Shown here: positions 1-64,000 of the stretch, one piece after another
How positions within the stretch are numbered: the first letter of the stretch is position 1
Layout of the letters: each line of letters begins with the position of its first letter
Assembly (NCBI RefSeq): GCF_006345805.1
Contig: NC_043020.1
Span: forward strand, 1,736,001-1,800,000
Origin: Octopus sinensis
Taxonomy: Eukaryota
Length of the DNA: 64,000 nucleotides
Reading direction: 5' to 3'
Translations under genes and position numbers: made by a program
Notes under the pieces: model-generated
Told to the model about the DNA's origin: nothing
What the model saw: the letters and a program-made list of their open reading frames with translations, nothing else
Database searches by the model: none

Positions 1-345
1 CTTTGGTGTTGGAGAAGACTTTTACGGATTCCATGGACAGCGAAGCTCACCAATGGAGAAGTTTTTAAGCAGATCAGGCCGAAAATGTCGCTAGAAGCTA
101 GGATTACCAAGCATAGATTGGCATATTTTGGTCATATTATGCGGAGAAAATCCCTGGAGAAGGACATCATGCTCGGAATGGTCAGTGGCAAGAGAGGAAG
201 AGTCCTATCAAGAACCCGCTGGCTTGACACCATCAAGAGGGATACCGGAATGGACATAGCCAATCTGAAAGAAGCAGCCCAGGATAGAACTGACTGGAGG
301 ACACTGATCCAATGAGTGACTGAGAGTCGACTTCGACTGAGCAGA
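1..345 (+). mobile_element. RTE-clade LINE, 3' end (runs off the left edge)
   Basis: Translates LWCWRRLLRIPWTAK...RLAYFGHIMRRKSLEKDIMLGMVSGKRGR..RTRWLDTIK...AAQDRTDWR, the typical RTE/BovB ORF C-terminus; a short (AGAT)n tail follows. Confidence 0.9.
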
Positions 346-824
346 TAGATAGATAGAGTTATAGTATGTATACACACAATTTTTTTTGTACCATAATCAC
401 AAGACTAACATTTCAATATTAGTATGTACCATAAATCGCATTTTTTCCCCAAAATTTAACAGTCAAAATCCTTAGTGCGTACTATATACGAGGTTAAAAA
501 TGAAAACTATTTTCTAAGCAATGTCCGAGTCTCTATTTGCTGTCCGGCAATAATTATTCAGATGCATTTTGTGATGTTGGGCGCGAAAATCCCTTAAGCT
601 AAGCCTGAAAGCAATGAAGTCATAAAAGAATCATCCATAACTTGCAATAAGCAACATTTATTAAACGTTATTACTGTTATTTCTTTATTTTCTGCAAACA
701 AAATGCACAAAAAAGCTACACGTTTGCATTATGTTATATATACAATAATAATAATAAAGGACGTCACCGTATACAATTTTACAAGCCAAGGACGTTATAT
801 AGACCTCCTTGACTCATATCAGAG

Positions 825-1049
825 ACGTAAGTAGTCGATCCTACAACGACTTGCGCGTATGTTTGTATTTCAAGGCTGAATACATATCAAAGAAAATTAA
901 ATAATATTTTTCGAACAAAAGTAAATAAAACGCAAAGTAAATAATTTTTAAAATTAAGTAAATAAATTATTTTTTATAAACAAACAAAGTTTAGGGTTAT
1001 GGTTAAAAAATTAGGGTTAACAGTCGTTGTAGGATCGACTACTTACGAC
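825..1049. mobile_element. Small MITE-like element
   Basis: 26-bp inverted repeat cgtaagtagtcgatcctacaacgact (826-851) / agtcgttgtaggatcgactacttacg (1022-1047) around an AT-rich core. Confidence 0.65.
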
Positions 1050-1693
1050 TAGCTAGCGCGGATGCGCGAGTGCGCGCACCGGGCCACTGTTTGCTAGTAG
1101 TACCTTACATGTAAATATGCATAGATACACATTATCATATCAACGTTGTCATAACAAAATGTGTGTGCGTCCATATATATATATATATATTATATATATA
1201 TATATATATATGCACACACACACATACACGCACGCACATGCCCACATTAACCCAATAACGTTCAATTCACAATCCTTTATATGACGTATGTGGCAACGTG
1301 TCAAAGGAGAGGGGAGATAATTTCCACAAATTGTCTCCCCTTTCGTTTTAAGCATCGGCAATGATGGCTACCAAGTTTTTTATCTTCTTTCTCCATCAAA
1401 AAGGAAAATTTGAATTAAAACTCAAGAATTACTTCGCGTGTATGGCAAACACTTCAATGTCACACGTTAAATTATCGATCATAATCTAGTTGAGTCATTT
1501 TCCTTCGCATATTATATTTTTTAAAAAACAAAAACATTAGTTTGTGATTCAAAGTGAAACTTCATTTTGTTAAGAAAGCTGGGAGACACCATGATTTGAA
1601 CCTTTAATCATAGGATTGCTTCGTTCAAATTCATCCGGTTTTAAATAGTACAACAATTAACACAGCATCACTGAGTATCAGGGCAGAGATTCA

Positions 1694-2116
1694 GGATCTT
1701 TTCGGTTTGAACTGCAGTTTTTTCTAGCAGAGTCATATGAAATTGTCACCCATAATTATGACCCTAGTATCGATCTATAGCATTTCGATCTATTTTAGGG
1801 TTTGTTAAGGGTTAGAGATGGGGGGAAGGGTATCTTTTTTTTTCTTCACAAATGTAAATAAACTCAATCTGTTTCTTAAACGAGGGACATATTCATACGG
1901 TACACAATATTTTTTACCTCAATGGACGTCAGTGATTGGTTGAAATTGCAGAAATTGAAGAAAAAAACAACAAATATCTTACAAACTATAGAATTTTCTC
2001 AATAAAGCCAAAAGAAAAAGATGTTTTATAAACACATTCTACCAGTATATGAAGTTTAAAATTTTTTAGTTACCTAGAAATTATGTTAAAAACTGCCGTT
2101 CAAACCAAAAAGATCC
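1694..2116. mobile_element. MITE with TIRs and 8-bp TSD (Merlin-like)
   Basis: TIR ggatcttttcggtttgaac..gcagtttt / aaaactgccgttcaaacc.aaaagatcc; gagattca is duplicated on both sides (1686-1693, 2117-2124). Further copies at 11758-12157 and 14670-14794. The superfamily is inferred from GG termini plus the 8-bp TSD. Confidence 0.85.
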
Positions 2117-2183
2117 GAGATTCAACATGTGACATTCAAGCATTTAGACAGACAGATACACACCAACGCTGCACAAGTGTTAC

Positions 2184-2277
2184 CTTTAAATACAGCTTTG
2201 AGCTTCATAGAGACAACATCGGATCCACTTCCTGGTTCACTCATGGCTAAAGCACCTATATGTTCACCTGATATTAA
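2184..2277 (-). CDS. IVD: Isovaleryl-CoA dehydrogenase, coding exon 5 (94 nt)
   Basis: ttccag|[31 protein letters not shown](G)|gtaac; contains the acyl-CoA dehydrogenase [10 protein letters not shown] motif; phase agrees with exon 4. Confidence 0.97.
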
Positions 2278-2482
2278 CTGGAAATAGAATGTAAAAAAAA
2301 GATTAGGTCGTTTGTTGTTTCGCCTGGCGTGCTAACATTTCTTATTTCTTTATTGCCCACAAGGGGCTAAACATAGAGGGGACAAACAAGGACAGACAAA
2401 GGGATTAAGTCAATTACATCGACCTCCAGTGCGTAACTGGTACTTAATTTATCAACCCCGAAAGGATGAAAGGCAAAGTCGA

Positions 2483-3020
2483 AAGGAAGACATGGGATGA
2501 GGTGGTGAAGCATGACCTTCAAAGTTTGGGCCTCACAGAGGCAATGATGAAGAACGGAGACCTCTGGAGATATGCTGTGACTGCAAAGACCCAGCAAATA
2601 AAATGAATTCATGGCTGTATCCTACACCAGTTTCGCATAACCAGCCCCAGCCCATTCAAAAGTACCTTGGATTGAAGGGGGTTATGTTGTGTTGAAGAAA
2701 CCTATTGAGTCAAGTACATAAACATCAAAATGAAAGTCAAATGGAAATTGTAGTTGTGATCCCTGTGCTGGTGGCACGTAAAAAGCACCATCTGAATGTG
2801 GCCAATGCCAGCGCCGCATTGACTGGCTTCCGTGCCTGTGGCATGTAAAAAGCACCCACTACACTCACAGAGTGGTTGGCATTAGGAAGGGCATCCAGCT
2901 GTTAAAAATACTGCCAGATCAGACTGGAGACTAGTGCAGCCCCCTGGCTTCCCAGATCCCCAGTCGAACCGTCTAACCCATGTTAGCATGGAAAACAGAT
3001 GTTAAACGATGACGATGATG
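2483..3020 (+). mobile_element. 5'-truncated RTE-like LINE: ORF end, long 3' UTR and (GAT)n tail
   Basis: RKTWDEVVKHDLQSLGLTEAMMKNGDLWRYAV is followed by the ggaagggcatccagctgt-containing 3' sequence that recurs at 6578-6765, 8000-8280 and 9121-9430. Confidence 0.75.
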
Positions 3021-3075
3021 AAAACAAGTGTATTCAAACAGAGATATGGTCCCTAAAGGGTTAAAATAAACATAC

Positions 3076-3245
3076 TTTTGGCAGATATTTTTCTTTCTGT
3101 GCTTGCGTTCCATTCCGTACAATTTGGTTGACACAAAGGTTGGAGTGGGCCCCATAACTGAGAGCAATGGCGCCACATGCTCGTGACATCTCTTCCATAA
3201 TAATACAATGATCAAGGTAGCCACCTTCTGAACCTCCAAACTCAC
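3076..3245 (-). CDS. IVD: Isovaleryl-CoA dehydrogenase, coding exon 4 (170 nt)
   Basis: ttgcag|(G)[56 protein letters not shown]|gtatgt; [10 protein letters not shown] is characteristic of IVD. Confidence 0.98.
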
Positions 3246-3333
3246 CTGCAAAAGTAAAATCGCATCGTTAGAAGAGCAGGACAAGAACAGTGAAGAATGA
3301 TGACAAGAGGACATTGTATAGTGGCATTATGTT

Positions 3334-3920
3334 GGCGTAGGAGTGGTTGTGTGGTAAGTAGCTTGCTTATGAACTGCACGGTTCCAGGTTCAGTCCCACT
3401 GTGTGCTACCTTGGGCAAGTGTCTTCTTCTATAGCCTCGGGCCGTACAAAGCCTTGTGAGTAGATTTGGTAGACAGAAACTGAAAAGAGCCCGTCGTATA
3501 TATATATATATATATATATATATGGAGTGGCTGTGTGGTAAGTAGCTTGCTTACAAACTGCATGGTTCCGGATTCAGTCCCATTGCATGGCACCTTGGGC
3601 AAGTGCCTTCTACTATAGCCTCGGGCTGATGAAAGCCTTGTGAGTGGATTTGGTAGAGGAAACTGAAAGAAGCCAGTCGTATATATGTATATATATGTAT
3701 GTGTGTGTGTGTATGTTTGTGTGTCTGTGTTTGTCCCCCCAACATCGCTTGACAACCGATGCTGGTGTGTTTACGTCCCTGTAACTTAGGCGTTCAGCAA
3801 AAGAGACCGATAGAATAAGTTCTAGGCTTACGAAGAATAAGTCCTGGGGTCGATTTGCTCGACTAAAGGTAGTGCTCCAGCATGGCCACAGTCAAATGAC
3901 TGAAACAAGTAAAAGAGTAT
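3334..3920 (+). mobile_element. tRNA-derived SINE family A (CORE-like domain, internal microsatellite), duplicated head
   Basis: A/B-box-like head (tggctgtgtggtaag...ggttcagtccc), CORE-like ccttgggcaagt motif, (AT)/(GT) linker, conserved tail ending gaaacaagtaaaagagt. Confidence 0.9.
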
Positions 3921-3958
3921 ATATACACACACACACACAGATATATCATGGTATCATG

Positions 3959-4268
3959 TTTGTTTGTTTGTTCCTTCTCGAGCCACGCCTGGCTCATAAG
4001 GGTCGGTTTCCTGGTTTCATTGGCATATAGGTTCCCCACCTGGACGGGACGCCAGTCTGTCACAGGTGAGCTGCAACATGCAGGAGGAAAGAGTTAGAGA
4101 GAATTGTGGCGAAAGAGTCAGCAGAAGTTTCGCCATTACCTTCTGCCGGAGCCGTGTGGAGCTTAGGTGTTTCGCTCATAAACACACACACCTCCCGGTC
4201 TGAGATTCGAACCCGCAATCCCTCGACCGTGAGTCCACTGCTCTAACCACTAGGCCATGTGCCTCCAC
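3959..4268 (-). mobile_element. tRNA-derived SINE family E with TSD
   Basis: Minus-strand head tggcctagtggttagag...ggttcgaatctc, (CAAA)n tail, catggtatcatg duplicated at both flanks; a related head lies at 32580-32695. Confidence 0.8.
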
Positions 4269-4654
4269 ATGGTATCATGGTATTGATCAGACTATCGGAT
4301 GTTGTTATACATCGCTGGTCAAAATGCACTTCACGTTGTTTCAGCTTTTGAATGACGCCAACCTGCTGGCTAAGGGAGCTGACCAACGTCCCCCCTATTC
4401 TGTCACAGGGTTGTCCTTTTGCAGCTGAGTGGATTGAGGCAACATGAAAGTATTTTGCCCAAGAACACAATGCACTGCCCAGACCAGAGATTGAACCCAT
4501 GACCAAGTGACTGAGTGCGATATCCCATTTCACTAGGCCATGCAATGCACAGGCACACACTTGAAATATGCATGGCAACGAATGTCATTAAACAGAACAC
4601 CAGGTCAAGAGTTCTTATCAGCATTAAGAACAACATATATACAGAAGTGTGCAA

Positions 4655-4930
4655 CGGTAGAGAGAGAGAGAGATAAGGAGATAGAGTGAGAGAGAGTGCA
4701 ATAGTTGAGAGAGAGATAGAAAGAGCATGAGAGAGAGCAATAGTGGACAGAAAGAGAGTGAGAGAGAGAGCAATAGATAGATAAGGAGAGTGAGAGAGAG
4801 AGCAACAATGGAGAGAGAGCGCAATAGTGGAGAGAGAGGTAGAGAGAGAGTGAGAGAGATTGCAATAGTGGAGAGTGAGAGAGAGAAAAAGAGAGTGAGA
4901 GCGTGCAATAGTGGAGAGAGAGAGAGAATT
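4655..4930. repeat. GA-rich minisatellite
   Basis: gcaatagtggagagagag units recur inside (GA)n. Confidence 0.85.
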
Positions 4931-5296
4931 GACCTCATCCTATGTAGGTCATTATTTAGAGGCATACGGAGTGGGGGGGGGGGCAAATCTGGGACAGCAG
5001 TCTCTGAGTTGTGCATTGTCATTCTGTTGACCATCAGTGGTCACTAATCTGCTAGAAATGGCAGCCAAAACTATTCAGCTTAAACTGCTGCATGTCAAGA
5101 CATGAAAGAAAGAGATAAACAGGGAGGAAGGTTCAGGAGGTGGAAGGACTTGGCACAGTTGTTATGTAGCTCTTAGGTGTTGGACTCAATACAGGGTGAT
5201 GAGAGGAGGAGAAATGATTGAATTGGGATTGCCCAAGAGGGGGTTAGTGGTACAAGACCAACATGTCAAAAGAAATAGGGGTAGAATCTAGAACAT

Positions 5297-5716
5297 AGGC
5301 GCAGGAGTGGCTGTTTGGTAAGTAGCTTGCTAACCAACCACATGGTTCCGGGTTCAGTCCCACTGCATGGCATCTTGGGCAAGTGTCTTCTGCTATAGCC
5401 CCGGGCCGACCAATGCCTTGTGAGTGGATTTGGTAGACGGAAACTGAAAGAAGCCTGTCGTATATATGTATATATATATATATAAGTGTGTGTGAATATG
5501 TTTGTGTGTCTGTGTTTGTTCCCCTAGCATTGCTTGACAACCGATGCTGGTGTGTTTACGTCCCCGTCATTTAGCGGTTCGGCAAAAGAGACCGATAGAA
5601 TAAGTACTGGGCTTACAAAGAATAAGTCCCGGGGTCGAGTTGCTCGACTAAAGGCGGTGCTCCAGCATGGCCGCAGTCAAATGACTGAAACAAGTAAAAA
5701 GAGTAAAAAGAGTAAA
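5297..5716 (+). mobile_element. SINE family A, full length
   Basis: Same head/microsatellite/tail structure as 3334-3920. Confidence 0.9.
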
Positions 5717-5868
5717 ACAGTTTGTGGATTGTGCTTGGTCATTTAGCTGGACCAGTGGTTCTCATCTGGGATCATTTGGAGGCTCTATAAGATTTTGTGG
5801 TTAAAGTTTATGAACAATAAATTACTTATACTTCTAAAATACACAAAATATTTTAACAATATTTCCAT

Positions 5869-6270
5869 AGGCGCAGGAGTGGCTGTGTGGTAAGTAGCTT
5901 GCTTACGAACCACATGGTTTCGGGTTCAGTCCCACTGCGTGGCACCTAGGGCAAGTGTCTTCTACTATAACCTCGGGCTGACCAAAGCCTTGTGAGTGGA
6001 TTTAGTAGATGGAAACTGAAAGAAGCCTGTCATATATATATGTACATAAATATATATATGTGTGTGTGTTTGTGTGTCTGTGTTTGTCCCCCCAACATCG
6101 CTTGACAACCAATGCTGGTGTGTTTACGTCCCTGTAACTTAGCAGTTCAGCAAAGGAGACCGATAGAATAAGTATTGGGCTTACAAAGAATAAGTCCTGG
6201 GGGGTTGATTTCCTCAACTAAAGGCGGTGCTCCAGCCTGGACACAGTCAAATGACTGAAACAAGTAAAGA
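5869..6270 (+). mobile_element. SINE family A, full length
   Basis: Same structure. Confidence 0.9.
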
Positions 6271-6339
6271 ATATACAATTCCTAATAATTATTTACATTA
6301 TTTACATTTGATGGATATTTATCCTCATCTCATTTGTTG

Positions 6340-6384
6340 ATAATACGTTTCGGCTGATATACCCTCCAGCCTTCATCGGGTGTC
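6340..6384 (-). ncRNA. Minimal hammerhead-like motif (decayed), in a repeat shared with 15300-15470
   Basis: Minus strand reads gacac CCGATGA a GGCTG gagggtatat CAGCC GAAAC GTA; U4C change in the core and a weak stem I. Confidence 0.6.
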
Positions 6385-7006
6385 TTGGGGAAATTTTGAA
6401 CCTGGGTCCTCGTTCATAAGGTATTTTTCGATGTTATTATTATTATTACTATTCAAGTCACTGCCTGGAATAGAACTTGGAATTTTGGGAGTTAAGAGCA
6501 CACACTACTAACCCCAAGATTCCGAGTTTGATTCCAGGCAGTGGTCTGAATAATAATAATAATAATAATAATAATCATCATCATTGTTTAACGTCCGCTT
6601 TCCATGCTAGCATGGGTTGGACGATTTGACTGAAGACTGGCAACCAGATGGCTACACCAGGCTCCAATCTTGATCTGGCAGAGTTTCTACAGCTGGATGC
6701 CCTTCCTAATACCAACCACTCCGTGAGTGTAGTGGGTGCTTTTACGTGCCACCGGCATGAGGGCCAGTGGAGTGATGTGGTATTGGTTGAGGTGGTGGTA
6801 ATTGCATTAGTATTCAGGGGAAGTAGAGGTAGTGGTGGTAGTGGTTTGGGTAGAAAGTGTAGTAGTAGTTGTAGCAAAGTGATGGTTATGGTTGTAGTAG
6901 TATTAAAGATAGTATGTGGTTGTAGCAGTGGTAGTAGTAGTAGTAGTAGTTTTTCTAAACCTATTATTAGGTGAGATGTGAGAGATAGATTCAGGGATAT
7001 ACTTAC

Positions 7007-7058
7007 CGGGAGCTGTGATTCCAAGCAAACCCATTTCACCACATTTTAACCAGAATTC
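7007..7058 (-). CDS. IVD: Isovaleryl-CoA dehydrogenase, coding exon 3 (52 nt)
   Basis: tttag|EFWLKCGEMGLLGITAP(G)|gtaagt; phase 0 to 1 joins exons 2 and 4. Confidence 0.96.
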
Positions 7059-7490
7059 CTAAATTGCAGATAAAAAAAAAGGTAAAATAAAATTAATGAT
7101 AACTTTATAACTGTCCCCCCAGGGAAGGAGGGGGGAAACAACTTGGATTATGATAAAATATAATACGAACAAATGAATACAGAAATGTAGTTAATTAATT
7201 ATCATTATTGCTTTTTACATCCACATTTTACATGCTGGCATGAGTTAGATGATTCTTCAACCTTTAGCATTTAAATTTGCCATATCAGGCCCTGTTCTAC
7301 TTGATGGTTCTCATGACACTGTTGACTCTTCTATGATGTCGATTTCAAGCATTGGTTTTTGTGTCTTGCAATGTGATGCTGAGCATAATTCGTTCCATTT
7401 TCTTGTTGGGCTACAATCAGAGCATTCATGATGGTAGTGCTGAGAGCCTGTGTTTCACTGCCATAAGGACAACAGGTGGACAATGAAGGT

Positions 7491-7716
7491 AGAGCTGGCA
7501 GAATCGTTAGCACGCCGGGTGAAATGCTTAGCAGTATTTCGTCTGCGGTTACGTTCTGAGTTCAAATTCCGCCGAGGTCGACTTTGCCTTTCATCCTTTC
7601 GGGGTCGATAAATAAAGTACCAGTTACGCACTGGGGTCGATGTAATCGACTTAATACTTATGTCAGTCCTTGTTTGTCCCCTCTATGTTTAGCCCCTTGT
7701 GGGTAGTAAAGAAATA
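7491..7716 (+). mobile_element. tRNA-derived SINE family B, full length
   Basis: gagctggcagaa..gttagc head, gagttcaaattcc B box, central gcctttcatcctttcggggtcgataaa..aagtaccag block (resembles the Meta/MESC SINE domain, from memory), tail ttgtgggtagtaaagaaata. More than 20 full or partial copies occur in the window. Confidence 0.9.
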
Positions 7717-7999
7717 GTAATAGACACCAAGACAATGGACAAGATGAAGAGGCTGACCAAAGACAAGAAGGTGAGATGATCTCACCCACCACTCAGGGCC
7801 TGGGTGGCCACAACTGGCAAAGAGACAGACAGTGGTAGAAGGAGTCCAGGGAGGGGTTCCTCCTTTAGGAGTAATGAAACCCTGGATAAGGTTATCAGAC
7901 TCAAATATTCTACCTGTTTTATATTCAAACTGGCCAGATCCAGCCTCTCACACCTACTTTACTATATCAGTCTGAAAACAGACAATCACATCCTCCTCC

Positions 8000-8280
8000 T
8001 CATCATCATCGTTTAGCACAGGTTGGACGGTTTCGCCAGGGCCTGGGAAGCCAGGAGGCTGCACCAGGCTCCAGTCTGATCTGGCATTGTTTCTACAGCT
8101 GGATGCCATTCCTAACGCCAACCCCTCCAAGAGTGTAGTGGGTGCTTTTTACGTGCCACCAGCACAGGTGCCAGGGGAAGCTGGAAGCGGGATCGGTTGG
8201 CGCTTTTTACGTGCCACCGGCACAGAAGCCAGTAAAGGCGGTGCTGGCATTGGCCACATTCAGATGGTGCTTTTTACGTG
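8000..8280 (-). mobile_element. RTE-like 3' UTR copy
   Basis: Reverse complement of the sequence at 9121-9430 and 2755-3020. Confidence 0.8.
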
Positions 8281-8755
8281 TCTCACAATCTCAAAAGCTA
8301 TGAGACAATGCATGATTAATTCGAAACAATGTGAATATAATAAAGCATTACGTTTGACAGAGGAATCTGAATGCTGGAGGGTTAAAGCAGTATTCTACCA
8401 TGGGATGTGATTTCTGATGCAGACCCTCAATAATTTTTAAATATGAGAGGTACTTCCATTTCACTGGTCTTTCTTTATATGTAGAACTGCTGAAGTGCAG
8501 GACATATTGTTATTGTGAGAGATAAACAAATTTCATTTCTGCCCAGGAAGTGTCAATGGGTGGCGTTGTGGTGAGGGTCACTGGCACCCCTTGCAGATTG
8601 GAGAATGAACTAGTTGAACTCTTATAAAGTGTAGTAGTTGGTAGTAACCAGAGAGAGAAGAAGAGGAAGGAGAGGGGCAAAGAGGGAGGATGGGAGAGCA
8701 AAAAGAACCACCTTGACACTGGAACATTGGACACTTAGGAAGTTTGGTAACTTAC

Positions 8756-8845
8756 TCGAATTTCCTTGAAGTTATTATTCTTATCAATTTCATGAGCTTT
8801 TGGAGCAAGTTCCTTCTGGACAAACTGGAATACGGATTCTCGGAG
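8756..8845 (-). CDS. IVD: Isovaleryl-CoA dehydrogenase, coding exon 2 (90 nt)
   Basis: ttttag|LRESVFQFVQKELAPKAHEIDKNNNFKEIR|gtaagt; phase 0-0. Confidence 0.97.
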
Positions 8846-8995
8846 CTAAAATGAAATAATAAACAATATAAATCAATGATGATGATGATGCTTAATTATA
8901 ATGAAGTAATTAGAATGAAACTGTGATTTGAATAAAATTGAATACATTATTCTTTAACCTTTATTTATTTTTTTATTTATGTGCCCTTTTCAAGG

Positions 8996-9100
8996 CTACA
9001 GTACGGATTGTTTTGAGAGTGGTGACACTGATTGGTTTGGGGTTGGAAAAGGCACTCGGCAAGGTTGCATCCTGATGCCAGCAGCCTTCAACATGTATGT
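8996..9100 (+). mobile_element. RTE reverse transcriptase fragment
   Basis: GDTDWFGVGKGTRQGCILMPAAFNMY matches the RT motif GxRQGCxLSPxLFN. Confidence 0.8.
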
Positions 9101-9120
9101 ATATATATATATATATATAT

Positions 9121-9430
9121 CACGTAAAAAGCACTATCCGAATCGTGGCTGAAGCCAGTGCCGCCTCGACTGGCTTCCGTGCAGGTGGCACGTAAAATGC
9201 ATCAATCCGACTGTGGCCGATGCCAGCCTCGCCTGGCACCTGTGCAGGTGGCACGTAAAAAGCACCCACTACATTCACGGAGTGGTTGGCGTTACGAAGG
9301 GCATCCAGCTGTAGAAACATTGCCAGATAAGACTGGAGCCTGGTGCAGCCTTCTGGCTTCCTAGATCCCCGGTCGAACCGTCCAACCCATGCTAGCATGG
9401 AGAACGGACGTTAAACGATGATGATGATGA
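9121..9430 (+). mobile_element. RTE-like 3' UTR copy with (GAT)n tail
   Basis: Similar to 2755-3020; followed by the tail half of a family A SINE (to about 9670). Confidence 0.8.
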
Positions 9431-10675
9431 TATATATATATACATGTATGTATGTGTGTGTATATGTTTGTGTGTCTGTATTTGTCCCCCAACATCGCTT
9501 GACAACCGATGCTGGTGTGTGTTTACGTCCCCGTAACTTAGCGGTTCGGCAAAAGAGACCGATAGAATAAGTAGTAGGCGTACAAAGAATAGGTCCCGGG
9601 GTCGATTTGCTCGACTAAAGGCGGTGCTCCAGCATGGCCGCAGTCAAATGACTGAAACAAGTAAAAGAGTATTCGTAATCTCCGACATCTAAAACGTAGG
9701 AAGCCGAAAAATTTTTTTTTTTAAATACCTCCGCCCTCAAAAAATACAGAAAACATAAACGATTAGGCTGAAAAAAAAAAAAAAAAAATCAGAAATTGCC
9801 GAATAAATGCTTTCAGTTTTGATACACCTTCTCGGAAAGATCTCGCTATTTTCATTTGTTTTGGTCTCATTAGCTTTTATAATTAAATATGCTTAGTAAT
9901 GAAAGACGGTTACATAACAAACAAGAGATAAGGCTACGAGAAGGTTACGGGCTCGCCCAGGTGCTAGATTACAAGCTGTTGGTTTTTATAATATTAACTT
10001 CCACCCGAGTGCAAAGCCACGCATAAAGTTTATTATGATTTTTACAAGAGTAATTAAAGACTAATTGAAACTACCTAATTGTCTAGACAGAGATACGAAC
10101 TTAGCTCCATAACAACCAACGACTGTTGTTAGCCTTGATCGATTAAATTATCAAAGCTTTACCAATGTCTTTAGAATTTAACCGATGGTCACATCTTCTA
10201 CCAAAGATGTGACCATCACATCTTTGGTAGAAGAAGGGGTCAAGAAGGATAATACCCAACGTCCCTTTTTTTAAGTTTAAAGTCGGTAGAATATGATTTG
10301 GGAGATTTGGCTGCTATTTCTAGCATGAGCTATCGCGTAGATGCTTCTCGTCTATTAGTTAGCGTTACAGCAGTATTATTACTAACTAAGGTGACTTAAA
10401 CGATACTAACCAGTTTACAGACAAACAACGGAGAGCTCCTACATAGTGGTTCAACGCGCTAGAAATAGCAGCTAAATCACACATACGTGCGCCGACCGTT
10501 TATAACAATGGGTCCGATACTGAATATAGACTGGAGGTTTGTAACTTGAGGAAAATTTAGCTGCTATTTCTAGCAAGTTTTGGTTATTGCGTAGAAGGTC
10601 AGGTACTTTTTTTAATTTGCACAAAATTACGTAAAACATAACACTTGCACAGTGCTCGAAACACAAACACACACA

Positions 10676-10706
<31 letters not shown>

Positions 10707-11051
10707 TATAATCTGAAAAGCATTTATGGAAAATTTCATTTAAAAATATTTAATTTTATGAACGTTATGAGGAAACAAAAACAGTCGGGGGTTCATTCTC
10801 CTAGAAGTAGCAGCCAAATCCCAGCCCTAAATCATTTGCGAATTACGTTTAAAAAATAAACAAATTTAATTCACTAGGTCTGAAAAAAAATAATAATAAA
10901 AACCATGGTCAAAGTCAGCACACCTTTGGCCATAAAGGTGAGTCCGATCAAGGCTGACCTCAACGAAAACATCGCAAATATTTCTTGAAGGGGAAAACGA
11001 AGAAGAAGAAGAAGAAATCTTTGGTTAGTTAAATATAAAATATAATTTTAC

Positions 11052-11192
11052 CTGTTTCTGTTCATCGGTTAATCCAAAGAGGGAATCGTCTATGGGGAAA
11101 TGAGATGCCATCCGTGTCGCTGCCAGTGGCTGGGGCCGGGAACATTTTAGCAGGGTTCTGCCAAGACACGAAGATAAACGGCGAAAAGCCAT
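11052..11192 (-). CDS. IVD: Isovaleryl-CoA dehydrogenase, coding exon 1 (141 nt, mitochondrial transit peptide)
   Basis: MAFRRLSSCLGRTLLKCSRPQPLAATRMASHFPIDDSLFGLTDEQKQ|gtaaaa; Arg/Ser/Leu-rich N-terminus with no acidic residues, then the IVD-like PIDD..FGLTDEQKQ. Confidence 0.95.
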
Positions 11193-11300
11193 GCTTCCTT
11201 GGGAAGAGAGCAGAAACCAATTACGATGTGAGCGAGATTAAAGATTGACCAGGGGAGATAATTCTCACGGCGCGCGCTTATCAGTCAAGGTGATAAATGG
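11193..11300 (-). promoter_or_regulatory. Probable IVD 5' UTR / proximal promoter
   Basis: Unique sequence directly upstream of the ATG, with a CpG cluster (cggcgcgcgc); the call rests on position only. Confidence 0.4.
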
Positions 11301-11344
11301 ATGATTAATAATGATTGGGGAAAACCCATAATATTTATAATGTT

Positions 11345-11692
11345 TACTCTTTTACTCTTTTACTTGTTTCAGTCATTTGACTGCGGCCATGCTGGAGCAC
11401 CGCCGGTACTTATTCTATCGGTCTCTTTTGCCGAACCGCTAAGTGACGGGGACGTAAACACACCAGCATCGGTTGTCAAGCAATGCTAGGAGGACAAAGA
11501 CAGACACACAGACACACATACATATATATACATACGACAGTCTTCTTTCAGTTTCCGTCTACCAAATCCACTCACAAGGCTTTGGTCGGCCCGGGGCTAT
11601 AGCAGAAGACACTTGCCCAAGATGCCACGCAGTGGGACTGAACCCGGAACCATGTGGTTGGTAAACAAGCTACTTACCACACAGCCACTCCT
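11345..11692 (-). mobile_element. SINE family A, internally deleted
   Basis: Reverse complement of the family A sequence. Confidence 0.85.
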
Positions 11693-11757
11693 ATTTATTT
11701 ATTTATTTATTTATTTATCCAGTCTTAACAGGGCGTAAATTGTATTTTATAATTTTT

Positions 11758-12157
11758 GAATCTTTTCGGTTTGACCGGCAGTTTTTAAAAAATAATTTCC
11801 ACGTAACTAAACACTTTTAAACTTCGTATACTGGTTGAATGTGTTTATAAAACATCATTTTCTCTTGGTTTTATTGAGAAAATACTGTAGTTTGTAAAAT
11901 ATTTGTTGTTTCGTTTTCTTCAATTTCTGTAATTTCAACCAATCACTGACGTCTATTGAGGTAAAAAAAAACATTCTGTGCCGTATGAATATGTCCCTCG
12001 TTTAAGAAACACATTGGGTTTATTTACATTTGTGAAGAAAAAAAGATACCCTTCCCCCCACCCCTAATCCTAAAACAGATTGAAATGCAATAGATCGATA
12101 CTAGGGTCATAATTATGGGTGACAATTTCATGACACACTAGGAAAAACTGCCGTTCT
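11758..12157. mobile_element. MITE, inverted copy of 1694-2116
   Basis: Same TIR and internal sequence in the opposite orientation; right TIR truncated. Confidence 0.85.
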
Positions 12158-12435
12158 AATGTCCGCTGATATTTTTATGCTCATTAATTCCTTAATCCCC
12201 TATTTTTTCTTTCACTTTTTTTAAAGTCCTCGGACGGCGGCCATCCTGGGGCACTGCCTTCGAAGAATTAAATCGAAGAAATCGACCCCAGTGCTTGTGT
12301 TGTTTTATTTATTTATTTACTTTTCTTTTTCAAATTCCTGTGCTTGTTCTAATGATTCCTTAATTTTCTTTAGGAAAATTTCGAAGAATTACTGAAATAA
12401 TAAGGCTTAGCAGTACTAATGTGCGTATGTGTGTC

Positions 12436-12477
<42 letters not shown>

Positions 12478-12596
12478 TGAGAGAGAGAGGGTACCCCTTT
12501 GTTTTGAAAGGGCCAGTCACATTGGAAACAGGAATTCAACTTGACAATAAAACTTATTTTCCAGCCTATTTCTCTACACACACACATACACACGCA

Positions 12597-13140
12597 TACT
12601 CTTTTACTTGTTTCAGTCATTTGACTGCGGCCATGCTGGAGCACCGCCTTTAGTCGAGCAATTCGACCCCAGGACTTATTCTTTGGAAGCCTAGTACCTA
12701 TTCTATTGGTCTCTTTTACCGAACCGCTAAGTTACGGGGACGTAAACACACCAGCATCGGTTGTCAAGCGATGCTAGGGGGACAAACACAGACACACAAA
12801 CATATACACACACACATATATCGGCGAGCTGGCAGACACGTTAGCACGACGGGTGAAATGCTTAGCGGTATTTCGTCTGTCGTTACGTTCTGAGTTCAAA
12901 TTCCGCCGAGGTCAACTTTGCCTTTCATCCTTTCAGGGTCGATAAATAAAGTACCAGTTTCGCACTGGGGGCGATATAATCGACTCAATCCCTTCGTCTG
13001 TCCTTGTTTGTCTCCTCTATGTTTAGCCCCTTGTGAGCAGTAAAGAAATATATATAAATATATATATATATACGACGGGCTTCTTTCAGTTTTCGTCTAC
13101 CAAATCCACTCACAAGGCTTTGGTCGGCCCGAGGCTATAT
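12597..13140 (-). mobile_element. SINE family A with a family B SINE (12822-13050, +) nested in its microsatellite
   Basis: The family A tail and head halves are split by a complete family B copy. Confidence 0.85.
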
Positions 13141-13319
13141 TACACACAAACACACAATCGCACATACATATAGACATACTTACAACATACATTTTTTAAA
13201 AATTTTTACTTTTCTTTATCGTTTTTAGGGGACTGGTGTAGAGACAAAACTTTTTTCTCGGTCTATTTCGTTTTATCGGGTCTGTCTGCATGGCAAAATA
13301 TAAAAAGAGAAATATTTTT

Positions 13320-13728
13320 TTATTTCTTTATTACCCACAAGGGGCTAAACACAGACGGAACAAACAAGGACAGACAAAGGGACTAAGTCGTTTATATCGA
13401 CCCCGGTGCGTAACTGGTACTTTATTTATCGACCCCGAAAGGATGAAAGGCAAAGTCGACCTCGGCGGAATTTGAACTCAGAACGTAACGACAGACGAAA
13501 TACCTATTTCTTTACTACCCACAAGGGGCTAAACACAGACGGGACAAACAAGGACAGACAAAGGGATTAAGTCGTTTATATCGACCCCAGTGCGTAACTG
13601 GTACTTTATTTATCGACCCCGAAAGGATGAAAGGGAATGTCGACCTCGGCGGAATTTGAACTCAGAACGTAGCGGCAGACGAAATACCGCAAAGCTTTTC
13701 GCCCGGCGTGCTAACGTTTCTGCCAGCT
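13320..13728 (-). mobile_element. SINE family B, head-to-tail dimer
   Basis: Two units of about 185 bp joined at gacgaaatacc|tatttctttactaccc. Confidence 0.9.
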
Positions 13729-14060
13729 ATTAGGTATTAGAGGCCCTGAAGCTTCAGATTCATTAGTTTTATAGTAGGTCCGCCACTGTCTCACACACAC
13801 ACACATGATTATTCACACACACATACACATACACACACATGTGCACACACACGTTCACTTCACACACGTCTAGAACTGGCTTCCACACAGTTTTCACCTA
13901 TGAAATTCGATCACATAGCTTTAATCGGTCCAAGGCTATAACAGAAGACACTTGTCTAAATGCTGTGCAGTGGGGCTGAACCCGAAACCATGAGGTTACA
14001 AAGCGAATTCTTTTACCACATAATTAAGTGCTGAACATTTTAATTTTTTCCACTTTGTCC

Positions 14061-14107
<47 letters not shown>

Positions 14108-14109
<2 letters not shown>

Positions 14110-14665
14110 GCCTTCATGCAATACCAGGCAGTTACTCTCATGACTTCTGATCTTAACTGATTTCAAATACTAATTTCAAATTTTGACACAAGGCCAGCAA
14201 TTTCGAGGGAGGGGATAAATGAATTACATCAACCCTAGTGCTCAACTGGTACTTATTTTATTGACCGTGAAGGAGATGAAAAGCAGAGCTGACCTCAGCA
14301 GAATTTGAACTCAGAATGTAAAGATGGACGAAATGTTGCTAAGCATTTTGTCCCACATGCTTCTGATCTTAACTGATTGGAAGTGTTATCATGTACATTG
14401 TTTTGTCTTGTTATCATGTACATTGTTTTGTCTTGGTATAAAAGATGGGCTACAGCAAATATTCTGCTCAATACCACAGATTTGCTTGTCAGTTGTTTGA
14501 CCTTAACCAGTTGAGAATGTCCCTTTGTGGCTGATGATATGTGCATCTCTGATCACGAGCAGAAGTAGTGGGGGAGCATCATAGTCATGCGTTGAGAGGA
14601 ATTCTTTGGGGTTTGAATAATTCACCTCTGGAAACATAGGTGTTTCGTTCAACATCCTTAAACAA
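14108..14665 (-). mobile_element. Probable LINE 3' end with (ATT)n tail, interrupted by a family B-related SINE
   Basis: Abuts (AAT)n at 14061-14106; cttctgatcttaactgatt is duplicated at 14144-14162 and 14360-14378 around the SINE. Confidence 0.55.
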
Positions 14666-15344
14666 CCCTAACCCTAACTAACCCTAACCCTAAAATAGAT
14701 TGAAATGCAATAGATCGATACTAGGGTCATAATTATGGGTGACAATTTCATATGACACCGCTAGAAAAAACTGCTGCCCAAACCGAAAAGATCCAAAATC
14801 GCACCGATTGAAGTCAGCCCTCAGTGCGTGATAACATTCGGCGTATATTTACGCCAACCGCTTTAGTTCAAGCACAGTTTATTTATCTAAACTATTAATA
14901 TATCTCTGTGAAGGACGATCATGCGGTATTCACGAATAAGATCACTTGACAGTACAAGTCAGATCAACTTCATGCATTTACAGTCACGTGAACTAAAATA
15001 AATTGACCTTAGTGTGGTAGAGTGGCCTGATACATTGTAAACAGTGGTATCTAGTTTCCTAATGTTTCCCTTCTGCTTTACATATTGTGCATATCTTTGA
15101 AGCATTTGTCTTCTTGGCGGTGGTGGAAAATGTTCACTTGCTTACGAACCACATGGTTCCGGGTTCAGTTCCACTGCGTGACACCTTGGGCAAGTGTCTT
15201 CTACTATAGCCTCGGGCCGACCAAAGCCTTGTGAGTGGATTTGGTAGACGGAAACTGAAAGAAGCCCGTCGTATTTTGTTGTTAAAATTGATGTTCAATG
15301 GACTAGGAATGAGGAATGAGAACCCAGGTTCGAAATTTCCCCAA

Positions 15345-15390
15345 GACACCTGATGAAGGCTGGATAGTATATCAGTCGAAACTTTGTGCT
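15345..15390 (+). ncRNA. Minimal hammerhead-like motif
   Basis: gacac CTGATGA a GGCTG gatagtatat CAGTC GAAAC TTT gtgct; same family as 6340-6384. Confidence 0.6.
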
Positions 15391-15639
15391 AACAACAAAC
15401 AAGATGAGGACAAATATCCGTCGAATGTAAATAATGTACCTAATTCCTCATCTCTTAAATAAAGAACTGTTCAATAAAATAGTTATCCTAGTTCTCCGAT
15501 GCATTAAACTAGTTACTCTACTTCTAAGATGCACAAAATATTTAAACATTTTAAAAATAAATTCCTAATAATATTTAAAAATCTGTTGTACTAAAGGTTC
15601 AAGGCCTGAAACTTTAAAGGAGGGAGCTAGTCGATTACC

Positions 15640-16150
15640 TGGACCCCTGGTACTTAATTTATCGACCCCGAAAGGATGAAAGGCAAAGTCAAACCTCGGC
15701 GGAATTTGAACTCTGAACGTAACGGCAAACGAAATACCTATTTCTTTACTACCCACAAGAGGCTAAACACAGAGGGGACAAACAAGGACAGATAAACGGA
15801 TCAAGTCGATTATATCGACTCCAGTGCGTAACTGGTGCCTATTTAATGGACCTCGAAAGGATGAAAGGCAAAGTCGACCTCGGCGGAATTTGAACTCAGA
15901 ACGTAAGGAGAGATGAAATACCTATTTCTTTACTACCCACAAGGGGCCAAACACAGAGGGGACAAACAAGGACGGACAAACGGTTTAAGCCGATTATATT
16001 GACCCCAGTGCGTAACTGGTACTTAATTTATCGACCCCGAAAGGATGAAAGGCAAAGTCGACCTCGGCGGAATTTGAACTCGTAACGTAGCGACAGACGA
16101 AATACCGATAAGCATTTCGCCCGGCATGCTAACAATTCTGCCAGGTCGCC
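15640..16150 (-). mobile_element. SINE family B, tandem trimer
   Basis: Units joined at gaaatacc|tatttcttt (about 15738 and 15922); another tandem run at 16760-17068. Confidence 0.9.
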
Positions 16151-17599
16151 TGCGATTTAACAATTCTGCCAGAATAAAAATACACCAGGATATTAAAAAC
16201 AACGAATGGATTTGAGGGTCCATCCGAGTAAAAAAGAAGTTTAAAGGTGTTCATAGTTGAAAAATGGTTGAGGCCATTGCTCTACATAATTTTTATCAAA
16301 AATTAATTTACGAAGGTTTCATTAATTCTATTATTATCCAATGTAACTATTTAAAGAAATGATAACAACAGAATCAATTACACAGGCGATAGCAAGCCAA
16401 AAATAGCATTAAATAGCCGAGAGATTAAAATTAATCAAAGGTATGCCAACCTGCTAGAAATAACAGTCAAAACTCTTTGATAAGAGCTTTGACTATTATT
16501 TCAAGCAGGTAGACATACATAGTATGTCCTTTGATTAATTTTAATTTAATCAAAATGTTAGAAGTAGAAGTCAGATCTCGTTTAAATGATATGAGTTACA
16601 GTTTAAAGCAGGGTACTCAATTATTTTCCTTTTCTTTTTTAATAATCTATGAACCCCTTTGATTATTATTTTGTTCGATCCTTTGAAAACTAGTTTTATC
16701 GATACTTCTTCCAAAACTTCTATTTTGCTTTTCACACATTCACTTGTTCAATAAACTAGGAATTTGAACACAGAACGAAAGGAGTTAGAAGAAATACCTA
16801 TTTCTTTACTACCCACAAGGGGCTAAACATAGAGGGGACAAACAAGGACAGACAAACAGATTAAGTCGATTATATCGACCTCAGTGCGTAACTGGTACTT
16901 ATTTTATCAACCCCGAAAGGATGAAAGGCAAAGTTAACCTCGGCGGAATTTGAATTCAGAACGTAACGGCAGACGAAATACCTATTTCTTTACTACCCAC
17001 GAGGGGCTAAACACAGAAGGGACAAACAAGGGCAGACAAACGGATTAAGTCGATTATATCGACCCCAGGATATTTAAAACATGGAACTATTTAAAAAATA
17101 GAACTATTTCTTGCAAAAAAATACATCATAAGCAAAATTGTCCTATGGACCCTAAACATGTAACTGTGGATTCCCGATCTACTTCTTTGCTTGCATGGAC
17201 CTCCAAAAGTCTTACATGAACCCCCAGGAGTAATTTGGGTCACGTGTTGAGAACCGCTGGTCGAAAGAAACGAGGTAGAAGCGAGAAAGAAAATTCTTTC
17301 TTTTGAGTCAAAGATGAATTGTTTCCCTGGAGTAATATCATGTGAGCACAGAGTTGTTTCCCTTAGTTTTGGATATAATATTTTACAAATTCATTGTCTG
17401 CGTCAAAATAGATTTAAGGAAGAATGGGTGCGCGCACTCGCGCGTCAGTGTGCGTCAGGAGTGGCTAAGAAGTCTCCTTCCCAACCACACATTTCGGGGT
17501 TCAGTCCCACTGCGTAGCACCTTGGGGCATGTAAATTCTATTACAGTGTCGGGTCGATCAAAGCCTTACGAGTGAAAAGGAAACTGAAAGAAGTCCATT

Positions 17600-17706
17600 T
17601 TGTGTGTGTGTGTGTGTGTGTGTGGTGTGTTGTATATGTATATGTGTGTGTGTGTGTGAGTGTGTATGTGTGTGAGTGAGTGTGTATGTGTGTGTGTGAG
17701 TGTGTA

Positions 17707-17739
<33 letters not shown>

Positions 17740-17743
17740 GTGA

Positions 17744-17774
<31 letters not shown>

Positions 17775-17976
17775 TGTGTATGTTTGTGTGTGTGTATGTG
17801 TGGTATGTGTATGTGTGTGTGTATGATTGTGTATATTGTGTGGTGTGTATGTGTATGTGTATATGTGTGTGGTGTGGTGTGTGTGTGTGTGTGGTGTTGG
17901 TGTATGTGTATATGTGTGTGTGTGTGTGAGTGTGTATGTGTGTGAGTGAGTGTGTATGTGTGTGTGTGAGTGTGTA

Positions 17977-18016
<40 letters not shown>

Positions 18017-18112
18017 AGTGTGTATGTGTGTGTGTGTGTGTGTATGTGTGTGTGTATGTTTGTGTGTGTGTATGTGTGTGTATGTGTATGTGTGTGTGTA
18101 TGATTGTGTATA

Positions 18113-18145
<33 letters not shown>

Positions 18146-18369
18146 GTGTGTGTGTGTGAGTGTGTGTGTGTGTGTGTGTGTATGTGTATATGTGTGTGTG
18201 TGTTGTGAGTGTGTATGTGTGTGTGTGTGTGAGTGTGTATGTGTGTGTGTGTATGTGTGTGTGTATGTTTGTGTGTGTGTATGTGTGTGTATGTGTATGT
18301 GTGTGTGTGTGATTGTGTATATGTATGTGTGTGTGTATGTGTATGTGTGTGTATGTGTGTGTGTGTGTA

Positions 18370-18400
<31 letters not shown>

Positions 18401-18420
18401 TGTGTGTGTGTGTGTGTATC
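17600..18420. repeat. Compound (TG)n/(TATGTG)n tract
   Basis: Directly visible; lies after a family A SINE head. Confidence 0.95.
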
Positions 18421-18899
18421 TTTTATCTTTTACTTGTTTCAAATCAGTAGGCTACGGCCATGCTGGGGCACAACTATGAAAATTTTTTAGTCGAACGAAT
18501 CGACCCATGTCCTTATCTCTTTTAAAGTCTGTTACTTATTTTTTTGGTCCCTTTTGCCGAACTGCTAAGTGATGTGGTCGTAAACACACCAGCGCCGATT
18601 GTAAGACTGGGATGGAGGCCAAACACAGACACAAAATCACACACGTAAGAGTGGATTTGGTAAGCCGAAACTGTAAGAAGCAGCGTCGTGATATATATCT
18701 GAGACCCCACTTCGGTCGTGACTGACCATGGGATTACACCTAGAAATTCCCCCCCACACTAGGCACAACCCGGGCAAGGTTGTTTATGGAAGACCAGCAG
18801 TCGCCCATGCATACCGGCCTCCCCTCTCCACGCCACCAGAGTTATCCAAGAGAACACACACACACACTCGCACACACATGAAGTGGTATTAAAAAGCTT

Positions 18900-19130
18900 G
18901 GTGGCGAACTGGTAGAAACGTTAGCACGCCGGGCGATATGCATAGCCGTATTTCGTCTGCCGTTGCGTTCTGAGTTCAAATTCCGCCGAGGTCGACTTTG
19001 CCTTTCATCCTTTCGGGGTCGATAAATAAAGTACCAGTTACGCACTGGGGTCGATGTAATCGACTTAATACTTATGTCAGTCCTTGTTTGTCCCCTCTAT
19101 GTTTAGCCCCTTGTGGGTAATAAAGAAATA
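18900..19130 (+). mobile_element. SINE family B with 15-bp TSD
   Basis: ggtattaaaaagctt at 18885-18899 and 19131-19145. Confidence 0.9.
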
Positions 19131-19299
19131 GGTATTAAAAAGCTTCCAGTCTAGTTCTGTAGGGCATCGTCAGATGGCGGCACACAGTTGCCTGCACAGT
19201 AAGGGTTAGCAGTGATTCTCACGAGGCAGTGAGCTGAGTGACATCGCTGTGTTTATTTCACAAGCTGTGAAATTTGCATATGTTGTATTCTGCGATTTT

Positions 19300-19795
19300 G
19301 TCATGGACAGGAACACAAAGAGCCAACGTGAAATTTTGCATGAAACTTGGCAAGTCTGCTACAGAGACATTGAGCATGCTTCGGCAAGCTTACAGTGACG
19401 CGGCACTGGATCGTACGCAATGTTTCGAATGACACGGGCGCTTCAAAAGCGGAAGAATTTTCCCTTGAAGATTATGAGCGGTGTGAACGACCTGCCTCGA
19501 TCGTCACCTCCAGAGAAAATTCATCAACTTGTGAATGAGGATAACGACATTTCTGGTGGTCTGTTGGTCTGTAGTACAGGTCCATGTAGACAATCCCAAC
19601 GTCGGAATTGAACATGCGGCGTGTCTCTGCCAAGTTTGTCCCCCACCTGCTGACCACTGATCAGAAAGTACATTGCGTCGAAGTCCGTCAAGATCTCCGT
19701 TAGCGAGCTGCTGATGACCCATCATTCATATCGAGGATCATCACCGGTGACGAGAGTTTGGTCTATGGGTACGACCCTGAGACAACACAACAACT
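19300..19795 (+). mobile_element. Mariner transposase fossil (N-terminal half)
   Basis: QRANVKFCMKLGKSATETLSMLRQAYSD....FE*HGRFKSGR, then SAKFVPHLLT.DQK and IITGDESLVYGYDPET (WVPHxL and first catalytic Asp motifs), with stops and frameshifts. Confidence 0.9.
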
Positions 19796-19849
19796 TAAGA
19801 GGCTTTCATCTCCAAGATGCATCATCTAGCTGTTTGCACAAGAATCCTG

Positions 19850-21253
19850 TTACCTATCATGTCTAGTCAGGTGCGCTAGTCTGGCCATGTTGGGCATCTT
19901 GAAAACATTAGGATTCCAAAGCAGTTGTTCTAGTGTGAGATTGTGCACTGTAAAAGAGCCATTCAAGTAGTGAGTTCTTGTTGAGTGAGTTGTATCCAGG
20001 TATGGGTGGCTTATCTGGGATTCCTTGAAGAAATCTGTCCAGAATCCGTTTAAAGGTGATGAGATCCTTTTCCTCTTTGATCAGTTTTGGGACAATGTTA
20101 AACAGGGCGGCAAGGCCTGTTGAGGAAAAGAAATTACGTCGCAGTGTACCTATATGTTGTGATCCTAAATTAGACAGCAGACGTATGGCCTGTGGTCCTA
20201 GCCTTGGATGACACTTGAAACTAATGTTCAGGTCGTTTGGGCAAAGTTGGCGGTATATTCTCCACATCGTACAAATGATGTACTGCTCGCGGCGGCGCTG
20301 GAGAGAGTAGAGTTTCATGGCTTTAAGGCGGTCGCAGTAATCGAAATCAGTCATGCCTTCAATTCGTTTAGTGAGTGCCCTCTGGGGTGATTCAATCCTC
20401 GATATGTTTTGTATGGGGAGACCACAAGGGGAAGCAGTATTCGAGGTGTGGCGGTACAAAAGAGGAGAAAAGTGGAATCATAGCACCTTGCTCTCTGAAC
20501 CGGAAGGTTCTTAAGATCCAGGAGCTCATCTTGCGAGCTATATCGACCTTATTGTTGATGTGGGCACTCCAACTGAGATTGTTATCAACTATTACATCTA
20601 GGTCTCTGATATTATTAGATACCGTGAGCGGTTTCCCTGAAGGAAGAGATTATGGCTGTTTTAGTAAAGACTTTCTTCCAAAATGCATCAGCTCAAATTT
20701 TCCCTCGTTCAGTTGCATTTTGTTTCTGTCTGCCCATTGACCCACAGCCTATAGATTTGGAGTTGAGTTCGGTCTTCTTCTTCATTGAGAATTTGCTGGA
20801 GCTTAGTGTCATCAGCAAATATTTTCACTTTGCAGTGATTTACGACGCTGGAAAGGTCGTTTACGTAAATTATGAAGAGGAGGGAGCCCAAGAAGTCCCC
20901 TGAGGGACACGACTGATAACTTTTGCTGGGCTTCCATCGACCACAACTCCTTGTGTTCTATTCGCCAGGAAATACTTAATCCAGTGTAGAATTTTTCCAC
21001 GGATTCCAACATTTGCCAATTTTGAGAGTAAGATATTATGGTCAATACTGTTGAACGCTTTACTGAAGTCAAGATATATGACGTCAGAGTTCAAACTTGT
21101 TCCCAAGGCTTTGAGTACATCTTCAATGTGGTGTAAGAGCTGTGTTAGACATTCCCTACCACAGCGAAAGCCATGCTGATTTCCATTTAGGAGTTTGTGG
21201 GTCTTCAGGAAGTCAGCTATCCTTGATCTTACCACTCTTTCAAACACTTTAAT
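19850..21253 (-). mobile_element. CR1/L2-group LINE, decayed RT and 3' end
   Basis: NQHGFRCGRECLTQLL, VIYLDFSKAFNSIDH, VPQG, LLFIIYVNDL, IFADDTKL, KLYSLQRRRE; frameshifted. Confidence 0.92.
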
Positions 21254-21322
<69 letters not shown>

Positions 21323-21803
21323 GTATATATATATAACAACCAGCTCATTAAATTAACGTGACAAGGCTGGCCCTTTGAAACACAGGCACTACTCATTTTT
21401 GCCAGCTGGGTGTCCTGGAGCAGCGTAAAGTAAAGTGTGTTGCTCAAGGACACGACGCGCTACCGTGAATCGAACTCAAGGTTTGATGATCGTGAGCCGA
21501 ACAACTTAATCACTAAGCTACTTGCCTTCACATACATGCGCACACACACACCTATATGGCATTTATATATTATGTAATAAATTTACATATATATATATAT
21601 ATAGCACAATACATCACATAATATTTAGAAATGGATAATGTTATTCCACATGAAAGCATTAAAAATATGATTACGCAAGTGTTTATGTACATGTATGCTC
21701 ATATACATATATATGTGTGTATGTGTATATATATATATATGGAGAGTGAGAGAGAGAGAGAGAAAGAAAGAGGGTGAGAGAGAGGTTCATGTATATATAT
21801 ATA

Positions 21804-21848
<45 letters not shown>

Positions 21849-21984
21849 CTTATAATCTCATATTTGTTATATACTCACACGTACATATGTATAACCATAG
21901 ATATTTTTACATGAAAAACACACACAGTCACACACACACACACATAGGTATATAAATAAATCTACACAGACACACATGCACACA

Positions 21985-22022
<38 letters not shown>

Positions 22023-23409
22023 CAGACACACATACACATTTCCATTGCACACGCACGTACATGCACAGACACGCGCACACAGAAAACCTAATCGCTCTTT
22101 AGACTGTGAAGTCACGTAAAGATCTACTTCTAATACGTTGCTTGATATTATCAAAGAATAGTTACGTTGTCTCCGACACAATTTTTTCTATCTCTTCTTT
22201 TAGAATCGCTCTACTCATTCCTACAAATACATACATACATACATACATACATATATGTATTCATGCGTATATTTTGTAGTTTGTATCTGATTTTTTTTAG
22301 TTTCTGGTAGTCTTTTTTCGTCGTCTTTTGATTTCGTCTTTTGACTATTGATCGTCATCCATTCGCAACGTGCAGCATTGTAACCGATCATTTTTCACCC
22401 AGCCGTTGGACTAATTAACTTATTGATGTAAGGCGAGATCAAATAAGTATAGTCGCTATAAAACTTCAGATATATATATATATATGTATGTATGTATGTA
22501 TGTATGATGTATGTATGTATGTATGTATGTATGTATGTATGTATGTATGTATGAATATATAATATATATATATTATATATATATATGTATGTATGTATAC
22601 ATGTATATATATATGAGTGGGTGGGTGTATATATATAATGTGCATGTACAGATATATAGTGATGTATGTTATGTATATGTGTATGTAAATGTATATATTT
22701 TATATATATATGCATATGTATATATATATATATTATATATATTATATTATATGTGTGTGTGTGTGTGTGTGTGTTGTGTGTATACATGTATATATATAAT
22801 ATATATATATATATATGTATATATACATGTATATATATATATGTATACATGTATATATATATATGTATATACATGTATATATATATATGTATGTATGTAT
22901 ATATATATATATATATGTGTGTGTGTATGTATATATGGATATACATATAGTATGTATGTATGCATGTATACAGATCAGTGAAAGTTATGGATCAAAGGTC
23001 GAACAGTGGAACAGTACTTAATACAGAAAAGTAGACTGCGAGTGCGTGTACGTAAAAAACAAACACACATTCGCAAACATACACACAAACACTCATATAT
23101 ATATATATATATATATATATTTCGTATACATTCCATGCTTTTTTCCAAGGAATCTAATGCTCTTTGCTTAGTTTTTCCTTGGAGCTGGCCAGATTGGAGC
23201 AATCGCAAGATTAATCAGCTGAAATTGCGAGGATGATCTGGTTCTTGACTGAGGATAGAAATCTTCGAATGCCCCGTCCTTGTTTTTTTGTATCGTCTAT
23301 CTAGATGTTTTGTTGTCCCTTTTTGTATCAACAAATTGTCCGGATATTTTGCTTTCTTGTCCTATTTTGTATATTTATATATATATATAGCGGCGTACGT
23401 ACACTTTGT

Positions 23410-23478
<69 letters not shown>

Positions 23479-24259
23479 ATATATATATATACATGCATAT
23501 CTGTGCGTATATCACGTAGGTTATCGTATGCTTTACTTTCTTATAGCGCGTCGATGACACTAGGACGAAATTCGTCCCGATTTTCCGCGATTCCACTCAT
23601 CTGATGAGTTGCGGTCTCTCCCATCGGATGAAACCGCAGTGCTAATTCTTTATGACCAACTAATGGTGTTTCCTTGGCAAGGACATCGGGGTGGTTTACC
23701 AATGCCTACTACATCTATCTATAATATATGTATTTACCCAACTGTCTATTTCTCTCTCTCTCTCTTTGTACATATATATACATATATGCGTGTGTATATA
23801 TATATATGTGTTTGTGTATATATGTATCTACACAGCTGTTTCTCCTCCCATCTTAATTCATCTCACTCCCTCATTCTCCCACCGTTCCTCCTTATTCCAT
23901 TCTTTTTTCCTTCTACCTCTCACATCCTACTACTTCCTGTTCACACACGAAGCTCCTGTGGTCCTTCTTTCCTTATCCCTTGCAACCAGTGTTTCTAATT
24001 TATGGGATGTAAAACCCTGCGGTCTAGCTTTTATTTATTTCTTATGATTTTGTTTTTCATTTGAGAAGCGTTGCATGATTTAAGATCACCACTTTCTGAT
24101 TCTCTGGTGCGTTTGGAGAAATTTAACCTCTAACAAATATTCCGTCCAGACTCGTAGTCAGAGTATAACTTCCTTCCGTCTTCACACCAGCTCCAAAAAC
24201 CTCGGAAAAAATAGTTACTGGCTTTTCTCTTCTGACTAAATTTATAAAATTGATTTTGG

Positions 24260-25030
24260 CACAAGGCCAGCGATTTCGGGAAGGGGCTAAGTCGATCAAA
24301 TCGACCCCAGTACTCAACTGGTACTTATTTTATCAAATCTGGTAGGATGAAAGACAAAGTCGACCTTGGCGGAATATAAATGCGGACGAAATGCCGCTAA
24401 GCATTTTGCCCAGAGTACTAAAGAGTCTGGCAACTTCCGGCAATTTCGTGGGTGGGGGAGGGCTAGTCGATTATATCGACCCCTGTGCTCAGCTGGTACT
24501 TATTTTATCGATCCCGGAAGGATGAAAGGCAAAGTCGACCTCAGCGGAATTTCGACTCAGAACATAAAGACAGGCGAAATGGCGCCAAGCATTTCATCCA
24601 GGGTGCTAACGATTCTTATTTCTTTATTGCCCACGAGAGGTTACACATAGAGGGGACAAACAAAGGCAGACAAAGGGATTAAGTCGATTATATCGACCCC
24701 AGTGCGTAACTGGTACTTATTTAATCGATCCCGAAAGGATGAAAGGCAAAGTCAACCTCGGCGGAATTTGAACTCAGAACGTTAAAACAGACGAAATACC
24801 TATTTCTTTACTACCCACAAGGGGCTAAATGCAGAGAGGACAAACAAGGATAGACAAACGGATTAAGTCGATTATATCGACCCCAGTGCGTAACTGGTAC
24901 TTATTTAATCGACCCCGAAAGGATGAAAGGCAAAGTCGACCTCGGCGGAATTTGAACTCAGAACGTAACAGCAGACGAAATACCGCTAAGCATTTCGCCC
25001 GGCGCGCTAACGATTCTGCCAGTTCGCCAC
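24260..25030 (-). mobile_element. Cluster of about four family B SINE units
   Basis: Repeated ggatgaaaggcaaagtcgacctcggcggaatt blocks; junctions at about 24615 and 24800. Confidence 0.9.
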
Positions 25031-26026
25031 CTTGTCTAAATTTATATTATTAAAATCAGTGGGGTGGTATTTGCTGGAGAGTTGACTGTTGTTTATCGCA
25101 AGTCGAGTAGTCACTTAGTGCTCCCCTGTTGACTAAGTAGTCTTGCAGTTGATAATATTGATAATATTGATAATGTTGGCTATGTTGTTGTTGATAATGT
25201 TAGTTCAGCTTATAATGCTGTTGTTGTAACGGCAGTCAATGTTTCTGTGTCTATTGATAATTTTATTGCCATTGATGATATCAAGACAGACGGTTGCAAT
25301 ATCATTCTCCGAATGTGTATAATTAGCCGTCAAAACGTAACACACATAAAACGCTTCAATTGTTTTACGAACGACAAAACATCTTTTTATTGAAAAAAAG
25401 CAAAGAAACATAACTATTTATTGTTCTAAAGACAAGAAAGGAAGAAAGCGAAAACCAAAAAGAAAAAAAGAAAAAAGGAAGAAAAATGAAATAATAAGAA
25501 ATAAGTCATAACAAAATATATATCTGCAACAGATAATAAAACGAAGAAATATTAAATAATGATAAGATAAAGACAGAGCAAAAAATCTCTAATTGCAGAT
25601 ATAAAATAACCGAAAGAGGAAGACATAAAAAAAAAGGAAAAAAAAACCAGATATACAATAAGAATAATTGAGATATTAGTAAGAACTGTGATCTTGAAGA
25701 TATTTTTTTAACGTAGAATGTTAATCACTTGTATTTCCCCTTTGAAAATAAAATATTGGTATGAGTATGGTTGTGAGGTCAAGGAACTCGCTTTGCAGCC
25801 ACATGGTTTCGAGTTCAGTTCCATTGCGCGCTACTTTGGACAGGTGTCTTCCGTTATAGTTCCGTGGAGAGGAAATCCTTGTGAGTGAATTTTGAAGAAG
25901 GAAACTGTACGGAAGCACGTCATGTTAACGATTTAGCCACTTCACAGCCTAAATAACGTTAAAAATAATAACCTGTAATACATCGGGTGAAATACCCCTT
26001 AGCTGAAAGAAAAGTGCACAGAGTAT

Positions 26027-26435
26027 AGGCGTAGGAGTGGCTGTGGTAAGTAGCTTACTTACCAACTACATGGTTCCGGGTTCAGTCCCACTGCGTGGCA
26101 CCTTGGGCAAGTGCCTTCTACTATAGCCTCGGGCCGACCAAAGCCTTGTGAGTGGATTCGGTAGACGGAAACTGAAAGAAGCCTGTCGTATATATGTATG
26201 TATATGTGTGTATGCGTTCGTGTATCTGTGTTTGTCCCCCCAACATCGCTTGACAACCGATGGTGGTGTGTTTACGTCCCTGTAACTTAGCGGTTCGGCA
26301 AAAGAGACCGATAGAATAAGTACTGGGCTTACAAAGAATAAGTCCTGGGGTCGATTTGCTCGACTAAAGGCGGTGTTTCCAGCATGGCCACAGTCAAATG
26401 ACTGAAACAAGTAAAAGAGTAAAAGAGTAAAAGAG
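26027..26435 (+). mobile_element. SINE family A, full length
   Basis: Family A structure. Confidence 0.9.
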
Positions 26436-27569
26436 AGTCACCTACATGAATTAAACCATGGGCTTGCTGTATACCGGACGGTAGCAATACTACTACACTA
26501 AGATCTGCTGTCTTTCGTCTTAATTAGTAGCTACATCTGTACAAATAAGAAAGCGAACACAATTTGTTTTGGGGTCTTTTGACGCATTAAGAAGTTTTGA
26601 AAATAAATCTATTTGAGCAGCTGTTAAAATGCAAATTAAGCTATAAATATTAACTAATTTACTTGCAAATAATTCAGAGACATTACAGCTGCATTGGTGG
26701 TAACTAAAATGGAGACAAGTTTAATTTTAAAATTCCAAAGTCCGCTTTAGCCTACAATAACAAATATAAGAGGGGAAAGCTTTTTCAATTTCAGCAACGT
26801 TGAGAAATTCAAAATTCTTTCTAAACAAGAGACGGATTTAATCAATAAGTGTCATCTTGACGAGTTTCATCTCTCCAAATATAACAGAATACTCTAACCG
26901 GATTAAATTGTCAGACGTGACTCGCCACACCACCGGATGTTAAATAAATGACAACTCGGACGTTGTCAACCGGAAGTCACCACCGAGACTATGTACCGAT
27001 GCTGCATTTCTTGAATGGTGGGGGTTTCTATTACTGGCCGTCTTTGACTGAGGATTGCTTCCTGTTATGAAACCTTTGGTGACAAAATGTAAAGTAGGCT
27101 GAACAGATATATAATACGCAAGGTGTTATGTTTTCTCTGTATGTGAATGCTATTTTAAAAGTAGATATACACGCAAATACAACATCGTTATTATAAACAT
27201 GCACGAACATACATATGTAAGCATATAAACTTGTGTGTGTATGTGGGCGTGTATATATATATATATATGTATATACATACATACATATTCATATGTGTGT
27301 GTGTGTGTGTGTGTGCCTTTGTGTGTGTATATATATATTTATACATACACACATACGTACATGCACGCGTACATACATACATACATACATACACACATTT
27401 AATTTATCGATCCAGAAATGATGAAAGGTAAAGTCGACCTCGGCGGAATTTGAACTCAGAACGTAAAGATAAACGAAATACCGCTAAGTATTTCGCCAGG
27501 GGTGCCAACGTTTCTACCAGCTCGTCTACTTGTGAATGATATTTATTACAATATAGTGTATCATATGAA

Positions 27570-27735
27570 AATGCTTTAAGAGCCAGCCAAAGTCCATCAC
27601 GAGATAGTGTGTCTAAAGCCTTTGTGAAGTCTATGAACACAGCATTCATAGGCATGTTCTGCCCAATGCATTTCCCTGCATTTGGCGAAGGCAGATCGTG
27701 TCAACGATGCTTCTACCGCAACGGAAGCCATTCAC
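27570..27735 (-). mobile_element. RTE reverse transcriptase fragment
   Basis: GFR.GRSIVDTICLRQMQGKC..QNMPMNAVFIDFTKALDTLSRDGLW. Confidence 0.8.
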
Positions 27736-27859
27736 GAGTATGACATTCATATGCATGTATGTATGTATGTATGTATGTATGTATGTATGTATGTATGTAT
27801 GTATGTATGTATTCAAGCATGTATGTATGTCCCTTCTATTTCTTGATTATTATAAGTCT

Positions 27860-28335
27860 CCCACTGAGGAGGCAACAGATTTCCAACAAAGATACAAGGC
27901 TCCAACTTTGCAATGTAGTTAACAGCGATAAATTCACATTTGAAACTTGAGAAAAGTCTTGTATATTTTTACTGTTCCAATCACAGATTGCACTTGTAAC
28001 ATACGAATTAGCCGGTTGATTTCTCTTTTTGAAAATCCCAGTTTATCCGGATTCACCGTAATGCATTTACTATCAAAACCTAGTGCTCCAATAATTAATG
28101 GTATGAATATGAATTCATAGTCTGGATAAAGAAACTGGAGGTTACGTTGATATTTCTAGCAGTTGAAGATCCTAGCATGTAACCATTTGTTTTTTGCAGT
28201 AGGAACGATAAAGGATTCAGTGCCAAAATGAAAAGAAGTACAGAAAGACTATCTCCCAGGAATATTCCCTTTGCAATGCCTATACTATCAGAAATAGTTA
28301 TTCTATTCTCAGTTGGAAGGGTGAGAATTGTTGTC
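27860..28335 (-). mobile_element. R4/Dong-like reverse transcriptase fragment
   Basis: ISDSIGIAKGIFLGDSLSVLLFILALNPLSFLL resembles the GIFQGDSLSPLLF...LNPLS motif of R4-clade RTs. Confidence 0.75.
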
Positions 28336-29146
28336 CATATATGTACGTATGTATGTATGTATGTATGTATGTATGTATGTATGTATGTATGTATGTATGT
28401 ATGTATGTATGTATGTATGCATGCATGTATGTATGCATGTATGTATGTATGCATGTATGTATGTATGTATGTATGTGTGAGTGTGTGTATGTGTGTGTAT
28501 GTGTGTGTGTGTGTGTGTATGTGTGTGTTTGTGTGATTGCGTTTTTATGTTTGTAACTCACCACCGTTTGACGGCCCGTTTCGGTTTGCTCACGTGTCCC
28601 GTTAATCTAGCCGTTCGGCAAAATAGACTGATAGAATAAATAACAAAAAAAAAAAAAACCCAACAATTACACGAGGGTCGATTTGTTCGACTAAATCCCT
28701 TCAAGACGATGCCCCAGCATGGCCATAGTAGAATGACTTAAACAAGTAAAACACAGTAAACGATAATATAAAAGATACTTTCTTACTATAGATATCAGCG
28801 CTTTCCTGATCGATGCGTGACGAGGGAGATTTGGCTGCTATCTTTAACAACCGTATACGTTTCTATGTACGAAATTATTACATAATATTTGTGTATTTAT
28901 TACATAAATAAGTCATAAATCTGTCTTCTTGATGAGATCAATGTGAACCATCCCATGCTACCGATACTAAACTTCCTTCCAACTGACACAGTCGAGATGG
29001 CCATAAAGAAATGAATCTGTCTAATTAACCGTCATTTCGTTTCATCCGAATATTTAGTGTTTAACTTTGTGTGGGAAATCAGGGCAAATTGCTATCGTCT
29101 CCTCTACTTGACGTCTTGATATAGACAATATCACAGAGTTCTTTTC

Positions 29147-29177
29147 AGATAGATAGATAGATGGTTAAATAAACAGG

Positions 29178-29260
<83 letters not shown>

Positions 29261-29412
29261 GTAGATAGATAGATAGATAGATTAGATAGATAGGCAGATA
29301 AAGAGATAGATGTTAAAATAACAGACAGACAGATATATAATATATATATATAATATATTTATATTATATATATATATATATTATATAGATAGATAGATAG
29401 ATAGATAGATAT

Positions 29413-29454
<42 letters not shown>

Positions 29455-29503
29455 TAGATAGATAGGCAGATAAAGAGATAGATGGTTAAATAAACAGACA
29501 GAC

Positions 29504-29579
<76 letters not shown>

Positions 29580-29636
29580 TAGATAGATAGGCAGATAAAG
29601 AGATAGATGGTTAAATAAACAGACAGACAGACAGAC

Positions 29637-29710
<74 letters not shown>

Positions 29711-29768
29711 GTTTCTTTATTGGCCACACAGGGCTGTACACAGATGGGACAGATAGATAGATAGATAG
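29147..29768. repeat. (GATA)n array with a repeated interrupting unit
   Basis: The block gattagatagataggcagataaagagatagatggttaaataaacagac recurs three times. Confidence 0.95.
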
Positions 29769-29950
29769 GAATGAGGGTAGGTGGGAAGGTTTGCGTGTAG
29801 GTATATAGACAGACCGGTAGATTGATAGGTGGTCAGAGTGTGTGTGAGAGAGAGAGAAAGAGAGAGACGCGAGATATATAGAACGAAAGTGTGATTATTT
29901 TTATAAGGAACAGAGAGAGAGAAAGGGAGGTTTATGTCATGAAGAGAGAG

Positions 29951-29983
<33 letters not shown>

Positions 29984-30102
29984 TTGTGAGAGATAAAAAA
30001 AAGAGAAAGAAGTAAAATGTGTTGTCTATGTGTATATTTCGTGTGTAAATATGTGAGGACGAGATATAAAAATAAAATTGAGGAAAAAGTGAGGTAGAAG
30101 AG

Positions 30103-30194
<92 letters not shown>

Positions 30195-30234
30195 AATATA
30201 ATTAATATATATGTGATATATGTATATATATATG

Positions 30235-30268
<34 letters not shown>

Positions 30269-30338
30269 TATGTATAATATATATATATATGTATACATAT
30301 GTATTATATATATGTATATAGGTATATATATATTATTA

Positions 30339-30392
<54 letters not shown>

Positions 30393-31802
30393 TATCTATA
30401 TGTATGTATATGTATATATATCTGCATGAGTGAGAAGATAGAGTAATAGATAGATAGATTGATAGGGAGAAAGGAGGGAGAAAGAGAGAGAAAGGAGAAA
30501 GTGGGGGAGAAAGATTCCACTTCTGGGAATATTAATACACAGAGGGGCAATTTGTAAATAGAAAGACTCGATCGATATCCAGTATCCACTCCACATCAAT
30601 AGATCTGTTACGTAGCCTAGAGTCGTTAAGTAAACACTGCTAGTATTTCTGTAAGATTATTCCCATCAAATGTTTATAGAAGTGTCATAACACAACTATT
30701 GAAATACAATATGGCGTTGGAGAGCCATTCTTGCAATATGTTTATCTAAGAACTAAAACTAAGACGTTCTCAGAGTTGTTGAATCGTTGCAAAATGGACA
30801 AAGTTATGGCGGTGTGGTTAAGGTTTATGGTCGTGTAATTGTAGCAAAGACTCAAAACCGAATCGTCAGATTTCGAAGTAAACTTCACGACGTAGCATAA
30901 TCTTTGTTCACGCGAGAGGCCGAGTTAAAGACCAATCAGCAGCCAGACTTATTCACGTGATAGTCCATTCTAGATTCTTCAGGAACGTCTCTGTTCAAAG
31001 GGTTATTAAAAGTACGTAATTTTTAGCGCCTATCTTCAGTGTGTGACAATCCGCAGTCCAGCTCAGTACACTTTCTAACTGCTTATAATAGTCATTTACA
31101 CGACTCACACGCAACCTGAATAAAAGTATTTCAAATTCAACAGCTGTTTCTGGGGGCACAGTGGTTCAAAATAATGATTGTAGATTGATTCCATCGTCAG
31201 ATGAAACGAGCCTCCGTCTTCAAGGAAGATCACTTCCTGTTTTTATGTATATGAATATAGATATACAATTGCAGCGTGGAAGGTGTTTATAAGCAATTTA
31301 AGAAACACACAAAAACCGTTAGATTTAATTTGCCAAAATGTTTTCGTCGCTTTGAGACCGCGGCCTCTTCACTGACAAAACTCCGTGCTGAACGACCTGC
31401 AAAAATAATTAGCTTATAGTGATCAAACATTAGCTCACTCCCTCAATCAAATCGACGTTGCCTGAACAGGTGCACGGTGTACCACACGTGAAGTGTCGAA
31501 GTGATCGAAGTGCAACGTGAGATGAAGTGTTTTGATCAAGAGCACAACGGGTCACTCGGTTTCACTCATTGGACTGCGGCCATGCTGGGACGCCGTTTTT
31601 TAGGATTTTTGTGTCTCTTATGTAAAGTAACATAGAATATACACATATATAATATTGCGATAGTCTATCAGCCTACTTATCTAGCTACCCTTCAGTCTGT
31701 CTGTGGAGCTTTTAATCAGTGCCTTTTCTCTCATCCTCCCCGTCTCATTTGATATGCATATACGATGTACAACATGTATGTACAATACATATAGATATAC
31801 AA

Positions 31803-32180
31803 GGCGGCGAGCTGGCAGAAACGTTAGCATGCCGGGCGAAATGCGTAGCCGTATTTCGTCTGCCGTTACGTTCTGATTTCAAATTCCGCCGAGGTCGACT
31901 TTGCTTTTCATCCTTTCGGGGTCGATTAAATAAGTACTAGTTACGCACTGGAGTCGATATAATCGACTTAATCCGTTTGTCTGTTCTTGTTTGTCCTCTC
32001 TGTGTTTAGCCCCTTGTGGGTAGTAAAGAAATTGGTATTTCGTCTGCCGTTACATTCTGAGTTCAAATTACGCCGAGGTCGACTTCGCCTTTCATCATTT
32101 TGGGATCAATAAATTAAGTATCAGGTGAGTACTGGGATCGATTTAATCGACAAGTACCCTCTTCAAAAATTTCGGATTTT
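31803..32180 (+). mobile_element. SINE family B dimer
   Basis: Full copy followed by a unit starting at ggtatttcgtc (about 32034). Confidence 0.85.
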
Positions 32181-32479
32181 GTGTCTAGAGTAGAAAAGTA
32201 CAGATATATATATATATATATATATATAGTCGAATGAGTCTATCCAGTAATTTTGATTTGGTTTAAACCTGGTATTCATTTTATCGGGTTCTTTTGCCGA
32301 ACCGCAAAAGTTATGGGAACATAAACACACTGACATAGGTTGCCAAGAAGTGGAGGGGGGATAAAGGCGGACACAAAGACACACACATGCACACACACAC
32401 GCGCACACACATGCACACACACACGCGCACACACATGCACACACACAAAGGTACGTATACAAAACACATATATGCTACT

Positions 32480-32579
32480 NNNNNNNNNNNNNNNNNNNNN
32501 NNNNNNNNNNNNNNNNNNNNNNNNNNNNNNNNNNNNNNNNNNNNNNNNNNNNNNNNNNNNNNNNNNNNNNNNNNNNNNN
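32480..32579. other. Assembly gap
   Basis: 100 consecutive N; contiguity across the gap is not guaranteed. Confidence 1.
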
Positions 32580-33662
32580 GGAAAATTTAGGCGTTTTCGC
32601 TCAATAAACACTCACAACGCCCGGTCTTGGAATCGAAACCGCGATCCTACGACCGCGAGTCCGCTGCCCTAACCACTGGGCCATTGCGCCTCCTTAGTCA
32701 TCAGGAAGGTCAGAAATGCAACAAAAATTTTGAATAGCTGTGTCAAATGAAAGATTATCATGGAAAAATGGCACTCGATATGAAATTAACGAAAATCGAC
32801 TAAATCTAAAAACTCAACATATAATCTTCTCTATAGCTTCTTCATGGTCTGCTGGGGTACCCCCTCTTCATGATATATTTACGTACCATACAGTTAGAGA
32901 AAAGAAATTATTAAAATTAGTCATTACGCATTTTTCCCACTTCAGATATTCTTTTGAAAATTTAATATTATCAAATTAGATATTAGTGCAGGAAAAAAAT
33001 ATTGACTTGGAATCCAACAAAGAAAAGAACTTTTATTGTTAAACATCAAAAATTATCCAGATATTTTACCAGCGACAACTTTTACGATTGCGTCAAAGAC
33101 GAGGAAAAATTTCTTGGAAAAAATATCTGTCAAATGACTATGTTTCAAAATGTCTCAACCTCAACAACTACAACAACTATGCTGATCAATTTTAATTCTC
33201 AAAGATGATGCAAGCTGTACGAAATAAATGATGATGGCACAACGCTTGCAATGTAGTCGTCTGAAGCAAGTAAAACGAAAAATGAAGTCAGAAATTACTT
33301 ATTCTGCGCCACCCATATCTAACTTATACATTATTTCGTTAGCGCGCCGGGCGAAATGTTTAGCGGTATTTCGTCTGCCGCTACGTTCTGAGTTCAAATT
33401 CCGCCGAGGTCGACTTTATCTTTCATCCTTTCGGGGTCGATAAATAAAGTACCAGTTTCGCACTGGGTGGGTGGGGGGTCGATGTAATCGACTTAATCCC
33501 TTTGTCTGTCCTTGTTTGTCCCCTCTAAGTTTAGCCCCTTGTGGGCAATAAAGAAATATATATATTATTTCTTTGATGTTTATATTAAGTAAGCGATCTA
33601 TAAATATTAATTAACTGTTAATTGTTATCACCCATGATCAAAAAAAAAAAACTGACTATAAG

Positions 33663-33827
33663 TAGGCGCAGGAGTGGCTGTGTGGTAAGTAGCTTGTTTA
33701 CCAACCACATGGTTCCGGGTTCAGTCCCACTGCGTGGAACCTTGGGCAAGTGTCTTCTACGATAGCCTCGAGCCGACCAAACCTTGTGATGGATTTGGTA
33801 GACGAAACTGAAAGAAGCCTGTCGTAA

Positions 33828-33867
<40 letters not shown>

Positions 33868-34470
33868 GGCGCAGGAGTGGCTGTGTTGTAAGTAGCTTGT
33901 TTACCACCACATGGTTCCGGGTCAGTCCCACTGCGTGGCACCTTGGGCAAGTGTCTTCTACTATAGCCTCGGGCCGACCAAAGCCTTGTGAGTGGATTTG
34001 GTAGACGGAAACTGAAAGAAGCCTGTCGTATATATGTATATATATATATATGTAGGCGCAGGAGTAGCTGTGTGGTAAGTAGCTTGTTTACCAACCACAT
34101 GGTTCCGGGTTCAGTCCCACTGCGTGGCACCTTGGGCAAGTGTCTTCTACTATAGCCTCAGGTTGACCAATGCCTTGTGAGTGGATTTGGTAGACAGAAA
34201 CTGAAAGAAGCCCGTTGTATATATGTATATATATGTATGTGCGTGTATGTTTGTGTGTCTGTGTTTGTCCCCCTAGCATTGCTTGACAACCGATGCTGGT
34301 GTGTTTATGTCCCCATCACTTAGCGGTTCGGCAAATGAGACCGATAGAATAAGTACTGGGCTTACAAAGAATAAGTCCCGGGGTCGAGTTGCTCGTTCAA
34401 AGGCGGTGCACCAGCATGGCCGCAGTCAAATGGCTGAAACAAGTAAAAAGAGAAAAAGAGAAAGAGAAAG
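33663..34470 (+). mobile_element. SINE family A with three tandem heads and one tail
   Basis: taggcgcaggagt at 33663, 33866 and 34053, separated by (AT)n. Confidence 0.9.
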
Positions 34471-35408
34471 AGATAAAAGAAAAAGAATGCTTTAAGTTTG
34501 GATTTACTATATATTACTTGTACACGTGACATAGCAAGGCGGCAAGCTGGCCAAATCGTTACGGCGCCGGGCAAAATATTTAGCGGCATTTTGTCCGTCT
34601 CTGTACTCTATCCATTCTGAGGTCGACTCTGCTTTCATTATTTTATGTGGTCGATAAAACAAGTACCAGCTGAGCACTGGAGTTGATGCAATTAACTTAT
34701 ACACCCCCCTATAAATTGTTGGCTTTGTACCAAAATGTGAAACCACTATTACACATTAAAGGGAGTAAGCCACGGTTTGTGAAGTATTGTGAATTGTTCT
34801 CTGATGTATCGCTATTAATAGCAATAAATTTGGAGAAAGGCCAGCAATTGCAGGGACGGAGTTAAGTCAATTCCATCCAATTCTGTGCTCAACTGGTACT
34901 TGTTTTGCCGAACCCCAAAAAGGATGAAATGCAAAAATCGATCTTGGCGGAATTTGAACTCAAAACGCAAAGTCGTACGTAATGCCGATGAGCATTTTGC
35001 CCGGCGTGATAACGATTTGGCCAGCAGCGCACCGTCTTAGCTTAATAACAATATAATTTTAAAATATATTTGAAGACCTGTTAAAAGAACAATAATTTTG
35101 AAAGGCATTTGGAGACGAACATAAAGATTTTGTTGGAAAAGAAAATCATATTTTGTCAAAAGAACAAGCTAATAAAAAACAATGAATGCGCAGCTTCACT
35201 TGTTTGTTACAATAATACTATATTTCCTACGTTTTATAATACAATGCATCGATATTTTTTAATATATTTCATAATAGAATAGGATATATTTTCTAATATG
35301 GTTTGTCACACAACAGAAATATATTTTCTCTTTTGTAATACAATAGATCTATATTTTCTAATATCTTTATAATGCAACAGAACTATATTTTCTATTGTAT
35401 TAATATAA

Positions 35409-35807
35409 TCTTTATATATAAAAGAGAAGTTGTGTGTCTGTCTCCTACGATTTAGATTCCTAACTACTCCCACATTTTGCGGTGCAGCTTAACCAAAACC
35501 GGGTATCTTATAGTCGTGATTCATATCGAGCCCTTCTGCGTTAATACGTGCGCGTCTACGATGAGTCTACGATTTAAAAAATAATTTACCATCATTTTTT
35601 CCATTTTAATGCATTTTTTACTCGGTTTTATATAAAGGAAGTAACTCTCTAAAAATGTCTACGATAGAGTCAACGATTTAAAAAAATTACCATAATTTTT
35701 TTTCCATTTTTAATGCATTTTTTTGCTATTTTTTGGCTATAACTCTCTAAAAATGCTTTATAGTTATTTCCCTTACAAACCCGAGCAACGCCGGGCGATA
35801 CTGCTAG
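35409..35807 (+). mobile_element. Non-autonomous Helitron
   Basis: Starts with TC after an A, ends with CTAG before a T, and has a subterminal GC hairpin cccgagcaacgccggg; no TIRs. Confidence 0.8.
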
Positions 35808-35849
35808 TATAATAATATAATAGAGCTATATTTTCTCTGTTACAAAGCA

Positions 35850-36240
35850 GAGAGAAGAAACGAACCTATACTATATCATACTCTATTTCTTGGCGTATTT
35901 CCAAATAGAATTGGTGAGAACCTTTTAAAACCAGCATCCGTAGATTTGATTCATATTTCAAGATGCTACTAAGAGATGATAATAATAAAACAAAAGTTGT
36001 AGCGGGTTCTTTCGTTAAATGATATGGCCCGCAGCTTTACCAGTGATACTTGGCGAGATTTTGAAGAGGAAGTAATTTCCATCGTAAAAGCAAACGGCGG
36101 CGGGTTTAGTGGTCAACTGTATGATCGATTTACATGAAAGTAGACGCAGATGTTCTATAAGTGATTGCCCAGTAAAACGATCAGCAAAGGAGACATTTTA
36201 GACTATTTGTTTTCTGCATTAAAAACTAGGAATGGTACTT
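35850..36240 (+). mobile_element. hAT (Buster/Charlie-type) transposase fossil, left part
   Basis: PNRIGENLLKPASVDLI and SKTISKGDILDYLFSAL resemble ZBED5/GTF2IRD2-type transposase motifs; heavily decayed. Confidence 0.55.
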
Positions 36241-36553
36241 TTGGTCTCATAGACTTATATTTATATATATATATATATTATATCAAATTAGAGATAAAAC
36301 CACTATTAGGCAAATCAAACAATGAAAAACATAAGCCAATACTAAAATTTTAATTTTATTATTTTAAATATATTCAAAAGTATTAAAGTTTAATAAAAGA
36401 AATGAGTAAAACACTACATCGCTTCATGCTGTCCAATTCGTAATATTCGAGTTATGGTTACAGTCAATCTTCAGGTAATTGAAATATTTATCTTAGCGAG
36501 GTTTAGCAATATATTATATTAAATATATATATATTTAGCAATATATATATATG

Positions 36554-37784
<1,231 letters not shown>

Positions 37785-38620
37785 ACAAATCCTTACGTGA
37801 TTATTATTCTTCAAACAATTATGAATATAAATCTTTAGTATATTACTCCGGTGTCAGATGGTTATCTTGCGGAAAATTTCTCGAGGAATATATGACAATA
37901 CGAAGTGAAGTAGGCACACATTTTTATCTTGGAATAAACGGAAGGAAGAAAAATCGTCTTTTAGCTTCAATATATATATATTTTTCATTTATTCCAAGTG
38001 AATGCTTCAATGTGCTTATCATATCTTATAGTGGTTTTTGCTTCCGAATTGAATGACCTAGGTATATCCCAACAAGGCCGCAATTGAATAACTATTGGCT
38101 GAATGGAGAAAATAAAAGCTGAAATTGTAGAAAAGGAAAGTAGAGAAAGCGGAAACTACATCTTTTCTTGCATTCATTCTTCTGAAAGAAGATTACGTTA
38201 ACTGTATTAATGACTGAAAGAATATTATCTTGAACCATCTGCAGAATTTATCACAGAATCCAAACACCACATTGGATACAGAAGACACAGAGGGATTCAA
38301 TTGGGTGAGAATTCCATTTCGTTTTAACGTTAACGCTTTATATGTGAGTTTTGTCAATATTTGCAACTTTCAAGGACAGGTTATTAATTTGAAAATGATG
38401 TGGCAATCATAATTTCTATAAACTGATAGAATTTGTGAATTTTGTTTAAGAATTGAGAAAGAAAAATCAATTGTTAAAAATGAAGAATTGAAGATGCTTC
38501 TTCCCTTTGCTATAGCATAACGGTAAGAATCAGGGTTTTTGAATTTAACAAATGCAAATAAGAAATAAGAAATAAACTGGAACTGAAGAACGAAGATGAA
38601 ATCTTGGCAGTATATTGTCT
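37785..38620 (+). mobile_element. hAT transposase fossil, right part
   Basis: EYKSLVYYSGVRWLSCGKFLE (VRWLS motif) and LKMLLPFA....ESGF (dimerisation domain); many stops. Confidence 0.8.
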
Positions 38621-39123
38621 TATGTAACATAGATAAATAGTTTTGGGATTATTACCGTTACTCATGACCACCCAATAAGAACCCTACAGTCTTAGAGCGC
38701 TTTTCATTAAAAAAACCCACATTGACCTACTCATGGGCAGGTCGTTTGTATCAACGTCATTGTATGACTGGTATTTATCTCATTGAATCCCAAAGGATGA
38801 AAAGCAAAGTTGCCCTCGGTGCAATTTGAACTCGGAACGTAAAGAGCCGGAAGAAATGTTGTTAAGCAATTCGTCCGATGCGCCAATGGTTGAGTCAGTT
38901 CGAAGATGTTTTTTTCATCTTTTAATTTTCGTCTTTTAGTTGTTTCAGTCATTAGAATATGGCCATTCTGGGGCACTATTTAATCCAACAAATCGACCCC
39001 AGTACGTATTGTTTACAGTACTTAAACTATTGGTGCTTTTAGTCGAACCGTGTTGAAGACATGTTAAGCAACAACTACGGGGACAAATACAAACATACAC
39101 AGACGCCTATATATCTATATCTA

Positions 39124-39191
<68 letters not shown>

Positions 39192-40425
39192 TATGTGTGT
39201 ATATATGTAGTATATATGCATGTATATACAGACACTGTCGTATTTGTTATACATACGCATACATACATACACACACACATACACACATACGCACGCACAC
39301 ACACATATATATACAGACACACACAAACGTATGTACACGTTCATACACACTACAGGCTTCCACAGAGTTTCCGTATGTCCCAAATAACTCAGAAGGTATA
39401 GGTCAGACCGAGCCTATAGTAAAAAAAAAACTTACCCAATGTGTCCCGCAGTGGAACCGAACCCGAAAACAGACAGTTGCAATGCGTGCTTCTTAGACCA
39501 CAGACCCATGCCTGCTTCTGTATATTTTCTTACATTAATCCTTAATTCCGATGTCTGGGTCGTTTGATTTAACTTAAAATTATCATTTTGCACCGAAATC
39601 TCTAAATAATATGATGAGAATATTATGGTTTATTCATTTTCAGTTGACTGCGTTTAAATATTCTGCAATGCTTCCTATATTTCTTTCAACATATGGTTGT
39701 CTTTTTAACTTATACAATGAATAGAGCTGCCTAGTCGTGCTTAGCAGTTTTATCACATGTGTACATCAATGTCTGCATGTATATAAATATATTACAATTC
39801 AACTCCGAGTATTTTATCTGACACAAAACTGTAAGACGCTTCTTTGCTACTTACAGTCCGTTCTAGATTTGGTTTCTTCTACTTGGTTACATGCGTTTAT
39901 TTTCGGATAATTCCCCGTGGGTGGATCACATCTCATCTCATCTCGTGTATCAGCCATGACGTCGACAGAGCTTCTCGTTTTTCTTGACTTTTTAGATCTG
40001 AACAGTTAAGCCGCGTTCACAGATTTAATCTTACCTGTTGTTGAATTCTTTTTTTTTTTTTTTGTTTTCACCAAGTGTATTTGTTTCACGCGCACACATT
40101 ACGCGGCGCACGTGCATAGACATGAGGACACAAACACACACACAAGCTAACGTGCATATATATATATCTACATATATGTATAAACGTATAATATATATGT
40201 ATATATATATATAGATATATATATATATATACACAAATACATACATACACATACACATACGCACAGATACACAGATACACACATATACATATATGCATAT
40301 GTATACGTGCATATATATATATATATATATATATTAATATGTGAATATATATACGGACGCCAGCACACATATGCAGAAAAGTACACGTACACTTTATAGA
40401 TCCTTCTTCTTATACTTTCTTTCCT

Positions 40426-40469
<44 letters not shown>

Positions 40470-40944
40470 TCATTCTTTCTTTCTTTCTTCTTTCTTCTTA
40501 AGTAGGTTGCGTTCATTCCATCATCGGAAACATTTCCAGTCTGTGTTGTTCTCTGTAATTGCTTCCTTATCTGCTGAATATTGTTTTCTCTCTTCCTCTC
40601 TCTCTCTCTCTTCCTGTCTTTCTCTTACTCTCTCTGTCTCTTTCATTTTAACCATTGCTGCTTCATTTACGAAACCTCTTCTATCTAATGACCTAGGAAC
40701 ACATTTACTTTGATACTGCTGGAACTTGTCAACATTCCTTAACTTTGGCGGCGAGCTGGCAGAATCGTTAGCGCGATTGCCAAAATGGTAAGCGACATTT
40801 CGTCCGTCTTATGTCCTGAATTCAAATGCCGTCGGGGTCGACTTTGCCTTTCACCCTTTCGGGGCCCATAAAATAAGTACCAGTTGAATATTGGGGTCGG
40901 TTTAATCGATTTACCCCTCCACCACAAAATTTGAAATTTGACGT

Positions 40945-41180
40945 GATACTAATAGTAATTGGTGCAGTTGGAAGTATCAGCACTCAACTACCAGCTTGGC
41001 TGAAAAAGATTGGTACAAGTATAAAGATAGAACACCCACAAAAGTCAGCATTGCTTGGAACTGCAAGAATTCTTCGCAGGGATCTTGAAGCATGGCCAGT
41101 AAACAAGTGGATTGCTAACACTTTCCACCATACCCAGCAAAATAAGCTGTGATTTTTCATCACGTAATAATAATGATAAT
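40945..41180 (+). mobile_element. R4/Dong-clade LINE 3' end
   Basis: VILIVIGAVGSI...QKSALLGTARILRRDLE is the end of a restriction-like endonuclease domain; (TAA)n follows. Confidence 0.8.
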
Positions 41181-41297
41181 AAAAGAGGAAAAAGAAGAAG
41201 AAGGAGGAGAAGAAGAAGATCCCTAACTGTCGCTCCCATAACCTTAACCAGGAAGAACAGAAACAAATTTAAACAGCCACAATGACGACAACGTTTA

Positions 41298-41378
<81 letters not shown>

Positions 41379-41639
41379 GCCGCTTCTTTATTTACCGAAG
41401 AGGTCACTGAAAATAGAACTTTACGTTAATGTGAAAACAAGAGACGCGCGCAAGCACACAGTTGGTGGGGAAAAAAAGAATTTTTTAATAATCATTAACC
41501 GTAAGTGTTTTGATTTGTTTTAAATATCGATTATATGAAAAAACAAAATTACTGTAAAATGCACATTAGTAAATGGATCGATAAGAGAATAGTAAAATCG
41601 AAGATTGATATATATACACAACATATCGGGTCAGCCTGA

Positions 41640-42190
41640 AACTTCCTTTGTAATCACCCAACACTCATGGATAATTGGGCAAGACACTTTATTTCACGTT
41701 GCTCCAGTTCACTCAGCTGTAGAAATGATTTGTGACGTCACTGGTGCCAAACTGTATCGGCCCCTTTGCCTTTCCCTTGGATAACATTGGTGGCGTGGAG
41801 AGTAGAAGCTGGTATTAATGGGCAAGTATTAAAAGCTGGTATTAAAAGGCGACGAGCTGGCAGAAACGTTAGCACGCCGGGCGAAATGCTTAGCGGTATT
41901 TCGTCTGCCGTTACGTTGTGAGTTCAAATTCCGCCGAGGTCGACTTTGCCTTTCATCTTTTCGGGGTCGATAAATTAAGTACCAGTTACGTACTGGGGTC
42001 GATGTAATCGATTTAATACCTATGTCTGTCCTTGTTTGTCCCCTCTGTGTTTAGCCCCTTGTGGGTAATAAAGAAATTGGTACTAATGGGCAACTGCTGG
42101 CCTTCCATAAAACAACCTTGCCCAGACTTGTGCCTCAGAGGGTAACTCTCTAGTTGCAAGCCCATGGTCAGTCATGACCGAAGGGGGTCT
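41640..42190 (+). mobile_element. SINE family D with a nested family B SINE (41848-42078)
   Basis: The family D tail matches 18700-18850 in reverse; the B copy splits it at gctggtatt. Confidence 0.75.
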
Positions 42191-42807
42191 CCTCCTGATC
42201 TCTATTAAGCTATTTACTATGGTCTTCTGACGAGGAAAACATAACTTCGCATCACGGGTCACTCAAAATCCGAGCTAGTCCATATACTTAGAATATTATT
42301 GACACTCATTACATAATATACCTGGTTATGACACCAGTAACCGATTAACCGGAACAGTTTTCAAGATAAGGCCTAATGATGTCATTTATCTAAATACGCT
42401 AGTTTCCATGTAAATATATTTTCCTTCCGGCTACATTTGCTTATCGGTTATCTATCTTTTGTACATGCTTATCATTACGCCAATAATATTAAACACACGA
42501 ACAGGGCGTGTCTTTATCATTATTGGCGTAATGACCCTCCCTAGATACAACAATTTTGTTTTGACATACAAATTCACATCAAGTATCTTGCATACGAAAT
42601 AGAAAAACGATTTATATATATTTCGCCAGGTGAAATTCCTAGCGGTATTTTGCGTGTCTTTACGTTCTGAGTTCAAATTCTGCCGGGGTTGACTTTGCCT
42701 TTAATCCTTTCGGGATCGATAAATTAAGTACCAGTTGCGTACTGGCCTCCTCTCCCAAAATTTCGGGCCTTGTGCCTAGAGTAGAAAAGGATGTATATTA
42801 TATATAT

Positions 42808-42860
<53 letters not shown>

Positions 42861-43409
42861 GTGTGTGTGTGTTGTGTGTGTGTGTGAAAAATAATCCTTG
42901 CACGTCACGAAATCAACAAGGCAGGATAAGCTTATGCTGAGAATTATTAGTGTGTCAATCAGGGAAATGGAAGGCGTTAATTATTATGGCTTTGTAGACA
43001 CATTTCTTCAGAAAATGGTGAAAAGTGGAAAGAGAGGAAGAAGAGTGAGAAATAAGTAAAAAAAAATAAATAATAATAAATAAAGGACAGAAGTAAAATA
43101 AATATAGAATACAGGAGAAAGACGTCATCTGGAGTCGGTCTATAGTTTGTGTCATGTGTGTATTTTGTGTGTGTGTGTGTTTGTGTGTGATTGTGTGTTT
43201 CTGTGTTTGAGCCTGTGCATATGTGCGTGTATGTAAGTAATAACAGAAATGTATATTGAGTAAATAGAAGGAAAAGATATCTTTTTTCCCTGCAAAGCAA
43301 GAAACTTAGAGACGCCAAAAATATCGATAAGTTTGATAAGAACGCTTACGATCTAAATTAATATTTAAAGATAGTTTTAAAATCAAGATTACAGAAATGG
43401 AAGTCATGG

Positions 43410-43630
43410 TAATTTGCTCGTCCGTCGTTGTCGACGATGACCGAGGACATTGCGTGGGAGAAGAAGAAGACGGATGACGGTGTGTCCGGCTGTGGCCGAT
43501 CACTCCGATGCGCACTCAGAAGGTCCTGCCGCATGTCCGGTATTGGTGCTCTGCTGGAACTGAAGGCAAAGAGGTGGCTCCGGACAAGAGCAGACCAGGT
43601 TTTATTTGTTCCCTTGAGATCTTGTTTTGT
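43410..43630 (-). mobile_element. RTE LINE 3' end with C2H2-like finger
   Basis: HQYRTCGRTF*VRIGVIGHSRTH followed by ggtcatcgtcgacaacgacggacga, typical of RTE 3' ends. Confidence 0.7.
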
Positions 43631-44054
43631 TCGTAGGAAATGGCACCTTGCTGGCGGAATCGTTAGCACGCCGAGCAAATTGCTTAAATTACACCGAAAT
43701 CGACTTTGTCTTTCGTCCTTTGGGGGTCAATTAAATAATTACCAGCTCAGCACGAGGGTCGTTATAACTGGCTTACTTCAAACCAATATTATTTTTCCGT
43801 AGAATTTTTTCTATAATATAATTTGTTACATGAATATAAGACCTTATCAGACTTCTCAGTAATTTTGGAATTTTCCATTGTTTTCAGGTGTTTCACTGAT
43901 CATAATCATACAAATAAGGACTATGATTAGGGTTTCTTCTTTTTTTACTCTTTGTTTATAAGCTTATGACAGTATCACACCATTCAATTTATTGCTGTGG
44001 CTGCAAGAAACACGAGCGCTATAAATCAATTATGTATATTGAATATACCTTGAT

Positions 44055-44460
44055 ATTTACTTTAACACCTTCACTCCAAATGGAGCATAGGCCACCGATA
44101 AATTTTCTCTTCTGTTCTCGACCCTGAGCCGTTTTTTCTGCTTCTTTCTTGCTGAATCGCTTCCCTTTAAGTTCCATCTCAGTCTCTCGCCACCGGTTTC
44201 CACCCAGGTCATATGTTTGCCTGAAGGAAAGCCTTAATCTCGCAGGTTCTAGTTTTGAATTATCACCGGTAACTCTGCTCGTTTTCGATGTAGGGATGTT
44301 AGCGCGACGTAAACCTAGTTTTACTTCTGGGAAGTAGTGGTCCATATTAGTCTGGCCTCACTCCTTTGACCTCTCCAGAGTGGGATTCTTGTGCATCGCT
44401 AGTGTGGCTCTCAGGATCATTGAGGCATGCAAACCACTACACCGAGACGTGGGCTGCCCT
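44055..44460 (-). mobile_element. Short RTE derivative: 5' UTR-like head fused to an RTE 3' end
   Basis: The tail encodes EAEKTAQGREQKRKFIGGLCSIWSEG; the head ggtgtagtggtttgcatgcctcaatgatcctgagagc resembles RTE 5' ends. Confidence 0.6.
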
Positions 44461-44817
44461 TTGTGATTTTTTTTACATGAATACTGAGGTCACGATTTTA
44501 TTTCGTACGTTTTGGCTCTCAAATCATTTCATTACGCACACACAAACACACACACACACACACATAGACACACACAAACACACACAAACACACACATACA
44601 CACACACATACATACGCACATGTATATACACACATGTATCTCTTTCTCTGTATAGATAGATATATATCTATATATTTGTGTGTGTGTGTGTATGTGTGTA
44701 TGTATGTATACACATACATATGAAGTATTGAGTGAATTCTTCAGTTTAATGTTAAATCGTGTTTAACTTTAATACACGAATACGTACACACACGTACACA
44801 CACCACACACACACACA

Positions 44818-44862
<45 letters not shown>

Positions 44863-45424
44863 CAAGGCTGAACCTCACTAAGATGAGCGAGTAATTTTAG
44901 AAACCCAACTCTCTTTCCACCCGTTATCTATGATAAAAACGAAGGATTTATAGGAAAATCGGATTTGGTATTTGCTAGTTAGTCAAGGATGGAAAAATAT
45001 CTGCAAGAATCAATCTATAAACTAGCAAACTTTAATCCTGTATTATCTCAACCGGATTTAGCAATGTTTAAAGCGTATCAGGTTCTGAACGATTTTAACA
45101 AAGATTATATTCACTACAAACTGGTTATAATCGTTTAAACTATATTCTATTACAAAGAGGTCGTATGGAATAACCTTTAATTTCTTGTGGAATCTACCCA
45201 GAAATGTCATGGTGTTATTTGTTTCAAAGCAACAATTATCAATTTTAGAAAGACCTCGTTTTTGAAATAGATCTTTCGAATGGTTGGCAAAGATTGGCCG
45301 TGCAGTATGTTCTTCAAGGATTTACTAACCATAAATATGAGCTTCCATTTCCTGGAGACAGCGAAAGGTAGAAACGCATCGCTTTTCTGTGCTTTTTTTT
45401 TCTATTTTTTTCTGTTTAACTCTC

Positions 45425-45643
45425 TTTACTCTCTCTCTCTTTTAATTGTTTCAGTCATTTGACTGTGGCCATGCTGAAGCACCGCCTTTTTAGTCGAACA
45501 AATCGACCCCAGGACTTATTTTTTGTAAGCCTAGTACTTATTCTTCGGTCTCTTTTGCCGAACCGCTAAGTTACGGGGACGTAAATACACAAGCACCGGT
45601 TGTCAAACGATGTTGGGGGCACAGACACACACACACACACACA

Positions 45644-45681
<38 letters not shown>

Positions 45682-46100
45682 GTGTATATATAGGCGCAGG
45701 CGTGGCTGTATGGTAAGTAGCCTGCTTACCAACCACATGGTTCCAGGTTCAGTTCCACTGCGTGGTACCTTATGAAAGCGTCTTCTACTATATCCACGGG
45801 CCGACCAAAGCCTTGTGAGTGGATTTGGTAGACGGAAACTGAAAGTATATATATATATATGTATATATTCGTGTGTATGTGTTTGTGTGTTTGTGTTTGT
45901 CCCCCTCAACATCGCTTGACAACCGATGCTGGTGTGTTTACGTCCCCGTAACATAGCGGTTCGGCAAAAGAAACCGATAGAATAAGTAAATAAGTACTAG
46001 GCTTACAAAGAATAAGTCCTGGGGTCGGTTTGCTCGACTAAAGGCGGTGCTCCAGCATGGCCGCAGTCAAATGACTGAAACAAGTAAAAGAGTAAAAGAG
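45425..46100. mobile_element. Two family A SINEs in inverted orientation
   Basis: Minus-strand tail half at 45425-45630; plus-strand copy at 45692-46100. Confidence 0.85.
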
Positions 46101-46656
46101 TAATAATTATAGTTTCAGCTGCCATCTTCAGATGCCGGAGTTTTGCATTGACATTTTTAGTTCCCACTTGAAGAGTAGTTAATAAGTAAATAAGTGTTTT
46201 CTTTTCACCATCTCCAATCATTGTTTCTATTTTATTTTTCACTCTTTGTTGACGAAGTTTTATGTCTGTTTGCGTAAGATAAGCAAAATCACATAGCGGA
46301 TTCTTTCTCCGTAGATCGATAATACTTTTCTCTCGATTTCCGAATCCACGATAGCATTTTTTATTGATTTACCCTCCTTTAATTCTTCAACACCTCCGAG
46401 ATGCTGCTTCACACTTGTTGAGAGGACAATAAACCCACATTGATTTAGCAGATTAAGGGGTTCCTTACACTGTTATAAATATTCGTCCCTAATTTCGTCA
46501 AATACTGTCAGCATCTTCTCGTATCTCTAGGCGTGCCTGTGTAGAAAGAAGCTTGCTTCCAAACCATATGGACCCAGGCTCAACCCCACTGCGTGGCACC
46601 TTGATCAAGTCTCATGTGAATAGGTTTCGTAGACGGAAACTGTAGGAAGCCTGTCG

Positions 46657-46727
<71 letters not shown>

Positions 46728-46988
46728 CTATCTATCTATCTTATTTCTTTACTGCCCACAAGGGGCTACACACAGAGGGGGAAACCAGGACAGAAACACG
46801 GATTAAGTTGATTATATCGACCCCAGTGCATAACTGGTACTTATTTAATCGACCTCGAAAGATGAAAGGCAAAGTCAACCTCGGCAGAATTTGAACTCAG
46901 AACGTAACGACAGACGAAATACGGCTAAGCATTTCGCCCGGCGTGCTAACGATTCTGCTAGCTTGCCGCCTTAACCTACTTACCTACC

Positions 46989-47094
<106 letters not shown>

Positions 47095-47925
47095 CATATC
47101 ACTCTATATGTATGTATGTGTGTGTGAGTGTGTGTGTATGTGCATGTGTCTTTGTGTTTACATCTGTCGCCTACCACCGCTTGACAGCCAGTCTAGGTTC
47201 GTTTACGTCCTCATGACCTAGCGGTTCGGCTACAGTGATCGATAGAATAAGTATCAGACACGACAAAAAAAAAAAACAGAAAAAAAAGAAAGATGTATTG
47301 AGGCCGATTCGATCGACCAAAAGTTCTCCAAGGTGGTGCCACAGCATGGCCACAGCCTCATAAAAGACAAATGGTCTTTTCTGATTACACTTCAGCTGTT
47401 TGCAGTGTTCGCTCTGTCAACTCGTAAAATATCTTAATCGTTGTTCTTGATGTTAGCTTTACTGACAGCACACGATGACGTAGTAGCAGTTGATAGCTTT
47501 CTTTGTCAGCTTGGATGTGCGATGATATGTGTGTATATGTAGCTTTTATCCTTTGCTTCTTTCAGTCACTGGACTGCGGCCATGCTGGGGCACCACTTTG
47601 AAGTGTTTAGTCAAACAAAATGACCCTAGAATCTATTTTCTGAAAGTCTGGTACTTATTCAATCGATCGTCTTTTCGCTTTCGGCTAAGTTATGCGGCTG
47701 TAAACAAACAACCAGATGGTGTCAAGTGGCACTTATTTCTAGCAGGTGGATGTTTGGTAAGCATCCTTACGCTTCGTACAAATTTATAATTCATAGCTGT
47801 TTAATGGTATTGAGCCTGCGATCCACCAACGTCACTGCTGGTGATATCACCAATTTGAAAATTTATGCACATATGATATGAACAGTGGTGACATCTGATT
47901 TCAAATCTCAGTGTTGAATGTTTTG

Positions 47926-47969
<44 letters not shown>

Positions 47970-48174
47970 TTTATAATTAATCAATATAGGGTGGCAAAAA
48001 AAAATTTTGTAGAATTTTTTTGCCACCAGCGGCCTAGTGGGAAAAAATTAAATAGTCATAGACCATTTTTAAGTTCAACATCAACAATCAAGGAACGGCC
48101 ATAATAGGCCATTCACCCACTAGAAATAACAGCCAATAACAGCCTCGTGAAAATATCTGTTCCGACTTGTGGCT

Positions 48175-48281
48175 ATTTCTTACTGAAGAATCTGAGGGCC
48201 TATGGAAGATTGGCTTGATTTAATTTAATCAGGTTAGTTTACCATTAAACAGCAGATGAAACGGTGCATCGTATAAGAAAT
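48175..48281 (+). ncRNA. Type I hammerhead ribozyme motif, intact core
   Basis: atttctta CTGAAGA atctg...cagat GAAAC ggtgcatc GTA taagaaat: 8-bp stem I, extended stem II, self-complementary stem III, GUA cleavage triplet at 48271-48273. Confidence 0.85.
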
Positions 48282-48591
48282 TACAGGGTAAATGTTTTTT
48301 AAATTTTCTCCTGTTTACGGAATTGACTTTTATTTGCGGTTGAAGCTTTGGCTGTTATTTCTAGTGGGTGAATGGCCTATTATGGCCGTTCCTTGATTGT
48401 TGATATATATATATATATATATAACACTATACTTGTTCCACGTCCTCGCGGTTGTTGTATTTTCTCTTTGTGTTTTCATGTTTGGATTAACTATATATAT
48501 GTATATATATATATATATATATATAGATGAGAAAGTTGGTTTGTGAAAGCACGTGGTTGAATATATAGAAAATAGTAAAAAGTGAAAAAAC

Positions 48592-48642
<51 letters not shown>

Positions 48643-48842
48643 ATGCATATGTGTGTGTTTATGTAGTCAAATGTTTCCGGTTGTCCCCGCATGTGTATCT
48701 ATTGGATCTGTCTGTGAGTGTGAAATCAGAATTGAACGTGTGGCTGTATACGCTTGTCTGTTTGCTTGGTGTCTTTGTTCCGTGCACAGACATAGAATAA
48801 TTACACATAGCTGAGTTTATACACACATACACACGTACATAG

Positions 48843-48886
<44 letters not shown>

Positions 48887-49059
48887 GCATGTATATCTAT
48901 TAATAGAATAGAAGAAATCTAAAAGCTTCCGAAATAACTATCAAAACTCGGGGCTATAATTTCCAAAACAAAATTTTTCAATCATTTCCCTAGAGTTTTG
49001 ATAGATTTTGACATGGGAATACAAATTAATTTTTCTTCGTATTTTTTTTTAATTTATGA

Positions 49060-49384
49060 TCATCATCATCATCAGTATTACAATATTCTTCTTCTTCTTC
49101 TTCTTCTTCTTCTTCTTTCTCTTCATCTTTCTCTTCTTTTCTTCTTCTTCTCCTTTTTCTTCTTCTTCTTCTTCTTCTTCTTCTTCTTCTCCTTTTTCTT
49201 CTCATTTTTCTCTTTTCTTCTTCTTCTTCTTCTTCTTCTTTCTTCTTCTTCTCTTCGTGCCTTTTTTTCTTCTTCTTTTCTTCTCCTTCTTCTTCTCTTT
49301 CTTCTTCTTCTTCTTCTTCTTTATGCCATCCACATCCTTTTCGTCTCTCATCATCCTCTCCCCCTCCGCCTCTCCTCCTCATTA

Positions 49385-49421
<37 letters not shown>

Positions 49422-49520
49422 TGTATTAGTATTATTATTATTATTATTATTATATTACTATTATTATTATATTATTATATTATTATTATTTTATTTTATT
49501 ATTTATTATATTATTATTGC
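49060..49520. repeat. (CTT)n followed by (ATT)n
   Basis: Directly visible. Confidence 0.95.
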
Positions 49521-49730
49521 TACGAGTCTCGAAATTAATTGCTTTACAATGCTGCAATCATAAGGACTAAAATCAACGCACTGACATCCACATACATACA
49601 CGCACATATATTTTTGTATATATGTATGATTGCGTATGTGTGAGTGGTGTATGTATACATACGTACTAACACACACATATATGTCTGTTAGCTTTTACCT
49701 TTCTCTCTCTCTCTCTGATATATATATATT

Positions 49731-49763
<33 letters not shown>

Positions 49764-49942
49764 TTATATATATATATATATAAGTTCAGCAAAATTTGGA
49801 TTCAGATGAATATGGTACTTAAGTTAAAGGCACCAGAATTTTGTATGGTATTATCCATATAAATCAAATGGGGTGATTATAATCTTAATAAGCAAGAAAG
49901 ATATCCAAGGTAAGAATGTACATTAAGTGGAAAAATTCTATT

Positions 49943-50030
49943 AGTGGCTGAAGGTTGCTCGACATTTTAAAACTGATGTAATACTTACAGTGCTTAATAA
50001 AATGAAGTAGCATGAAACAATTGTACCACT
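49943..50030 (+). ncRNA. Type I hammerhead motif, copy 1 of a tandem pair
   Basis: agtgg CTGAAGG ttgct...agcat GAAAC aatt GTA ccact; A9G change in the core. Confidence 0.7.
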
Positions 50031-50120
50031 CTACTTTGGATATACTTGTTGCTTATTTTGAATACATATATGTATATATATATGATATGAAAATTTTTGT
50101 ATTAATCGAAAATCTCTATA

Positions 50121-50208
50121 ATTGGCTGATGAGTGCTCAGCATTTTAAAACTGTTGTAATACTTACAACATTTAATAAAATGATGTAGTACGAAACGATT
50201 GTACCAAA
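50121..50208 (+). ncRNA. Type I hammerhead motif, copy 2 of a tandem pair, intact core
   Basis: ttgg CTGATGA gtgct...agtac GAAAC gatt GTA ccaa; stem II is extended by catttta/taaaatg and tgttgtaa/ttacaaca. Confidence 0.8.
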
Positions 50209-50959
50209 TTACCGGAGTCATTCTTGTTGCTTATTTTGATTATATATATATGTATGTATATCAGCATAGGTTTATATAACACTCAAGCTGTAATATATAC
50301 GAGAGCATTTGTATATCCATCGATGGGTGTATATATTTGTACTTGTGTAAGGTTAAGTATAGATATATGGAAATAAGCAGGTATTAAGATACACACTTTC
50401 GTGCCTATGCATATAATACATACACACATAAAATTAACCACAACCTATTCGCGTACTAAGTTGTTTAACACCCGTTACATAGGGGCAAGTATATGCCTAC
50501 AAAAACATGCTCTCAGACATTCAGAAATCCCTGTTTCATTGGTGACGCAAAGGAACATTATTTCGTTCTTAGTATCGTCCTGCTCGAAATCTATTCAGAT
50601 TTTCCTTAATTAATCGCTAAAATGGTAAAGAACAAAATAAACCAAATACATGATAACCTTATACAGCTGTTTACAAAGGATAACCAAAAAAAAAAAAAAA
50701 TTTTATTTGGTTCTTGTTATAGAGGAAAGCTTCTCTCATGACGTGAACATTTGCTTCGAAGGCATCGAGAATGAAAGATTTTTATGGATATAAGTTTTGA
50801 AATGTCGAGCCTCTCTATCCAAATTATGTGGTCACTTTAAAACTATAAGTATTACTAAACTTGGTCGTGTTAATAAATATCTAAGTGGCACACAGGAAAA
50901 TGTAGGATTCTCAGACAAAATATGGATCAGCTAAATTGTCAATCTGAGGACTTGTACTG

Positions 50960-51180
50960 TGAGTGATAAAAATCAAGCATCTAGTCAACATCATGGTGTT
51001 TCGAGTGACCACTAATGACGGTGACGTTATGCCTCCATCCATCTTCCCACACGACCTCAGACTCAAGAAGGAGGCCTACATCAAGTACCAACAAGGACAA
51101 CATCTGTTAAAATGACATATCTGTGTTATGTTCATTCTTGCGTAATTTACACGACAATAATATTCACCACACCCTGTATA
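50960..51180 (+). mobile_element. Tc1/mariner (maT-like) transposase fragment
   Basis: KHLVNIMVFRVTTNDGDVMPPSIFPHDLRLKKEAYIK resembles the MVWGVI..DG..MPP.FF..GL.VN...Y block. Confidence 0.65.
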
Positions 51181-51195
51181 CATATATATATATAT

Positions 51196-51251
<56 letters not shown>

Positions 51252-51766
51252 TGAGTGTGTGTGTGTGTGTGTGCGTGTTTTCCCCAGCGCTGTTGGTGTG
51301 TTTGTGTCCCCATTATGTCGGCATAAAGGATCGATAAAATAAGTACCCATCCTTTAATAAGTCCTGTGGTCCATTTGTGCGACCATTAGGTAGTACTCCA
51401 GCATGGTCGCAGTCACATGACTGAAACAAATAAAAGAATATTGTATTTTGAGCATTTCTTAGTACTGAGTAACTTACAGATTCTATTAGACATAGTTCAT
51501 AAAAATACCAAAGAAAGTCAAGGCAGAAAAAAATTAAAAATACAAATTTCAAAACAAACGTTCCAAAATTAGGCAATAAAAATACAAATCAAAAGTATAA
51601 ATATGCATTATTTCCACATGTTTTTGGTTCAAACTAATGTGTGTGTATATCTAACCATAGTAATAATGATACTAATAACATTATGATAGCATTTCTGAGT
51701 AAATAACACATCCATATAACTACAAGATCATACGAACATACAGGATATTACGCCGCATACACAGGT

Positions 51767-52020
51767 AAACAACAATACAGTCTTGTCATCACCAAATTAT
51801 AAGTAAATTTTCGAGTCAATAAAAGATTGATATTATATTGAATATTATATATATATATTTTCTAAATTCCAGAAAAAACTTCCAGTCAATGGTTGACGAA
51901 GTTCATTTCAAGAATTCAGAAAGTCTATAAAATATTCAAAATGATATCAATCTTTTATTGACTCAAAAATGTACTTAAATTCGGTGATTATTTATAATGG
52001 CAAGTTTTGTATTGTTGTTT
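51767..52020. repeat. Imperfect palindrome of about 250 bp
   Basis: aaacaacaatac...gagtcaataaaagattgatat pairs with atatcaatcttttattgactc...gtattgttgttt; centre near 51890. Confidence 0.8.
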
Positions 52021-52227
52021 GAAATACGTAAAAGTGCATAAGAAATGTGGGGGTGGGGGTGGAGTGGAGGTGGGGGGGATATTGACTTAACGCTTTTGAG
52101 CGAGTGCTTTCGTCAATGGCATGTATGTGTATGTATGTGTGTGTACATGAATATGAATGTATGTAAGTATGAGACTAAGGAATATTTGATATAAAAGTAG
52201 AAATACATGTATAACAGTGATAGTGTC

Positions 52228-52473
52228 TACATACACACACACATACATACATACATACATACATACATACATACAAACATACATACATACTTACATACAT
52301 ACATACAAACATACATACATACATACTTACGTACGTACATACATACATACATACATACATACACACACATGCATACATACATACATACATACAAACTTAC
52401 ATACATATATACTAACGTACGTACATACATACGTACACACATACATACATACATACATACATACATACATACA

Positions 52474-52507
<34 letters not shown>

Positions 52508-52727
52508 CACACACACATACATACACACATACATACATACATAAAGACATACATACAGACATACAGACATACATGCATACACACACACATACATACATAC
52601 AAACATACATACATACAATACATACATACATACATACATACAAACATACATACATACAGCATACATACATGCATACGTACATACATACATACATACATAC
52701 ATAATACATACATACATACATACATAA

Positions 52728-52761
<34 letters not shown>

Positions 52762-53022
52762 CACACACACATACATACACACATACATACATACATAAAG
52801 ACATACATACAGACATACAGACATACATGCATACACACACACATACATACATACAAACATACATACATACATACATGCATACATACATACATACATACAT
52901 ACATACATACATACATACATACATACATACATACATACATGCATACGTACATACATACATACATACATACATACATACATACATACATACATACATACAT
53001 ACATACATACATACATACATAC
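52228..53022. repeat. (TACA)n array with an internal duplication
   Basis: The aaagacatacatacagacatacagac block occurs at about 52543 and 52797. Confidence 0.95.
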
Positions 53023-53324
53023 GGTGAAACTTATAGATCTTTCTAATTCATTTATTTTTTACTCAGCTGTTCTGGAATCTGCACTTTGGAAGTATTTGGA
53101 AAGTATCTTTATATAAAGTTCATGTCTGAACAAACAATAACGGATTTATTCACTAAGTTGGATCGTGCCGTCTGCACGCACAAGAGTTTGATGGTAACCT
53201 AATATTATCTGACTGGGTGAATAAGTTCGTCCTCACAAGGTGCCTCATTTTGAAGTACCTAATTCCACTAAATCTAAATTACATTTATACATACATACAT
53301 ACACATATATGTATATATATATAT

Positions 53325-53637
<313 letters not shown>

Positions 53638-53639
53638 AC

Positions 53640-55150
53640 TGAAAACACTGGTAATTGCGCAACCTGATAATCGCTACCTCATATGAGTGACAATGAAAAA
53701 AAGAAAATATTGTGAATAACGGCGAGAATGAAACTGAAGGCAATGATGGTGATAGTGTTCTACCCGGCAGGCTCAGAGATTCTGGCTTGGCTCCAGCCTG
53801 TCGATATCCAGAAAGGGACCACCACACACGGCGTAGATGGAGCAAGCAAATTAATGCTGTCGTCATGGAGTGTTACTACCTGAGCGGGACGGTAGATGAA
53901 AATGGTGCTCAAATTAGGGGTTACCAACAACGTATATATGATCATTGGAAAGAAAAGGGATTGTTTCAACTCACGGAACAGAGAGCATGTGATCAAGCAA
54001 GAGCAATAAGAAAAAATTGTTGGGTGACAGAAGTAGAGCTCGAAGCTATCAAAAGACGGGTCATGGAAAATATCAGCAGAGATAACAATGAAAATACAGT
54101 TCTTACTAGTAAGAGTAATCTCATAGCACAAGAAAGAACCAGTGGTATTTTCTTTTTATGAGAGACTTATAGTTGATCTAAAAAAAGACAATAAAACTAA
54201 TGGCGACATGACAGATGAACAAAAGGCAGTCTACGATAGAATAAAGTCAAGACTACAGGAGAACGATAGCGACATTATTTGCAACTTTGAATAGGTTGAT
54301 CGATGGAAATTGAACCAAGAAACGAAAAATGTGAATGAAATTCTGAAATACATCAGAACAAACAACATCACAGAAACAAATAATTTGATCAAGGCAGCAA
54401 GTATTGTTGTAGCCGAAAACGTGGGTGTTGACGCCAAGAAAAAGAAACATAATGGGAGTGACAAAAGAAACGATCCATGGTGGCTAAGAAGAATCCAGGC
54501 AGGGTTAGACATGCTCTCAAAGGAAATCTCTATGTTTGACCGAAAAGAGAAAGGGGAACTTAAAAGCGAACAAAAATACAGGGAGCTGAAAAGGAAATAT
54601 AATATTGAAAGAAAGGGCCTGAAAGTAGTAGTGGAGGAACTGAAATAGTGCCTCGTTGCAAACAAAGCAAACATGGTAAGATACGACCAAAGAATGAAGG
54701 GTTACCACCAGAATAGGTTATGCAGAGTAGATCAGAAGAGATTCTATAAAGAAATAAATGGAGGATGTACAGAGGAAAAATTGATACCAGATAACATTGA
54801 AAGTCAAAGGTTTTGGAGTGATATTTGGAGCAAAGAAAAGGATCACAAGAAGGATGCTGAATGGTTGCAAGAACTGAAACAAACAGTAGTCTATCCAAAG
54901 CAGGCAGAACTAGTCATTTCAGTTAGGGAAGTGAAGGAAATCAGCAAAAAAATGGGCAACTAGAAGGCCCCGGGACCAGATGGAGTTCAAGGCTACTGAA
55001 TCAAAAGATTTGATGAATGTCATGCACGAATAGCCGCACAACTCAACACCTTGTTAAATGCCGAACAAGTAATATCAGAGAGATTGGCAATGGGTAGGAC
55101 AGAGCTGTGCTTGAAAAACATCGAACGGTAGACAATTACAGGCCGATACA
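53640..55150 (+). mobile_element. R4/Dong-clade LINE, decayed 5' portion
   Basis: RRWSKQINAVVMECYY..GYQQRIYDHWK..TEQRACDQARAIRKN, PWWLRRIQ, QNRLCRVDQKRFYKEI, FWSDIWS, KAPGPDGVQGY; in-frame stops; breaks off at the start of the RT domain. Confidence 0.88.
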
Positions 55151-56204
55151 TGCATATGTATGTATATCAGTATCCAGTTTTATTTCAAGATATTTTGCCA
55201 ATAGAGAAAGAGTCGATTTCTAGCCTAGATCCAAGGTTTCTTCATTGGAATTTCAACAACATCAACAGGTTATTTTTGTATGTATGCTTGTATGTATCTG
55301 TGCAGATTTGTATGTTTTGTTTGGTGTATGTGTTCTTAATTTATATAGTCGCATGTATAGACATATGTATGTATGTACGTAAGCATGTACATATGTATTA
55401 TGTATGTGTGTATGTATGTATGTATGCATGCATGTATGTATGTTTGTATGTATGTATAAGTGACTAATGAAGAGGAATACTCTTATATTAAATGCTATAA
55501 AAATAAGACCTTGATTTATTGAAATTATCTTCCCTTCAAATGAGAGTAAGGAGATGCCTAGGGGCCATTGCATCCATCCCCTATTGGAAAAAAGGAATAA
55601 TCTAATGAGTCAAGTCTATACCGAAATTGACATTTCATTAAAGAAAAGACTGTCTGATTGTCAGGTGAAAAACAAAAATAGGAACGACCGCAATGTTGAC
55701 ATGTTTCTGCTTCAATAACTGTCTTCAGCACAGCTGATGTCCTATCTATATTTTAGCAGACGTGAGATATAGTCATATTGAAAAGCAGTAGAAAATATTT
55801 GCGATCACCCAAGTCTAAATGTTTTCTACTCTTCTGCATTTATAAGAGTTAACCAATAATTTGGTCTACTATTGAAAAAGAGACAATTTCATTAAACCAC
55901 GAATTTATTTTGTACGAATATATATTTATTCACTATACTTTATATTCATACACCCACTTATATTTGTAATATGTGTGTGCGTGAGTGTGTTTGTGAGTGT
56001 ATGTGTGTGTGTGCGTGTGTTTGTGTGTCTGTATCTTTGTCTCGAATAATAAATTAAAACTATTTTTCATATTGTTATGAAAAATATCTTTATCACATAA
56101 GATAAAATATTGTCTTTTTGCCACAAAAGTGTTTGAGCTATTGAAAAGCATATGCAATTATTTAGAATCCAGTAAATATACAATGCTGACTATATATACA
56201 TACT

Positions 56205-56238
<34 letters not shown>

Positions 56239-57029
56239 CATATATGTATGTATGTATGTAGTATGTATGTATGTATAGGAAAGTTCCTTTGAGTAATTGG
56301 ATAAAAGACATGAACAGTTTCTTAAAGATATGCATAAAAGCACAACATACATAACTAAATATATATGATGTTAAATCATATCCTCTTATACAAAAACCGC
56401 CACCTCCGGTATTGATTCTTTTACCTGCTTAGAAACCTGTAAATTCTTCCTCTTCAGTACTTCGATGTCAAATGTTTTAATTTCTAAGATTCGTTCAAAC
56501 TTGGGAGTGTTTTCCCGAAGTTGTTCTAAAGTCCGAGTTATTTCACTAAGGCTTTTAAGACGAGGAAAGTGTGTGGTTTAGTGGTTAGTGTAAACGGCAC
56601 GCGATTGTAAGGTCGTGAGTTCGATTCCCGGAACCGTGTTATGTCCTTGAGCGAGACGTTTTATTTCATGTTGCTCCAGTCCGTGTGTCCTCCCTGATAA
56701 CTACGTTAAGGGTTTGCGTATCTGTGAAGGGCTCACCCACTTGCACGTCAATTTCACGAGCAGGTCGTTTCGGTGTCGGTGAATCAAGTACCAGTTGAGT
56801 ACTGAGGTCGATGTAAACTACATACCCTCTCCCCTGAAATTGCTGGCCTCGTGTCAAAACTTTGAACCAATGTTTAATTGCAAATCTCTTCCGACTTATT
56901 ACGTCGACTTTGATTTTTATAATTTCGGTATCGATAAAAAAAGTACCAGTTGAGAACTAGAATCGATATAATCCATTTGCACCCTCCACATAAAATTACT
57001 GGCCTTGTACCAAAATTATAAACAGTTAT

Positions 57030-57192
57030 AGGCATAGGAATGGCTGTGTGGTAAATAACTTGCTTACGAACCACATGGTTCCGGATTTGGTCCTACTGCG
57101 TGGCACCTTGGGCAAGTTTCTTCTACTATAGCCTCAGGCCGACCAAAGCCTTGTGAGTGGATTTGGTAGACGGAAACTGAAAGAAGCCCGTC

Positions 57193-57235
<43 letters not shown>

Positions 57236-57450
57236 CATATGCTTGTGTGTCTGTGTTTGTTCCCCCACCAACCTAGCTTGACAACCGATGCTGGTGTGTT
57301 TACGTCCCCCGTAACTTAGCGGTTCGGCAAAAGAGTTCGATAGAATAAGTACTAGATTTACAAAAGAATAAGTCCTGGGGTCGAGTTGCTCGACTAAAGG
57401 CGGTGCTCCAGCATGGCCGCAGTCAAATGACTGAAACAAGAAAAAGAGCA
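57030..57450 (+). mobile_element. SINE family A, full length
   Basis: Family A structure. Confidence 0.9.
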
Positions 57451-58073
57451 AAACAGTTACAGTTTTATTGCGAATACTAAACCCCCTTTAGCAGTTAAGT
57501 CCGCTTCCCGACGTTTATTTCAGATGATTTTAATTTGTGGCGGCTAATTTCACAATCCTCGTTCTATTTTCACGACAAAAGGCAGACAGAACATTTCTGA
57601 ATATTCATAACTTTCGTTATAAATAAGCTTCGACAAATCTCTCACCAGAAAAAAATCCTATAACGATAGAAGTCTCTGATTCACTTGCATGACGTTAAAA
57701 CACAATCTCCTCTCCACTCTCCATCTCTCCACTCTCCATCTCTCCTCTCTCTCTCAATCTCTTACACATGTATGCATAAACACCCTCTACACCCTCTACA
57801 CACATATTGCGTTCATATTTGCTGTCTTGCCATTTTTATCTTCCATAAATACTCTAGGAGACAGCAGTAAGCATATCTTTTGTAGACACACAGTTCATTT
57901 ATATCTCTTTCTCACGTGCATGTACATTCAGAAAGACAACAGCGATATACATTTATAATTATCAAGTATGTCCATCGTTATATTTATTGAGAATGATCTT
58001 TTTCCCCCTCACTCATTTTAACAGCTTTCTGATAATCAAGTAACGAGGACGAATATTTATAGGGACTTTAGAA

Positions 58074-61000
58074 TATAGCATTTTAGTCATCATACCATTT
58101 TAGTCATATCATTTTAGTCATCATAGCATTTTAGTCATCATAGCATTTTAGTCATTATACCATTTTAGTCATCATAGCATTTTAGTCATTATACCATTTT
58201 AGTCATCATACCATTTTAGTCATATAGCATTTTAGTCATCATAGCATTTTAGCCATCATACCATTTTAGTCATCATAGCATTTTAGTGATCATAACATTT
58301 TAGTAATCATACATTTTAGTCATCATAGCATTTTAGTCATCATACCATTTTAGTCATCATACTATTTTAGTCATCATAGCATTTTAGTGATCAAACATTT
58401 TAGTCATCATAGCAGCATTTTAGTCATCATAGCATTTTAGCATCATACCATTTTAGTCATCATACTATTTTAGTCATCATAGCATTTTAGTATCATACCA
58501 TTTTAGTCATCATAGCATTTTAGTCATCATACCATTTTAGTCATCATAGCATTTTAGTCATCACACCATTTTAGTCATCATACTATTTTAGTCATCATAG
58601 CATTTTAGCCATCATACCATTTTAGCCATCATACCATTTTAGCCATCATAGCATTTTAGTCATCATAGCATTTTAGTGATCATAACATTTTAGTAATCAT
58701 AGCATTTTAGTCATCATAGCATTTTAGTCATCATACCATTTTAGTCATCATACTATTTTAGTCATCATAGCATTTTAGTGATCATAACATTTTAGTCATC
58801 ATAGCATTTTAGTCATCATAGCATTTTAGTCATCATACCATTTTAGTCATCATACTATTTTAGTCATCATAGCATTTTAGTCATCATACTATTTTAGTCA
58901 TCATACCATTTTAGTCATCATACCATTTTAGCCATCATACCATTTTAGTCATCATAGCATTTTAGTGATCATAACATTTTAGTAATCATAGCATTTTAGT
59001 CATCATAGCATTTTAGTTAGTCATCACATACCATTTTAGTCATCATACATTTTAGTAATCATACCATTTTAGTCATCATAGCATTTTAGTCATCATACCA
59101 TTTTAGTCATCATACATTTTAGTCATCATAGCATTTTAGTCATCATAGCATTTTAGTCATTATAACCATTTTAGTCATCATACCATTTTAGTCATCATAG
59201 CATTTTAGTCATCATACCATTTTAGTCATCATACCATTTTAGCCATCATACCATTTTAGTCATCATAGCATTTTAGTGATCATAACATTTTAGTAATCAT
59301 AGCATTTTAGTCATCATAGCATTTTAGTCATCATACCATTTTAGTCATCATACTATTTTAGTCATCATAGCATTTTAGTGATCATAACATTTTAGTCATC
59401 ATAGCATTTTAGTCATCATAGCATTTTAGTCATCATAGCATTTTAGTCATTATACCATTTTAGTCATCATACCATTTTAGTCATCATAGCATTTTAGCCA
59501 TCATACCATTTTAGTCATCATAGCATTTTAGCCATCATAACATTTTAGTCATCATAGCATTTTAGTGATCATAACATTTTAGTAATCATACCATTTTAGT
59601 CATCATACTATTTTAGTCATCATAGCATTTTAGCCATCATACCATTTTAGTCATCATAGCATTTTAGCCATCATACCATTTTAGTCATCATAGCATTTTA
59701 GTGATCATAACATTTTAGTAATCATAGCATTTTAGTCATCATAGCATTTTAGTCATCATACCATTTTAGTCATCATACTATTTTAGTCATCATAGCATTT
59801 TAGTGATCATAACATTTTAGTCATCATAGCATTTTAGTCATCATAGCATTTTAGTCATCATACCATTTTAGTCATCATACTATTTTAGTCATCATAGCAT
59901 TTTAGTAATCATACCATTTTAGTCATCATAGCATTTTAGTCATCATACCATTTTAGTCATCATAGCATTTTAGTCATCACACCATTTTAGTCATCATACT
60001 ATTTTAGTCATCATAGCATTTTAGTCATCATACCATTTTAGCCATCATACCATTTTAGTCATCATAGCATTTTAGTGATCATAACATTTTAGTAATCATA
60101 GCATTTTAGTCATCATAGCATTTTAGTCATCATACCATTTTAGTCATCATACTATTTTAGTCATCATAGCATTTTAGTGATCATAACATTTTAGTCATCA
60201 TAGCATTTTAGTCATCATAGCATTTTAGTCATCATCAAGTAATAGCATTTTAGTCATTATACCATTTTAGTCATCATACCATTTTAGTCATCATAGCATA
60301 TTTAGAGCATCAGACCATTTTTAGTCATCATAGCATTTTAGCCATCATAACATTTTAGTCATCATAGCATTTTAGTGATCATAACATTTTAGTAATCATA
60401 CCATTTTAGGTCATCATACTATTTTAGTCATCATAGCATTTTAGTCATCATACTATTTTAGTCATCATAGCATTTTAGTCATCATAGCATTTTAGTCATC
60501 ATACATTAGATCCATTTTAGTCATCATAGCATTTTATATCATCATAGCATTTTAGTAATCATACCATTTTAGTCATCATAGCATTTTATCATCATATAAC
60601 ATTTTAGTCATCATAGCATTTTAGTCATCATAGCATTTTAGTCATCATACCATTTTAGTCATCATACTATTTTAGTCATCATAGCATTTTAGTCATCATA
60701 CCATTTTAGCCATCATACCATTTTAGTCATCATAGCATTTTAGTGATCATAATATTTTAGTAATCATAGCATTTTAGTAATCATAGCATTTTAGTCATCA
60801 TACCATTTTAGTCATCATAACATTTTAGTCATCATAGCATTTTAGTGATCATAACATTTTAGTCATCATAGCATTTTAGTCATCATAGCATTTTAGTCAT
60901 CATAACACATTTAAGTCATCATACTATTTTAGTCATCATAAGCATTTAGTATCATCATAAATAAGCATTTTAGTCATCATAAGCCATTTTAGTCATCATA

Positions 61001-62368
61001 GCATTTTAGTCATCATCCATTTTTTAGTGATCATAACATTTTAGTAATCATAGCATTTTAGTCATCATAGCATTTTAGTCATCATACCATTTTAGTCATC
61101 ATACATTTTAGTCATCATAGATAGCCATTTTAGTGATCATAACTTTTAGTCATCATAGCATTTTAGTCATCATAGCATTTTAGTAGTCATCATACCATTT
61201 TAGTCATCATACTATTTTAGTCATCATAGCATTTTAGTGATCATAACATTTTAGTCATCATAGCATTTTAGTCATCATAGCATTTTAGTCATCATACCAT
61301 TTTAGTCATCATACTATTTTAGTCATCATAGCATTTTAGTCATCATAGCATTTTAGTCATCATACCATTTTAGTCATCATACTATTTTAGTCATCATAGC
61401 ATTTTAGTCATCATAGCATTTTAGTCATCATACCATTTTAGTCATCATACTATTTTAGTCATCATAGCATTTTAGTCATCATACTATTTTAGTCATCATA
61501 GCATTTTAGTCATCATACCATTTTAGTCATCATACTATTTTAGTCATCATACTATTTTAGTCATCATACCATTTTAGTCATCATATACATTTTAGTCATC
61601 ATACTATTTTAGTCATCATAGCATTTTAGTCATCTAGCATTTTTAGTCATCATCATACTATTTTAGTCCATCATACTATTTTAGTCATCATAGCATTTTA
61701 GTCATCATAGCATTTTAGTCATCATAGCATTTTAGTCATCATATACCATTTTAGTAGTCATCATAGCATTTTAGTCATCATCCATTTTTAGTCATCATAC
61801 TATTTAGTAGTCATACGTCCCATAGCATTTTAGTCATCATAGCATTTTAGTCATCATACCATTTTAGTCATCATACATGTTACCACCATTTTATCATCAT
61901 ATTTTAGTCATCACATTTTAGTTCATCATAGCATTTTGTCATCATAACCATTTTAGTCATCATACTATTTTGTCATCATAGCATTTTAGAGTCATCATAG
62001 CATTTTAGTCATCTGATCTCCATTTTCATCATCATAGCATTTTAGTCATCATAGTATTTTAGTCATCATAGCATTTTAGTCATCATAGCATTTTAGTCAT
62101 CATACTATTTTAGTCATCATACTATTTTAGTCATCATAGCATTTTAGTCATCATAGCATTTTAGTCATCATAGCATTTTAGTCATCATACCATTTTAGTC
62201 ATCATAGCATTTTAGTCATCATACCATTTTAGTCATCATACTATTTTAGTCATCATAGCATTTTAGTCATCATAGCATTTTAGTCATCATACCATTTTAG
62301 CCATCATACCATTTTAGTCATCATAGCATTTTAGTGATCATACTATTTTAGTCATCATAGCATTTTAG
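58074..62368. repeat. 17-bp tandem satellite, about 250 units
   Basis: Unit CATTTTAGTCATCATAG with a few recurrent variants (..CATAC, ..CATACT, GTGATCATAA, GTAATC, GCCATC). Confidence 0.99.
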
Positions 62369-63091
62369 CAAACTTCTTAATCACACAGCCATGCCTTTCA
62401 CAACCATATTTCTCTTTTCCTTTCCTATAGTTTTAAAGCCTTAGTTTGACATCTGATGACATTATTTTTAGTTTGTATGACGTCATCGGATAAGGACACT
62501 ACTGGATAAATATATTTTTCTTAAAATGGCTGTACTTTATGAAATTATGAAATTGTTTTGCAAGTAGGAAGATATAGTTAGAAAGGACAAACACTTCAGA
62601 ACTGCAAAACAAACCGATTGTGACTGATTGTTTCCTTTTATTTCTTTTCTTTTTTTTTATTCGAATTTTTGTTTGCCCTTGTTAATAAAGCAGCGATTTG
62701 GTTCCTTAAAACGATGTTCAAATTTAAACGAGAAATTCCGGTGGGTGGCTAATCAAAGACAATAGATTCATTTTCAGGATTCTTGCTGTTAAATTGCTGC
62801 CGAAATTTATGCTTTTTTGCAACGATCTTATGTTCAGAATTGAAGCGTTAAACAAGATGGAAGAGAGAATCTCTCTCTCTCTCTCCTTCTTTCTATATGC
62901 GCGTATGTATGCATGTATATTGTATATTCCGCCCTCTCTCACTTTCTTTCCTCCTCTATCTCTGTGTTTATATAAATAATATATATATATATATAAAGTT
63001 AATCCAAACAGAAAACAAAAAAGACAACAACGCATGGAGGTGGAACAATTAAAGTATTATTAGGCGCTCAGGAAAAAAGGGAAGAAGGAGG

Positions 63092-63126
63092 GTATGACGT
63101 TTCGAGCGGAGCTCTTCGTCGGAAAC
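63092..63126 (-). ncRNA. Minimal hammerhead-like motif
   Basis: Minus strand reads gttt CCGACGA a GAGC tcc GCTC GAAAC GTC atac. Confidence 0.55.
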
Positions 63127-63315
63127 ATAGGAGAAAGAAAGATCCCGAGGTGGGAGGACAGAGGGAAAAAAATTGCAAGTGGTCTCACGAGGTCGACATA
63201 CTGGAAATACATATATACACATATGTATAGGTACATACTCACATGTATATGTATATACACATGCACAAGTGGGCACAGGTCGTCACAAAATATAAACAAC
63301 AAAAAAATAGTGCTC

Positions 63316-63711
63316 TTTCTAGCACAAGGTTTTCCTATTTGGAAGCCTCTTGATGTGTTTTAATGTACACGATATTTCTATGTGAATAATATATAGTCTT
63401 TTGACTAATTCTTTTTTGTGCTTAGGCCACTGGTAATAATAAGGTCGCAAATTTTAGTTAATTTGCTTTGCGGGAGTAAGTATTTTATCGAAGGCGTATC
63501 TAGTCGTGAATTACTCGAAATACGGATTAGAAAAAACAGCCAACAACTGATGCAGAGTCATTTTTTGTATTGCTTGCCTTGTTTTCCATTTGTTTCTTTT
63601 GTTGCTTGCAAAAAAGTCCGTATTCCACGTGCTCGTACTTCGTACTTTTTGTTGTTTCTAGCACAAGGTTTATCCTATTTGGAAGCCTCTTGATGTGTTT
63701 TAATGTACACG

Positions 63712-63715
<4 letters not shown>
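63316..63715. repeat. Direct repeat of about 60 bp, copies about 340 bp apart
   Basis: tttctagcacaagg...aatgtacacgatat at 63316-63375 and 63655-63715. Confidence 0.85.
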
Positions 63716-63743
<28 letters not shown>

Positions 63744-64000
63744 TATATATATAATTGTTAAATTTCTAAATTTATATAAATTATTTTATGTATTGGCTTA
63801 AGTCTTTCTTTGTTTGATTTGCATAATAGTGGTTTTGTCTCTAATTTAATATAATTAATATATATATATAATATATATATATATATATTATATATATATA
63901 TAGAGAGAAGAGAGAGAGAGAGAGCTGCTACACACAAGTATACATACATGCAAACACACACACACACAAATACACACACATTCTGTCTACTTCGCTGTCT

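What the first reader, a model, noticed from the sequence alone, without database searches (positions are those of the whole stretch)
48080..48404. Intact hammerhead enclosed by a perfect 57-bp inverted repeat
Seen: 48080-48136 and 48348-48404 are exact reverse complements and enclose a complete hammerhead. It has an 8-bp stem I (atttctta/taagaaat), CUGAAGA, a long stem II containing gattggcttgatt/aatcaggttagtt, GAAA, a self-complementary stem III (acggtgcatcgt) and a GUA site; (AT)n flanks the unit. Inference: a young Penelope-type insertion with an inverted partial pseudo-LTR, or a MITE-like ribozyme cassette. The palindromic stem III would permit dimeric cleavage.
Basis: partly seen in the sequence, partly recalled or inferred. 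Interest (0 to 1): 0.75.

Follow-up and report, generated by a model that had tools for sequence, protein, structure and literature searches.

The report
Truncated two-armed hammerhead retrozyme copy
This is a short, two-armed copy of a young, protein-free 490-base jumping repeat that carries a predicted self-cutting hammerhead RNA and lands in TA microsatellites; its 57-base inverted repeat is only the overlap of the two arms, and the family's copies likely record a Penelope-type enzyme copying one small RNA circle from both cut DNA ends.

Summary
The 57-bp inverted repeat and the type I hammerhead are real, but the unit is larger: about 47970-48404. It is a truncated copy of a ~490-bp non-coding monomer that occurs in tandem arrays at hundreds of loci or more, inside (AT)n. 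Of 110 insertions mapped (this family and a 70%-identical sister family), 93 have two head-to-head arms: one ends at fixed site A (~130 nt past the cleavage site), the other at fixed site B (~100-105 nt further). None is A+A; one composite locus has a B+B-like half. The inversion junction varies, so arm overlap runs from 0 to 1,491 bp, which refutes the MITE reading. Units within one insertion share a haplotype across both arms (0.9% apart versus 4.4% between insertions), as expected if one monomer RNA circle was copied round repeatedly. This is a new member of the animal non-LTR retrozymes with Penelope-style tail and inversion. Cleavage, circular RNA and the partner enzyme were not shown. 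The scan has reported this kind before on other DNA (13 notes matched my words, at least 3 genomes, this one included).

The parts
47928..47969 (.). (TA)n target microsatellite, left part
   Evidence: (all mapped ends of the 40 family-1 insertions run into (AT)n, a few after a short filler)
47970..48136 (-). Inverted arm (B arm): monomer positions 434-489 followed by 1-108; its outer end is fixed site B (tail about 105 nt beyond site A)
47990..48027 (-). Hairpin just upstream (RNA sense) of site B; kept with base changes in the sister family
48080..48136 (-). Left copy of the 57-bp inverted repeat, which is the part of the B arm that overlaps the A arm
48125..48144 (+). Inversion junction: a 10-nt tandem duplication (48125-48134 / 48135-48144) giving a 5-nt filler (48137-48141) and 3 nt shared with the A arm; likely a microhomology-type join
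48142..48404 (+). Forward arm (A arm): monomer positions 229-489, 5'-truncated, ending at fixed site A
48175..48281 (+). Type I hammerhead ribozyme motif; predicted cleavage 3' of 48273; self-complementary stem III 48261-48272
48371..48391 (+). Hairpin just upstream of site A; kept with base changes in the sister family
48405..48422 (.). (AT)n target microsatellite, right part

Best explanation
This is a truncated, two-armed insertion of a non-coding ~490-nt hammerhead repeat (a non-LTR retrozyme) in an (AT)n microsatellite, likely made by a Penelope-like reverse transcriptase/endonuclease that primed both cut DNA ends at two fixed sites on what was likely one monomer RNA circle. Shown: the tandem monomer, the (AT)n target, fixed ends A and B with one per arm, a variable junction, and one haplotype per insertion. 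Inferred cycle: a tandem array is transcribed. The hammerheads, probably paired as dimers through stem III, cut out a monomer, and a host ligase closes it. A Penelope-like protein nicks both strands of (AT)n. One 3' end starts cDNA at site A and the other at site B, ~105 nt downstream on the same RNA; each site lies just 3' of a conserved hairpin. Each polymerase runs on for part of a lap or up to about 10 laps, and the two cDNAs are joined head-to-head by microhomology. Here the A arm stopped after 263 nt and the B arm after 167 nt, so they overlap by 57 nt: that overlap is the inverted repeat.
For: Family: 727 candidate loci for this sequence; 3,892 genome-wide matches to the stem III motif against 7 for the control pattern (both families). 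Architecture: 35 of 40 best-hit family-1 insertions are A+B and 5 are single-armed. In the sister family, 34 of 40 are A+B, 3 single-armed and 3 unclear. Among 30 new loci taken by position along C1, 24 are A+B, 5 single-armed and 1 unclear. None is A+A. Clonality: allele sharing within an insertion is 466/666 (across arms 166/248) against a permutation mean of 0.14, maximum 0.25. In the sister family it is 2540/2748 (across arms 1116/1187) against 0.22, with 124 alleles fixed and 14 partial. Private alleles fixed in both arms occur in L032, L035, L037, L142, L149 and L165. Positional sample: 0.93% within insertions, 0.91% across arms, 4.4% between insertions, and nearly flat with unit separation (0.87, 0.87, 1.12, 1.05%). 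No scar at the cleavage site in 94 of 100 and 149 of 165 units. Hammerhead stems: 11 of 35 pairs change on both sides, 94% of cells paired; core intact in 89/102, 140/160 and 76/92 units. Intact RT + GIY-YIG frames exist in this genome. One such family ends in (AT)n at two sites about 35 nt apart, and its one inverted copy is B+A (L109). PMC11167929 shows a Penelope protein cutting and extending both strands and starting at two internal RNA sites that define the tail.
Against: No cleavage, RNA or circle was shown. No partner element was found among 60 Penelope loci. In PMC11167929 hammerhead cleavage was not needed for insertion in vitro and unprocessed RNA was the main template, so a homogeneous uncut multimer could also be the template. 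Only 1 of 9 Xenopus retrozyme dimers cleaved in the Li preprint. The 10.1-11.1 pair is weak here (paired in 3 of 10). Some alleles are shared by only some units, in part adjacent ones (L043, L052, L154), so local duplication happens too. L138 has a B+B-like half, and four loci (L037, L138, L162, L214) repeat an insertion with the same junction. The covariation rests on 10 related sequences. Two-strand extension of one template needs strand displacement, which is assumed.
Confidence: 0.62

Rival explanations
1. It is the same retrozyme family with the same two-site Penelope priming, but the template is an uncut linear multimer from an already homogeneous source array, or a linear monomer copied repeatedly by template jumping. 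No covalent circle is needed.
For: Unprocessed RNA was the dominant substrate for the Anolis Penelope protein. An uncut multimer also leaves no scar at the cleavage site. Only 110 of probably more than a thousand loci were sampled, so source arrays could be unsampled.
Against: Nested haplotypes are each fixed in all units of an insertion (124 fixed vs 14 partial), which needs a repeated one-unit bottleneck. Template jumping at the cut end should scar the junction or pile up stops there, but only 5 of 73 and 4 of 72 arm stops lie near it against 2.2 and 2.3 expected.
Confidence: 0.25
2. Short Penelope-type insertions were expanded and homogenised later in DNA by unequal crossover or gene conversion (the satellite route discussed in the Li preprint).
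For: The preprint favours local amplification. A few alleles are shared by adjacent units only, and four loci carry duplicated insertions.
Against: Divergence across the inverted junction equals that within an arm (0.91% vs 0.93%) and barely rises with unit distance. Arrays keep both fixed ends in clean register with (AT)n.
Confidence: 0.08
3. It is a MITE-like ribozyme cassette with 57-bp terminal inverted repeats moved by a DNA transposase.
For: The perfect 57-bp inverted repeat.
Against: The element extends 110 bp beyond the left arm. Overlap is 0-1,491 bp among 33 copies. Thirteen of 110 insertions have one arm only. The monomer forms tandem arrays.
Confidence: 0.01
4. The inversion is a fold-back made by self-priming on an antisense template, as proposed for rotifer Penelope elements.
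For: PMC3846280 proposes this for head-to-head repeats with palindromic junctions. Five of 33 family-1 junctions are symmetric within 10 nt.
Against: The other 28 of 33 junctions are asymmetric. Each arm ends at its own fixed site joined directly to (AT)n, and either arm can be the longer one.
Confidence: 0.04

Closest known systems
Metazoan non-LTR retrozymes (Cervera and de la Pena 2020, PMC7229834: passages and part 4 of 6 with the Discussion read; Li, Clavereau and Pollet 2026, bioRxiv 10.64898/2026.07.22.740005: parts 1 and 3 of 5 read; supplements of both not seen)
   Same: Non-coding tandem monomer, GC under 45% (35.6%), one type I hammerhead per unit, no LTR; proposed to be mobilised by Penelope-like elements through RNA circles.
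   Different: The monomer (~490 nt) is above the 150-450 bp and 170-400 nt ranges given there. Stem II carries a long hairpin. The parts I read do not describe two head-to-head arms with one fixed end each, (AT)n targeting or clonal arrays: 'inverted', 'microsatellite' and 'octopus' occur 0 times in the main text of PMC7229834.
Endonuclease-bearing Penelope-like elements: Poseidon of Anolis (PMC11167929, parts 1-2 of 4 read), Penelope/Neptune/Naiad (PMC8557442 and PMC3846280, passages read)
   Same: Partial tandems, an inverted 5'-truncated copy, a tail at one end only, AT-rich or (TA)n targets, two internal priming sites.
   Different: There is no ORF (longest ATG frames 27 and 33 aa). The tail is ~100-105 nt rather than 30-40 nt. 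Arrays run to about 10 units per arm. No sequence link to any of 60 Penelope loci examined.
Dimer-acting metazoan type I hammerheads (PMC4209133, passages read)
   Same: Conserved core and a palindromic helix III that can pair between two copies.
   Different: Helix III has 4 bp rather than 1-2, helix I has 8 bp, and 10.1-11.1 is A-U or mismatched rather than G-C.
L1 twin priming (recalled, not from a call)
   Same: Two primers on one RNA give an inverted 5' arm joined by microhomology.
   Different: In L1 the two arms do not overlap and the second site is not fixed. Here they overlap by up to several units and both sites are fixed.

Membership tests
Non-LTR retrozyme | Tandem monomers of a few hundred bases, each with a type I hammerhead | tested here: met
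   Family arrays of ~490-bp units; core intact in 89 of 102 units. The window copy itself is less than one unit.
Non-LTR retrozyme | No protein-coding capacity; low GC | tested here: met
   Longest ATG frame 27 aa; GC 35.6%
Non-LTR retrozyme | Dispersed, recently mobile copies | tested here: met
   727 candidate loci; best copies 99-100% identical over 269 bp on many contigs
Non-LTR retrozyme | Self-cleavage of the RNA | not testable with these tools
   Structure and covariation only
Non-LTR retrozyme | Expression as linear and circular monomer RNA | tested here: inconclusive
   No listed holder is on record as RNA; only contigs were available
Penelope-like element (autonomous) | ORF with RT and GIY-YIG endonuclease | tested here: not met
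   No such ORF in the monomer or next to the 30 positional loci
Penelope-like element (insertion signature) | Inverted 5'-truncated copy, tail on one end, AT-rich target | tested here: met
   93 of 110 insertions are A+B in (AT)n
Penelope-like element (derivative of a pseudo-LTR) | Sequence homology to the pseudo-LTR of a coding element | tested here: inconclusive
   Only short AT-rich chance-level hits (E >= 0.035) in 60 loci, out of 5,029 GIY-YIG and 25,048 protein-search candidates
MITE | Fixed-length terminal inverted repeats that define both ends | tested here: not met
   Overlap 0-1,491 bp in 33 copies; the left arm is internal to the element
Type I hammerhead ribozyme | CUGANGA / GAAA / NUH core with three helices, helix I open | tested here: met
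   Rfam models did not match

The most novel reading that the evidence does not exclude
Each insertion is a frozen record of bidirectional rolling-circle target-primed reverse transcription. A dimeric Penelope-like enzyme docks on two hairpin-marked sites of one ribozyme-made RNA circle, one site per nicked DNA strand, and both active sites run laps. This one rule would explain the Penelope tail, the head-to-head inversion and retrozyme tandem arrays.
Probability: 0.5. Interest if true: 0.75.

Novelty: new member of a known kind. Interest (0 to 1): 0.45.

Why it matters
The feature itself, a hammerhead inside an inverted repeat, is an ordinary by-product of a known class of element. The family matters more. 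Rolling-circle copying of retrozyme circles by a Penelope-like enzyme is a hypothesis in PMC7229834, the 2026 preprint leans towards local DNA expansion, and PMC8557442 calls the tandem/inverted structure of Penelope elements unexplained. The one-site-per-arm rule and the clonal haplotypes across both arms are genomic evidence on these open points and name exact RNA sites for an in vitro test. I did not find them in print in six literature searches (open-access library only, supplements unseen). Other notes of this scan describe the same pattern, so it is not new to the scan.

Tried and rejected
Rfam: no hammerhead match. Expression: no RNA holder listed. Contigs of four runs only guessed to be RNA cover the monomer; in three of them a single-copy control stretch had no cover but an unrelated high-copy repeat was covered as deeply or more, so this says nothing on specific expression. 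Partner search: GIY-YIG and protein searches gave at least three Penelope-like families, two with intact 775-883-aa frames. None of 60 loci resembles either monomer, and none of the 30 positional loci has an adjoining Penelope ORF. Pile-up of truncations at the cleavage site: not seen; family 1 instead has 14 of 73 stops at 200-224 nt, at the hairpin before site B. RNA editing recorded in copies (lead from e1-8822049): no A>G excess among multi-unit alleles (3 A>G vs 10 T>C; 13 vs 41), but polarity was set by majority allele, so this is inconclusive. Target-site duplication cannot be read inside (AT)n. Look-up of earlier findings by sequence returned nothing. Rows dropped before counts: homopolymer-adjacent columns and segment ends were masked; one noisy column (84) was dropped; the first duplicate copy in L037 and L214 was left out; composite loci L138 and L162 were left out; segments under 100 nt were left out of the sharing statistics.

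Full report
Observation. The inverted repeat is as described: 48080-48136 and 48348-48404, 57 nt, 100% complementary. The enclosed hammerhead has an 8-bp stem I, the core CUGAAGA, a 5-bp stem II base with a long hairpin above it, GAAA, a 4-bp stem III and a GUA site ending at 48273. It is the only hit of my descriptor in the window. Rfam does not detect it. The catalytic fold lies 1.5 kcal/mol above the minimum-energy fold. Stem III is barely stable as a hairpin (-0.1) but strong as a two-molecule duplex (-17.5), which fits the dimer model described for metazoan hammerheads in PMC4209133 (passages). On ten diverse relatives the named structure is 94% paired, with 11 of 35 pairs changed on both sides, above all shuffled and slid controls on those two measures. 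The sequences are related, so this is support and not proof; the 10.1-11.1 pair is kept in only 3 of 10.

What it belongs to. The window lies in a 2.72-Gb animal genome. It is likely an octopus, from recalled repeat content and earlier notes; I did not test this. A search with 47975-48410 gave 727 candidate loci, 40 scored, many 99-100% identical over 269 bp and in tandem at ~490-bp spacing. Mapping 39 fetched loci plus the window on a natural 489-nt unit shows that the window insertion spans about 47970-48404. It has a forward arm (unit 229-489) and an inverted arm (unit 434-489 plus 1-108), so the 57-bp repeat is their overlap. The junction has a 5-nt filler arising from a 10-nt duplication. 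Among 33 two-armed copies, 19 junctions show microhomology, 3 are blunt and 11 have filler, and the overlap ranges from 0 to 1,491 bp. The monomer has no ORF over 27 aa and is 35.6% GC.

Two fixed ends, one per arm. In 39 of 40 insertions the forward arm ends at one base, ~130 nt past the cleavage site (site A); L035 ends 11 nt short. In 35 of 40 an inverted arm ends at or near unit position 105 (site B), two of these as tails under 30 nt; 5 are single-armed. A 70%-identical sister family (~474 nt; 2,134 candidate loci) was found beside L047. It repeats the pattern: 34 of 40 A+B, 3 single-armed, 3 unclear. Because these samples were chosen by score, I took every not yet fetched locus listed by a motif search along the first 62 Mb of contig C1 (30 loci; 3,892 motif matches genome-wide against 7 for the control). 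Of these, 24 are A+B, 3 A-only, 2 B-only and 1 unclear. In total 93 of 110 are A+B and none is A+A; composite locus L138 has one B+B-like half. Independent choice of site by each arm would give about half same-site pairs. Each site follows a hairpin that is kept with base changes in both families.

One haplotype per insertion. In family 1, an allele seen in one unit is present in another unit of the same insertion in 466 of 666 comparisons (166 of 248 across arms), against a permutation mean of 0.14 and maximum 0.25. In the sister family the figures are 2540 of 2748 (1116 of 1187 across arms) against 0.22, with 124 alleles fixed and 14 partial. Several alleles private to one insertion are fixed in both arms. 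In the positional sample (28 insertions, 130 segments) units differ by 0.93% within an insertion, 0.91% across the inversion and 4.4% between insertions, with almost no dependence on unit distance. The 12 bases spanning the cleavage site are unchanged in 94 of 100 and 149 of 165 units, and arm stops do not pile up there. Against this, L043, L052 and L154 show alleles in only some units, and four loci repeat an insertion, so some DNA-level duplication or assembly artefact exists.

Mechanism. Shown: anatomy, target, end rule and clonality. From the literature: a purified Penelope protein from Anolis cuts and extends both strands of AT-rich DNA, starts at two internal RNA sites that define the genomic tail, is predicted to dimerise, and does not need hammerhead cleavage in vitro (PMC11167929, parts 1-2 of 4). 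Animal retrozymes make circular monomers, and rolling-circle copying by such an enzyme is proposed (PMC7229834). Penelope elements have an inverted 5' copy and a one-ended 30-40-bp tail of unexplained origin (PMC8557442). Inferred: both target ends prime on one monomer circle, one at A and one at B, run a variable number of laps and join head-to-head (confidence 0.62). A homogeneous uncut multimer as template is the main rival (0.25). Later DNA expansion, raised in the Li preprint, and self-priming (PMC3846280) fit poorly. This genome has intact RT + GIY-YIG frames. One family ends in (AT)n at two sites ~35 nt apart, and its one inverted copy is B+A. None of 60 such loci shares sequence with the monomers, so the partner is unidentified. 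Expression could not be judged. The window copy holds a single hammerhead and cannot itself yield a monomer: it is likely a dead-end product.

Verdict. This is a real feature and a new member of the non-LTR retrozymes with the Penelope insertion signature; it is not a MITE. Six literature searches showed no description of the one-site-per-arm rule or of clonal arrays, but the library is open-access only and supplements were not seen. My reading was formed before the look-ups. Earlier AI notes of this scan report the same pattern in this and other genomes and are not independent support. Interest 0.45.

Noticed in passing
L047:6128-6955; L135-L174: Sister retrozyme family, ~474-nt monomer, 70% identical, 2,134 candidate loci, with a perfectly palindromic stem III; one copy is inserted in the (AT)n right beside a family-1 copy. 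Its two priming sites share a similar short AT-rich motif after a hairpin.
   Followed up: yes
L037, L138, L162, L214: Whole or partial insertions repeated in tandem with an identical inversion junction; either DNA duplication through flanking (AT)n or an assembly artefact. L138 gives the only B+B-like half.
   Followed up: partly
L090-L109 (e.g. L094:2532-4877, L092): Penelope-like families with intact 775-883-aa RT + GIY-YIG frames. The 781-aa family ends in (AT)n at two sites about 35 nt apart; it and the L092/L100 family show minimal hammerhead-like motifs by eye.
   Followed up: partly
alignment A1, columns 18 and 90: The base before GAAA varies (U, C, A) while the A after CUGANGA is invariant, in both families; C variants are fixed in whole arrays.
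   Followed up: partly
L150:4823; L214:2948: Other mobile sequences interrupt retrozyme arms; the one in L214 cuts in near the hammerhead stem II / GAAA region.
   Followed up: no
window 58075-62368: 17-bp satellite array, about 252 copies, 87% matches.
   Followed up: no
window 3340-3700, 13321-13688, 15647-16106, 24617-24984, 33657-34234: Tandem dimers and trimers of ~184-189-bp SINE-like repeats.
   Followed up: no
window 37397-37553: Very high-copy short repeat (contig depth up to about 750,000 against 36 for single-copy DNA in run X15).
   Followed up: no
window 19908-21352, 28095-28544, 53697-54913: Decayed LINE-like reverse-transcriptase fragments, judged by eye from translations.
   Followed up: no
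window about 32480-32580: Run of N (assembly gap) seen in translations.
   Followed up: no
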